A stretch of 64,000 nucleotides of DNA from Octopus sinensis. Its lineage: Eukaryota. Below are positions 1 to 64,000 of the stretch, piece after piece. The notes below the pieces were generated by a model, which was not told the origin of the DNA, did no database searches, and saw only the letters and a program-made list of their open reading frames with translations. Made by a program: the position numbers and the translations under genes. Where the stretch lies: positions 39,494,001-39,558,000 of the forward strand of contig NC_043010.1 in assembly GCF_006345805.1 (NCBI RefSeq), read 5' to 3'. Numbering within the stretch: position 1 is the stretch's first letter; each line of letters opens with the position of its first letter.

Positions 1-929
1 TTGAATAAAGGTAGTTCTTAAAGGTTTCTGTTTAAAGATGTGCTAATTAACCTATAGCTGGGGTCCTGAGGTACTACGAATCAGTGTCTTAGTAGCCCTG
101 GAAAATGTGACTACGAGGTAATTCTCAACTTCTCAAAACCATTAGACTCCCGAACCGTGGCTCCGGCACTGGATGCAATTTAAACTCAATCTCTGATGAT
201 TTGCTGATCAGCCCGAAACAACAAAACTAATTCGTTTTTGATTTGAATTGCTGTTAGAAGCTATCGGTCGCTAAACATGGAAGAAACGTCTTGGTGACCG
301 AGTTGTGTTTTCATCCAGAAATTCCCATAGCCGGAAAAGACACGGTAAAACATTCAACCCGACGCTCGAAGAATTCTACCGACCCACACGGTTATACATA
401 ACTTTTATTTAACCTGGTCACTGAGAAAAGCGAATGGGAAAATCAATCGCGTGGCATGCTTTGGAACTCCGAGATAGTAGTGTTGAGCTTACAATGTGTG
501 CATATAAAATACAAGCAGTTGCAGTAGAATTCCTCCGAAAGATTTCTAGAGTAATGTTATTTGACAGAGTGCGTAGCTAGGAGATCAGGAAGTCTTTGCA
601 CGTCAAATCGCTCTTTCATCGCATTGAGAGATCACTGCTCTTATATTATGGGTATGTTATTAGGATGTGGCAGGAAAGTATCACAAGGCGGAACCTTAAA
701 GCCGATTCAACCGTCAGAGGACGTAGGAATAGACTAAGAACAAGGTGATTGTATGTTAACGATAGTCTGAGTTGATAACGATTGCTTCTGACAGAAACGT
801 ACGGAGGGCGTGCCTGAGGACTGTAACATGCGCCTTTCGCAAGAAGAGAAGGCGGGAAAGGTGGATAAACAGGATATTTTTGCGAGTGAAGACATAGCAG
901 AAAAGGACTGGATATAGCAGATAGAGTAG

Positions 930-1090
930 TTTGGAAAACAGAGAAGGACATTCTTGGAGGGTGTAAGTTTTGAGGCGGGAGATATAAACGAGATGGAATT
1001 AGCAGGTTATGACGGAAAGAATGTCACAATCAGGAAATCGACAACAACAGAATGTCCGTGTGATTATTCACATATTCGCCTATGCATATG
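930..1090 (+). repeat. Old dispersed repeat, unclassified; diverged inverted copy at about 3690-3870
   Basis: gagggtgtaagttttgaggcgggagatataaacgagat...atgtcacaatcaggaaatcgacaacaacagaatgtccgtgtgattattcacat aligns by eye with the reverse complement of 3690-3870. The track ORFs show the same similarity (MSQSGNRQQQNVRVIIHI vs MSQQGKRKQQHVHVISHI). Confidence 0.6.
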
Positions 1091-1239
1091 AAAGGGAATA
1101 TTACATCTACATACACAGCATACAAATATCCACACAAGCACGCACACACACACACGCGCGCATACGCACATTATACAATATAGGCACAGTTGTCATGCAC
1201 GAAACTCTCTGGCTCAGAGACACTTTGTAATTTAGGTAC

Positions 1240-1860
1240 ATTACAATAACAGTTTTCGGTACAGGCCTAGCAGTTTTTTTAGGAAAGGGGGAAATCAATT
1301 TCATCGATCCAAATATTTAGTTGGTACTTATTTTATCATCCCTGAATTTATGAAAGGTGAAGTGGACCTCGGCGATATTTGAATTCAGAACGTAAAGAGA
1401 GACAAAATGCTGCTAAGGATTCTGCCATCTCTCCACCTTACTTCAGATTAAAATAATGGCTTAAAATTTTCGAACACAGCCAACAGATTCGTAGGAGGGG
1501 GCTAAGCTAATTGCACCAACACCAGTGCTGAGACGGTGGCAGAAACGTTAGCACGCGGGCAAAATGCGTAGCCGTATTTCGTCTGCCGTTACGTTTTGAG
1601 TTCAAATTCCGCCGAGGTCGACTTTGCCTTTCATCCTTTCGGAGTCGATTATATAAGTACCAGTTACGCACTGGGGTCGATATAATCGACTTAATCCGTT
1701 TTTCTGTCCTTGTTTGTCCCTTCTGTGTTTAGCCCCTTGTGGGTAGTAAAGAACTTATTTTATTGATCCTAAAAGGATGAAAGACAAAGTCGACCGCGCC
1801 AGTACTTGAACACAGAACGTTGAATCAGACGAGATGCAGCGAAACATTTTGCCAGGTTTT
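1240..1860. mobile_element. Cluster of MetaSINE-type tRNA-derived SINEs (minus copy about 1240-1440; plus copy about 1535-1752 nested in another minus copy)
   Basis: Family consensus ggcagaaacgttagcacg...gagttcaaattccgccgaggtcgactttgcctttcatcctttcggggtcgat...aagtaccag: B-box-like GAGTTCAAAT followed by a Meta-domain-like core. Recurs more than ten times in the window. Confidence 0.8.
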
Positions 1861-3039
1861 CGTCATATTAAGGATTAAAAGAATAAAATATATTTACAGG
1901 GAAACTGCAAGCGGTGTACGTCATTGCCAGGCTGACAGTTTGCGCAAAAGAATTTTTGGAAACCAATTAATTAATTAAGAATGTGTTATTTGATATTAAA
2001 TAGGACGTGAAATATAACTATTACAAATATTTTATTTGTATCGTGTAATAACAATATCTTTTTAGATTCTTCATTTTGCATCAAGAATTGTATGCAGTAA
2101 ATACAGAAACGAAGCGGGTGAATATGCGTATGTACTGTGTGGCTGCGTAGTTGTGGATGTATGTGTGTATGTGTTTTCGCGCATGCAAATGTGTCCAAGA
2201 GATATATGTGTGTGCGTGTGCGTGTGTGTGTGTGTGTGTGAAAGAAGCATACGTATATGATGTTTCCATAGCAGCTGTATGATTTCAATCATTCATATGT
2301 ATATGTGTGTATATAAGGAATATAATACAGTGAAAACTGCCTCACGTAGGTTGCTGACCTGACCAAAAGAAGAAATCTTTCGTTGCCTTAAACTGAACAA
2401 TATCCATCAATTTCATTTCAATTGTAACCTTCTCCACCACTTCGTTTTCCTTCTCACTTATTCCTAAATTCTTTCTTTTCCTCGTTAGTTATTTCAGTTG
2501 TTTTTGCTTTACTGACCGATTCCTTCTGCCGAATGCACAACTAATTCACTGCCATTACCTGTCATTTTTCATTGTGTCCATGCACTTATGCACTACGGCA
2601 CTAAGACAAGAAACAAAAAAAAATTCTCGCGTGAAGTTAAGAGGTTGTATTGTAGGAAATGTTCACTTCGCCAATAAAAACGATTTTTATCAACGTAGAC
2701 CAATATAACTCTTTCTTCATTCGGTTTTCTTAAAACGGTTTTCCTTTTTTTATTTCTTTGTTTCACAAGTACAGTAGTAGATAAATGGAACTTGCAGAAA
2801 ATTCATTGTGGTCCATACGTGGGTTTAACTCTCTACGGGAGAAATAAAAAAAGAAGAAAAAAAACGTATATTTCAGAAATAGTAACTTTGGAAGTGCGCT
2901 ACAAGTTAAGTGTTTTAACGGAAGGTGAGGTGGGGGTAGCGAAAATTAATTTTAGGTAAAAGCCGGAAAAATTTTTTGCTTCCTTTTCTTAGCAGATTCC
3001 CAACAGCAGACAATATATATCCATACACTTTTGAGATAA

Positions 3040-3475
3040 GTACGTCTGTAAGACGACGTGCTGGGAAGGTCGATAAGACGCCGGGTAAAATGCTTAAAGG
3101 CCTTTCGTCCGCCTTCACGTTCTGTGTTCAAATTTCACCGTGGTCGACTTTGCACTTCATCCTTGTAGGGTCTGATAAAATAAGTAGCAGTTTAACACTA
3201 GGCTCTTATGGACTTACCCCCATCCCATGAAATTGCTAGCCTTGTAACAAAACGCTAAACCAGCATATACGACTATATATGGCGGCGTGTTGGCAGAAAC
3301 ATTAGGACGCCGAAAAAAGTCTTGGCAGCATTTCGTCCCTCTTTACGTTGCGGTTCGACTTTGCCTTTCCTCTCTTTAGAATTCGATGAAATAAGTACCA
3401 GCTGAGTACTTGGGTCGATCTAATCTAATTAACCATGTTCTGAAATTGCAGTCCTCGTTCCAAAATTTGAAACTA
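3040..3475 (+). mobile_element. Two adjacent decayed MetaSINE-type copies
   Basis: gttcaaatttcaccgtggtcgactttgcacttcatcc at about 3126 and ggcggcgtgttggcagaaac...cgactttgcctttc...aagtaccag at about 3281-3400. Confidence 0.7.
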
Positions 3476-4259
3476 ATATGTAAGTCTGTATATACGAATA
3501 TTAGGCGTATCATACGAACACACACGCACGCGCAGTAGATAGAACCCAATATAGTTGTACAAAGCGTTTTAAAAAGCGTTTTAAAATCTACAGTTTCGGG
3601 CATGACCTTAATCGAAATGCCTATGCTGTGCGTGTTTGATCGTGAGTATAATTTTTTTGCATCTGTGATTATCCCATCCCCATGGGCATGCACATGCGTG
3701 TATATGACTAATCACATGAACATGTTGCTGTTTTCGCTTACCTTGCTGTGACATGATGGAAATATTTCTAATGGAAATATTTCCTATTCCTCTTGCCATT
3801 ATAAGGCATTCAATCTCGTACATATCTTCCGCCTTCAGATTGACACCTTCTAAGCATTTCTCTCTCTTTCTCACAAGTAAGATTTAGTTCCATGCATGAA
3901 CAAAAGTTATTTACATGTTATATCCCGTCGTTCTGTTCTATGTCAAGACTCGCTAAAATAAGCTCGAAATATTCACGTCTCTCGGTAAGCAATTTTTACG
4001 AAAACACTCGAAAACCTCCCCTGCAAGTATATGAACTCGGAAAAATTTACACGTAAATTTTATACAATCACACAAATACATATATGCAATATGCACACAC
4101 ACACACACACACACACACAGATATGCATATAAATATGTATATTCACATAAATATGTTCACACAGATGTGCGTATATACATATGTATATATATATACATAT
4201 ATATAAAATATATACATACAAAATTAGATACGTACATATATACAAGAGTATATGTACAT

Positions 4260-4378
4260 ATCTAATATCGTATGTATATATTTTATTAATTTGCTTGTAC
4301 GGCTAATAATTCGCTTACCACTTGTGATAGTATTTTAATAATACCATCCCTATATATATATATATATATTATATATAT

Positions 4379-4436
<58 letters not shown>

Positions 4437-4571
4437 TATACATACAATGTTAGATATGTACATATACATGTATACATTTACATATCTAATATTGTAAGTA
4501 TATATTTTATTAATTTGCCTGTACGGCTAATAATTCGCTTACCACTTGTGATGGTATTTTAATAATACCGT

Positions 4572-4633
<62 letters not shown>

Positions 4634-4756
4634 TATACATACAATATTAGATATGTAGATATCTCATATTGTATGTATATATTTTATTAATTTGCCTGTA
4701 CGGCTAATAATTCGCTTACCACTTGTGATGGTATTTTAATAATACCGTCCCTATAT

Positions 4757-4790
<34 letters not shown>

Positions 4791-4920
4791 ATATATATAT
4801 ATATGTACATATACATGTATACATTTACATATCTAATATTGTAAGTATATATTTTATTAATTTGCCTGTACGGCTAATAATTCGCTTACCACTTGTGATG
4901 GTATTTTAATAATACCGTCC

Positions 4921-4921
<1 letters not shown>
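4260..4921. repeat. Four tandem copies of a roughly 90-bp cassette separated by (TA)n tracts
   Basis: tattttattaatttgcctgtacggctaataattcgcttaccacttgtgatggtattttaataataccgtcc in units starting near 4260, 4483, 4660 and 4831. Confidence 0.9.
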
Positions 4922-4963
<42 letters not shown>

Positions 4964-5589
4964 GCGTATATGTATGCGCACACAACTACAAGTTCTGTTG
5001 GAAACTTTACAAGAATTTATATTTAACACGTATATATTGGATGGTCCCCAGGTGCATTTAAATTAATGTGCAGTTGAATGCCTGTGATTATGAACGCTTA
5101 GAATTTGCAACTGAATTAATAAACGAAGATTTTGGCAGGCATACGTTTAGATTCAGGCAGCGCATCATACTAATTCCACTTAGGGTCTTGTATATGAAAA
5201 TTTACGCTACACGATTTTCAGAACGCACTAAATTAGTAATTATATTTAAGAGATGCACATTTCACTAAGTACTATGTAAGAACATATTTTTTTTCCCTGC
5301 GTAGTTCATAACGTCGCAAATTAGTTAAATTGGTATATTAATCAGCGATGTCCCTGTAAATGAATTTATGAAATTTTCTGTGGCTTTAATAATATTTGAG
5401 TAATATAGATAATAGAGGAATACAGAACGACCAAAATCGTGCCCAGATTTTGTTCTCAGTAATTGATTTGTACTTTTAGTGAAGCAAAGTTTTACTTCAG
5501 TTACAGAATCTGGAGCGTTACGTTAGTTTTAAGGCGATAAATGTAGAAATGATCAAGTGAAATGACATTTTTATAATATAATAGTACAT

Positions 5590-5895
5590 GTTGGCACAAG
5601 GCTAGCGATTTTCGGAGAAGCAGGTAAATCAATTACATTGACACCTATGCTCAATGGTAGGTATTTTATAAACTCCGAAATAATGAACGGCAAAGTAAAC
5701 CTCGGTGGAATTTGAAATCAGAATGTAGAAACAAACGACATGCCGCTATGCGTTAGGTCCGGCGTACGAACCATTAGACCTTGATCATAATAAACACAAT
5801 GTCTGCCCGGTGAAATTTGAACTCACAACATAAAGACGGAGGAAATGCCGCTATGTATTTGATCCGAATTGCTAACGATTCTGCCAGCTCTCGGT
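5590..5895 (-). mobile_element. Decayed MetaSINE-type copies
   Basis: ggcaaagtaaacctcggtggaatttgaaatcagaatgt and gaaatttgaactcacaac...gctaacgattctgccagctc match the reverse complement of the family consensus. Confidence 0.65.
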
Positions 5896-5916
5896 TTTCT
5901 GATAACATTACAATAT

Positions 5917-5981
<65 letters not shown>

Positions 5982-5994
5982 CAATAATAATAAT

Positions 5995-6345
5995 CAGACA
6001 GTGGCTCTCATGGCTCCTGAGCTTAAATGATTGCAAGTGTTATCATGTACATTGTTTTGTCTTGATATAAAAGACGGGCTGGAGCAAATATTGCGCTCGA
6101 TACCACAGATTTGCTTGTCATTTGCTTGACCTTTACCAGTTGACCATGTCCCTTAGTATCTGGCGATATGTGCATTTCTGACCACGAGCAGAAGTAGTGG
6201 TGGAGCATCATAGCCGTGTGTTGAAAGGAATTCTTAGAGGTTTGGATAATTCACCTTTAGAAACATGGGTAGTTCGTTCAACATCCTTAAATAACCCTTA
6301 TTCAAGGACCTTTTGAGTAGGATGGGTTACTCGATCAGAAGGAAA
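5995..6345. mobile_element. Roughly 350-bp non-coding insert between two (TAA)n tracts; probable short non-autonomous retroelement
   Basis: Complex sequence bounded sharply by (TAA)n at 5919-5994 and 6345-6436; no convincing ORF. The classification is inference. Confidence 0.4.
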
Positions 6346-6392
6346 TAATAATAATAATAACAATAATAATAATGATGATAATAATAATAATA

Positions 6393-6436
<44 letters not shown>

Positions 6437-6649
6437 TCTTTTCTTTACTACCCACAAGGGGACAAACAAGGACAGACAAAGTCGATTATATCGACTCCAG
6501 TGCGTAACTGGCATTTATTTATTCGACCCCGAAAGGAAGAAAGGCAAAGTCGACCTAAGAGGAATTTGAACTCAGAACGTAGCGGCATACGAAATACCCC
6601 TGAGCAGTTCGTCCGGCGCGCTAACGATTCTGCCCGATCACTGCCTTAC
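6437..6649 (-). mobile_element. MetaSINE-type SINE
   Basis: ttctttactacccacaagggg...cgacccCGAAAGGaagaaaggcaaagtcgacc...gaatttgaactcagaacgt...gctaacgattctgcc. Confidence 0.8.
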
Positions 6650-7399
6650 TGTGCGAGTAGTGTAACAGAAAAGACGGATAGTAGCTGTGTGAGCGTTGTT
6701 CATTGCGTGTGCGTGTGTGTCTGTACGTTACTATGATATTGAATCTTATCTACTTTGTAAAATCCACCGGAGATACTATCAATAGTAACAAACGCTTCTG
6801 ATCTGATACGCTGATATTATGCAACGAAGAAGATTACTCAGAAAGGAAGAAAGTAAGTTTTATAGCAATCTAGTGACAAGATAAAGAGAGAATAATCACA
6901 ATGGATTACATTTACTTTGAGAAATGAAAGAATACATCATGAAACTCTGATTAGATGTTTAATATAAAATTGTTATATAATAGATGTATAAATTAATTTA
7001 TTGGAATGATAGGACACAGAAAGAAAAATCAATAACTTTAACAGGATTGTAAAGAATAAAACACAGCAGAAAGATATGATTCCTATTCATTTTATTATTT
7101 TCAATCGTTTTATGGCCTCGGCTGCGGCCATTACTTGCAGTTCCATTCAACTGCGAACGCAACCTAGTTATTTGGAAAATAGTTTATACATTTGTAAAAC
7201 CCCGACATATTTATCTGTATGTATGCACGCACACACACACACACAGAGTCAAATGCACACACACACATGTACACAAACGCACACACGTACACACACATAT
7301 ACATATATATGCATACATATATACTTGCAGACGTACATATAGTAAATGTAATCACGTTATCAGCTAGACTATTTATTGGATGTTGTTATACATGACTGG

Positions 7400-7622
7400 T
7401 CGCAATCTGCTTCGCATCGTTTTAGGTTTAGAATTATTCCACGCCGCCGCTCCTCTCGAAGACTTGTTCGCGCAGTGCTTGCTATTTAAAGCTGAATGAA
7501 GTGGTACAACGTGAAATTAAATGTTTTGCTCAAGAACACAATGCACTTCCCGGTCGAGGAACTAAATCTACAATCTAGCGATCGTGAGTGAACCATCCTG
7601 AGCATTAGGTCATGCGCCCTCA
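7400..7622 (-). mobile_element. Old tRNA-derived SINE with a CORE-like segment (related copies at about 18500-18980, 31545-31770, 46840-47130)
   Basis: caacgtgaaattaaatgttttgctcaagaacacaatgc...cccggtcgaggaactaaatctacaatctagcgatcgtgag recurs in degenerate form at the other positions. Confidence 0.6.
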
Positions 7623-7735
7623 CTATACAAGTACAAACACACGTATATATATTTGTGTGTGCGTGTTCGTGTGTGTGTGCGTCTGTGTGTGTTGTGTGTG
7701 TGTATCTGTGTGTATGATTGTATGTATGTATATAT

Positions 7736-8040
7736 GGAGGCGTAATGACCCAGTGGTTAGGGCAGCGGACTCGCGGTCGTAGGATCGCGGTTTCGATTCC
7801 CAGACCGGGCGTTGTGAGTGTTTATTGAGTCAAATAATCTACAGCTGCACGAGGCTCCGGCAGGGGTGGTAGCGATCCCTGCTGTACTCATTCGCCACAA
7901 CATTCTCTCACCCTTTCTTCTGTTGGCCTGCTCGCTTAGCCAGCGTGGTGGCGTTATTTGAAGGCTAAAACAATGCGATGCGCATTGTGACCAGCGATGT
8001 GTCGCAACATCTGATAGCCTGGTCTGTTATGGCGGTTACG
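7736..8040 (+). mobile_element. tRNA-derived SINE (octopus OR-like head)
   Basis: Head ggaggcgtaatgacccagtggttagggcagcggactcgcggtc...ggtttcgattcccagaccgggc has A and B boxes. The same head is at 33143 (+), about 22150-22220 (-), 17165 and 17567 (-). The tail recurs at about 53806-53917. Confidence 0.85.
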
Positions 8041-8342
8041 GTGGATGTATATATGAGCTGTATTGGTATCCCGAAGACCGAAGATGGCAGGCAAAGCTAT
8101 GTAAGTGCTACGGGTGAGCCGTAGTTAGCCTCTCGGTTCAAAAGTAATACGAGTGCAGCGTCTGCTTCAAGTCTCGTGTGAGCATGTACGTTAAATAAAA
8201 TGAGACAACAAAGTTAAGGCAGTCTGGAATTTATAAGGTATTTATAAAGAGGGAGGCAGTCTTACAGCTGTTTCTGGGATATATATATATATATATAATA
8301 TATATATATATATATTATATATATATATATATATTATATATA

Positions 8343-10320
8343 TACAATGAAATTATAGTAATTTCGCATTTTCTTAAGAGTTTAGTATAGGGGTTTGTGA
8401 ATAAAATGAATAAACATGTAGACAAATCCAAGGGGAGGTAACTGATGATTGTTATTATTCGGGACAGGTGGTAACTGCTCATTTTGGGGGCAGGGTGTAA
8501 ATAAATATACAAAAGCTCAAAGGCTAAAATAGAAGGCTTAAATATTCACCGTGATATGTATGTGAACATGAATTAAAATGGTCATGCGTTCATATTTAGG
8601 CGTGTTCTGTATTTTTCGATAAATAAATTTTCCTTATTTAAACATCCATTTGCATAAAGTTTTCTTTGCGCTGGTAGATAAGTAAAACTGTGAAGTCTGT
8701 GTGACATTATCTGCACATCTCTCTATGTGTTCACTCAAAGAGAGTTTCTGAAACGCATAAACCAGGTTTTTATTATTGAAACATAAAACTTTATACTTGA
8801 GAATAATGATTTCCTATTTGACGACACCTACTATCCTCAAAAATGCGGAATTACGATGGTAACGTAAGCAGCCCTCGTGCTTGCGAACTTGATAAGGGAA
8901 TTCACGATATATGAAGTGTCAATGCAAAAATATGGACATCCGTTTCACCATTGTATAAGAGGGAACTGGAAAATATACTCGAATGACTGCTTTATCATTT
9001 GGACGGACACCATTGATAAATTTTTGGAATTCAAATCAATACTAAATAATATAAAACCTAACATTCAGTTTAGAATAGAATATAGCAAAGAACAGTCCTC
9101 TTTCTTAGATATTATGGTAAAAACTTTTTTACAACCAAATTGTAATTGACATTCATCATAAGCCAACGGACTCGAATCAATATCTTCTATTTAGCGCATG
9201 CCACCTGAAACATACCAAATGGAATATCCCCTTTAATTGAGCAAAAAGGATTTGTACAATAGTGTCTGGTGGAAAACCTCGGAACGTCTGTCACCACGAC
9301 ATCAGAATAACACTAACTGAAAGACAATACCCACCCTCACTTATAGACGATGAAATTAAACGTGCTAACACACTATGCATAAAAACACTAAGGGAGACAC
9401 CTCAAAACAATACCATATATATCACAACCATATATATCAACGCACAACCCTGACATACAACACTGTTGCACAAAATCTACCCATGCTCACTAGTGATCCG
9501 AAAATGAACAACATTCTGAAAAGACATAAATTCATCAAATGCGAAAAGCAACACAGATCTGACAAAGGCGAACCATTACATTACAACCAGGAAACCAATG
9601 GTTAAAAAATGTGGACGTCCAAACTGTAGAACATGTCACGAACCACAGGAAGGCTCGAAAGGAGAGAGCTTCACAATTGAAACCAACTTCACTTGTGCCT
9701 TCGAAAATCTAATTTATGTTATAACTTGTTCAGGTTGTAGACATAACAATATAGGACAGACAAAAATGGTACATAGACGGACAACTACAGTACAGAAGGA
9801 ACGGATCTGTTTACCACAGTATAGACAGATTCCTTTTATTGACCAGGGAGATGTGCAAGTAACATCCAAACACACTTCCCAGTTTTCCCCATCTACCAAT
9901 TTCTGTAAAAGAACGTCTAAATAAAGAAAATTTATTTATCGAAAACTACAGAACACGCCAATATATAAACGCATAACCAACTTTGATCTCAGTATATATT
10001 TGAACTCATGTTCACATATACATCATTGTAAATATTTATCTCACTATTTTAGCCTTTGAGCTTTTGTATATTTATTTACCCCAACCCTAAAATTGAGTAA
10101 TTGCCTCCCCCGACTCGAATAATAATGATCACCAATTATCTTCCCTCAGATTTTTCTACTTATTGAATCATTTCATTCTCAATCCCCTATACACAGCGTG
10201 GACTAAAATCTTAACAAAATACGAAATTACAATAATTTCAATGTCTTGATTAGCGAAAGCGAAACCGGTCGACAAACACAATATATCATATATTAAAAAT
10301 ATATTAAAACTATGTAAACT
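8343..10320 (+). mobile_element. Decayed Penelope-like element (Neptune-type), 5'-truncated, with an inverted copy of its 3' end at 8343-8745
   Basis: Broken RT motifs (FILENNDFLFDDTYY..CGITM; WKIYSNDCFIIW for W.RYLDD) and a GIY-YIG endonuclease with a Cys motif (KKCGRPNCRTC...NFTCAFENLIYVITCSGC..NNIGQT, 9598-9924). 8343-8745 is the diverged reverse complement of about 9830-10242. Confidence 0.88.
10242..10274 (+). ncRNA. Minimal hammerhead ribozyme relic at the Penelope 3' end
   Basis: TGTC-[TTGATTA]-GC GAAA GC-[GAAA]-CCG-GTC-GACA: stem I TGTC/GACA, palindromic stem III ACCGGT, GUC site. The core has two changes from CTGATGA. Confidence 0.7.
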
Positions 10321-10349
10321 GTGTACATTTTCTTTCTTATATTACCCAT

Positions 10350-12370
10350 ATCAACATATACACAAACAAAAACGCAAGCCAATCTTCATGAAAATGGCAG
10401 AGCTGAACAAATTAAAGGATGATAAAACAATAACAATGAAAGTGGCCGATAAATGGAGTGCAGTTGTCTGAATGGACACGGTGTATTATATAGCTCTAGT
10501 ACTATCCATATTAGAAGAAACAACATACTATGAAAATGTCCAACACTACAGTCAGCAGAAAATATTGAAAAACTTACAACCTATACGGAGACAGCCACAG
10601 ACATAATAATCAAGATACCTACTCCTAATGACCTCCTATTCAGATATATAATAACAGGTCCCGCATGCAACAACCACAACCGCCTCAGAAACTTTCTAGA
10701 TACCATCTGAAAACCATTCCTTTAGCATATCAAAAGCTTAGATATTATCATTCACCTGAAACAATAAATAAAAACATTCTACTAGTATCCTTCGATCTAG
10801 TCAACCTCTATTATATTATCCACTACAGCCTAGGAATAGAGGCAATCCAATTCTGGCCAGAGAATTACTCCAACGAATTTCCACACCGCATCAAAGCAGA
10901 ATTCGTAATAGGTGTGCTAAAATTTATCTGGGAGAATAACTTCTTCGCCTTCAAAGACAACTTCTATCGACAAAATTCAAGTGACACTAACGCGGACGAC
11001 AATGGCCCCTCCATTGCTAACCTAATCTTGGGATAATTAGAAATCAGCCTTTATCATAAGGTAATAGAAAAATGCGACAACGCATTCTCGCTCTACATAG
11101 AAAAAAACCGCTAGAGGTATCTCGATGTCTGCTTCATTCTTTGGTATGAAAGTATAGATAGAATTAAAGAATTTAAAGCACCTCTAAATGGACTTGACAT
11201 AAACATTCAATTTACGTTGGAATATAACCATCAACTTCCATTCCTCCATATTCTCATTAAGAAATCAAACAACAAATTAGAAACAGACATACACTATACG
11301 CCCACGAACTCCAAGCTATATCTACCATTAAATTCATGCCACCCCAGATACACTAGAATGAATATCCGCTTCAACCCGGCAAAATTAATTTTACTAGAGT
11401 TTCTAATACAAGCACCAAGGACACACGACTATATAAACTTAAGGATACATTCATCAACAGCAAATACCTATCATCATAAATTCATATAGGCTATCAACGT
11501 TTCTTATAACTCAATATCCACGAACTCAGACATTCCAAACCAAAGAGGGATTTACAGCCAAAAGCCCTACAATACATCTCCATACACGAACAATGAAGCG
11601 TTCGATACCATCCTCCAGAACATTCTTATACTAGAAAGGGACCACAGAATGAATCTAGTCCTCCAAACGCACACCATCATAAAGGGCAAAAAACAACCCA
11701 AGTCAATGAAAAGTCTCCTAACACAAGCCAAAGTACACTCGCCAACAACATTGAAGCCTTCAGTAAAAAACACAGAAGACTTAACTATGGTATGTACGTC
11801 ATCCTAATTGAGGGATCGGAGTTCTCCTTGAAACAGGGTCAAAGTTTTACAGACAGAAACAACTTCATATGTCCTTCGGAAACCATAAAGTATGTATTAA
11901 CTTACTCAGGGCTTTGAGAGCAATACATAGGCGAAACCAAAAACAGACTACGACAAAATTCGGGAATACAGACAAAAGAAAACGAATTTAGTGAACACAT
12001 CGACATTTTCACCACTACCGAACAACCCAACTTCAGATTTTCTCCTCTATAAATTCAGGGACGATGCAACCTATAATCAGCGCATTAGCAAAGAGTCATA
12101 TTTTATCGCAAAATATAAACCCTTTTTGAATATATCCACCTCAAATGACACTACTACAAGGGCCTTAGGATAATACCCAGGCAAATATTTAAAATATAGT
12201 CACAACGCATGAATTTATTCAGAACAATTCCATTCACTTTTACTATAAGCACAACAGATCATTTAACCAATTAAGAAAACTTTACTAATAGCCTACTACT
12301 ATCATACCATTCCCGTATTTTCCTTATACTTTCTCTTCTTTTCCTACTACCAACTCGTCCTCTTCATCTT

Positions 12371-12403
<33 letters not shown>

Positions 12404-12750
12404 CTTCTTCTTCTTCTTCTTCTTTTTCTTCTTCCTTGCTTAAACAATCTAAATGCAGAACCCACATCCCTCATAAAAAGTATTTCTTGAGAGCTGCTAT
12501 TACCTGCCTACAAAAGTAAGAGAGAGAGAGAGGTAGAGAGAGAGACAGACAGACAGAGTAGAGGAAAATCTCCCACGTATTTGAAAACTATGGAAATATT
12601 TTTTAAAAAATTTATTTCATTTTTCCAGAATTTAATTGTTTTTCATGCATCACTCTAAGTTGAAAAAGTCGCCAAGACTGAAACCGCTACTAAAATGTTC
12701 TTCATGATAAAACTATTTTAGCATTTTCTCCCCTGTTCTATTTTCCTTAT
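10350..12750 (+). mobile_element. Second decayed Penelope-like element (RT, GIY-YIG remnant, 3' pseudo-LTR)
   Basis: NKNILLVSFDLVNLY (motif A), LKFIWENNFFAFKDNFYRQ, RYLDVCFILW, LPFLHILI..LETDIHYTPTNSKLYL..SCHP, and QYIGET near 11925; many stops and frameshifts. The 3' non-coding part (about 12180-12750) resembles about 62200-62770. Confidence 0.88.
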
Positions 12751-12780
12751 CTATCAATCCATCTATCTATCTATCTATCA

Positions 12781-12894
<114 letters not shown>

Positions 12895-13498
12895 TATATA
12901 TATATACATATAAGTTTGTATTTGCAAAATATCTCGTAACAATTTAGCGCTCCTAACTAGAAACATCAGTGTGCATCTCAAAATCCGTACGTACAAACAT
13001 TAAGCCCTGATCTTTTATGGTTCGAATATATATATTTCCAAATATGCGTGTAAGCTTATATTTTAATGTCCTAAATAGATTTAAGAAACAGATATTTACA
13101 AATAACAAACTGAAGCGTAGATAATGTTTTTGGTCCATTTCATTCGGGTTTTTGAAATATTGTTTTACACTTGAAGTAATGTTTTCTTATCAAATAAGAT
13201 TGGTTTCCATTCTCTTCCTTCCTCTCCATATTCTGTGATTGCGTACGTGTGCCTATGTATATGTTATGTGTGTATATATATAAATAGACATATGTGTGTG
13301 TGTGTGAGTCTATGTATGTGTATATTTATAGGTGTGAGTATTGGTCTTTTATGTGAAGATATTTGTTTAAATGTGCATATATATACATACATATAATATA
13401 TGCACAGAAACACACAGACTCAAAAATATATACATACATATATACATGCATATATTTACATACAAATATATATATACAGTAATATATATACATATATG

Positions 13499-13529
<31 letters not shown>

Positions 13530-13533
13530 CTAC

Positions 13534-13571
<38 letters not shown>

Positions 13572-13747
13572 CTACATATATATATGTATATACATATATA
13601 TATAAATATATATATATATACATATATCACAATCAAGGAACGGCCATAATAGGCCATTCACCCACTAGAAATAACAGCCAAAGCTTCAACCGCAAAATAA
13701 CATCAATTCCGTAAACCAGGAGAAAATTAAAAAACATTTACCCTGTA

Positions 13748-13854
13748 ATTTCTTATACGATGCACCGTTTCATCTACTTTTTAATGGTAAACTAACCTGA
13801 TTAAATTAAATCAAGCCAATCTTCTATAGGCCCTTAGAATCATCAGTAAGAAAT
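13748..13854 (-). ncRNA. Type I hammerhead ribozyme, copy 1
   Basis: Minus strand reads ATTTCTTA-CTGATGA-(long stem II)-GAAA-CGG TGCA TCGT-A-TAAGAAAT: perfect 8-bp stem I, intact core, GUA cleavage triplet (cut between 13756 and 13755). Confidence 0.88.
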
Positions 13855-14235
13855 AGCCAAGTCGGAACAGATATTTTCACGAGGCATTTCTGTCCCTGCC
13901 TCGGCAATATCTGACCTAAAAGTTTCAAATCATCGCACTCGCGCCAAATTTATCGGCAGCAAATAAATATAAGCCGCCGATTCCATTACGGAATTAACCA
14001 GAAAATTCATAATTAATCAATATAGGGTGGCAAAAAATTTTGTAGAATTTTTTTGCCACCAGCGGCCTAGTGGGAAAAAAATTAAATAGTCATAGACCAT
14101 TTTTAAGTTCAACATCACAATCAAGGAACAGCCATAATAGGCCATTCATCCACTAGAAATAACAGCCAAAGCTTCAACCGCAAAATAACATCAATTCCGT
14201 AAACCAGGAGAAAATTAAAAAACATTTACCCTGTA

Positions 14236-14342
14236 ATTTCTTATACGATGCACCGTTTCATCTACTGTTTAATGGTAAACTAACCTGATTAAATTAAATC
14301 AAGCCAATCTTCCATAGGCCCTTAGAATCATCAGTAAGAAAT
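14236..14342 (-). ncRNA. Type I hammerhead ribozyme, copy 2
   Basis: Same motif 488 nt away; predicted cut between 14244 and 14243. Confidence 0.88.
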
Positions 14343-15131
14343 AGCCAAGTCGGAACACATATTTTCACGAGACATTTCTGTCCCTGCCTCGGCAATATCT
14401 GACCTAAAATTTTCAAATCATCGCACTCGCGCCAAATTTATCGGTAGCAAATAAATATAAGCCGCCGATTCCATTACGGAATTAACCAGAAAATTCATAA
14501 TTAATCAATATAGGGTGGCAAAAAATTTTGTAGAATTTTTTTGCCACCAGCGGCCTAGTGGGAAAAAAATTAAATAGTCATAGACCATTTTTAAGTTCAG
14601 TATCACAATCAAGGAACGGCCATAATAGGCCATTCACCCACTAGAAATAACAGCCAAAGCTTCAAGCCAAAGCCTGATTTAATTTAATCAGGTTAGTTTA
14701 CCATTAAACAGTAGATGAAACGGTGCATCGTATAAGATGAAACGGTGCATCGTACAGGGTAAATGTTTTTTAATTTTCTCCTGGTTTACGGCATTGATGT
14801 TATTTTGCGGTTGAAGCTTTGGCTGTTATTTCTAGTGGGTGAATGGCCTATTATGGCCGTTCCTTGATTGTGATGTTGAACTTAAAAATGGTCTATGACT
14901 ATTTAATTTTTTTCCCACTAGGCCGCTGGTGCACAAAAAAATCTACAAATTTTTGCCACCCTATATTGATTAATTATGAATTTTCTGGTTAATTCCGTAA
15001 TGGAATCGGCGGCTTATATTTATTTGCTGCCGATAAATTTGGCGCGAGTGCGATGATTTCAAAATTTTAGGTCAGATATTGCCGAGGCAGGGAAAGAAAT
15101 GCCTCGTGAAAATATCTGTTCCGACTTGGCT

Positions 15132-15235
15132 ATTTCTTACTGATGATTCTAAGGGCTATGGAAGATTGGCTGATTTAATTTAATCAGGTTAGTTACCATT
15201 AAACAGTAGATGAAACGGTGCATCGTATAAGAAAT
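15132..15235 (+). ncRNA. Type I hammerhead ribozyme, copy 3 (inverted arm)
   Basis: ATTTCTTA 15132-15139, CTGATGA 15140-15146, GAAA 15212-15215, stem III ACGG/TCGT, cleavage A at 15227, TAAGAAAT 15228-15235. A few 1-nt deletions in stem II. Confidence 0.85.
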
Positions 15236-15768
15236 TACAGGGTAATGTTTTTTAATTTTCTCCTGGTTTACGGAATTGATGTTATTTTGCGGTTGAAGCT
15301 TGGCTGTTATTTCTAGGGGTGAATGGCCTATTATGGCCGTTCCTTGATTGTGATGTTGAACTTAAAAATGGTCTATGACTATTTAATTTTTTTCCCACTA
15401 GGCCGCTGGTGGCAAAAAAATTCTACAAAATTTTTTGGCACCCTATATTGATTAATTATATATACATATATATATATATACAGACATATATATACATATA
15501 TATGTATACATATATATACATACGTACATACATATATATATACATATATATATACATATATATATATACAAATATATATACATATATACATACATATATA
15601 TCCATATAGGTATATATGCATACATATATACATACATATATTATATATATACATATATATATATATACATATATATACATATATATTGTACATACATATA
15701 TATAATTCCTTAAATCCTTAAAAATGTATTAGCCCGAAGGCCGCGGCCATGCTGGGGCACCACCGCTG

Positions 15769-15819
<51 letters not shown>

Positions 15820-15849
15820 TATATTATATATATATATAATGTATATATA

Positions 15850-16434
15850 TTGAATACTGCTGTCCACTGTGGTCTCCCTACACAAAACAAAATATTATGA
15901 GAATTGAAGCTCCCCAAAGGTCAATCACAAAAAAGAATAGATGGCATGTCAGACCTTGACTACTGGGGTAGACTAGAGAAGCTGAAATTGTATTCACTCC
16001 ACGACGCCGTGAACGCTACATTATCTGTATGATGTGGAAATATTCCATCAGCACTGTCCGAATGATGTTGGCATCACCTTCAAAATGCATCCAAGGCTTG
16101 GACCACGTGCCATCCGTCCACAACAAAAATCTAAATCGCATCACATAACGACAATAGGGCACAACTATTCACCTCAATTGGACCCGCTCTCTTCAACATT
16201 ACACCAGGACACGTCAAAAAAGAAACTGACCACACAAAATTCAAGAAGTATTTGGACAAATTCCTTCAAACAGTACCGGACAAACCACCCACACCCGGAT
16301 ATGTCTCCGCAAACAATAACTCGAATGGGCCTTGGTGCCCAAATCCTGAACTGAAAGACTTCGCCAGGTGGTGCTATTAAGTTAGACATGGCCTGGGCCA
16401 ATACTGGCCAAAAACCTTTCTAAGTTATTCTAAG

Positions 16435-16437
<3 letters not shown>
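15850..16437 (+). mobile_element. 3' fragment of a CR1-like LINE, from a different family than the 22-26 kb element
   Basis: Translates across frameshifts to DLDYWGRLEKLKLYSL.RRRERY and FKKYLDKFLQTVPDKP, homologous to the ORF2 C-terminus at 25860-26200. Ends in short ttctaagtt repeats. Confidence 0.8.
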
Positions 16438-16499
<62 letters not shown>

Positions 16500-16526
16500 C
16501 ATGCATATACATATATATATATATAC

Positions 16527-16912
16527 GAGAGGACAAACAAAGGCAAGCAAACGGATTAAGTCGATTATATCGACCCCAGTGCGTAACTGGTACTCATTTA
16601 ATCGACCCCAAAATGATGAAAGGTAAAGTCGACCTCGGCGGAATTGGAACTCAGAACGTAGCGGCAGACGAAATACATATTTCTTTACTACTCACAAGGA
16701 GCTAAACACAGAGGGGACAAACAAGGACAGACAAATGGATTAAATCCATTACGTCGGCCCCAGTGCGTAACTGGTACTTACTTAATCGACCCTGAAAGGA
16801 TGAAAGGCAAAGCCGACCTCGTCGGAATTTGAACTCAGAATTTAACGGCAGACGAAATACGGCTACGCATTTCGCTCGGCGTGCTAACGGTTCTGCCAGC
16901 TCACTGCCTTCC
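16527..16912 (-). mobile_element. MetaSINE-type SINE with an internal tandem duplication
   Basis: Two successive cores (aaggtaaagtcgacctcggcggaatt near 16621; aaggcaaagccgacctcgtcggaatt near 16804) and one head (ttctgccagctcactgcctt). Confidence 0.85.
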
Positions 16913-17159
16913 ATAAAATTCTAATTACCACCCCAATCAAAGCCATATACCCACAGATGATTTTAACTCAATAGTGACAATATAAATATAACATAAATTC
17001 TAAAGCATCGCATTCCGACGATAGCTTATTTAGCCGAAATTCGAAGTCACTGTTAACAACATTCCTGTAAAAGACTAATGAATTTGTACTGTACAAAAGT
17101 ATAGAGTAACCAATCAGCTTAATCTAAAATTGTTGATGACATAACTTAATATGAACACA

Positions 17160-17674
<515 letters not shown>

Positions 17675-17803
17675 GTAGGTCCCGGGTTGATCCGGGGTTA
17701 ACCACAGTAAGTAAGGTACTCAATACATAGCAGAGTAAAATTAATTTATTATATAGAAGGAGCTTCTACAGGACTAGTACTGTTTCATTCAAGAGAAATC
17801 TAT

Positions 17804-17898
<95 letters not shown>

Positions 17899-18660
17899 TG
17901 TACATACAAACATTAATGCTTGTTTGTATGCGTATTCATACATAAAAGACGTATTCGATATAGCCAAAGGAGATCAACAGACATTATTTTATTTTAGAAA
18001 TATAATTTTGCTATTAAAACCACTTGAACTGTTTGTGTTTTCCTTCTTTTTCCAATTATCATCAAGTATTTAAATAGTTGACTTAGTAACTTCAAAAATT
18101 GTTTGATGCTTTGTTAATTCAATCAACCAGATAATTTGTCGTGGTTTGTAATTTATTTCGCTTCACCTGATCATGTCACTGTCCAGCGTTATCTACTCCA
18201 CATCAGTAAACTTCTGTTTTTTTATAGAAATGGTACAGACAGAAAGACCCCAATGATAAATTTGCAAACCGCTATTGGATTGCTCAATATATAGATCGAA
18301 CAAGTGATTAGCTAATTAATCAATTAGTCAACAATACCAGAGAGAATAATTAAAAGGAACAAACTGTAACACGTGTATCTGGTTTGATTGGCAACATCCA
18401 ATATGCAAGCGTATCAATAATATGATACAATAAATGATCTGCAGGAGAACATGTGATATTTAACATGTCACAAAAATGAAAGCAAATTGATAAATTTGTC
18501 TTATTTATTTCAGTAGCATATATTTGAGAAACTTACGTGACAGGGTGGAGCTTATCCCAGCATTTATACGAGTCTAAGAATGCCGGATCCCACCTTCGAC
18601 AGAAAGCCAGTGCATCGCAGACACAATCTCCACCTGCTAGTGGTATTAGTCACTTGGTTG

Positions 18661-18875
18661 AAGGCGGTGAGCTAGCAGGATTGTAAGTGTGTCGAACGAA
18701 ATGTTTCACAGTATTTCGCCTGTCACTATATTCCGAGTTCAAATTCCGCCAAGGTCGACTTTACCTTTCATCATTTCGGGATCGATAAAATAAGTACCAG
18801 CTAGCTGGGATCGATATAATCGATTCATCCCTCACCACCAAAACATTGCTGCCCTTGTAGCAAAATTTGAAGCCA
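18661..18875 (+). mobile_element. MetaSINE-type SINE nested in an older SINE, with a degenerate target-site duplication
   Basis: aaggcggtgagctagcagg...gagttcaaattccgccaaggtcgac. Flanks tattagtcacttggttga and cattactcacctgggtga match at 14 of 18 positions. Confidence 0.75.
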
Positions 18876-20171
18876 TTACTCACCTGGGTGAACTTCTGAA
18901 CATCATCTCATCAGGGCCTGGGAACGGATATTATATGTTACGATCGTGAAGCCAATATCCTAAGAACTAGTCAAAATGCTTTATGTTCCTTTCCCCTATG
19001 CCAAATCTCTGCCACTATAAATCCAATATGCAGAACATTTTTCGAAATAGGCCAACCTGAATTCCGATGTGGGGTCTTTCACTACATATTTTCGCAATAA
19101 CTAAGGAGAAAACGCCTTGTTTGGAATATCCTAAACCTAAAGTGAAATTATTGAATGATTGACGATTTCTATGAGGAGACCGATATGGGGAATAGGTGTT
19201 GCAAACATAAATAGCTGAATGACGCTGAGCCCAAGTGCATTTGGACTGTAATAGGAATGTTTTTATCTTCAATATCAATATGCATTTTTTTTTAAACATA
19301 ACTGTGTGTGTTCGATTGTTTGCGAGGAGTGGGGCGCAGTAGACACTTGGTAAGATATCGTTAATAAGATCTGGTAATCAGATCAGCAACAGCCAATAAT
19401 ACAAATCAACAAACCCCGCTGTATATCTTTATTTTTTGGCAAAAAAAAAGCGTTTTGCATATCAAATTTACTGGAATACAAGATGGCTGCAATTCTATTT
19501 GTCTAAATATATTTGAGCATCTCAATAACTTAAATAAACCTCTAATTGTCAGTTGAAGTTATTCAACAGGTGTCTCATAATTAACACATTTTAAATCGAA
19601 GAAAATATTAACTACGTTTAATAACACGGGAAACTTCTTACAAAGATAGTTATATAATGATAAGATTATAAAATAATCTGTTAGTAAGTTCCTTCTGAAT
19701 TTCTGTAAGCTTTTATTTAACAAAGTTAGGGTTCAGGTAATTATAGCAAAAGGCGGATGTTACTCATTAGCCACAAGACCGAATTTACGGATAACTTCAA
19801 TAAATTATCGAGAAACTCTTAATGGGAGAGCAGCTAATCTGTGTAAAGTAATGCAACTGCATGAAATTGCAATGCATGCATGTCGACCACGTTGCTAATT
19901 AAGATCAGCTGCAGATAATGTCCAACTACAGCATCTACAACTTGGCAGCAATCAAACGCTTCAAAGTAGAAGGTACGCATGATTTGTTCCGATTCTCCCG
20001 TAAATTCAGAGCCAAATCAAATATTACGCCTCAATACGGAAATGCTTTTATTATAGATATTACTTCGCCACCCCATACATTAACACGAACACATGCACCC
20101 GCTGAAACACACTAAATAGAAATACCGAGACTTATTGACGTGAAGACACTCGCACATACATATATACCCAC

Positions 20172-20243
<72 letters not shown>

Positions 20244-21523
20244 ATATGATTGTGACGTATGGAGGTAGAAGTTTTCCCACATGACATCCAATCAAGAGTT
20301 TGTGAAATCTGTCAAAAGTTTGTGAAGGAGAAGGGAAAAGAAACACACTGAGAATATCTAAGCGTATCTAACAAAAGTGGTAAGATTACAATCAAATCCC
20401 GTTTGAAATTTTGATTACTTTACAGACAATACTGAATCAAATAATGTCGTGAGTACGGAAATTTCAGGCAATCTAAGAAACTTTATTCAAATGCTAAGAC
20501 ACTACGCTTAACAATGTGTTTGATTCATTTAATCACTCAGTTGACTTAATTATTAAATATTTCTGTCTCCGGCAAGAGTTAAGAAGCTTTTTCAAAATTT
20601 CCACTTAAAATTGTTACTCTTAATGGACTGGGGGAATCTTGAGTAAGTTTTTAAGGGTTAGTCGAATAAGTCCACCTAGGTCCAAATGATAATTCTGCTA
20701 CATGCGATGTCGTTTTCCTTTTCCGTGCCGGTAGTCGCTGCTGGGACGATTTTTGTCTCTTTCCGAGAACTCCTGCATTTTCAAACACAGAACATTCATA
20801 ACAGATTCATCGATGTATTTATTTTTAAATATGATCTACAGATTGTTATTTAAGTCTAATGTTGTTCAATTGCATCAAACGTATCTTTATTCAGCCGGGT
20901 AGGTATTCGCAACCTCCGTGAATGTTCTATGACAAATCTACTCTAAGTCTTGGGTTAGCAGTGAATACGCACCGCTGATGAGGCTCAACGAAGCCGGAAT
21001 GCATCCGACCTTCTCGCTAGTTACTCTTACGATTTCAGAACACGAATAAGAAATATGAGTAATAACGCAGTAACTTGATTTTCAAAAACTTATTTATATT
21101 AAGTGCGATGTATATATAAAGAAGTGTTATTACTATTATTAATGATAATAATAAAGTGGCCAGCAATAATGGTAATAATACTTATTTATTCAAATTTATA
21201 ATGGCTCACGATTTGTTTTGAATATCGCAGGAACGTTTAAATTAAAGGACGCACATGACGTAATGTGATGAATATCTCAGAGTTAAATGTTAAAAATGTC
21301 ATTTTCAACTGACGAGCTCAGAGTATGGTTTTCATAGAAAGGGCGACATCAACTGATATTGAAATATTCCACGCAAGGTAAGCCTGTTGCCCCTTTGTTC
21401 ATTGAGATGCCCGTGTGTCCCTTAATAGTGAGTTATTGGTGGTATTGGAGTGATGGCTCTGATTATAGCAAGTGACGTTTAAATATGCTGCTGTATCTGA
21501 ATTTATTATATACATACACATAC

Positions 21524-21564
<41 letters not shown>

Positions 21565-21618
21565 TACATATATCAAAGCTAAATATAGATACAGTAGCAT
21601 ACACACACACACACACAC

Positions 21619-21681
<63 letters not shown>

Positions 21682-21720
21682 GTATATAGGGACAGATAGA
21701 GGGATAGTAAGATATGAAAT

Positions 21721-22220
21721 GTGACCCCTTCGGTCATGAATGACCATGGAATTTCACCTAGAAAGTTACGCTCCAAGGTACAAGTCTGGGCAAGGTTGTT
21801 TATGGAAGACCAGCAGTTGTCCAAGCATACCAACCTCCCCTCTCTACGCCACCGATGTTATCCAAGGGAAAGGCAATGGCCGATACAGCTTGACATCAGT
21901 AACGTTGCAGCTCATTTATTAACGTGCAAGTAACCGGGCATTTCACGGATACATGTAACCTTAACGTAGTTCTCGGGTAGACTCAGCATGACACAGAGTG
22001 TGCCAAGGCTGGCCCTTTGAAATACAGATAAAACAGAAACAGGAAAAAAGAGTGAGAGAAAGTTGTGGTGAAAGAGTACAGCAGGGTTCGTCAGCACCCC
22101 TGCCGGAGCTTCCTGGAGGTTTTGGTGTTTTTGCTCACTAAACGCTCACAATGCCCGGTCTGGGAATCGAAACCGCGACCGCGAGTCCGCTGCCCTAACA
22201 AGTGGGATATTGCGCCTCCA
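21721..22220 (-). mobile_element. tRNA-derived SINE (OR-like head) with a long composite body
   Basis: Reverse complement of the 7736 head at 22150-22220, shared body to about 22040, then a different tail. Confidence 0.75.
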
Positions 22221-22289
22221 CAAGACAGGTATATATATATATATATATATACACAGACATTCATACACTCTCTCTCTCTCTCTCTCACT

Positions 22290-22320
<31 letters not shown>

Positions 22321-22541
22321 GGGTACATAATTATATAGAATACAATTATAATGAAAGGCGCAGACGTAACAATGTATGCTGTAAATAGACGCCAAATACG
22401 TCTAGCCACTCAAAATCTTTACAATATATACAGGTTGAAATCGGAAAATTGGACTGACCAAAGATTCGCAAAAGAATTCAGATAGTTTTAGATCGACCAA
22501 TTAATAACTTACAGTCATCTGCAAAAGTATTATATATATAT

Positions 22542-23354
22542 TTGCTGAAGAGCAAAGGCTACAAGAGGACAGCGGCTCAGATGGAGCGAAAGAGACGGGA
22601 ATTCGTGCGCTCATATGCGCTTATACAATCGCACATTGGCGCACTTGATTCCATCTTTGAGAACGAGCGGGGCAAAGATGGCAAGAATGGAGACGATGAA
22701 AGAAGTCACCCCCACCTGGTGGACGCCCGGGAGGAGGTTTCGAATGAGAAACCTGCCCGGGAAGTGAACCCAGGTGCAAGTTCTCCAACCGGCAGCAAGG
22801 GCCATGGAGACGGAGAACCCGGTGAAAAGGTAGAGGGAGGAGGAAGAACTAAAAGAAGGGCTGGAAGAGCTAAAGGAAAAGCTCAAGCAGGACCAAAGGG
22901 TGAAAAAACCAGGAATAGAAGTGGAACCGCAAAAGATGGAAACAAACAGCGCACACGGGTGTGTAGGTTCTACCTGAGAGGTTCCTGCTGGCATGGAAAG
23001 GAAGGTGCAGGCTGCCACTTTGCGCATCGGGGACCCTGCCACAGAGACACGAGGCAGATGGACAAACCATCAACACAAGGAAAAGGGATGGACCACGCAC
23101 CACTTGCCCCAAAGTGGAGGTACGCAGATGTTGTGCGTGCCACAAACCACCAACATGATGTTGTCGAAAGGGCAGCTGCTGAGCAACAATCTTTTTTGTG
23201 CATGGCACAAAAGATTGTACAGCAGCTGACCTGGCTTCATCAAACCCAAGCCCGCAGGTGGGACTACCCACTATATACCAGACCACCACAGCAAACAGAC
23301 CCAGGATGGACACCACCGGCAACAACGTACACCTCACCTCGATGCTCCTACTGA
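22542..23354 (+). CDS. LINE ORF1 protein with a CCCH zinc finger
   Basis: 270-aa open frame with a basic, low-complexity middle and CRFYLRGSCWHGKEGAGCHFAH (C-x7-C-x8-C-x3-H). True start uncertain. Confidence 0.75.
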   Translation: MLKSKGYKRTAAQMERKRREFVRSYALIQSHIGALDSIFENERGKDGKNGDDERSHPHLVDAREEVSNEKPAREVNPGASSPTGSKGHGDGEPGEKVEGGGRTKRRAGRAKGKAQAGPKGEKTRNRSGTAKDGNKQRTRVCRFYLRGSCWHGKEGAGCHFAHRGPCHRDTRQMDKPSTQGKGMDHAPLAPKWRYADVVRATNHQHDVVERAAAEQQSFLCMAQKIVQQLTWLHQTQARRWDYPLYTRPPQQTDPGWTPPATTYTSPRCSY

Positions 23355-26282
23355 ACATCAGAGGACTGCAAACACTCAGTAACAGGACAAAAATCCCGTT
23401 CCTGAGAGATTTTGTTGCATGCAATCAAGCCTTATGCATAGCACTAACGGAAACGCACCTGAAACCGGATATAGCAGATGCGGAGTTACACATACCACAG
23501 TATGCTGTACTACGGACCGACAGGAAAGAAAGGAGTCATGGATGTGTTGCTATGTACATCCGTGAGGCCCTCACACCCCAGGCCCTCTTGTCATACTCAA
23601 ACTCGGTGTGTGACACACTAATTGTACATATTAGGCTACATATCGCCCTCCAGATGCCCCAAGCCATGTGGGCAAGTTTGAAGACTGCCTTATAAAAATA
23701 GAAGAAGTTCTAACCACATTAGAACAACACATAAGTGTACTTCTTATGGGAGACTTTACTCTGCCCAATGTCAGATGGCCCGAGGGCCTTTCTCTCCCAG
23801 GAATGACAAGATGTGAACGAGGACAGGCGAGGTCCCTCCTGAACCTCATCAACACCCTGTACATGGAGCAGGTAATACTCCAACCAACCAGGGCAGGTAA
23901 CACACTGGATCTCTGCTTCACAAATGACATGGATCTCATCCATAATGTGAAAGTGACACCGACACTACTCTCGGATCACAACATGATAGAGCTGACCATG
24001 TACGGGCCAAAAGAGAGCACGGACATGCAGCCTACAAGAAACCCTCAGAATCTTTCCAGCTTGAACTACCATAAGGCAAACTGGAAACAAATTGAGAAAG
24101 AGATCCTCAAACAAAACTGGCCTAAATGTCTCTCCTCGCCAGACATCGACGTGAAACTTCAACAATTCATGTCTGTAATGCAAGCCATATGCTACAAATG
24201 TGTCCCAGAGAGAAAGGCCACTGTACACAAGAACAAAATCCCCAGAGAGAGGAAAATTTTAATGAGACGGCGTACAAAATTTTCAAATCGCCTAAGCAAA
24301 CAGATTGAAAGCAGTGAAAAGTCCCGCCTAAAAATAAAACTGTTGGAAATCGAAAAATGTCTGCAACTCTCTCATGAAAAGGAAAGAGCAGACAAAGAAG
24401 CCTGGGCTATAGACAACATAAAATCTAACCCCAGAGCTTTCTACATGTATGCCAAAGAAACAGCTACGGTGCACTGTAGAATAGGGCCACTCCTCGAAAA
24501 GGATGGCACACTTACAGGAAAACCAATGAGGGTAAGTGAAATACTGAATGAGCAATTCAAGAGTGTTTTCACTCCACCCCTTGGGCATCTCCAAATCACC
24601 AATCCAACTGACTTTTTTTTTACCACTGCAGATATAAAATCAGAGGCGGCGACGATAGATTACATCGATATAAAGGAAGACGATGTAATCAAGGCTATAG
24701 ATGAAATGAAAACAGACTCAGCTACTGGCCCCGATGGATTCCCGGCAATCCTCCTAAAAGCATGTAAGAGAGTCCTAGCAAGACCACTGCAGTTCCTCTT
24801 TCAGAGCTTCATGGCAGCTGGCAAACTCCCAAGAAAACTGAAGGAAGGTAAAATATGCCCCATTCATAAAGGAGGTAGCAGAGCGGAGGCCAAGCACTAT
24901 AGACCTATCTCTCTGACCTCACACATCAGCAAGGTCATGGAACGAATAGTCAGAAGGAAGCTGATCACCTTCCTTGGAGAGAATGACTTGCTGCCCGACA
25001 CCCAACATGGTTTCCGACCAGGGAGAAGCTGTTTAACTCAGCTCCTACAACACTATGACTGGGTGCTGAAACGGCTGCTCAACCACTCAAATGTGGAAGT
25101 GATATATCTCGACTTTGCAAAGGCCTTTGATAAAGTCGATCATGGAATGATATGTCACAAGCTGCGTGATCTCAACATAGTTGGAAAACTGGGAGAATGG
25201 CTTCATGACTTTCTGAAAGATAGAAGTCAGGTGGTAGTGGCCAATGGGGCCACTTCCATTAACACGCAAATAGTGAGCGGTGTTCCGCAGGGCACTGTTC
25301 TGGGACCACTACTGTTCATAATGGCCCTCTCAGTCATGCCCTCAGCCACGCAGAGAGCCACGATCACAAGTTATGCAGATGATACAAAAGTTTCACAGGC
25401 AATACAGAACCCTGAGGACACTAAACACCTGCAATGTGAGCTAGACAAAATATACAAGTGGGCCGAAAAGAATAGCATGCAGTTCAACGCTGAAAAGTTT
25501 CAAGCTCTATACTATCAGCATGCAAAACTAAATGCAATACCCAATGAATACACTGGACCCGGAGGAATAGCAATCCCAGAGGCACAATCAGTGCGTGACC
25601 TAGGTATTTACATGAGTGATGACGCGACCTTTCGTGTACATGTTGCTAAATTGGCAATGAAATGTAGACGACTGGCCGGATGGATCCTAAGAACCTTTAG
25701 AACAAGAGAACAAGAAACCATGATGGTCCTCTGGAGGACACTTGTCCTAAGCCACTTTGACTACTGCTCTCAGTTATGGTCACCATCCAGTGTCAAGTTG
25801 ATCACAGAGCTCGAGGCGATCCAACGTAGCTACACGAAGAAGATAGCCTCTATGCAGAATGTAAGCTACTGGGAAAGACTCAAGAGATTAAAACTATATT
25901 CCCTGGAGCGTAGGCGGGAAAGATATGCCATAATATACATCTGGAAGATCCTGGAGGGACGTGTCCTGAACTTTGGCATCGAGAGTTACGCAAATGCCAG
26001 AACTGGGCGCCACTGCGTGGTGCCTAGGACTCCAAACTTGCCATCAAGATGTAGGACAAGATTCTGTGATAGCCTGGGCTTCCGAGGCCACAGCTCTTTA
26101 ATATCCTCCCGAAGAACCTGAGAGACCTGCATGGGGTGGATGCAGATGTCTTTAAAATGAAGCTGGATCTCTTCCTGTCAGGTGTCCCAGATGAACCAAC
26201 TTCACGGCAGGAGGGGCAGATGAGGGCAGCTGCATCGAACTCTCTCATGCACCAAATGGCAGTTGCTAGAAAGCTTTCGTGA
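23342..26282 (+). pseudogene. LINE ORF2 (AP endonuclease + reverse transcriptase), frameshifted near 23630-23670 and near 26085
   Basis: APE motifs LLNIRGL, IALTETHL, LLMGDF, TLDLCFT, SDH. RT motifs YRPISLTS, QHGFRPGRSC, YLDFAKAFDKV, GVPQGTVLGPLLF, YADD. CR1-type C-terminus SYWERLKRLKLYSLERRRER. The frame after 26085 continues FKMKLDLFLSGVPDEP to TGA at 26280-26282. Confidence 0.93.
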
Positions 26283-26400
26283 AGTGAAACCAAGTAGCAA
26301 CACCAAATGGCGGTGCCCCAGCATGGCCACAGCTCATAAGCTGAAACTAGAATCAATCAATCAATCAATCAATCATATATGTATATATATATATACATAC

Positions 26401-26438
<38 letters not shown>

Positions 26439-26468
26439 GTGTGTATATATATATATATACATACACGC

Positions 26469-26499
<31 letters not shown>

Positions 26500-26732
26500 C
26501 ATATTTGGTTTGCAAGATTCTTTATGTGAGTTCGTGTGTTGAAGTATTTCCTGTTGTGTCTGGGGAGAGTCATTCTCTTTTTGTGCCTTATGATTTAACA
26601 TACTCACTGCTAAAATCCACACATTTACTTGTATATTTTTCTAAAATTTTCGTTGCGTCTTGCAAACTTTTCAATAGTTGTTGACTCTGTCCGTTATCCA
26701 AGCTGCCTTCTCTTTCTTTGTTTGTGTATTTT

Positions 26733-26772
<40 letters not shown>

Positions 26773-26813
26773 GAAACATATATATGAATACTGATGAATA
26801 TAATTTGTATGTA

Positions 26814-26860
<47 letters not shown>

Positions 26861-26870
26861 TTGTAGAAAC

Positions 26871-27048
26871 AACTGGTTTCTACAACGTTTCCATCTAATG
26901 TTTTCAAAGAAGTGGTCGGCCGGGACGATCGATTAGAAGGCACTTCTCCAAAATACCACACTGTGGGCTGAAGTGTAAACCATGTGATTGCAAAGCGAAC
27001 CCATTAACTACAGAGCCATTCTTCCCCAAATCCTATACCTATAAAAAT
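26871..27048 (-). repeat. Diverged SINE head segment; inverted near-copy at about 30630-30820
   Basis: Reverse-complement match. Track ORFs MWYFGEVPSNRSSRPTTSLKTLDGNVVET and MWYFGEVPSTRSFGPTTTLKALHGNVVET. Confidence 0.8.
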
Positions 27049-27569
27049 AAAAAAAAGACTGACAAATATGCGTTCTTTGTTTTCCACAAATTGAAATATA
27101 TAAGTGTATTGGACAATTGCGTTAAGACTTTCAAAGATCCAGATTGATATTTCTTTAGTCAACTTCAGAAACAAAGACTGAATCGGACAGTCAATAGTTT
27201 CTTCTACTGACAACAAAATCAAATTAAGATAAAAATGATTGTACACTTTGTAGAATAACAGAGTTTGTTGATCGAATAAAGGATGAAATACATAATCATA
27301 TATATTCGCTTAATGGAATAGTGATAAACTCGGACAGATTATTTGGTTATTGGTTGTATGTAAAAATGTCGTTTGAAAGGATATCATACAGTCTACGACA
27401 TTTAATAAGTTGTTGGATTTTCCTCCGAAATATGTGTAAGATATTTATTTATCATCGAAAGTTGTTGAATTAGGAATATCGCACAAAGATGTCCCCTCAC
27501 TGCCTATGTCTCTCCCTCTCTTCTCTCTCTGTATATTTGTATATTTGAATACACACACACACCACACAC

Positions 27570-27624
<55 letters not shown>

Positions 27625-27636
27625 TATATATATATA

Positions 27637-27912
27637 TTCTTGTACTTGTTTCAGTTATTTGACAGCAGCCATACAGGAGCACCACCTTTAATCGAACAAG
27701 TCGACCCTAGGACTTATTGTTTATAAGCCTAGTACTCAATCTATCGGTCCCGTTTGCCGAACCGCTAAGTTACAGGGGCATAAACACACGAACATTGGTT
27801 GTCAAGCGATGGTGGAGGGAACAAACGCACACACACAAACGCACACACACAAACACACACACACACATACATATATACACGACTGGCTTCTTTCAGATTC
27901 CGTCTACCAAAT
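27637..27912 (-). mobile_element. CORE-like SINE, 3' part (family also at about 30615-31125, 52030-52352, 53305-53495, 54460-54560, 55315-55475, 59840-60010)
   Basis: acttgtttcagttatttgacagcagccatacaggagcaccaccttta...gtcaagcgatggtgg...cttctttcagattccgtctaccaa. Confidence 0.8.
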
Positions 27913-28116
27913 TTTGATCGTTATTTAAAATAACGATCTTATCCTTATTTATATGGAAATTTATATATATTCACTTGGTCCTTATATTCACTACGGTGGT
28001 ATTTTGACCTGTCAGCACATGTTGTCTGGATGGATAACTGAACTGGTCATTGTATATGCGTGCATATGTATGTATATATGCACGTGCATATACGTATATA
28101 TTCGTATGTTTGTGTG

Positions 28117-28148
<32 letters not shown>

Positions 28149-28489
28149 ATAATATATATATTAGCAATTAAGGACAACTACTTAATAAGGAAAACTTAAC
28201 AAGAAATTGTCAGGTAGATAGCGTGAAAACCTCATAAGAGAATAAATTTCGAAAATAATTATTTCTTATTGAACATATTAATTTATATATAATTTATATA
28301 TAATTTTTATATAATTTATATATAATTTTTGAAAAATTGCATTCGGTGGGATTAGTAATATTTTTGGTAGAAATGACTAATTGTCCCTCTTAGCGTGTGG
28401 CATGTATGTATAATGCTCTCTGGCATGTATGTATAATGCCCTATATATATAAATTTATATATATATATATATATTATATGCACACAAGC

Positions 28490-29040
28490 TATTTTGGCAC
28501 CCTCCGTTTCTTACCCCTTCTTCCTCCCATCCTCTTTAATTCCTTCTTTCTCTCTCTCTCTCTCTCTCTCTCTTGGTCATTGCTTCTGTCCTCTGCCTTC
28601 CACCCTCTTTAATTCCCTCTCTCTCTCTTACCCTCTTGCAACCTGCTGCTTCACAAGCCATTCCGTTGGCGATCGCGGCTCGCTCAACATGTGTCCCCTC
28701 TGCCGAAAAGGTAATTGTTTCCACGCCTGCTGATAAGTTGTTTTGTCTCATTTGTCTAAAGTCGTAAGACACCCGTTGTTATCCTGTTTCTAACCATTAC
28801 TGTTTTCAATTTTGTTTTCGTTTCTTGTGTTTATATTCGTCTCTGTTGCGTTTACATTCTTTCCTTCTGCCAAGAAATCTAATGCTCACTGCTTAGTCTT
28901 TTCCTTGGGGCTGGCCGTGTTGGAGCAAATATCAGAATTAATCAGCCGAAATTTGCCATGATGATTCGGTTTCTGACTGAAGATTGAAGGCTTCGAATGA
29001 CTTGTCTGTTTTCCGTGTTCGTCCCTTCGTGTATTTCACG
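28490..29040. repeat. Unclassified interspersed repeat between (TA)n tracts, possibly derived from a Penelope terminal region
   Basis: Non-coding block that is GC-richer than its flanks. ccaaga...ggctgg...atcagccgaaa resembles the hammerhead-bearing segment at 37468-37510. Confidence 0.35.
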
Positions 29041-29189
29041 TTCTTTATATATACATTTTTATTCCTATATATATATATATATTATATATATATATATATA
29101 TATATGTATATGTGTGTATGTGTGTGTGTGTGTGTCTAATGTTGTACGTTTCTTGATATTTATCATTGACAAGGGTAAAGTACTTTTTT

Positions 29190-29350
29190 ATAGAGAGCAA
29201 GAAACCCAGGTTCTGGAATTAACCAATTTTTATTGGTTTTATTTATTTGTTTGTCTTATCACCTTGTGCTGTATTGAACACCTGATGTGGCTTTAGAGTC
29301 AGGTTTTGACTGCTATTTCAAGCATGATGGTATCTCTAAAATACTCTTAT
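29190..29350 (+). repeat. Short dispersed repeat; inverted diverged copy at about 57661-57815
   Basis: gtgctgtattgaacacctgatgtggctttagagtcaggttttgactgctatttcaagcatg is the reverse complement of catgcttaaaatagcagtcaaaacctgactctcaaaccacatcaagtgttcaatacagcac. Confidence 0.8.
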
Positions 29351-29992
29351 ATATGGATATATATATATATATATATATATATATGGTTGTGTGTGTGTGT
29401 GTGTGTTTGTGTGTGAGTGTGTGTGTATTGCATGTATTATATATAATATTATATTATATCTATATAAAGTGAAGAATTGCCTATGTACAAAAGAAAAATT
29501 CACATATTTTATGAGCGAAGTTCCAAATCTTTATGACGTTCAGTACACGAATTTTAGCAAAGGCATATATGCTATTGCATAAATTTAATAATTGGCTATT
29601 AGGAATGTTAAGAGTCATATACAAGAATGTATATAAAAATAAATAGTCAGTATCACTGGTATTCGTGTATTTCTTTAAGTAATTAGTGTTCATAGCCCAT
29701 TCTTAAATTTGAATTATATTACCGTTTTTGTAATATGGTATAAAATTTAAGTCTATATGGTATGGAGTAAGACTATGCAGGAGTGCTTTTAATATGCGTA
29801 TGTGAGTGTGTGTATGTATGCGTGTGTGTATTTGTGTGTGTATATCTGTGAGAGAGTGTGTGTATATCTGTGAGAGAGTGTGTGTATATGTACGTTCGCG
29901 TACTTGGTGTGGGGGCGTTTGGTTTTCTGTGGAATGTGCCATTGTGAAATTCATACTGAACATGTATTTCTGCTGATAGAACATTTCTCTCA

Positions 29993-30375
29993 TCTCTCTC
30001 TATATAAACGGCAGTTTGTCTGTGCGTGTTTCTGTGTGTCTGTTTGCTTGTACCCTCACCCTGACCACGGCTTTCAACCGATTCTGATGAAACTTGACAC
30101 ACACATAGCCCAATGTCATAATTCAAAACTAACGCAGCGAAAATTTTGAAAAGTTCCCCCAGTTCTGAAAAAAATCGATAAATTCGACATGGGGTCGAGA
30201 ATCAGGAACACAAACCACAAACTTTGTAGGTGACGCAACTCCACCTTTTTTAACTATCAAAAAAAATTTACCATAATTTTTTCCGTTTTTTTTGCTATTT
30301 TTTGGCTATAACTCTCTAAAAATGCTTTATAGTTATTTCCCTTACAAACCTGAGCAACGCCGACGATACTGCTAG
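29993..30375 (+). mobile_element. Non-autonomous Helitron
   Basis: 5' A|TCTCTCTCTATATAAA, subterminal decayed hairpin cctgagcaacgccga, 3' CTAG|T. The 3' end is shared with 60870-60958. Confidence 0.8.
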
Positions 30376-30614
30376 TTGCAAATAAAACTGAAGACTACAT
30401 AGAATTAATAATTTCAAACATGTTTTTCGGTTTTGTCACTGAAGAGAAGAATGGGTCAAGTAACATTCATATCACTGATGTAATTAAGTCTGTCGCGGTT
30501 GACATTGCCTTTCGTCCTTTCGGGGTAGATAAAATAAGTTCCCCTGCAGCAATGGGGTCGTTGTAATCGAGTCGCCTCCTCCCCCAAAATTTCAACCCTT
30601 TTTTTTTCTTTTCC

Positions 30615-30903
30615 CTTTTACTTGTTTCAGTTATTTTTTATAGGTATAGGATTTGGAGAAGAATGGCTCTGTAGTTAATGGTTTAACATAGTCTTGCAAT
30701 CACATGGTTTACGCTTCAGCTCACCGTGTGGTATTTTGGAGAAGTGCCTTCTACTCGATCGTTTGGGCCGACCACTACTTTGAAAGCATTACACGGAAAC
30801 GTTGTAGAAACCAATTGTTTACTCATAAGTTACGGAGATGTGAATACACCAACATCGGTTGTCAAGCGATGGTGGAGAGGGACAAACACAGACACAAACA
30901 CAA

Positions 30904-30964
<61 letters not shown>

Positions 30965-31125
30965 ACGGGCTTCTTTCAGTTTCCGTCTACCAAATCCACT
31001 CACAAGGCTTTGGTCGGCCCAAGGCTACAGTAGAAGACACTTGCTCAAGGTGCCACGCAGTGGGACTGAACCCGCGGCCATGTGGTTGGTAAGCAAACTA
31101 CTTACCACACAGCCACTCCTGCGCC
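30615..31125 (-). mobile_element. CORE-like tRNA-derived SINE interrupted by an inverted local segment
   Basis: Well-preserved head (gtgccacgcagtgggactgaacccgcggccatgtggttggtaagcaaactacttaccacacagccactcctgcgcc) and tail (ttttacttgtttcag). Confidence 0.85.
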
Positions 31126-32097
31126 AATGGTAGAAATGAATACAACTAATATGATTAAATTTCAAACGCCATTTATGACATCATCACACACTCTTCTTTA
31201 TGTTGATATTCCAAAGTAGAAACTTGTGATGAAATACGGTTTTCGAAGTTGCTATTTCATTTCCCAGATTTCGATTTATGAGTTGCTCGATTACATGGGA
31301 CTCACATCGTAGCTTGGTAATTTAGAAGTTTTGATTTGTCTAAATTATCTAAAGCGTATAGCTTTGATATTTCGGAGTTTCCGTTTTGCAGATTGGCATC
31401 CTGAAAACATTTCATAAATTTTATAATGATCTGTATGACCTACATCAAGTAATATCACCCATATTAGTCATACCGCTAACCTTCTGCAGTTTGAATATTA
31501 TTGTTTATTAATTGAAATAATAAAAAGGAATAAAAAATTCTTGCCAATCAAGGAGCCGGTTTCCGTGGCACATACATATCCGCCCACCCATCCATCCTCT
31601 ACAAAACGCCGGTCCGTCGTAGGACTACACTTTTTTGAGAGCCGAATGAACTGCAGCAACGTAAAATGTAGTCTCTTAATCAAGAACACATGTTGCCCGG
31701 TCTAGAAGTCAAAACCACAATCTTACCATCATGAGTGCAACACCCAAATCAGTAACTTATGAGCATCCACAATATTGTTTTCTATTACATTAAGGGACTC
31801 TGTTCTGAAACAGATTTAATAAGACCGTGCCAGTGTTAAATTTTACACTAAGACTCAAGGGCACATTAAATGATATACCCTAGTGACTGTTTTTGTCTCC
31901 ATATGATAGAGATATTTCTAGGTTAAACATTCAACGAAATATAATTACTCCAGTGCTTTGTTTTAGTAGCTTGTAGCTTCTTTTTTTTCCAACGTCTAAT
32001 TTGTAAATGAGATACTGTGGCTACAATGACACTTTTTAAGCTTTATGGAGAAGCGTGGAATTTCTGTCATTCTAAATAATACCTTCATGTTATTTGT

Positions 32098-32632
32098 AAG
32101 GCGGCGAGCTGGCAGAAACGTTAGCACGCCGGGCGAAATGCTTAGCAGTATTTCGTCTGCTGTTACGTTCTGAGTTCAAATTCCGCTGATGTCGACTTTG
32201 CCTTACATCCTTTCGGGGCCGATAAATTAAGTACCAATTACGCGCTGGGGTCGATGTAATCAACTTAATCCCTTTAACTATCCTTGTTTGTCCTATCTAT
32301 GTTTAGCCCCTTGTCGGTAATAAAGAAATAGGTATTTCTTCTGCCGCTACGATATAATCGCCTTAATCTGTTTGTCTGTCCTTGTTTGTCCCCTCTGTAT
32401 TTAGCCCCTTGTGGGCAGTAAAGAAATAAGAAACGTTAGCACGTCGGGTGAAATATTTAGCGGTATTTCGTTGGCCGTTCCGTTCTTAGTTCAAATTCCA
32501 CCGAGGTCGACTTTGCCTTTCATCCTTTCGGGGTCGATTAAATAAGTACCAGTTACACACTGGGACTTAATCCGTTTGTCTACCCTTTTTGTCCCCCCTG
32601 TGTTTAACTCCTTGTGGGCAATAAAGAAATAA
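32098..32632 (+). mobile_element. MetaSINE-type SINE with internal duplications and a roughly 19-bp TSD
   Basis: Head aaggcggcgagctggcagaaacgttagcacgccgggcg. Flanks aataccttcatgttatttg and aatatcttcatgtcatttg. Confidence 0.88.
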
Positions 32633-33142
32633 ATATCTTCATGTCATTTGCTCTATATTTTGTAAGTTCCTCTTTTTTTACCAATAGCGTTATTAGTAGT
32701 TAGTGGTTAATTATGCTTAGAAAGAATTAATTCCTTCATTATTCTGATTGTGATTACTTTTATTCTTAGAATTACTAAGACGGTCTTATCAACAAAAACC
32801 CTCTATACAGTATGCAGAAATTAGATTAAATGCTATTAATCACAATTAATCCAACAAGATCTCATATCTTAGAGCAACCAAAGCCACACATATCAACATG
32901 GAAAGACTAATATGCATCACCTACATAGATTTATCGCTGACAAGCAAAGATTTCCTGGCTTGCCTGATTATATAGGCATCTTAACAATATTTACTTCCAA
33001 AATCTGGTGAGAAGGAGCAAGGAAGTTGACAGATAGATTTAAACAAAATCCTATATAATGAATATGCGAATAAGAAAGGATTAATTTTAATGAGCGATTT
33101 AATTACTACACTATTTATTTCCTTCTAGTACTGATTCTAATG

Positions 33143-33440
33143 TGGAGGCGCAATGGCCCAGTGGTTAGGACAGCGGACTCGCGGTCGGAGGATCGCGGTT
33201 TCGATTCCCAGATCGGGCGTTGTGTGTGTCTATTGAGCGAAAACACCTACAAGCCCCACGAGGCTCCCGTAGGGGATTGTGGTGTCCCCTGTTGTACTCT
33301 TTCGCCCCAACTTCTCTCACTCTCCTTTCCTGCTTCTTGAGTAACGCTGCGATGGACTGACATCCCGTCCAGCTGAGGGGGACACATACGCCCCTGAAAC
33401 CAGAGCCTCGCTAGGCTAGAAAAAGGGAATAATTAAATAA
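33143..33440 (+). mobile_element. tRNA-derived SINE (OR-like head) with a 12-bp TSD
   Basis: Head as at 7736; actgattctaat on both sides. Confidence 0.85.
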
Positions 33441-34001
33441 ACTGATTCTAATATTCTGTTGGTTTATGAGTATATATTTGCTAACGTAAACAAGCTACCT
33501 TATATTCGAATTGTATATTAACCAACGTTAGCTAGGCTGATAATCGGTTTTATTTTAGTTGTATTTTAGTGCTTTGTATATTTTGCTGTTGACTATATCC
33601 TGTACGCTCGCATTAAATTGGAGTGTTTTACTATTAGATCCACTTAGGGTTAATGCCAACGTATGCAATTTTTAAATATTCTTCTTATCTATTTTTTGGT
33701 AAGTTTCTAGCCTAAATATCTATGTCTCCTATGTAAAGGTATTTGTTATCAGATTAAGTGTATTTTTCTATACTTCTTAATAGCCATGATATTAGATTTA
33801 TGGTTATGTTATAAGCAAATATGCACACTTACACATCTCGAACATATATAGAGTGATTTGTTTGCATGTGTGAATTTAAAGCGTATATTTATACCTATGT
33901 GACATGTGACAACACGTACACAAAAACATACATATATATATATATATACAGGTATATATATATATATAATGAATATATACACATACATATACATATGTGT
34001 A

Positions 34002-34047
<46 letters not shown>

Positions 34048-34110
34048 TATATATATGTACATATTTATACATGTATATATGTTCGTACTCACACATAAAT
34101 TACACATGAT

Positions 34111-34141
<31 letters not shown>

Positions 34142-34143
34142 GC

Positions 34144-34185
<42 letters not shown>

Positions 34186-35027
34186 GTATATACCTGTGTG
34201 TATGAATATATAAGATGTTTGGGCACGCGTGTATGTCTAAAAGTTTGTTCGTGACCGTGTATGTGTACGAGTGTGCGCATGCGTGTATTTATTCGCAAAA
34301 CCTTTATACACAAACATTGCGTTCCAGTTTGTTGATTTATGCCAATATAATGATTGTTTATTAAGATATGTTTACCCAGCAAAACAGAGAAGAAGAAGAA
34401 AAAACAGAAATAAGGAAAAATCAAATATTTGATTTGGATTGGTTTCTCAGGCCATGCTGATTTCTTACTGAACGACAACAATAGCTACAACAGCAACAAC
34501 AAACAACAAATAAAATCCGGCAAATATTTCCCACTATTAATGATTCTGTCCATTGCAAAAGGAAACATAAGACTATGTATATACTAAAAATGATTGATAC
34601 GCCCCACACCAGCGAGTACTATTCAACATCGGCTTAATACAAATACGGAGAACAAAATTCTAAGTAAACGGAACGACGCTAAAGAGATGAAGTTGTCTCA
34701 CACTTGGCAGGTTTTCAGATAAATTACTGGTTTGTGTTAGGTCGGCCATAATCTTCTTTTTCGGCATTTTTATCGAAGATTTGTGAAAGGAAGAAGCACA
34801 ACAAATATGGCTCGCTGTGAATGGCCTCTGAGGCTAAAAATACATCTTTCGTTCCAGAGAGACAAAAATCATCATCAAATGCATTTAAACAGACTAAATA
34901 CATTGAAACATGCGTGGGGGCCTTAATACTTACAATCTCAGAAAAAATTCAGAAAAACAAAGACAATGGTACACATACACACCCATATATATATACATCT
35001 GTATGCACATAGACGACAGACAGACAG

Positions 35028-35058
<31 letters not shown>

Positions 35059-35064
35059 CATATA

Positions 35065-35312
35065 GCTTAATATATTAAATCCGTTCTGTCAGTATGTCTG
35101 TTTATGCACTTATAACTCGAGTAATCTTTATCCGATCGCGCTGAAATTTTAAACATGGATACATGAGAGAGCGGGGCGTTCCGTAATTTAAAAATATTTT
35201 CAAAATCGTTAGTTTCAAAGTGAGATTCGCTATTTTTGCAATCTTTATGTCCTGTTTTTCTCGCCATTAAAATAACCAGTTGCTCAGACTGCCGGCACAT
35301 ACCATTTTGCTA
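35065..35312 (+). mobile_element. Possible Helitron-like non-autonomous fragment
   Basis: cttaatatattaaa...ctgtcagtatgtctgt...ccgatcgcgctgaaatttt resembles the 5' portion of the 29993 Helitron (ccgattctgatgaaactt). Termini unclear. Confidence 0.4.
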
Positions 35313-36887
35313 GCAACAAGAGGAGTACAGGATGCTGTCTCACTTTTTCCTTCTCCCTGTGGGGCTAATAATCTCAATCTTTAGTTACAGTTTAACATTC
35401 GAACTACATAATAGCCAGAATTGTCGGATTAAGACAGTAGGGTTTTTTGAGGAAGATTTGGCAGCTATTTCTACCAGGTCTTACGTCTGTATCGTTATGT
35501 GAGATACTGTCCTATATATTATATATTCCTTATTCTTTCCAAATCCGAATTACAGGTTTTGACTATGGGGTATCAAAAGATTCAGTACTATTTTGGCTAC
35601 AAATTAAACTTAATTTCCATTCACATATTTGCATTTCAAAAATTTAGCATAATCTTTCCATAAATCAACTATATTAAACATGTTATACGATGACGTCACA
35701 TTTTCTATATGTGTGTGCATCTTAAAAGACATCAATCATCACGACACACACCTTCACTCACTTACTCTATCTCTCTTTCTACACCTCTTTCTCTCTCACA
35801 TACATACGCACAATCACGAACGCACACACACACACACACATACATACACACACACACACACAAACATACACGTCAATTTCATATAGACCCACATACATCT
35901 TTCATTTTCTTTCTCTGTTCTTTTCGCTTTGTCTTCTTTTAATTTCTGCTCTCTTCAAATAAATTTTTACGGATAGAACTGCATACAAAAATAGGGATTA
36001 ATGTATAATTTCTTTCTATGTTCATATTTTTTTTATTTACAATATTGGAAAAAATATCCCACCAAAGAAAAGACGTAATCTCTCCAGAAACAAGTATATA
36101 ACAAGGAGGATTGTAGAAAACCGAAGGCGAGAGTCTGAAGAGAGAAGCTAAATGAGATTTTCTCAAGATCAGCATGTTCCAGCACTTAATGCTGGATAAT
36201 TAAATCCTAAACAGACTACGTACAAATTCGTTCTACACAACTCCTGAAGCTGTTTCCAGATATGATCCATCCCATTCTTATCAAAATAATAACTGTCCAA
36301 ATTGATGTGCTAAACACAAATTGATAAATGAAAATTTTCAAATGAAACCAATGGTATGTGCTGCTCAGGCGGTCAGGTAACATTGCCAGCACTACTAGCT
36401 TTTTCTCAATGTCTTATGACGTCTTTTCTTCTAGAAGGGATTTACATGCAGTCAAAGGATTTTGTGAACAATATCAGACAATACAACTCTGCAAATGACA
36501 TCGTTTGGTGCACCTAAGAAGATAGATAAACATGAATTTACGACGACGTCAAAGTTCAAGTCAATCACCTCATTGGTTTCCTGTTACCCACAAATGAACA
36601 ACCAAATTTACTTTATGAGTGATTTAGGTCAACAAACCCGCAGGCGGTGTCAGAATTTTAGATGGTGAGTCGTGTTAGACAGAGCGCCGACTGCTGCAAA
36701 GAGAGCATATCCACAGACACCTCCGTGCGCTCAGAAATCACAAAACCCCCACAGGTTAGGGCCTGAAATACTCCAAACGGATGCTCAATGTTAGGAAGTT
36801 TCCTTTTCCAACAGTCTAATCTGTTGTGCGTACGTGATATGATGCTGATGATAAGGAGGGAGGATGATGATGATGATGATGATGATG

Positions 36888-36934
<47 letters not shown>

Positions 36935-36935
<1 letters not shown>

Positions 36936-37335
36936 TCGATCAGGAACTATCAAGCCAATGTGATGAGGAATGGTGTAGACCCAAAGTGCCGATACTGCAA
37001 CGATGGGATAGAAACAGTGAACCACCTAATCTCTGGATGTAAGGTTTTAGCACCTGTAGAGTACAAATCAAGACATGGCAGAGTTGGCCAAAATCTGCAT
37101 TGGATAATATGTCGGCATTGCTACAAGCTCTGGGAACAGTGAGCAAAAATCTCGAGAAGTACGTGGAACAAACAGGGGCTGCAATAAGGGTGGAGCACTT
37201 GCAGAAAATAGCCCTGACTGGAACCGCTCGAATACTCCGGAAGATGCTAAAAAAATAAGAGGTGTTACCTTAGTTCACTGGTAGTGAACAGCTGACACCT
37301 TAGTACATCTCCAGTTTTAGAAACTGTACAAAGGC

Positions 37336-37340
<5 letters not shown>
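36935..37340 (+). mobile_element. 3' fragment of a Dong/R4-type (restriction-like endonuclease) non-LTR retrotransposon inside (TAA)n
   Basis: KCRYCNDGIETVNHLISGC (CCHC) and YKSRHGRVGQNLHW, then after an internal deletion EHLQKIALTGTARILRK*; 3' UTR and (TAA)n on both sides. Confidence 0.85.
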
Positions 37341-37406
<66 letters not shown>

Positions 37407-37471
37407 CAACAACAACAACTACATCGAAAAATACCTCAGGAATGAGAAACTAGGTTTGGAATTTTCCCCAA

Positions 37472-37517
37472 GACACCTGATGAAGGCTGGGGGGTGTATC
37501 AGCCGAAACATTGTGTT
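37472..37517 (+). ncRNA. Minimal hammerhead ribozyme motif (Penelope pseudo-LTR type)
   Basis: GACAC-CTGATGA-A-GGCTG...CAGCC-GAAA-CATT-GTGTT: stem I GACAC/GTGTT, intact core boxes, rudimentary stem III. Confidence 0.65.
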
Positions 37518-38094
37518 AACAACCAACAAGATTTGTATATTTCTGCTCCAGTGCCACATTGATGGCATGCGCTGCTCTTTCACTCAATAATAAACATAAA
37601 ATCACATCTTATAAGATACGCGTCATGATCTATATTTGATTGTTAACCGAAAGGGAGAGAAAATTAATGACGTAGCCTAGATTGGAAAACTAAAATAACC
37701 CATTATTCTACAGCTAATACAAACTCAATATATGCATATGTTCAGGGATGTTGTTCAAACAAGAACTTAATTGTTGGAAAAGAAAAGAAAGCTAAAACGA
37801 AACGAAAGATAAATTTAATTCGAGACGCCACCAACAACATTTTCCTCTTCATAGTAACCTATAAAATATACATTAAGTAAGTGAGAGTATATGAATGCTG
37901 ACAATGACTTTGGACTAAATGCAGAAACGGAATTTCTGATTTTAGCTGCGCTAAATCCATGCCAAGACACACTTGTTCCAAAAATAAATTCTTCACACAA
38001 GTATCTATCTTCGACTTCAAAGGATATAACAAAACATCCGACCAGGTTATTTTTGGTTGTCTTGTCATCATGAAAATAGAATACATTCCCATAT

Positions 38095-38227
38095 TTAGCT
38101 ATGAAGATCGTAGTAACCATTTGGTAATATTTCATCACTCCTAATTGAATGTAATGTTAGAGAATAGAACCACACTCGAGCACTCTGATATATTATAATA
38201 TCATTGTTACGATGTTCTGGGATATGC
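38095..38227 (-). CDS. Candidate terminal coding exon of an unidentified gene
   Basis: Acceptor tcctttttcattttgtacag; the only long open frame is phase 2 (HIPEHRNNDIIIYQSARVWFYSL...DLHS*). No homology recognised. Confidence 0.25.
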
Positions 38228-39555
38228 CTGTACAAAATGAAAAAGGACTCAAAATAGACAATTCGGACACTGTTAACAAAACCTGGAAGAAATAGGATTA
38301 ATATGATAGATATAGCGATCGTATTCAAATGCTGTGGAAAAGTTATCAAAATGGCCGGGTGTTAGTACGGAATTAAATTTGGTATCAATAATGTTTGAAG
38401 TGTGTGATCTTAAAAATAACACGCAAACAAATCATACCAAAGTAGATAGAGTTATATACAGTTCTAAAGAAGGTTGAAGATACAGATAACATATTTTCTG
38501 CAATGCAGTTACCAAAATGCCACACATCACATACTATAAGCAATCTCGTCCCAGTATTTTAAGGTCTATCCACAACAACGAGAGAAATAATGAGATCATA
38601 TAACAAACAACAAAGTAAATATCACGATAATAATTGTATATAATATAAGCCTATTGTTTCTGTGATATTTAAGGCTTAGCATCAAATTGTATGTTAAAAC
38701 CGAAAGACAAACTGAAACACTGATACAGTCGGTGCATTGATTCAGTAGTGAAGTTGATATAAAATTAAAACCAAATCATACATCAGCACTATTTTGAAGA
38801 GAAAACGAGATCAATGATAACATGTACTAATATCAAATTTGATCAAACAATAGAGAAAAGAGGAATTAATGAACAAGACACGCCAGATGGAACACAGACG
38901 GGTTTCAGCAGACAAAAATCACATATTTGGTTGTCAAAGGTCATCAAGTATAAGAAGTTGTTTTCGAGGCGTGCACGCTCCATGGACATCATGGTCAAAT
39001 TTCGCTGAGGTTATTTTTTCTCTATTTGTCATTTGACGAAGAATAAGTATGGAAGAATGAAATGCAAATTTTGCCACAGTTGTATTTGAAGTCACAACAT
39101 AAAGTGCTGTCGATCTATAATAACAAAATTATTTCATCCTTCTTAGTACAGGGACTCTTTCATACATACCTGTTACATACCTGCTACATACAAACATGTG
39201 ACAATATAAAATAGCATACCAGAAATTTTCATCCGTATCAAAAACGAGAATATAGATATTATTTTAAAGAATAAAAGAACATATTAAAACGAGGACCGGA
39301 CCACAAATGTGTAAGAGTTCACTATTTCAGTTCGATCAGGCCTTTGACTAGCACCGATTCAGCACACATGATGGTGTAGAACTATGAAATGAGCCTGTGA
39401 ATTAGAGACACGCGGATCATTATGTCCAAACGATAACCTCCCAACTGTGCATATTTTCTTTTATCACCCGTTGCCGATATTTCGCAAGAAAGCAACAAAA
39501 TAAAGACCAGATGCTATTAGTAATTCACTTCAGTTTGAGCATTGTATTTCTCTGG

Positions 39556-39589
<34 letters not shown>

Positions 39590-40124
39590 TATACATTCAC
39601 ATATATGTATGTGTGTGTGTGTGTGCATGTGCGTGTGTGTGAGGGGGTTGCATTAAGTATGTCGGGAAAGGCCTGACTGGAGGATTAGTCTTCCGAGTTC
39701 TTTGTATAGGGCTTAGAAAAACTGAAAAACCCTTGCAGATACTCCTGTGTTATATTTTACCCAATGCAAGGAAATATTCAACTCTCATAATTAAAGTTGA
39801 AATATATATAGAGAGAGAGGTAAATGTATATATTGGAATTTGATTATTGGCATGTGAGTTCATCCGATTCCCGCGTTGAGTTCCTTTGTCTGATGGAAGC
39901 GTCTTGTAAAGAGTCAGTATTTTATGCCATGCAGCTGTCACACCTTCTAGTCACACTAGATTTCATTGATGTCCAGAAATTTCCAACATCAATAATATAG
40001 GATAAAATAGTTTACGTTGCCCTTCAATTTCTCAGTCACAAAAATATTGCGTCTGGTTGCTGTTGAGGTTCCTACTAACAAAGCTGTTGACTAATGTGTT
40101 ATTAGAAATGTTCTAAAGATATTC

Positions 40125-40705
40125 TTTTCTGCTCTCGGCAAAATGCCCGAGTTTTGGGGGGAGGGGCACCAGTCGATTATATCGGCCCCAGTACGCAACT
40201 AATACTTAATTTATCGACCACGAAAGGATGAAAGGCAAAGTCTACCTTGGCAGAATTTGAACTCAGAACGTAAAGACAGACGAAATACCTATCTCTTTAC
40301 TACCCACAAGGAGCTAAGCACAGGGAGGACAAACAAGGACAGACATACGGATTAAGTCAATAATATTGACCCCAGTGCATAACTGGTACTTAATTTATCG
40401 ACCCCGAAAGTGTGATAGGGTAAGTGGACCTAGGCGGAATTTGAACTCAGAACGTAGCGGCAGACGAAATACCTATTTCTTTACTACCCACAAGGGGCTA
40501 AACACAGAGAGGACAAAAAGGAGAAAGATACGGATTAAGTCAATTATATCGACCCCAGTGCGTAACTGGTACTTAATTTATCGACCCCGAAAGGATGAAA
40601 GGCAAAGTTGACCTCAGCGGAATTTGAACTCAGAGCCTAACGGCAGACGAAATACGGCTACGCATTTCGCCCGGCGTGCTAACGTTTCTGCCAGCTCGCC
40701 GCCTT
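40125..40705 (-). mobile_element. MetaSINE-type SINE with three tandem roughly 175-bp internal units and a TSD
   Basis: Cores near 40235, 40420 and 40600; head ttctgccagctcgccgcctt. Flanks aatgttctaaagatat and aatgttccaagaatat. Confidence 0.88.
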
Positions 40706-42905
40706 AATGTTCCAAGAATATAGTTTCCTAGAGGACAGTCATATTGACGCACAAAATATATTATCTTAAATATTAAAGTGGCGAATCTCTCTACTTGTGT
40801 AGGACTTCCATTTTAGAATGTTTTTAGAGGACATACAAAATTCTTCCCAGTATATTTGATGTAGAAAGCTAACTGTTTGCAATAGCTGAAGAAAGAAGCA
40901 CTGGAAATGCCAGTACGTGGATGGTGCATGTAAGAATGACGCAGAGGGGAGAGAAAGAGAAAAACGAGCATCTGGCTCAACTGTATAAATATACTTGTAA
41001 GGTTGATGGCCTACAGATTTAGGGATATATCTGGAAGAAACGAATAAGCTACAATAATCTCAGTATCAATATAGAAATCTTCAGTGTAGGTCACTTTAAA
41101 ATGGTAGCAGTAAGGAGAGAAAGCTAATAAAATATGAAGAGAGAATGTTTGAAAATCGTTGTCTGTCTGAAAGCGACCTTAAGAGCGGTTAGCACGAAAT
41201 GATAATCATGTACCATTTTTTTATTTATAAATCCGAGCCATTTGCGACACCGGAACAGTATTCGTGTTTTTAATAATAAGCAAAAAAGAAATATTTCGAT
41301 TGTAGGTAGCTGAATATATAAATGTATTCCTATGACTTTTTGCGCAGTATGTGTATTTCAATGTTCTTTTTTTACCTCCTCTTATGCATACAATGTTATG
41401 CAATATATGAATGAGCAGTAATTGGACGGGTTTCGGAACTAAACACAGAACTTGTGAAATCAATACTTCATGACAACACATATTTATAAGAATCAATGTT
41501 CATATAAAACGAAAAACCTGAATCCGTATCCATATCTGCACACACATACTATGCTTACATTTGTTGTCAGAAAATATTGCACACCATATAGAAATTTTTC
41601 CCATTTTGTACGCATTGAATTTTGAAATATTGGCTGCGGCGACGTTGCTTTTCATCCGTGCGTAGTCGATTAAATAATAGCATTCAGCTGGAGTTAATTT
41701 TAGCAACATATACCTATACGTTGAGAAACTTCATTTCGTTGTAGGTTGAATTAAATATTTAGCATAGAGATGTGGTAGCGGAATATTTAGAAACACAAAA
41801 GAAATCGAATCAGTTACATGGTTTTATTCTCAGCTTGTTAAGTAATGCATTTTGTTAACGACAAAAATATAGCCAAAGAAGAGAGAAACGTCGCATTCTA
41901 GTACTTCTACGTCCACTCTATAAATATGTTGCCATGCAAAAGATCAGAAATACTCGCCAAAACAATATTGAACTTAATGTGTCTCTTGATATTTTTTTGT
42001 GTCTAATTAATGGCACAGCAAATTTTCTGGAACAAGTAATTTGGTTTTGAAAGCAGCTAGGTATAATTATTAATAAATAATACGAATGCAATAAATTCAT
42101 ATATTATCTGTATCAATTTCTGAACGCCATTGAAATCAAAGTAGATCAATAAGCTCTAACGGCTGGTCTAATCAAATCATAAAAGGAAGAAGATTAAGAT
42201 TTTGTTTGCTAGAGGAAGGGGAGAGTGTAGATATAATAAAATATAATAAATCGCCATATTTCGTGTCGAGCCACTGGGTTCTACGATTAAAAGGAGCCAA
42301 TTGTTGATGTTACGTTTTGTTCATATGAAATTCGATACAAAATGTGTTCAAATAATGGTGTTGAGAGGCCGAAATCCGCTAGGCTGCTTCTCTATACCGA
42401 TCAGCACATTCAATGGAATAATGCCAGAGAAATCAGGTCAAATAAATCTATCACAGTAAATCTTCAAAAGAATGAAGCTCGACACTGATCAGTTACTGAA
42501 TTCTATCAATCCATATGAAAGACTGTTAAATTTACTTACTAAACAATTAAAGCAGAGTAATAGAATCCACAGGACTTAAGAATTTGAACCCACGAGTACG
42601 CAGGAGCGGGTACTATTTCCTTTGGCTTTTGCCCTGGAAGCAGAAAAGCGGGCAGCCACATGGTTTTGTGTTTATGGCTCGCAAATTGGCAAAGGCATTG
42701 TTATTTACAGGCAAAACTACAATACAATGTAGCCATTAGTCCTTACGTCTACCAGGTATATCGTCAAACGAGGCTCCGGCTTAAATGTCATTGTACGTTG
42801 GGCTGGTTAAACATTTAAGTTTATTAATATACTCACCTTTGCTTGTCTGATCCGTTAGTATTTCTTGCCTTATTTGAATTTCTTTTTTTTTTCTTTCTTT
42901 CTTTC

Positions 42906-42938
<33 letters not shown>

Positions 42939-42990
42939 GTCTACCTGTCTACCTGTCTGTCTATCTACCAGTCTATCTGTCTATCTATCA

Positions 42991-43083
<93 letters not shown>

Positions 43084-43326
43084 GCTAGCTAGCTAGGTAG
43101 CTAGCTAGCTAGCTAGCTAGCTATCTATTTATCTATCCATCTATCTATCTCTCTATCTGTTTGCCTGTCTGTCTCTCTCTCTTTGTTTGTCTCTCTCTTT
43201 ATCTATCTCTTTATCTAGTTATCTGTATATGTGTATATCTGTATATAACGTGTGTGTGGGTGTATTTGTATATAATGCATATATATATATACATATACAT
43301 ATATATTCAGATACACCCACACGTAC

Positions 43327-43421
<95 letters not shown>

Positions 43422-44276
43422 ATATATATTTATATATATACTCACACATCCACACATATGTGTTACTCATGATGTGTACATGTGTGTCATTAATATAAAG
43501 GTTTAACAATTAAATTTATACTTCAAACTTAGACGGTAAACAATATGGTGTGTATACTAAAAGAGAAGGGCCCAGGATTATAATTACGAAGTCATCAAAT
43601 ATATAGCTGTTTTACTATCAGTCAAAGAGAGATGCAAATGGTTTCTGAAGAACCTTCAAATGATTTCGGGGTCTAAAATTGAACTATAAATTAAATTGAT
43701 AAATTAAACTAGATTTTCCCATTGTATAGTCATAAGATCTATCTTTGTTGGTTTATTGCCGGTTTTAGATCCTGGCCTCCTAATGCTGCTATAAATTTGA
43801 TTGTTGATCCATTACATGTTGTATATGCACATGTCGACTCTTTCAAGTCTTACTAATTTAAATATTTATCTAATGACCTTGTGTTGTATATTGTAATGTA
43901 ATCCTTTACGACTGCGTAATTACAACTTTGCCGAAACACTTGTAAATTTTAAACGCCGTTCGCGTTTACAATTTTATACGTATGCCACACCAAGTATCCC
44001 CTCATGAGTGAAATCTATGATTAGAAATTCTATTTGGTAATTGCATATCTTCGGTATCCTTAGCTTTTGCAGTTCTCCTCAGCTGTTAGTGGCCAAAAAT
44101 AATCACGATTTTGCGCTATTGTCGATAAGATTATTCACTTTAGTGCGACAAAAGCAAATACTGTTTCGACATGTGAGCATTCGTGAAGGACGTTGAAGGA
44201 AACGACGAATAAAGACAAGAAATAAGGGAGTGGATTTGGTAGACGGAAACTGAAAGAATCCAGTCGTCTATATATA

Positions 44277-44313
<37 letters not shown>

Positions 44314-45154
44314 GCCTTTTGGCTATTTGACATCATAAGCCATGAAGAAATCATGCTAAAGAACAAATATTCTACAGAACTTGTAAAGTAGAGAGATAGA
44401 AAGAGAGAGTAATAGAACGAAAGATTATGACAAACCCCTGACTGAAATTGAATGCTCAATGGAGCATGACCGAACAGGTCAGGGGACCAGCAGGAAAAGG
44501 TTAGGTGAAATAGCAATCTTGATGGTCATGTGGTGCCTAAAAGCGAGGGCTAGAGAGAAAAGGGTAAGTGAAGAGTAGAGAAAAACAGAGAGTGGTAGAG
44601 AGGGAAGGGTCGTGAATAAAGGAGGGCGAATAAGGGAGGAAGAAACGAGGTTTCTGGTAGAAGTTAAAGAGAAACAGACGTGAAAGAAGAGCGAGTGGGG
44701 GGAGAAGGAGAGAGAGGATAATAGAAAGGCAGTAAACAGTCGACGGATTTGGATGGAAGAAGAAAAAGACAAAAAATTAAGAGAGAAAGGTGCTCTTATA
44801 AAGAAGGAAATATAGATGGAGACAGAAGTAATTGTAAAGTGAAAGAAAGGGAATAAAAGAGGGGTACGAAGTATAATAGACAGTTAAGAATGAAGAATGG
44901 ATTAGACAGAAAAAGCAACAGGAAAGTAAAGTAATGTGACAAGAAGGAGAGACAAAACTGTGAGACGGAAAGAGAGAGAGAGAGAGGGGCGGGGAAAAAG
45001 AGAAATAGACAAAAGATAGAGAGACTTCACACTTAATATTACTCGCTTAATGTGGTGCCACTGAGAGTGGGAGCAAAAAGGAAGATAGGCAACGTTACGA
45101 TAAATAATAACAGTAAAACTTCCATACATATATGTATGTGTAAGTTTCACTTAC

Positions 45155-45340
45155 ATGTTTCTAAAATTGTCTCCAGCCATTCTTAATTCCTTCAAATGTC
45201 CAGCTTTATAAATCCAACCGTCTATTATCTGACATTGTACGAAACGTAAATAACTCCGCCAGCTCAATTTACGTGGTGTGCCATTGAGCTGAGTATAAAA
45301 ATTTGCAGCAAAAATTGTACCTGCTAGTTCAATTCCGACT
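45155..45340 (-). CDS. Candidate internal coding exon (186 nt, phase 2-2), product unknown
   Basis: Acceptor ttctctgttaatag, donor AT|gtaagt, one open frame VGIELAGTIFAANFYTQLNGTPRKLSWRSYLRFVQCQIIDGWIYKAGHLKELRMAGDNFRN. Confidence 0.35.
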
Positions 45341-46527
45341 CTATTAACAGAGAATATCATTGATAGATTTACCAAATGTAGAAATTCCCTCGTAAAAATG
45401 GACCACTTGAATTATAATGAAAATGTTCGACGCAACATGAAAACAAGCTATAAAACATGATATATATAAACAATTAATTTGAAAGAATTTGACAACGGAT
45501 GGTCTTTGTTACAGTTTGGTGCTTAAGATCGAAGATTATAAGTTGGGAGTTCGACTGTACAAGTTTCATTAATTTGCTCGATGAACATAGATATTCTTTC
45601 CATCCTTATGCATGAAAAACAAGAGGTTTTTACCCAACGATTACTATTCCCTGAATACTGAAACATAAATGCAGTCTGTCTTTTACAACGGCACAACTAG
45701 CAAGCACTAAATATGACTGTCAACGACGAGTATTTGTTATCATCCCATCATAGTTAAAACTTATAGATTTAATATGACATGAGTGAAGTATATGAGATAC
45801 TTTAATGACAAAATATCAGTTTTTAGTTATACGAATTCGAAGATTGCATGTCATGCCTGTAACACGGATGCGCTATCTGACTCCATTTAATACTTACTGA
45901 ATACAGTTTATGAAATGTGTCTACTTTCGCTATGCCAGAATAGAATAGAAATTTATTCTCAATATGGTTTCTCCCTATTTTTTTTTCTCTGATTTTGCTT
46001 TTCTTATTTTTAAATATTGTCAAAGAAGGATAATAAACTGTTGCGCAAGTGAATAATGCGAGCGTTAGATAAAGCAGTAGTGTCACACGGTGAAGCGTTT
46101 AAACATCGTGAGATTATGAGAAGTCATATAAAAAGAAATGAAGTTGCAGGAAATAAAACACTACTTGATCACGAGTGTTTAATAATTGCTCTTCTCAAAC
46201 TCATACATTCTAGATCGAGCGTTCATAAATATTTTTTTTATATCACACTCTCACAGAGCTATGCCATAAAACGAGGAAAAATAGCTATTCAGTATTGCCA
46301 GAAGACCTACAATGTAAAACAATAAAGTCGTCATAAGCGATGTGGTTCGCATAAAATTCACAGAAATATCTTATTAACCCTGAATTAGTATCACGTAAAA
46401 GTTTATGGAAAGTAATTTTCTTTCTTGTATCTTCTGTCAGCTAAATATTAATGACACTTTGACTCCTAATAACAAGGATATATAAGTAGTTGAAGGCAAT
46501 TAGAAATTACATGAAATAATTATTATG

Positions 46528-46567
<40 letters not shown>

Positions 46568-48516
46568 GTCACAATGCGAGCGACATTATTACAAAACTAG
46601 AAACTATGTAAAGCAGATTTAAAGAGTTCTTCTCCACGCTTACTAATTAGATATGTAAATGTTGATCAATATTATTTTGGGTTACGTTCCTTTCCATATA
46701 GAAAAACGGGGTTTGTAGCAACCACGTTACCTTCTATTGTTGTTCCTTTCTTCCCTGTTATCCTACCCGAGCAAGATAGGATAACATCATAAAATATGAA
46801 AATACTTTTGGGCCCTCTTGCTAACATAATTAAAGTTTATGTTGCAACTGACCTCCGAGGTTGTTTATCAATCAATCACAGCTACTTGGGATTCACAGTA
46901 CGGGTTCTATAATTCATCGTTTCGATCGCTGAGTACAATACGTAGCTCACGAGAGCTCCCTTCGACTGATTTTCCCCGAGTTACCATCTCACACTTGCAC
47001 GCCAGTTCATTGTAAGGTTATCCAATTACAACGTGTTTTATTCAAGAACTCAACGCACAACCGGTCAGGAAATTGAACCCATGATCTCGCGACCGCGGAT
47101 AGAACATCTGAATCATTAAACCATATGCGTTCAATTAGATGATGAGTGAACTGTTACTACCCTGTAGGGTGGGACAGAATCCAAGTTTCTGACTTTATAT
47201 TGCGACCTGTGGGCATGATCTGGTGTCCTCGGCTGTTGTGCCGACTGCATTTTTTACTTCGTGATTTTGGCCACCTTACACAAGCTCAAGTGTGTAATCA
47301 CATTATTCCTAATTGTCTCATCTCATTATCTCTAAGATCTGTTGCTCAGATGTAACGCGGTGAAAATTTTTGATATGAATTATATTTAGCCGTTCTTATA
47401 TTTAGAAAATTAACGTGACATATAACGATTTCACGTTTGGACACAATAACACACGTAGTTGGAGAATTGTTACAAGTGATAAAATTGTTTTCAGTACTTA
47501 TGTGGCTCAGCCAATTCTGGTGATCTGTCAGTCTAATACTCATTTGTAACGGAAGAACTATTGTGAGACAAGAGATCTAAGTTCAGAATTTTTGGGGTCG
47601 TTGAATCAGAAATGAAACTACTTACGGGGCAACGTCTTGATGTCAATAAAGTTATTAAATATCTATTATTGTCGGTGGAACTGCAGAATCAGTGGAGCAA
47701 CGAGTAAAGTAGATTGTGTTAATTAACTTATATTGTCAATTTAAATCTAACGCAACTTGATTTTAAATTTTATCCGTGAAGTGCGTAAAAATAAGTATCA
47801 CTGGAGTAGTGGCCTCAATACTTACACTTGCTCGTCTTCCTAAAAATGTATTACATATCTACATATATACTTGTGCTTGTGGCTGCATTCACCCGGGTTG
47901 GGTTTGAGTTGCCTCCAACTAACGAGTTCACCACATCCCTAACAAATGCCTATTACATCCGATGATCGGTCCTACTTCCAGGAAACAAACTAATGCTTCT
48001 GCCTGCGACCTAAAATCGAGCTTGCGAGTTTGAAAAATGCCCTAGTAGGAGAGCAAGCGCGTCGGATAATGTGTATGGCGTAGCCTTATTCGTCATTCAT
48101 TGTTAAGTGTTGAGTTTATATTCAGAGTTTCAGTTGGAATACAAGTTCACATGCGGTGCCCGGTCAAATGTATACATACTTTGGGATATTGTGATCCGTA
48201 GCAGCTCATCTTGCCATCAATTGTCGACCATTGAAGAGTATTCGCTGACCGATTATCGGAGCAGAGTTTTAAAAGGGATGGTAAATATGCTAGTTGACCC
48301 ATAATCGGAACCCTAATAGCTGCTACTATTCCGAGTCCGAGTAGATCTGAGAAAAATAGAGACCAGGAAGATGGTTCCCTTCTCCTCAATATCCTGGAAC
48401 GCCTGTATGAAGGCTTCACTACCGGATACAGTTAAAAGTCTCACCCAGGACATCAATGAAATAGATTAGAGGCGAAGTGGTTAATAAAATTCTACTGTGA
48501 CTAATTTGAGTCTTAC

Positions 48517-48710
48517 TGCTCAACAGATTGCAACTGAAGTTGAAAGCACTTCCCTGAGATTAAAACAAAAGACACAAGAATGTATTGCTTGTGTTTGCTG
48601 GAGCTGATAAACAGCATATAAACTGACACACTCTCACCTTTTAGAAAGGAGGTTGATACTGGATAAAGAAGACATAGATAATTCGATACACAAATCCCCA
48701 ATAGCTGGTG
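48517..48710 (-). CDS. Two candidate small exons (48638-48710 and 48517-48553) separated by an 84-nt intron
   Basis: Donor AAAG|gtgaga, acceptor tcttttgttttaatctcag, donor GCA|gtaaga. The joined frame reads HQLLGICVSNYLCLLYPVSTSFLKGKCFQLQLQSVEQ. No start codon located. Confidence 0.3.
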
Positions 48711-49403
48711 CTATAATAAGAATTCTGATATCTATGCCTGAAATGTATTGTCCTGGGATTAAACAACTTGTCAACCAAGAAGAAATTCATATCTTATTTC
48801 AAATAATTTATAACAGACCATATGTATTTTCAAACTTTCGCCAAGGGGTTCGTCTCTTTCAATTGTGTTTACTATCAATTCATATGATAAATAATTTACT
48901 TTTATCATTTTTATTTCGAATATCACTTGTACATGAATTTCTACTTCATACATCCGTTCCTTTCTTAAGCTGTTGAACATCTCATGGGACTTAAGGATTT
49001 CCATATATTAACGATTTTTCTTTCCATCGTAATGAACACACAGCATAAAACAAAAAATGTGTACACTTCCTTGATTGATTTTCTATGGTTTTATAGTGAT
49101 TTAGTTTTACGAATTGGAAAAAGGAAATGCAAGAATTTGATTGATGGATGTTTTAATATTGAGTATGATTTCCTCTTGAAATCGATATTTTAGAGTTTGT
49201 AAATGGGAAAAAATGTTACGTTTCTCTCATGAATACTTCAATTGTATAATTGGGTGTATAATAAATATGAGACACAGGGGAACGCATTTTCAACACTTTT
49301 TCAAACCAGCAAAATAATCCCCGCATTTAGAGTGCTGCCATTGCATATACAGATGGCTATATAATCCATGCCGTGATATATAATAGGATGTGTGTCAGTC
49401 TAC

Positions 49404-49437
49404 ATTATATATTATATATATTATTATTATTATTTTG

Positions 49438-49475
<38 letters not shown>

Positions 49476-49480
49476 CATTT

Positions 49481-49513
<33 letters not shown>

Positions 49514-49597
49514 TTATTATTTGATTATTATTATTACTATTCTTCTTCTTATTATTATTATGATTATTATTGTTATTATTAGTATTATTATTATTAC

Positions 49598-49642
<45 letters not shown>

Positions 49643-50221
49643 CATCATCATTATCAACCACCTCGAAAGCCTGAAAGCCAAAGTCGATTTCGGTGGAAAT
49701 TGAACTTGCTAAACATTCTGCTAGCTCGATGTGTAAATTTATAAGTACCAATGTATCTGCGTACTACATCTTCTAATAGGTATTTCGAAGGTCAGAAATT
49801 TGGTTGAACAGATGATTTATCGACGACAAGGTCATCCCTATTTTATTGACACTGTGTTTTACTGCGTCCTTAAATGCGAAATTCTAAGATTAAAACCAGT
49901 CAATATATTCTTCCTTGAAGAGGTCTAATAAAGAAGCTATACGAACGTTAATTTCACAACTATACCTTATACACAAGATCTTACACTTGGCCTTTGTATT
50001 CCAAAATTCTGAGTAGCTGTTTATATTCAAGTAATCACTGTTTATATTCAAGTAATCGCCTGCTGTTTTCTAAATACATCTGGCATCAGTATTTGTCTCC
50101 TAATAGCAGCAATAATTTCACTTAATTGAAGTATTTCAACACACTCTGCGTTGACCCTATGACGAACGCTTCCCTGAAGTAATTTCACTGAGCCTATTGT
50201 TAATAACTAAGTATATCTAAG

Positions 50222-50297
<76 letters not shown>

Positions 50298-50329
50298 TTA
50301 TTATATGTATATATATATTATATAATATA

Positions 50330-50369
<40 letters not shown>

Positions 50370-50513
50370 TATATGTATATATTATATATATATATATATA
50401 TATTATATATGTATATATATATATTATATATATTATATATAATATATAATATTATATATATATATTATATATATATTATATATTATATATATATATATAT
50501 TATATATATATGT

Positions 50514-50545
<32 letters not shown>

Positions 50546-50575
50546 ATATATGTAATTTATTATATATATATATAT

Positions 50576-50623
<48 letters not shown>

Positions 50624-50723
50624 GTAATTTATTTATATATATATATATTATATATATTTATATAAATATCTACACAAATACATATACACAGAGGCATGTA
50701 CACATCGGTTCATATACTCCAAC

Positions 50724-50756
<33 letters not shown>

Positions 50757-50780
50757 TATAGTTATATATATATATATTAT
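49404..50780. repeat. Representative long microsatellite fields: (ATT)n at 49404-49655 and (TA)n at 50220-50780
   Basis: Directly visible. Similar (TA)n, (CA)n, (GATA)n, (TAA)n and (TTC)n tracts occur throughout and explain most IY-, TH- and LSIY-rich ORFs. Confidence 0.95.
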
Positions 50781-51562
50781 ATATAATACATATATATATA
50801 TATATGTGTATGTGTAGATATGTATAAATTCTCTGTGAAATGATAAATTGCAGATCTCAAAGCATAAGTGGTCTCTATGTGTATAAGAGTGTGCATGTGT
50901 TGTATATGCACACACAGATACGCACGTACACACACACACATACACACACAAATACACGTAAATGCGTGAGTGTATGTAAAATGGTATGTACGCATATGTG
51001 TATGAATTTATGTAGCTATGTATCTCTGTAAGTATGTACAATATTCGTAACTACGCCGCAAAAACACAAACACATTAACGTTAAATAAAATGGTGCAGTG
51101 GAATAAATAGACAACAGCTGTCTATTTGTAAACGAAGAAATCACATACTCAGCTGTAATAATACAGATTCTACAATGAACATAAGGCTGTTCACGAGCGG
51201 CGATGTGGGAAAAGCCGAATGCTAATGTAGCATAAGGAAAAATTGATATGGTTGAATTTAAAGGGGAAACATAATGATACAGGGATAGTTTAAAATTGTT
51301 TTTATGCTTCATTACATTATATGCGCACAATTGATCGGTAAGGTCAGATGAGATTATTAAGCTGATGGAAATAATATTTAGTGACGAAGGCTTACTACAA
51401 CAAATTGTATGTAATTATAAACTAATGTAGCTGAATATTAGAATGAAGTTTGTGCAGCAAATGTCGTCAGTATTTGTCAGTGGCTTGAAGTCAATAAGGC
51501 AGCAAATTAATTTTTGTTTTTAAATATATAGTTACACGTTTATATTGGCATCTATCTATCTG

Positions 51563-51624
<62 letters not shown>

Positions 51625-51676
51625 ATCTATCTATCTATCTATATATATATAATATATATATTATATAGACTATATA

Positions 51677-51738
<62 letters not shown>

Positions 51739-51987
51739 ATATATTATATATATATATACTTGAAATTTACAGAAACACAAACGACTGTGGCAAGTGCATG
51801 AACAATAAGCAAGTGTATTAGTTGACACTCGGGAAAACTGAAAATGTCTTTAACCTTTCGAGCCGACGCTCATCAACAGAACGGAATATGAGAGAATAAA
51901 CAGGAAGAATGAAAAAAAAACTTGTAGGTTTCAGCAGATCAATATGGCAATATGTATATATGTATATATATATATATATAATATATA

Positions 51988-52026
<39 letters not shown>

Positions 52027-52377
52027 TTATTCTTTACTTGTTTCAGTCAATTGACTGCAGCCATGCTGACGCACCGTCTTTAATAGAGCAAATCGACCCC
52101 AGGACTTATTCTTCGTTGTCAAGCGATGTTGGAGAGGGGGCGCAAAGGCATACACACAATCACACACATACACACGCACGCACACGCTCTTATACGACGG
52201 ACTTCTTCCAGTTTCCATCTACCAAATCCACTCACAAGGGTTTGGTCAGCCTGAGGCTACAATAGAAGACACTTGCCCAAGGTGGAGTGGGACTGAACCC
52301 GGAAGCATATTGTTGGTAAGGAAGCTACTTACCACGCATTTACTCCTGTGCCTATATATATATTTTTACATGAATTA

Positions 52378-52443
52378 ATATTTAGTAGAAGTAGCAGAGT
52401 GACACAAGAAACTTGAGTAACTCTGTTACTTCTACTAAATATA
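52378..52443. repeat. Roughly 65-bp imperfect palindrome
   Basis: tttagtagaagtagcagagtgacacaag pairs with cttgagtaactctgttacttctactaaa (3 mismatches). Confidence 0.85.
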
Positions 52444-52535
52444 TATATAGAATATAAATATACTCATATTTTCAGTTGTACGTTTCGGGTTTGCATCAAC
52501 ATACCCGTAAAATATAGATAGATAGATAGATAAAT

Positions 52536-52624
<89 letters not shown>

Positions 52625-52911
52625 AAGAGATAGATATGTTTCTTTATTAGCCACATAGGGCTGCCCACAAGACAGGACAAAATTGCAAGGTAGAGCTTTT
52701 CTTTTGGGTGTAAAAGAAGGGGGTTTGGTTTGGATCGTAAATGGAAAGAAAGAGGACAAAATAAGGAGGGGATATAATTAAAGAAAAAAAGGTGGGGGAA
52801 GGAAAAAAAAAGATAGATTGATTGATAGATAGATAGAGAGAGAGAAAGAGAGAGGCAGACGGACAGACAGATACATAGATAGATAGATAGATAGATAGAT
52901 AGATGATAGAT

Positions 52912-52956
<45 letters not shown>

Positions 52957-53497
52957 CATCTCATTAGTTACTCATTGAATTACGCAATTGAACTTCCAAT
53001 TACCATACACTGATTCAAGTTTTAAAATTTCTTTTAAACTGACATTTGTAAAATGCTCGAGACTTTATGCAATTTATTCTTGAAATAGCTTCACACTTGG
53101 CCTTTTCGAACTCTTGCCAATTAGGTACATTAATTCGTTTGAGTAATTAAGCAAGTGTGTTTTACTGAAGTCCACCACACCAGAAATTCTACCTGTTGAT
53201 TATCTGCTAATGTTTTCAAATCAAGGATTCGATTTCGTTGTTCTTTTCGCTCTTTCTTCATAGATATTATCAAAATATTTCTTGTGAAACAATCATCTTT
53301 TAATTTTTAACTGTTTCATTGATTTGCGCCGGCCAGGCTGGGGCACCGTCTTGAATGGGTTTAGTCGTACAAATCGACCCCAAGACATTGTTTTTCAAAA
53401 ATCTAGTACGATTTTATCGGTCTGTTTTGCCGAAACACAAATAGCGGTGTATTGTTTACGGGGACGTAAACAAAGTAACTTCGCTTGTCAAGTGATG

Positions 53498-53585
<88 letters not shown>

Positions 53586-53955
53586 TATATATATATATAT
53601 ACATTAATATATATATATATATATACATATATATACATATATTTATAAAAGAAGATTTAGAAAACGGAGATGTAGCATTAATATTAATGCTACATTTCCA
53701 TTTTCTAAATTTTCTCTTGAATATTTATAAACCAAGATTTATATTTAGACCGCTTATTCTATGAATATTACTTTTCACAAAAAACAATAAGCAATGAACC
53801 AGTAATTCGCTTAGCCACCGGGGTGGCGTCATTCAAAGGCTAAAACAATGCGAACGCATTGTGACCAGCGATGTGTAACAACATCTGATGGTCTGGTCGG
53901 TCACGTGATCACGTGATAATATTATATAATATATATAACCATACATACATATAAG

Positions 53956-53996
<41 letters not shown>

Positions 53997-54004
53997 TTAC
54001 ACTG

Positions 54005-54195
54005 ACTTTGTCAGTGAACAGGTCGCGGATTTTAGCGACGAAAATATTTTGACAATTAAACTTAAATGTTGAAGTGAATCGAACGGCTTTTGTGTGTTTC
54101 TTAAATGGCTATAAACACATTCCACGCTGCAATTGTTTTCGTTTCAGCACACGATCTCAGATCAAATTACTTGCTATGCGAGTACATCTCCGTAA
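54005..54195 (+). mobile_element. Short terminal fragment with a degenerate hammerhead-like fold; same family as 60117-60437
   Basis: TTGTCA-GTGAACA-G-GTCGC..GCGAC-GAAA-ATATT-T-TGACAA. The downstream 140 bp matches 60290-60437. Confidence 0.6.
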
Positions 54196-54210
54196 TATAT
54201 ATATATATAT

Positions 54211-54242
<32 letters not shown>

Positions 54243-54274
54243 CCTTATCCTCATTTATCCTCCTCATCCACACA

Positions 54275-54369
<95 letters not shown>

Positions 54370-54401
54370 TATATAATACATATAATATATATATATATAT
54401 A

Positions 54402-54447
<46 letters not shown>

Positions 54448-55559
54448 TATATGTACGCGAGGGATTCTTTTAGCTTCCTCTACCAAATGCACCCTGAAGG
54501 TTATTGTTGGCCCAAGACTACAGTAAGAAACCACCAGCTCAACGTGTCACGCAGTGGGACATTAACAATATATGCAAAAAGAGTAACTGAACAGCGTGAG
54601 TGTGATCAAAAATGACTGTCATTACCACAGTAAATATATTCCACTAACTATTGTACAGGTGTAACTTAACATATCTTATTGCTGTTCAATGTAAGTTAGT
54701 CATTTCACGCATTTGAAACTTCACTAGGAACAAAAGCTCAGCAACAAACAGAAAATCTGTTTTCCATAAATTCATTGTCAGAATTATTTAAAGTATGCTA
54801 AGCAGCTTATCCTGCCCGCGCGATTTCTCCGAGCATCGTGTGCTTCTATACACTTTTTAAAATAATATATTTAATCTAAGGATATGTTTTCCTTCGGTTT
54901 CATCTTTAAGCTTTCTAAACAATCCTTTGAATTTTTCGTACCTAACAAGTTTAACGGAGTAATGCCATTTAGATCTTAAATTTATTAGAGCGATTAGAAA
55001 TATATACACCATTCAGGTCTTTTGTTAGCTGCAATAAATAAGTAATCCTTTCTACACTTATCTCAATATTCATTTTATTTCTTGAAAAGCGCTTTCATCT
55101 ATTGACGAAAAGCTTAGGCAGAGTTTATTAAGTATTGCAATTTGAAGAGAAAGCACATTGGTTTATATGCCGTGTAACCATACTTCCATGAAAATCGATT
55201 GCTTAATGATGGTGTATGTCATAATTCTAACCAATTAGCAGTCGTATAAAACTTGTTAAAAGTACATTATTATCATTTACAAGTATAGATATGAGTAGTT
55301 TATAAATCCGTTATCTTTTACTTGTTTCAGTCATTGGATTGCGGTCAGTGCCTTGAGGGGTGTTAGTCGAAGGATTGAACGCTCGTACTGACATTTCTTA
55401 AAGCCTGGTACTCATTCTATTATTTTATATTTTTTGCCGAACCGCTATGCTAGAAGAATGTAAACAAAGCAGTACCGTATGTATGTATGTATGTATGTAT
55501 GTATGTATGTATGTATGTATGTATGTGTGTGTGTGTGTGTGTGTGAAAGAGTCAAGAAA

Positions 55560-56100
55560 GGACAACCAAAAGGAGCATAAACGAAAACAAGGGATGAAAC
55601 AGCCGAAGAAAAAAGCTAATTTGACTGCTCATATGACAACAAGGATAAAAAGAGATAGCACACACGAATATGTAAATTATACTTGAAAGGTGTCTGCGGG
55701 CATGCAGAGGGAGATGCAAACTTCCATTTTGCACACCAGAGACCCTGCCACATGAACATGAAACAAGATGGAAGCTACCTGCCAAAAGAAAAGGATCACG
55801 TACCACCTGCCCTTAAACGGAAATACGCAGATACAGTGCGCGCTACAAACTAATTTTATTAACATGTTATTGAAAGGGCAGCTGCTGAACAACAAACATT
55901 TTGTGTATGACACAAAACATTATACAGTAACTGACCTGGCTCTATCGATCTCACAGATGGGACTCTCACAAATACACATACCACAGTATGTTGTATAACT
56001 GACCGACAGTAAACAAAGGAGTCACGGTGGAGTTGCTATGTACATACACGAAGACTTCACACTCCATCTGCTTTTGTCACACACAAATCCAGCATGTGAC
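55560..56100 (+). mobile_element. Decayed 5' part (ORF1 and start of APE) of the CR1-like family at 22-26 kb, internally deleted
   Basis: gaaagggcagctgctgaacaacaa, gaccctgcca and ccacagtatgttgta...aaggagtcacggtggagttgctatgtacat match 23030-23230 and 23495-23560. Confidence 0.8.
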
Positions 56101-57224
56101 ACACACACATACAAACACTCACACTCACAATATATTTATGTATATATATATATATATATATAATCTAAATCTTATCATTATTTATATATATATATATATT
56201 TATAAGCACAAACACACGAAAGAATTCTTTCAGTCTCTGTGAACTAAATGCTACTCACAAGGTCGATCCGGGTCATCGACAACAGACACATAACCAATGT
56301 GTTACTGAACCCAGAACCAATGGAAGAATAAAATTATTTCATGCAATTTCTCAAGTATTTAATAATATAACACAATCCTTAAAACGCAAAAGTGAATGAT
56401 CGAAACTTGAAGTAGAAAACAAATTTGGGAATACAAAAATACAAGAACAATGTAAGATAGAGTAAATATATCCTGGAAAATTTTCAGGAACAAAATGAGC
56501 CCAAACAACCACATTTGATCTGAAAGTAAGCGCTTGTTTGTAAAACATCTAAATAATTTCTCCAAACGTGAGGAAATTATTAGTTTAGAAGAACTGAAAG
56601 ATTATAGAATGAAACAGATAGACGAAAGATAGCTTTCAGAGTATTGTTGGTGAAAACTACTGTTCATGCTTGTGTGTGTGTATGTATGTGTGTGTGAGTG
56701 TGTGTATGAGCGCCTGCATCCTTGCGTGTTTCTACATACACATAGTGATAGCTGTGTGTGTGTGCACGCAAGTATTTGATGACATATTTATATATACAGT
56801 TCATTGTAAACATACAATGCATCTCATAAAAAGTGCTTAGTTTACACAACAAAACTATCTGTTCTTAGCGATAGTTAATCAACTTCTATGATACTGAGAG
56901 GAAAATAAATGTTTTCAAGGGAACATTGGCATACAATTACGGACGAACAATCGTGATGTATCTTTTTATTGTTCCATTTAGATTTAATTCACCAACCAAT
57001 ATAAAGCTTTCCTCACATTTATTATGAACGGTAATGGTTCTTTTTAGTACACAAATGAATAATTCAATTCAATGACTAGATCATCTGCATGCATTCATGT
57101 GTGTGTGTGAGTGTGTGTGTAAATTAAGAGTGCAGTGAACTTGCTGTAAGGAGTAGAAAATATGACTTGCCGACGACTCAACACTAGTATCTTGGAGTTT
57201 CTTTCATTTGGGATAGCTGTTTGA

Positions 57225-57635
57225 TAAGTCGCTTGCGTACCAACCGCATTGTTCCGGGTTCAGTCCCACTGCGTGGCATCTTGGACGTGTGTCTTCTACC
57301 ATATCCTCGGGCCGACCAAAGCTTTGTGAGTGAATTTGGTAGACGGAAACTGAAAGAAGACTGTCGTATATATGTATATATATATGTGTGTGTGAGTGTG
57401 TGCGTGCGCGTGTAAGTATATGCCTGTGTGTTTGTGTTTGCCCCCCCCCACCAAATCGCCTGACAACCGATGCTGTTGTGTTTACGTCCCTGTAACTTAG
57501 AGGTACCGCCAGAGACCGATAAAATAAGTACTAGGCTTACAAAGAATAAGTCCTAGGGTCGATTTGCTCGACTAAAGGTTGTGATCTTGCATGGGCGCAG
57601 TCAAATAACTGAGACAAGGAAAAGAATAAAAGAAT
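57225..57635 (+). mobile_element. CORE-like tRNA-derived SINE (another decayed copy at about 57848-58260)
   Basis: gttccgggttcagtcccactgcgtggcatcttggacgtgtgtcttct...ggtagacggaaactgaaagaag...gcatgggcgcagtcaaataactgagacaag. Confidence 0.85.
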
Positions 57636-58992
57636 ATATATATATACGTATATATATTATAAATAAGGGTATCTAAGATATAACACCATGCTTAAAATAG
57701 CAGTCAAAACCTGACTCTCAAACCACATCAAGTGTTCAATACAGCACGAGTTAAATAGATAAATAGACAAATAAAACTAATAAAAAATTGGATGATTTCA
57801 GACCCTGGGTTTCTACTCACATAGACAGCTAGCGTATTACGTAATCACAGGTGTGTCTGAGTGGTAAAAAACTTGATTCCCAACTACATGGTTCCGGGTT
57901 CAATCACCCTACATGACACCATGGGCAAGTGTTTTCTACTATAGCTTCGGGCCGATCAAAGCCTCGTGAGTGGATTTCGAAGACAGTAACTGAAAGAAGC
58001 ATATCGTATGTGTGTGTGTGTGTGTGGTTGTTTGTGGTGGGTATCTTTGTGTCTGTGTCTCTACTACCACTTGACAACCGGTGCTGGTATATTTATATGC
58101 CCCCTAACATAGCCGTTCGGAAATATATATATATCGATAGGCAAATGATGAGACTTGAAAATGTGTAGCAGGATCCTTGTTTTCGATGGAAATATCTTCA
58201 GGTCGCTGTGCCCCTGCTTGGACATATTGTAAGAACTTTAACAAGTAAAAGAATAAATAAATGTCGTACATTTTATTATTATTGTTGAGACGCCGCAGTC
58301 CATTTGACAAATCATTGTTTTTTCTTCTTTTATCTCATCCGATTTCCTTATATTCCGTTTCCAAAGTTCCTTCGTTGTTCCTATTGACTATTGCGTTAAC
58401 CATGGTATCTTTTCCATTATTTGTATTGAGATCAATGGCATTGTTCGATCTGTCCATCCTTTTGTCCTTTTTGTCAATTTTGATATTTTATCCAATTTCA
58501 TTAAATTGTTATTCCATTTTTTTTTTCATTTCTTTATCGAATATGTCCAAGTCTTGTCTCAAGTAAATATCATTATTCTGTTGTTTTCTCTATTATTATA
58601 CTTATGTTCTAACTAAGTTGCAATACCTTTGTTAGTCATATTATAGTTCCTGGTCGACTTCAACGGTTCTTATATTGAATTCGATCATCTTCTGTCTCTA
58701 CTAATACGGCTTTTGCTGTGTTTACGAGTACAAATGTAAGTTCTTGCTATGGAAAATAATTTAAAACCATAAATCTATTCTGTTGTCCGCAGTGCGAAAA
58801 CTTCGGTTTATCTATATTTTTGAGTAATTAGGAATTCTTTTTAATGTTGCACACTTCACCTACTCACACACCCACACATCACAAGCACACAAAAACGTTC
58901 TCCCCCATACACGCACATATAAACATACATACACATATATATCCCTATATATATAAATATAAGTGTGTTTTATGTACATATATATATATATA

Positions 58993-59755
58993 TCTTATTA
59001 TAAAAGGCAGATTTTATCTGCCTCCCTTTGGGAGTTATAGAAATCTACAATAAAGGATTTCTTCAATTACAATTTACCTAGCATTTTTAAGAGTACAATG
59101 CATCGCGTCATGCCAGGTCCAGTTTTTAAAATTTAAACTCCAATTAAGCAAAATTTACAGAAAACTCACATTCTGGTGTGTGTGTGTCAAATGCTTTTCT
59201 TAGTCTGGTTTACACCACACGCAAACGCACACACACAGTGGGCAACGAATAAAATGAAAGTAATTCACTTACTGTAGTGAGTGATTCTTTCACTCTGCCT
59301 CCCACTTCCTCTTTCCACACATAGACACGCAAATATATAAATAAAAGTGTAAGCTAACGTGCGTGTGTGTCAGTGTGTGTGTGTGTGAGGGTGCGTGTGT
59401 GTGTGTGTGTGTGTGTGCGTGTGCGTGAGTGTGTGACAGGAAAGTTTTTTACGACGAATATAAGACCTATATCCAAGTAGCAGAAAGATAAGACAGTAAG
59501 GTGTGATTTGAGGTAGATTTGGCTGCTATTTCTACCATGTCTAGCTGCCATGTAGGGGTCTCCCTCATAGACTCATACATACATATATACATAGATAAGA
59601 CAGTAAGGTGTGATTTGGGGGAAATTTGGCTGCATTTCTACCAGGTCTAGCTACCATGTAGAGGTCCCCCTCATTGGCTCATATATATATACATACATAA
59701 GACAGTAAGGTGTGATTTGAGGGAGATTTGGCTGCTGTTTCTACCAGGTCTGTTA
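58993..59755 (+). mobile_element. Helitron-like 5' fragment with three internal tandem repeats of about 105 bp (59488-59750)
   Basis: Starts A|TCTTATTATAAAAG. ataagacagtaaggtgtgatttg...atttggctgc..tttctacc occurs three times. No 3' CTAG or hairpin seen. Confidence 0.55.
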
Positions 59756-60116
59756 GGCCTTCTCATGTAAACTCAAGCTTTCTCATGCCTTGAACATAAG
59801 ACCAAAGCAGAGAATGTATTATTTTATTCTTCTGCTTTTTCCAGCCATTGGTCTGTGGCCATGCTGGGGCAATGCCTTGAAGAATTGTAGTTTAATGAAT
59901 CAACTCCAGTTTTATTTTTGTAAGCATTGTACTTATTCTATCTGTTTCCTTTGTCAAACCACTAGGTGACAGGGATGTAAACAAACCAACATTCGTTGTC
60001 AAGCAGTGGTGGAGGACAATCACAAGCACAGACACGCACACACACACACTTACATGCATACACATATACACACATACATACATACATACATATATATATA
60101 TGTGTGTATATATATA

Positions 60117-60437
60117 TTGCAGCGTGGAAGGTGTTTGTAAGCCATTTAAGAAACACACAAAAACCGTTACATTCACTTCAACATTTAATTTTATTTGCCA
60201 AAATATTTTCGTCGCTTTGAGACCGCGACCTGTTCACTGACAAAAATATCGTGCTAACAGGTCGCGGTCTCAAAGCGACGAAAATATTTTGACAAATTAA
60301 ATTTAAATGTTGAAGTGAATCTAACGGTTTTTGTGTGTTTCTTAAATGGCTTATAAACACATTCAACGCTGCAACTGTTTTCGTTCCAGCACACGATCTC
60401 AGATCAAGTCACTTGCTGTGCAAGTACATCTCTGTAA
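60117..60437. repeat. Long inverted repeat (about 118-bp arms, about 21-bp spacer): head-to-head pair of the 54005 fragment
   Basis: 60117-60234 is the reverse complement of 60256-60374 with few mismatches. The right arm continues to 60437. Confidence 0.9.
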
Positions 60438-60564
60438 CTATATATATATTTTTATATATATATATATTTGTATATATGCATATATATATATATATGTATA
60501 TTGGTAAAAACAGTAAGATAACAAAAGAAAGAAAGAGACCTCAATATTATGTAAATAGAGGAAA

Positions 60565-60958
60565 TCTTTATATATAAAAGTGAGGTTGTGTGTCTGTCTC
60601 CTACGATTTAGATTCCTAACTACTCCCACATTTTGCGGTGCAGTTTAACCAAAACCGGGTATCTTATAGTCGTGATTCATATCTAGACCGTCTGGGTATT
60701 AGCGCGCGTCTACGATGAGTCTACGATTTAAAAAAAAATTACCATCAATTTTTCCCATGTTTAATCCATTTTTGACATATATAAGGGAAGTAACTCTCTA
60801 AAATTTATTATTAAATCTCAGAACGTAAAAAGCTACAGTAACACCCCTCCGCCTTTGTGGTTAGCCATATTGAGATGGCTATTATACTTTACATCTCTAA
60901 AAATGGTTATATAATTATTTCCCTTACAAACCCGAGCAACGCCGGGCGATACTGCTAG
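60565..60958 (+). mobile_element. Non-autonomous Helitron
   Basis: A|TCTTTATATATAAAAG start, hairpin CCCG-agcaacgc-CGGG at 60931-60946, CTAG|T end. Confidence 0.85.
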
Positions 60959-61130
60959 TATATATATATATATATATAAATGTATGTATGTATGTTTGTA
61001 TCTATATATATATATATATATGTTATATTTAGGAATGGTCATGTTGCCAGATTAGCCAATAAAAGCACATGCACTATATATTTGGTGTTAATTTGCTTCA
61101 GCTTTATTTATTTTTTATGCTAATCTAAAT

Positions 61131-61175
<45 letters not shown>

Positions 61176-61291
61176 ATATATATATGAAAAATTGTCCGAT
61201 GAACGGCAAAGGGAAACTCAGAGTAACAGGTTTTGTTGAATTTTCTGCTGCTTTAAATAAAGTATATATATAATATATATATTTGTATATA

Positions 61292-61327
<36 letters not shown>

Positions 61328-61372
61328 CACATCTATCTAACATTTCGATATATGTATATATATGTATATATA

Positions 61373-61479
<107 letters not shown>

Positions 61480-61634
61480 ACATAATGTATATTATAGATT
61501 TGTAGATAAAAACAATTTGAGTCAGAATCTTTTGTACTCAATTTTCAATTACGTTGCTAGTCTTCGGTTATACAAAACAAAAGAAGGCAAAAACTGGGGA
61601 CTTTCAGTCGATGAATATTTAAGTATAAATACTC

Positions 61635-62205
61635 TTTTACTCTTTTCCTTGTTTCAGCCATTTGACTGTGGCCATGCTAGAGCACCGCCTTTAGTTGAGC
61701 AAATCGACCCTAGAACTCATTCTTTGTCAGTCTAGTACATTTTCTATTGGTCGCCTTTTGCCAAACCGCTAAGTTACGGAGACGTAAACACGACAGCATC
61801 GGTTGTCAAGCGATGTTGGGGGACAAACACAGACACACAAACACACACACACACGCATATATATACATATACATATATACGACGGTCTTCTTTCATTTTC
61901 CGTCTACCAAATCCACATTCCGTCCACCATCTTGTGGCTTTGATCAGGTGTACTTATTCTTTTGCCGAGCCACCAGTTTACGAGGACGTGGACACAACTG
62001 AATCGGTTGTTAAGCGATGGATGGTGGACAGACACAGAAACAAACATACACACATACATACATGCATATATATATATATACACGACAGCCTTCTATCCGT
62101 TTCGGTCTACCAAATCCACTCACAAGGCTTTGGTCGGCCCGAGGCTATAGTAGAACGCACTTGCCCGTAACCATGTGGTTCGTAAGCAACCACTTCTGCG
62201 CCTAT
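61635..62205 (-). mobile_element. Two tandem or partially duplicated CORE-like SINE copies
   Basis: Tail ttgtttcagccatttgactgtggccatgctagagcaccgcctttag; two gtctaccaaatccac cores; head ccatgtggttcgtaagcaaccacttctgcgcc. Confidence 0.8.
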
Positions 62206-62435
62206 GATATATATATAAGCGCAAATTCTATAAACAAAACATTGCAAAGAAAAATTTTCATGAATTGAACAGCGACTGCTACTATCCACTGACGGTCATT
62301 AGCTGACCATTCAAAATACTACTGACATGGCACTCCCACATTCTTCTTCTTCTTCTTCTTCTTCTTCTTCTTCTTCTTCTTCTTCTTCTTCTTCTTCTTC
62401 TTCTTCTTCTTCTTCTTCTTCTTCTTCTTCTTCTT

Positions 62436-62490
<55 letters not shown>

Positions 62491-62770
62491 CCCTTCTCCT
62501 CCTCCTTCTTCTTCTTCCCTACCAAGAATTCACAACGACCTCGAACCCACAAGAGTAAACAAGAGAGACAGAGACAGGCAAGAACAAGGAAGATGCCACT
62601 TGTATTTGAACACTATACAAATATACTTTTAAGATAACTTTTCTTTTAATTTTTCTAAATTTAATTATTTAATTGTTACAGTTGAAAAAGTCTGAATGAC
62701 TGAAACCAGTACTGAAATGTTTTTTATTAAATTATTTTAGCATTTTCTATCTTGACTTTTTTTTCCATAT
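62206..62770 (+). mobile_element. Solo Penelope-type 3' region (pseudo-LTR) related to 12180-12750, containing (TTC)n(TAC)n
   Basis: Shared blocks gtatttgaa.actat, agttgaaaaagtc.....gactgaaacc..tact.aaatgtt and tattttagcattttct; (TTC)n in the same relative position. Confidence 0.65.
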
Positions 62771-63077
62771 GTGTACCGTGCTTGTGTCCTGACATCGCTT
62801 CTCTACTCATGTGAGACATGGACTCTGTACAAACGTCAGGTGAGTGTCCTTGAACGTTTTCATCGGAGATGTCTCAGACACATTCTCAATGTTGGCTGGA
62901 CCTCAAAAATTCCAGACACACAGATCCTGAGGACAGCTGATATCTTGAGTATTGAGGCGATGGTGCACAAGCACCGGTTGCGTTGGACTAGACACCTTAT
63001 TAGAATGAAGGATAGAATGATTCCTAAGCATATACTCTATGGAGAACTTGTGAATGGAAGGCGACTCCGGCAGAAAC
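62771..63077 (+). mobile_element. Internal fragment of an RTE (BovB-like) LINE ORF, region after the RT domain
   Basis: YRACVLTSLLYSCETWTLY...LERFHRRCLRHILNVGW...RLRWTRHLIRMKDRMIPKHILYGEL. Confidence 0.88.
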
Positions 63078-63082
63078 ATACA

Positions 63083-63116
<34 letters not shown>

Positions 63117-63173
63117 CATAGATTGATAGATGGAAAGATAAATAGATACATAGACTGATAGATAGAAAGATAA

Positions 63174-63258
<85 letters not shown>

Positions 63259-63572
63259 CATGTGTATAATCATGTAATGTAAAGATATAGAGATTGGGTG
63301 ATGAGAGATGAAGGAGAGACAAACAGAAATCAATAGATGAACGAACACATTATGTAACACAGCGAAGGTATATGATTCAATTCTTTCACCATAAAGTTAC
63401 ATTTCCTGATTGGCTTCAAATCGAACGTGGTGTTGCAGCCCCTTCGAGAGGATGTGATGATATAGCAAGCAAGCGTTCATGAGTTTGACGCATTTGGGTC
63501 ATATTCAATTTCGTTGAAACTGATGTTGAAACACCGTGCTTGTTCTGACAGCATCTTGATTTGAAATATACA

Positions 63573-63608
<36 letters not shown>

Positions 63609-63630
63609 TATATGTATATGCGTATGTATG

Positions 63631-63664
<34 letters not shown>

Positions 63665-63699
63665 CATGTATATATATATATAAATGTATGTATATATAT

Positions 63700-63782
<83 letters not shown>

Positions 63783-63806
63783 GCATATATATACACATAC
63801 ATATAT

Positions 63807-63877
<71 letters not shown>

Positions 63878-64000
63878 TATAAGTATGTATGTATACATCT
63901 ATGTCTGCACTATATGTGTTCAGAATAATGAGTTTTCGCTAAATATTTGGCATTTTGCATAGCAGCAACCTTGTGCAAAAGAATTAATTATTTCTGTATA

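Follow-up and report, generated by a model that had tools for sequence, protein, structure and literature searches.

The window, a stretch of 64,000 nucleotides of the Octopus sinensis genome, contains a 488-nt repeat inserted in a (TA)n microsatellite as two 5'-truncated arms that lie head to head (Table 1). Units are numbered so that q1 is the base directly 3' of the predicted hammerhead cut. The initial annotation had described near-identical 488-bp tandem units at this site, and this is borne out by a TRF period of 488 (2.1 copies, 97% matches, 13626-14665) and by BLAST with one unit as query, in which the window units are 96.5-98.5% identical to one another. It was right about the tandem and missed both the third, inverted ribozyme (15132-15235) and the two-armed, Penelope-type architecture of the insertion.

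Table 1. Features of the 488-nt repeat insertion (positions in the window)
Feature	Position	Strand	Basis or remark
(TA)n microsatellite, left target-site half	13426..13627	.	TRF
Left arm: q67-488, q1-488, q1-130	13626..14665	-	TRF + BLAST
Type I hammerhead 2, cut 13756/13755	13748..13854	-	
Predicted 488-nt monomer between two cuts	13756..14243	-	GC 0.36
Type I hammerhead 1, cut 14244/14243 (GUA); U·U 10.1-11.1, extended stem II	14236..14342	-	
Head-to-head junction	14666..14752	+	Piece q428-488 (3' half of ribozyme) at 14672-14732
Right arm: q9-488 + q1-235, inverted	14753..15459	+	Long end (site B, q235)
Type I hammerhead 3, cut 15227/15228	15132..15235	+	Core intact
105-nt tail between sites A and B	15355..15459	+	Conserved hairpin ~15408-15442
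(TA)n microsatellite, right target-site half	15457..15704	.	TRF

The left arm is truncated on its 5' side at 14665 and stops at 13626 with a short end (site A, q130), and the right arm merges at 15457-15459 into the microsatellite. At the junction, 22 bp spanning the stem III/cut region are duplicated after the piece q428-488, and the unit that follows lacks its first 8-10 bases. Hammerhead 3 shows three single-base losses within its stem II extension. With a longest ORF of 42 aa and a GC content of 0.36, the unit is non-coding and below 50% GC; it has no apparent LTR, a search of it for a tRNA-like part found none, and the reverse transcriptase (RT) plus GIY-YIG ORF of an autonomous Penelope-like element (PLE) is absent from it.

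Other repeats share the window. A 17-nt motif of the unit (q76-92) recurs in another window repeat family at 29306, 35458, 59519 and 59728, giving nine window matches (five inside the element) against 0.03 expected, and is possibly a protein site common to the two families. A 184-bp SINE-like tandem adjoins (TA)n at 16527-16860 (1.8 copies) and 40171-40655 (2.6 copies), and further tandems have periods of 98, 102, 170 and 224 bp. On the plus strand, 22458-26121 holds a LINE-type retrotransposon with a 298-aa frame bearing a CCCH/Torus-like finger and, 3' of it, endonuclease and RT in two frames.

A hammerhead ribozyme with an extended stem II

On the minus strand, ATTTCTTA-CTGATGA starts at 14342 and 13854, GAAAC at 14259 and 13771, and TAAGAAAT at 14243 and 13755. 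These motif positions place both minus-strand cuts and the intervening 488-nt monomer exactly where the initial annotation had put them, and every part that it listed is present, namely an 8-bp stem I, both core boxes, stem III with a UGCA loop, and a GUA cleavage site. Its description of the unit did not include two peculiarities of stem II, a 60-nt extension and a base formed by a U10.1·U11.1 mismatch in place of a standard pair; in hammerheads the 10.1-11.1 pair is usually G-C. From its sequence, the 488-nt repeat probably carries a self-cutting RNA motif.

The search with the Rfam hammerhead model that had been proposed as a check returned no hammerhead match above the gathering score in the whole 64-kb window, nor any at E<=10. 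Since a sister-family copy with a G-C stem II and the ribozymes of PLEs were missed as well, this result says little. Rfam rows for miRNAs and snoRNAs were rejected as sub-threshold hits to hairpin or (TA)n noise.

In the minimum-energy fold predicted for the window copies the core pairs with stem III, and the hammerhead fold lies 3.3-4.4 kcal/mol above that minimum in the three window copies and 2.0-4.4 kcal/mol above it in all five copies folded. Stem III alone is weak (-0.2), and its self-pairing between two RNAs is predicted at -17.5 kcal/mol, a likeness to dimeric hammerheads that comes from a two-molecule computation on the stem III duplex. The predicted monomer circle is strongly structured (z -4.6, 25 shuffles), as is a second circle (z -6.3).

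Conservation and covariation of the ribozyme

The unit has the CUGANGA and GAAA core, NUH site and open stem I of a type I hammerhead, and its three helices are maintained with compensating changes in other copies. Among 36 distinct copies, 96.6% of stem cells are paired, against 28-47% in slid controls. Three stem I pairs have changed on both sides (8 cells; 0/500 shuffles, a significance inflated by the relatedness of the copies), and at locus L179 the first stem I pair has gone from A-U to G-C. Across the main family and its sister family, stem II reads UCUA/UAGA, UCUG/CAGA, GUGU/ACAC or GCGU/ACGC in different lineages, N7 varies freely (U/C/A), and the cleavage site is GUA or GUC.

A survey of 360 copies yielded 41 haplotypes, of which the 17 seen at least three times were used. 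Stem I is paired in 16-17 of these 17 at each position and stem II positions 2-5 in 14-17, while stem III is invariant or changes from G·U to A-U. The 10.1-11.1 position is a standard pair in only 10 of the 17 and G-C in one; the commonest haplotype (113 of 360 copies, the window included) has U·U, and the natural states are G-C, A-U, U·U, A·A and A·C. In the main family by itself, variation touches 1 of 20 positions in the core and stem III vs 88 of 484 elsewhere, a difference short of significance (P=0.09). Because stems I and II change in a compensating manner with the core and stem III fixed, sequence comparison indicates that the ribozyme fold is under selection. Other copies that do not conserve the core and stems, which the initial annotation had named as evidence against itself, were looked for, and its proposal stands.

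A young, dispersed family and its relatives

Exact matches to a 25-nt core pattern number 1277 in the genome, with none for its reversed control, so that the repeat cannot be put down to chance; at ~1.9 matches per locus, as counted on sequence C1, they would represent an estimated 670 or so loci. The BLAST comparison of unit and genome that had been suggested revealed a dispersed family: in a DNA search of the 2.72-Gb assembly that listed 984 candidates, 40 of these account for at least 246 matches, which have 92-99% identity and are spread over many chromosomes. Units within a locus carry a median of 0.28% singleton changes (30 loci), which implies recent insertion; in older subfamilies, identity to the window unit is 88-93%. 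The dispersed copies (94-98% identical), the short longest ORF and the compensatory stem changes together support the earlier view of a young, non-coding element of the retrozyme kind. A sister family has a unit of 474 nt that is 75% identical (173 exact matches, control 0).

Tandem units, each with a type I hammerhead, occur two or more in a row. The arrays mostly comprise 1-4 units, reach 17, and lie dispersed at hundreds of sites, some with local higher-order repeats. Some insertions (L116, L117 and L118; L145 and L146) recur unchanged, flanks included, at distances of 24-270 kb along the same chromosome; these are segmental duplicates or assembly copies. The repeat is also present in public runs under four organism labels. 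None of these is recorded as RNA; they consist of assembled contigs, and whether RNA was their source can only be guessed. Such contigs cannot show ends, strand or circles, a circle joint being indistinguishable from tandem DNA. We accordingly rejected a public-run sequence that 'goes back 488' as a sign of circles, as tandem DNA explains it.

At least eight other hammerhead-like families with a long stem II and palindromic loop III were noticed within a few hundred kb of PLE-flanking DNA (L063:8021/8416, L067:6037/6629/7129, L068:851, L034:2621, L086:266, L089:593, L065:6519), some of them in inverted pairs, and this genome seems rich in retrozyme families.

Two fixed ends, paired one long and one short

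Among 92 distinct loci surveyed, 62 have two arms with both ends visible. Two 3' end sites recur, A at q130 and B at ~q235 (q228-239), separated by a tail of 105 nt, and 87 of 94 3' ends (loci L101-L160) abut (TA)n. The 62 two-armed loci divide into 54 with A+B, one with A+A (q113/q130) and seven with an odd end; A+B is thus found in 54 of 55 classifiable insertions (P=1.6e-15 vs independent end choice). A score-independent sample of 47 loci (L101-L150 less three duplicates, covering all places on sequence C1 and the first on C2) contains 32 two-armed insertions, always back to back, 29 of which pair an end at ~q130 with one at ~q235. The sister family, for which 16 loci were picked for opposite-strand pairs, gave 13 A+B, one odd end, one cut off and one single arm. 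The architecture is that of PLE insertions, with a partial tandem and an inverted 5'-truncated arm, two alternative 3' ends and a (TA)n target.

The inner 5' truncations are spread along the unit (155 scored) with no clear pile-up at the cut, where 7 of 155 fall vs 2.5 expected (P=0.015) and another 8-nt window holds 8. Arms of more than two units make up 26 of 108, the longest measuring 6.8 kb and some reaching 14 or more units; the site-A arm is the longer in 27 of 54 A+B loci, so neither site goes consistently with the longer arm. Both arms share one template lineage: variants of a minus arm recur in its own plus arm in 219 of 306 cases, vs 1649 of 9802 in other loci. Twenty variants private to a locus are fixed in every unit, or in every unit but one, and 11 of them are present in both arms. 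The short arm of L155 holds two linked variants seen in long-arm units 8 and 12, which suggests a mixed multimer as template. A model in which the short arm is a mirror copy of the junction-near part of the long arm was rejected, as either arm can be the longer and the L155 short arm matches distal units; unit-variant periodicity was likewise set aside as a sign of multimeric circles, being patchy and indistinguishable from local duplication.

The region between sites A and B keeps its hairpins, in which both partners have changed in 3 of 41 pairs, and a hairpin ~20 nt 5' of the long end is conserved with compensation. The odd ends of L129, L131 and L153 (q321, q324, q332) cluster within 12 nt on non-TA DNA and perhaps mark a minor third start site. 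At about 9 of 39 junctions (L115, L121, L133, L139, L156 and others) both arms are truncated at a near-equal unit position, some overlapping by 30-38 nt, as if two cDNAs had annealed at a hairpin.

Autonomous Penelope-like elements of the same genome

The genome has many PLEs of this kind (5029 GIY-YIG candidates), including two young Neptune-like families, A (protein at L065:2532-4874) and B (protein at L063:4745-7069), with intact RT and GIY-YIG ORFs and the CX2-5CxxC linker. Family B, with 961 exact ribozyme matches, has two ends ~45 nt apart, and long and short ends are combined in 12 of 13 two-armed loci (11 by script and L207 by eye; 7 of the 13 judged from ends alone). The exception within the 13 is L208 (long+long); beyond them, L089 is also long+long and L094 fits the rule. 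Neptune-like families (L065, L073) have an extra upstream ORF, of 479 aa with no Pfam match in family A. Their ribozymes are atypical minimal hammerheads with a UUGAUAA or CCGAAGA/CUGAAGA core, and that of family B also has U·U at 10.1-11.1.

By blastn, the unit has only 13-32-nt, chance-level matches in 70 PLE loci (L031-L100, ~10 families of the 5029 candidates), so descent does not name the partner; a 29-nt match in L065 falls outside the PLE and was discarded as a mark of kinship.

Physical association with a PLE was seen once. At L129, a truncated family-B arm (aa 547-775, UTR, pLTR and long end) is joined gap-free, with 2 nt of microhomology, to retrozyme position q321, and the retrozyme arm ends at q130, the short end. 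Among the 92 loci a PLE ORF piece adjoins the repeat only here; no second chimera appeared among 40 scored of 3045 candidates, and 27 other odd flanks proved not to be PLE arms. Private changes number 8 in 921 columns in the B arm (an upper bound) vs 6 in 1856 in the retrozyme. L129 is compatible with one insertion event, which these data do not prove, and could alternatively be a retrozyme insertion beside an older B copy. Caution is called for because the retrozyme and family B share the (TA)n target and because a short inverted piece lying on non-TA DNA terminates L014, L131 and L153 as well.

Relation to known systems

Schistosome Sm-alpha and cricket pDo500 are hammerhead-bearing tandem repeats. 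The octopus family resembles these and newt satellite 2 in its tandem hammerheads and in a weak stem III suited to working as dimers, and differs from them, by description, in its short dispersed arrays; newt and cricket repeats of this kind are cited in PMC7229834. The retrozyme class itself has already been described (PMC7229834; bioRxiv 10.64898/2026.07.22.740005), with metazoan non-LTR members in coral, mussel and axolotl (PMC7229834) and a survey of vertebrate retrozymes (bioRxiv 10.64898/2026.07.22.740005). With these the octopus repeat shares low-GC, non-coding tandem units with one type I hammerhead each, a palindromic loop III and a structured predicted circle. Its 488-nt unit compares with 150-450 nt in PMC7229834 and 51-972 nt in bioRxiv 10.64898/2026.07.22.740005, and it departs from described metazoan retrozymes in the 60-nt stem II extension and in that its circles are predicted only. 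The U·U at the base of stem II is shared with axolotl HHR_Amex2, which cleaves 22% as a monomer and more as a dimer (PMC7229834). One of nine predicted Xenopus retrozymes cleaved in vitro, and 24 of 57 Xenopus retrozyme families match a PLE pLTR (bioRxiv 10.64898/2026.07.22.740005). In the available parts of these two sources no inverted two-armed insertions or fixed alternative ends are described, and the word 'inverted' occurs 0 times in the available text of PMC7229834.

PLE insertions consist of tandem and inverted 5'-truncated copies with a tail of 30-40 bp, often at one end only, and their (TA)n bias is tied to the CX2-5CxxC linker (PMC8557442). On AT-rich DNA, a purified PLE protein cleaves both strands and extends both, initiating reverse transcription at two internal RNA sites, the interval between which equals the genomic tail; in vitro, insertion does not need ribozyme cleavage, and use of the start sites does not differ between the strands (PMC11167929). 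Circles have been proposed as PLE templates (PMC4209133). As in Neptune-type PLEs, as far as these sources describe them, the octopus repeat has partial tandems, an inverted 5'-truncated arm, a one-ended tail, an AT-rich/(TA)n target and a hammerhead upstream of the ends; unlike them it has no ORF, a tail of 105 nt in place of 30-40, and a full-size rather than minimal hammerhead, and it lacks sequence likeness to the PLE repeats sampled in this genome. Giant squid has 235 Hammerhead_1 matches (PMC6962438). Within a scope that excluded most subscription papers, Dfam and Repbase, the literature on retrozymes or hammerheads in Octopus and other cephalopods yielded no description of this family, and the literature on Penelope twin priming and one-ended tails, again apart from most subscription papers, no count of end pairing.

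A proposed cycle and its alternatives

The ends, the arms, the (TA)n target, the shared template and the matching rule in family B show the repeat behaving as a PLE substrate, and we consider it very probable that it is a new non-LTR retrozyme family mobilised by a Penelope-like RT-endonuclease. A full cycle, in which PLE mobilisation is combined with a working ribozyme, is our favoured account, held with appreciably less assurance. The array would be transcribed as a multimer, probably by Pol II, given that the sense strand has three runs of 6-7 U. Some of this RNA would then be cleaved to 488-nt units by its hammerheads, which most likely act as dimers held together by their self-complementary stem III or are assisted by a protein; following the precedent of the family, the units would be ligated into circles. 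A Neptune-like PLE protein may bind the RNA and break (TA)n DNA on both strands. Reverse transcription would be primed from both DNA ends, at q130 on one and q235 on the other, as in the observed footprint. Each cDNA would run back across the cut for up to 14 or more units, the arm lengths observed, which requires a circle or an uncut multimer as template. The two cDNAs would finally stop at variable places and be joined head to head, the arrangement seen in the insertions.

The most serious competitor retains the PLE and dispenses with cutting and circles: uncut read-through multimers would serve as templates, and in the youngest subfamily, the one with U·U, the ribozyme would work slowly or be in decay. 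Several observations are congenial to it, namely the want of a clear pile-up of 5' ends at the cut, the 26 of 108 arms longer than two units, the cost of the hammerhead fold in 5/5 copies (2.0-4.4 kcal/mol), the linked variants of L155, which fit a mixed multimer and not one monomer circle, and the anole PLE, which used mainly uncut RNA in vitro (PMC11167929). L155 can also be explained by multimeric circles or later gene conversion, however, and the 20 private fixed variants, 11 in both arms, fit one circle (as they would a uniform source array). Compensatory changes keep every helix and the core across a sister family that has diverged by 25%, and we regard insertion without cutting as rather unlikely.

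Models that dispense with the PLE fare far worse. The tandem arrays of up to 17 units with local higher-order repeats, and the conserved, compensating hairpin ~20 nt before the long end, could be those of a DNA-level element, either a Helitron/Helentron-type rolling-circle repeat with the site-B hairpin as terminator or a satellite spread by recombination. This is very improbable when both outer ends are 3' ends in the RNA sense, the inner junction is randomly 5'-truncated, autonomous PLEs of the same genome leave the same footprint, and the G·U-tolerant covariation indicates RNA. Twin priming yields inverted 5' parts, and with a LINE present in the window (23183-26121) it could account for the inversions if the repeat were a SINE-like element copied by an ordinary LINE. 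We give this equally little credence: the repeat has no poly(A) or LINE-like 3' tail, no tRNA-like part, U runs in its sense strand, two fixed internal ends, and arms that both duplicate the same sequence.

A bolder elaboration of PLE mobilisation is offered tentatively, as something we doubt more than we believe. The repeat might be an independently evolved circular RNA, not a worn-down pLTR, that exploits a Neptune-like PLE through nothing but the shape of its RNA, with family B as the driver and L129 as a one-event template switch. The near-strict rule of one long and one short end would, on this proposal, reflect a PLE enzyme acting as an asymmetric dimer, with each half committed to a single start site and to a single end of the broken (TA)n.

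Implications

The family belongs to a known class, and the genomic evidence that it offers on how the class moves is good. Arguments about what copies animal retrozymes still turn on co-occurrence and on likeness to pLTRs (PMC7229834; bioRxiv 10.64898/2026.07.22.740005); here the signature of PLEs can be read in the retrozyme insertions, and a PLE family of this genome serves as a control. This insertion architecture is the most informative part of the finding. That a long end goes with a short one says more than that a tail is often found at one end, and it limits how the second half of PLE integration, a step still unsolved, can proceed. The 10.1-11.1 series and the long stem II reveal a form of hammerhead that Rfam misses, and a candidate trio can now be named: a 775-aa protein, the RNA of 488 nt, and a pair of sites at which RT is predicted to start.
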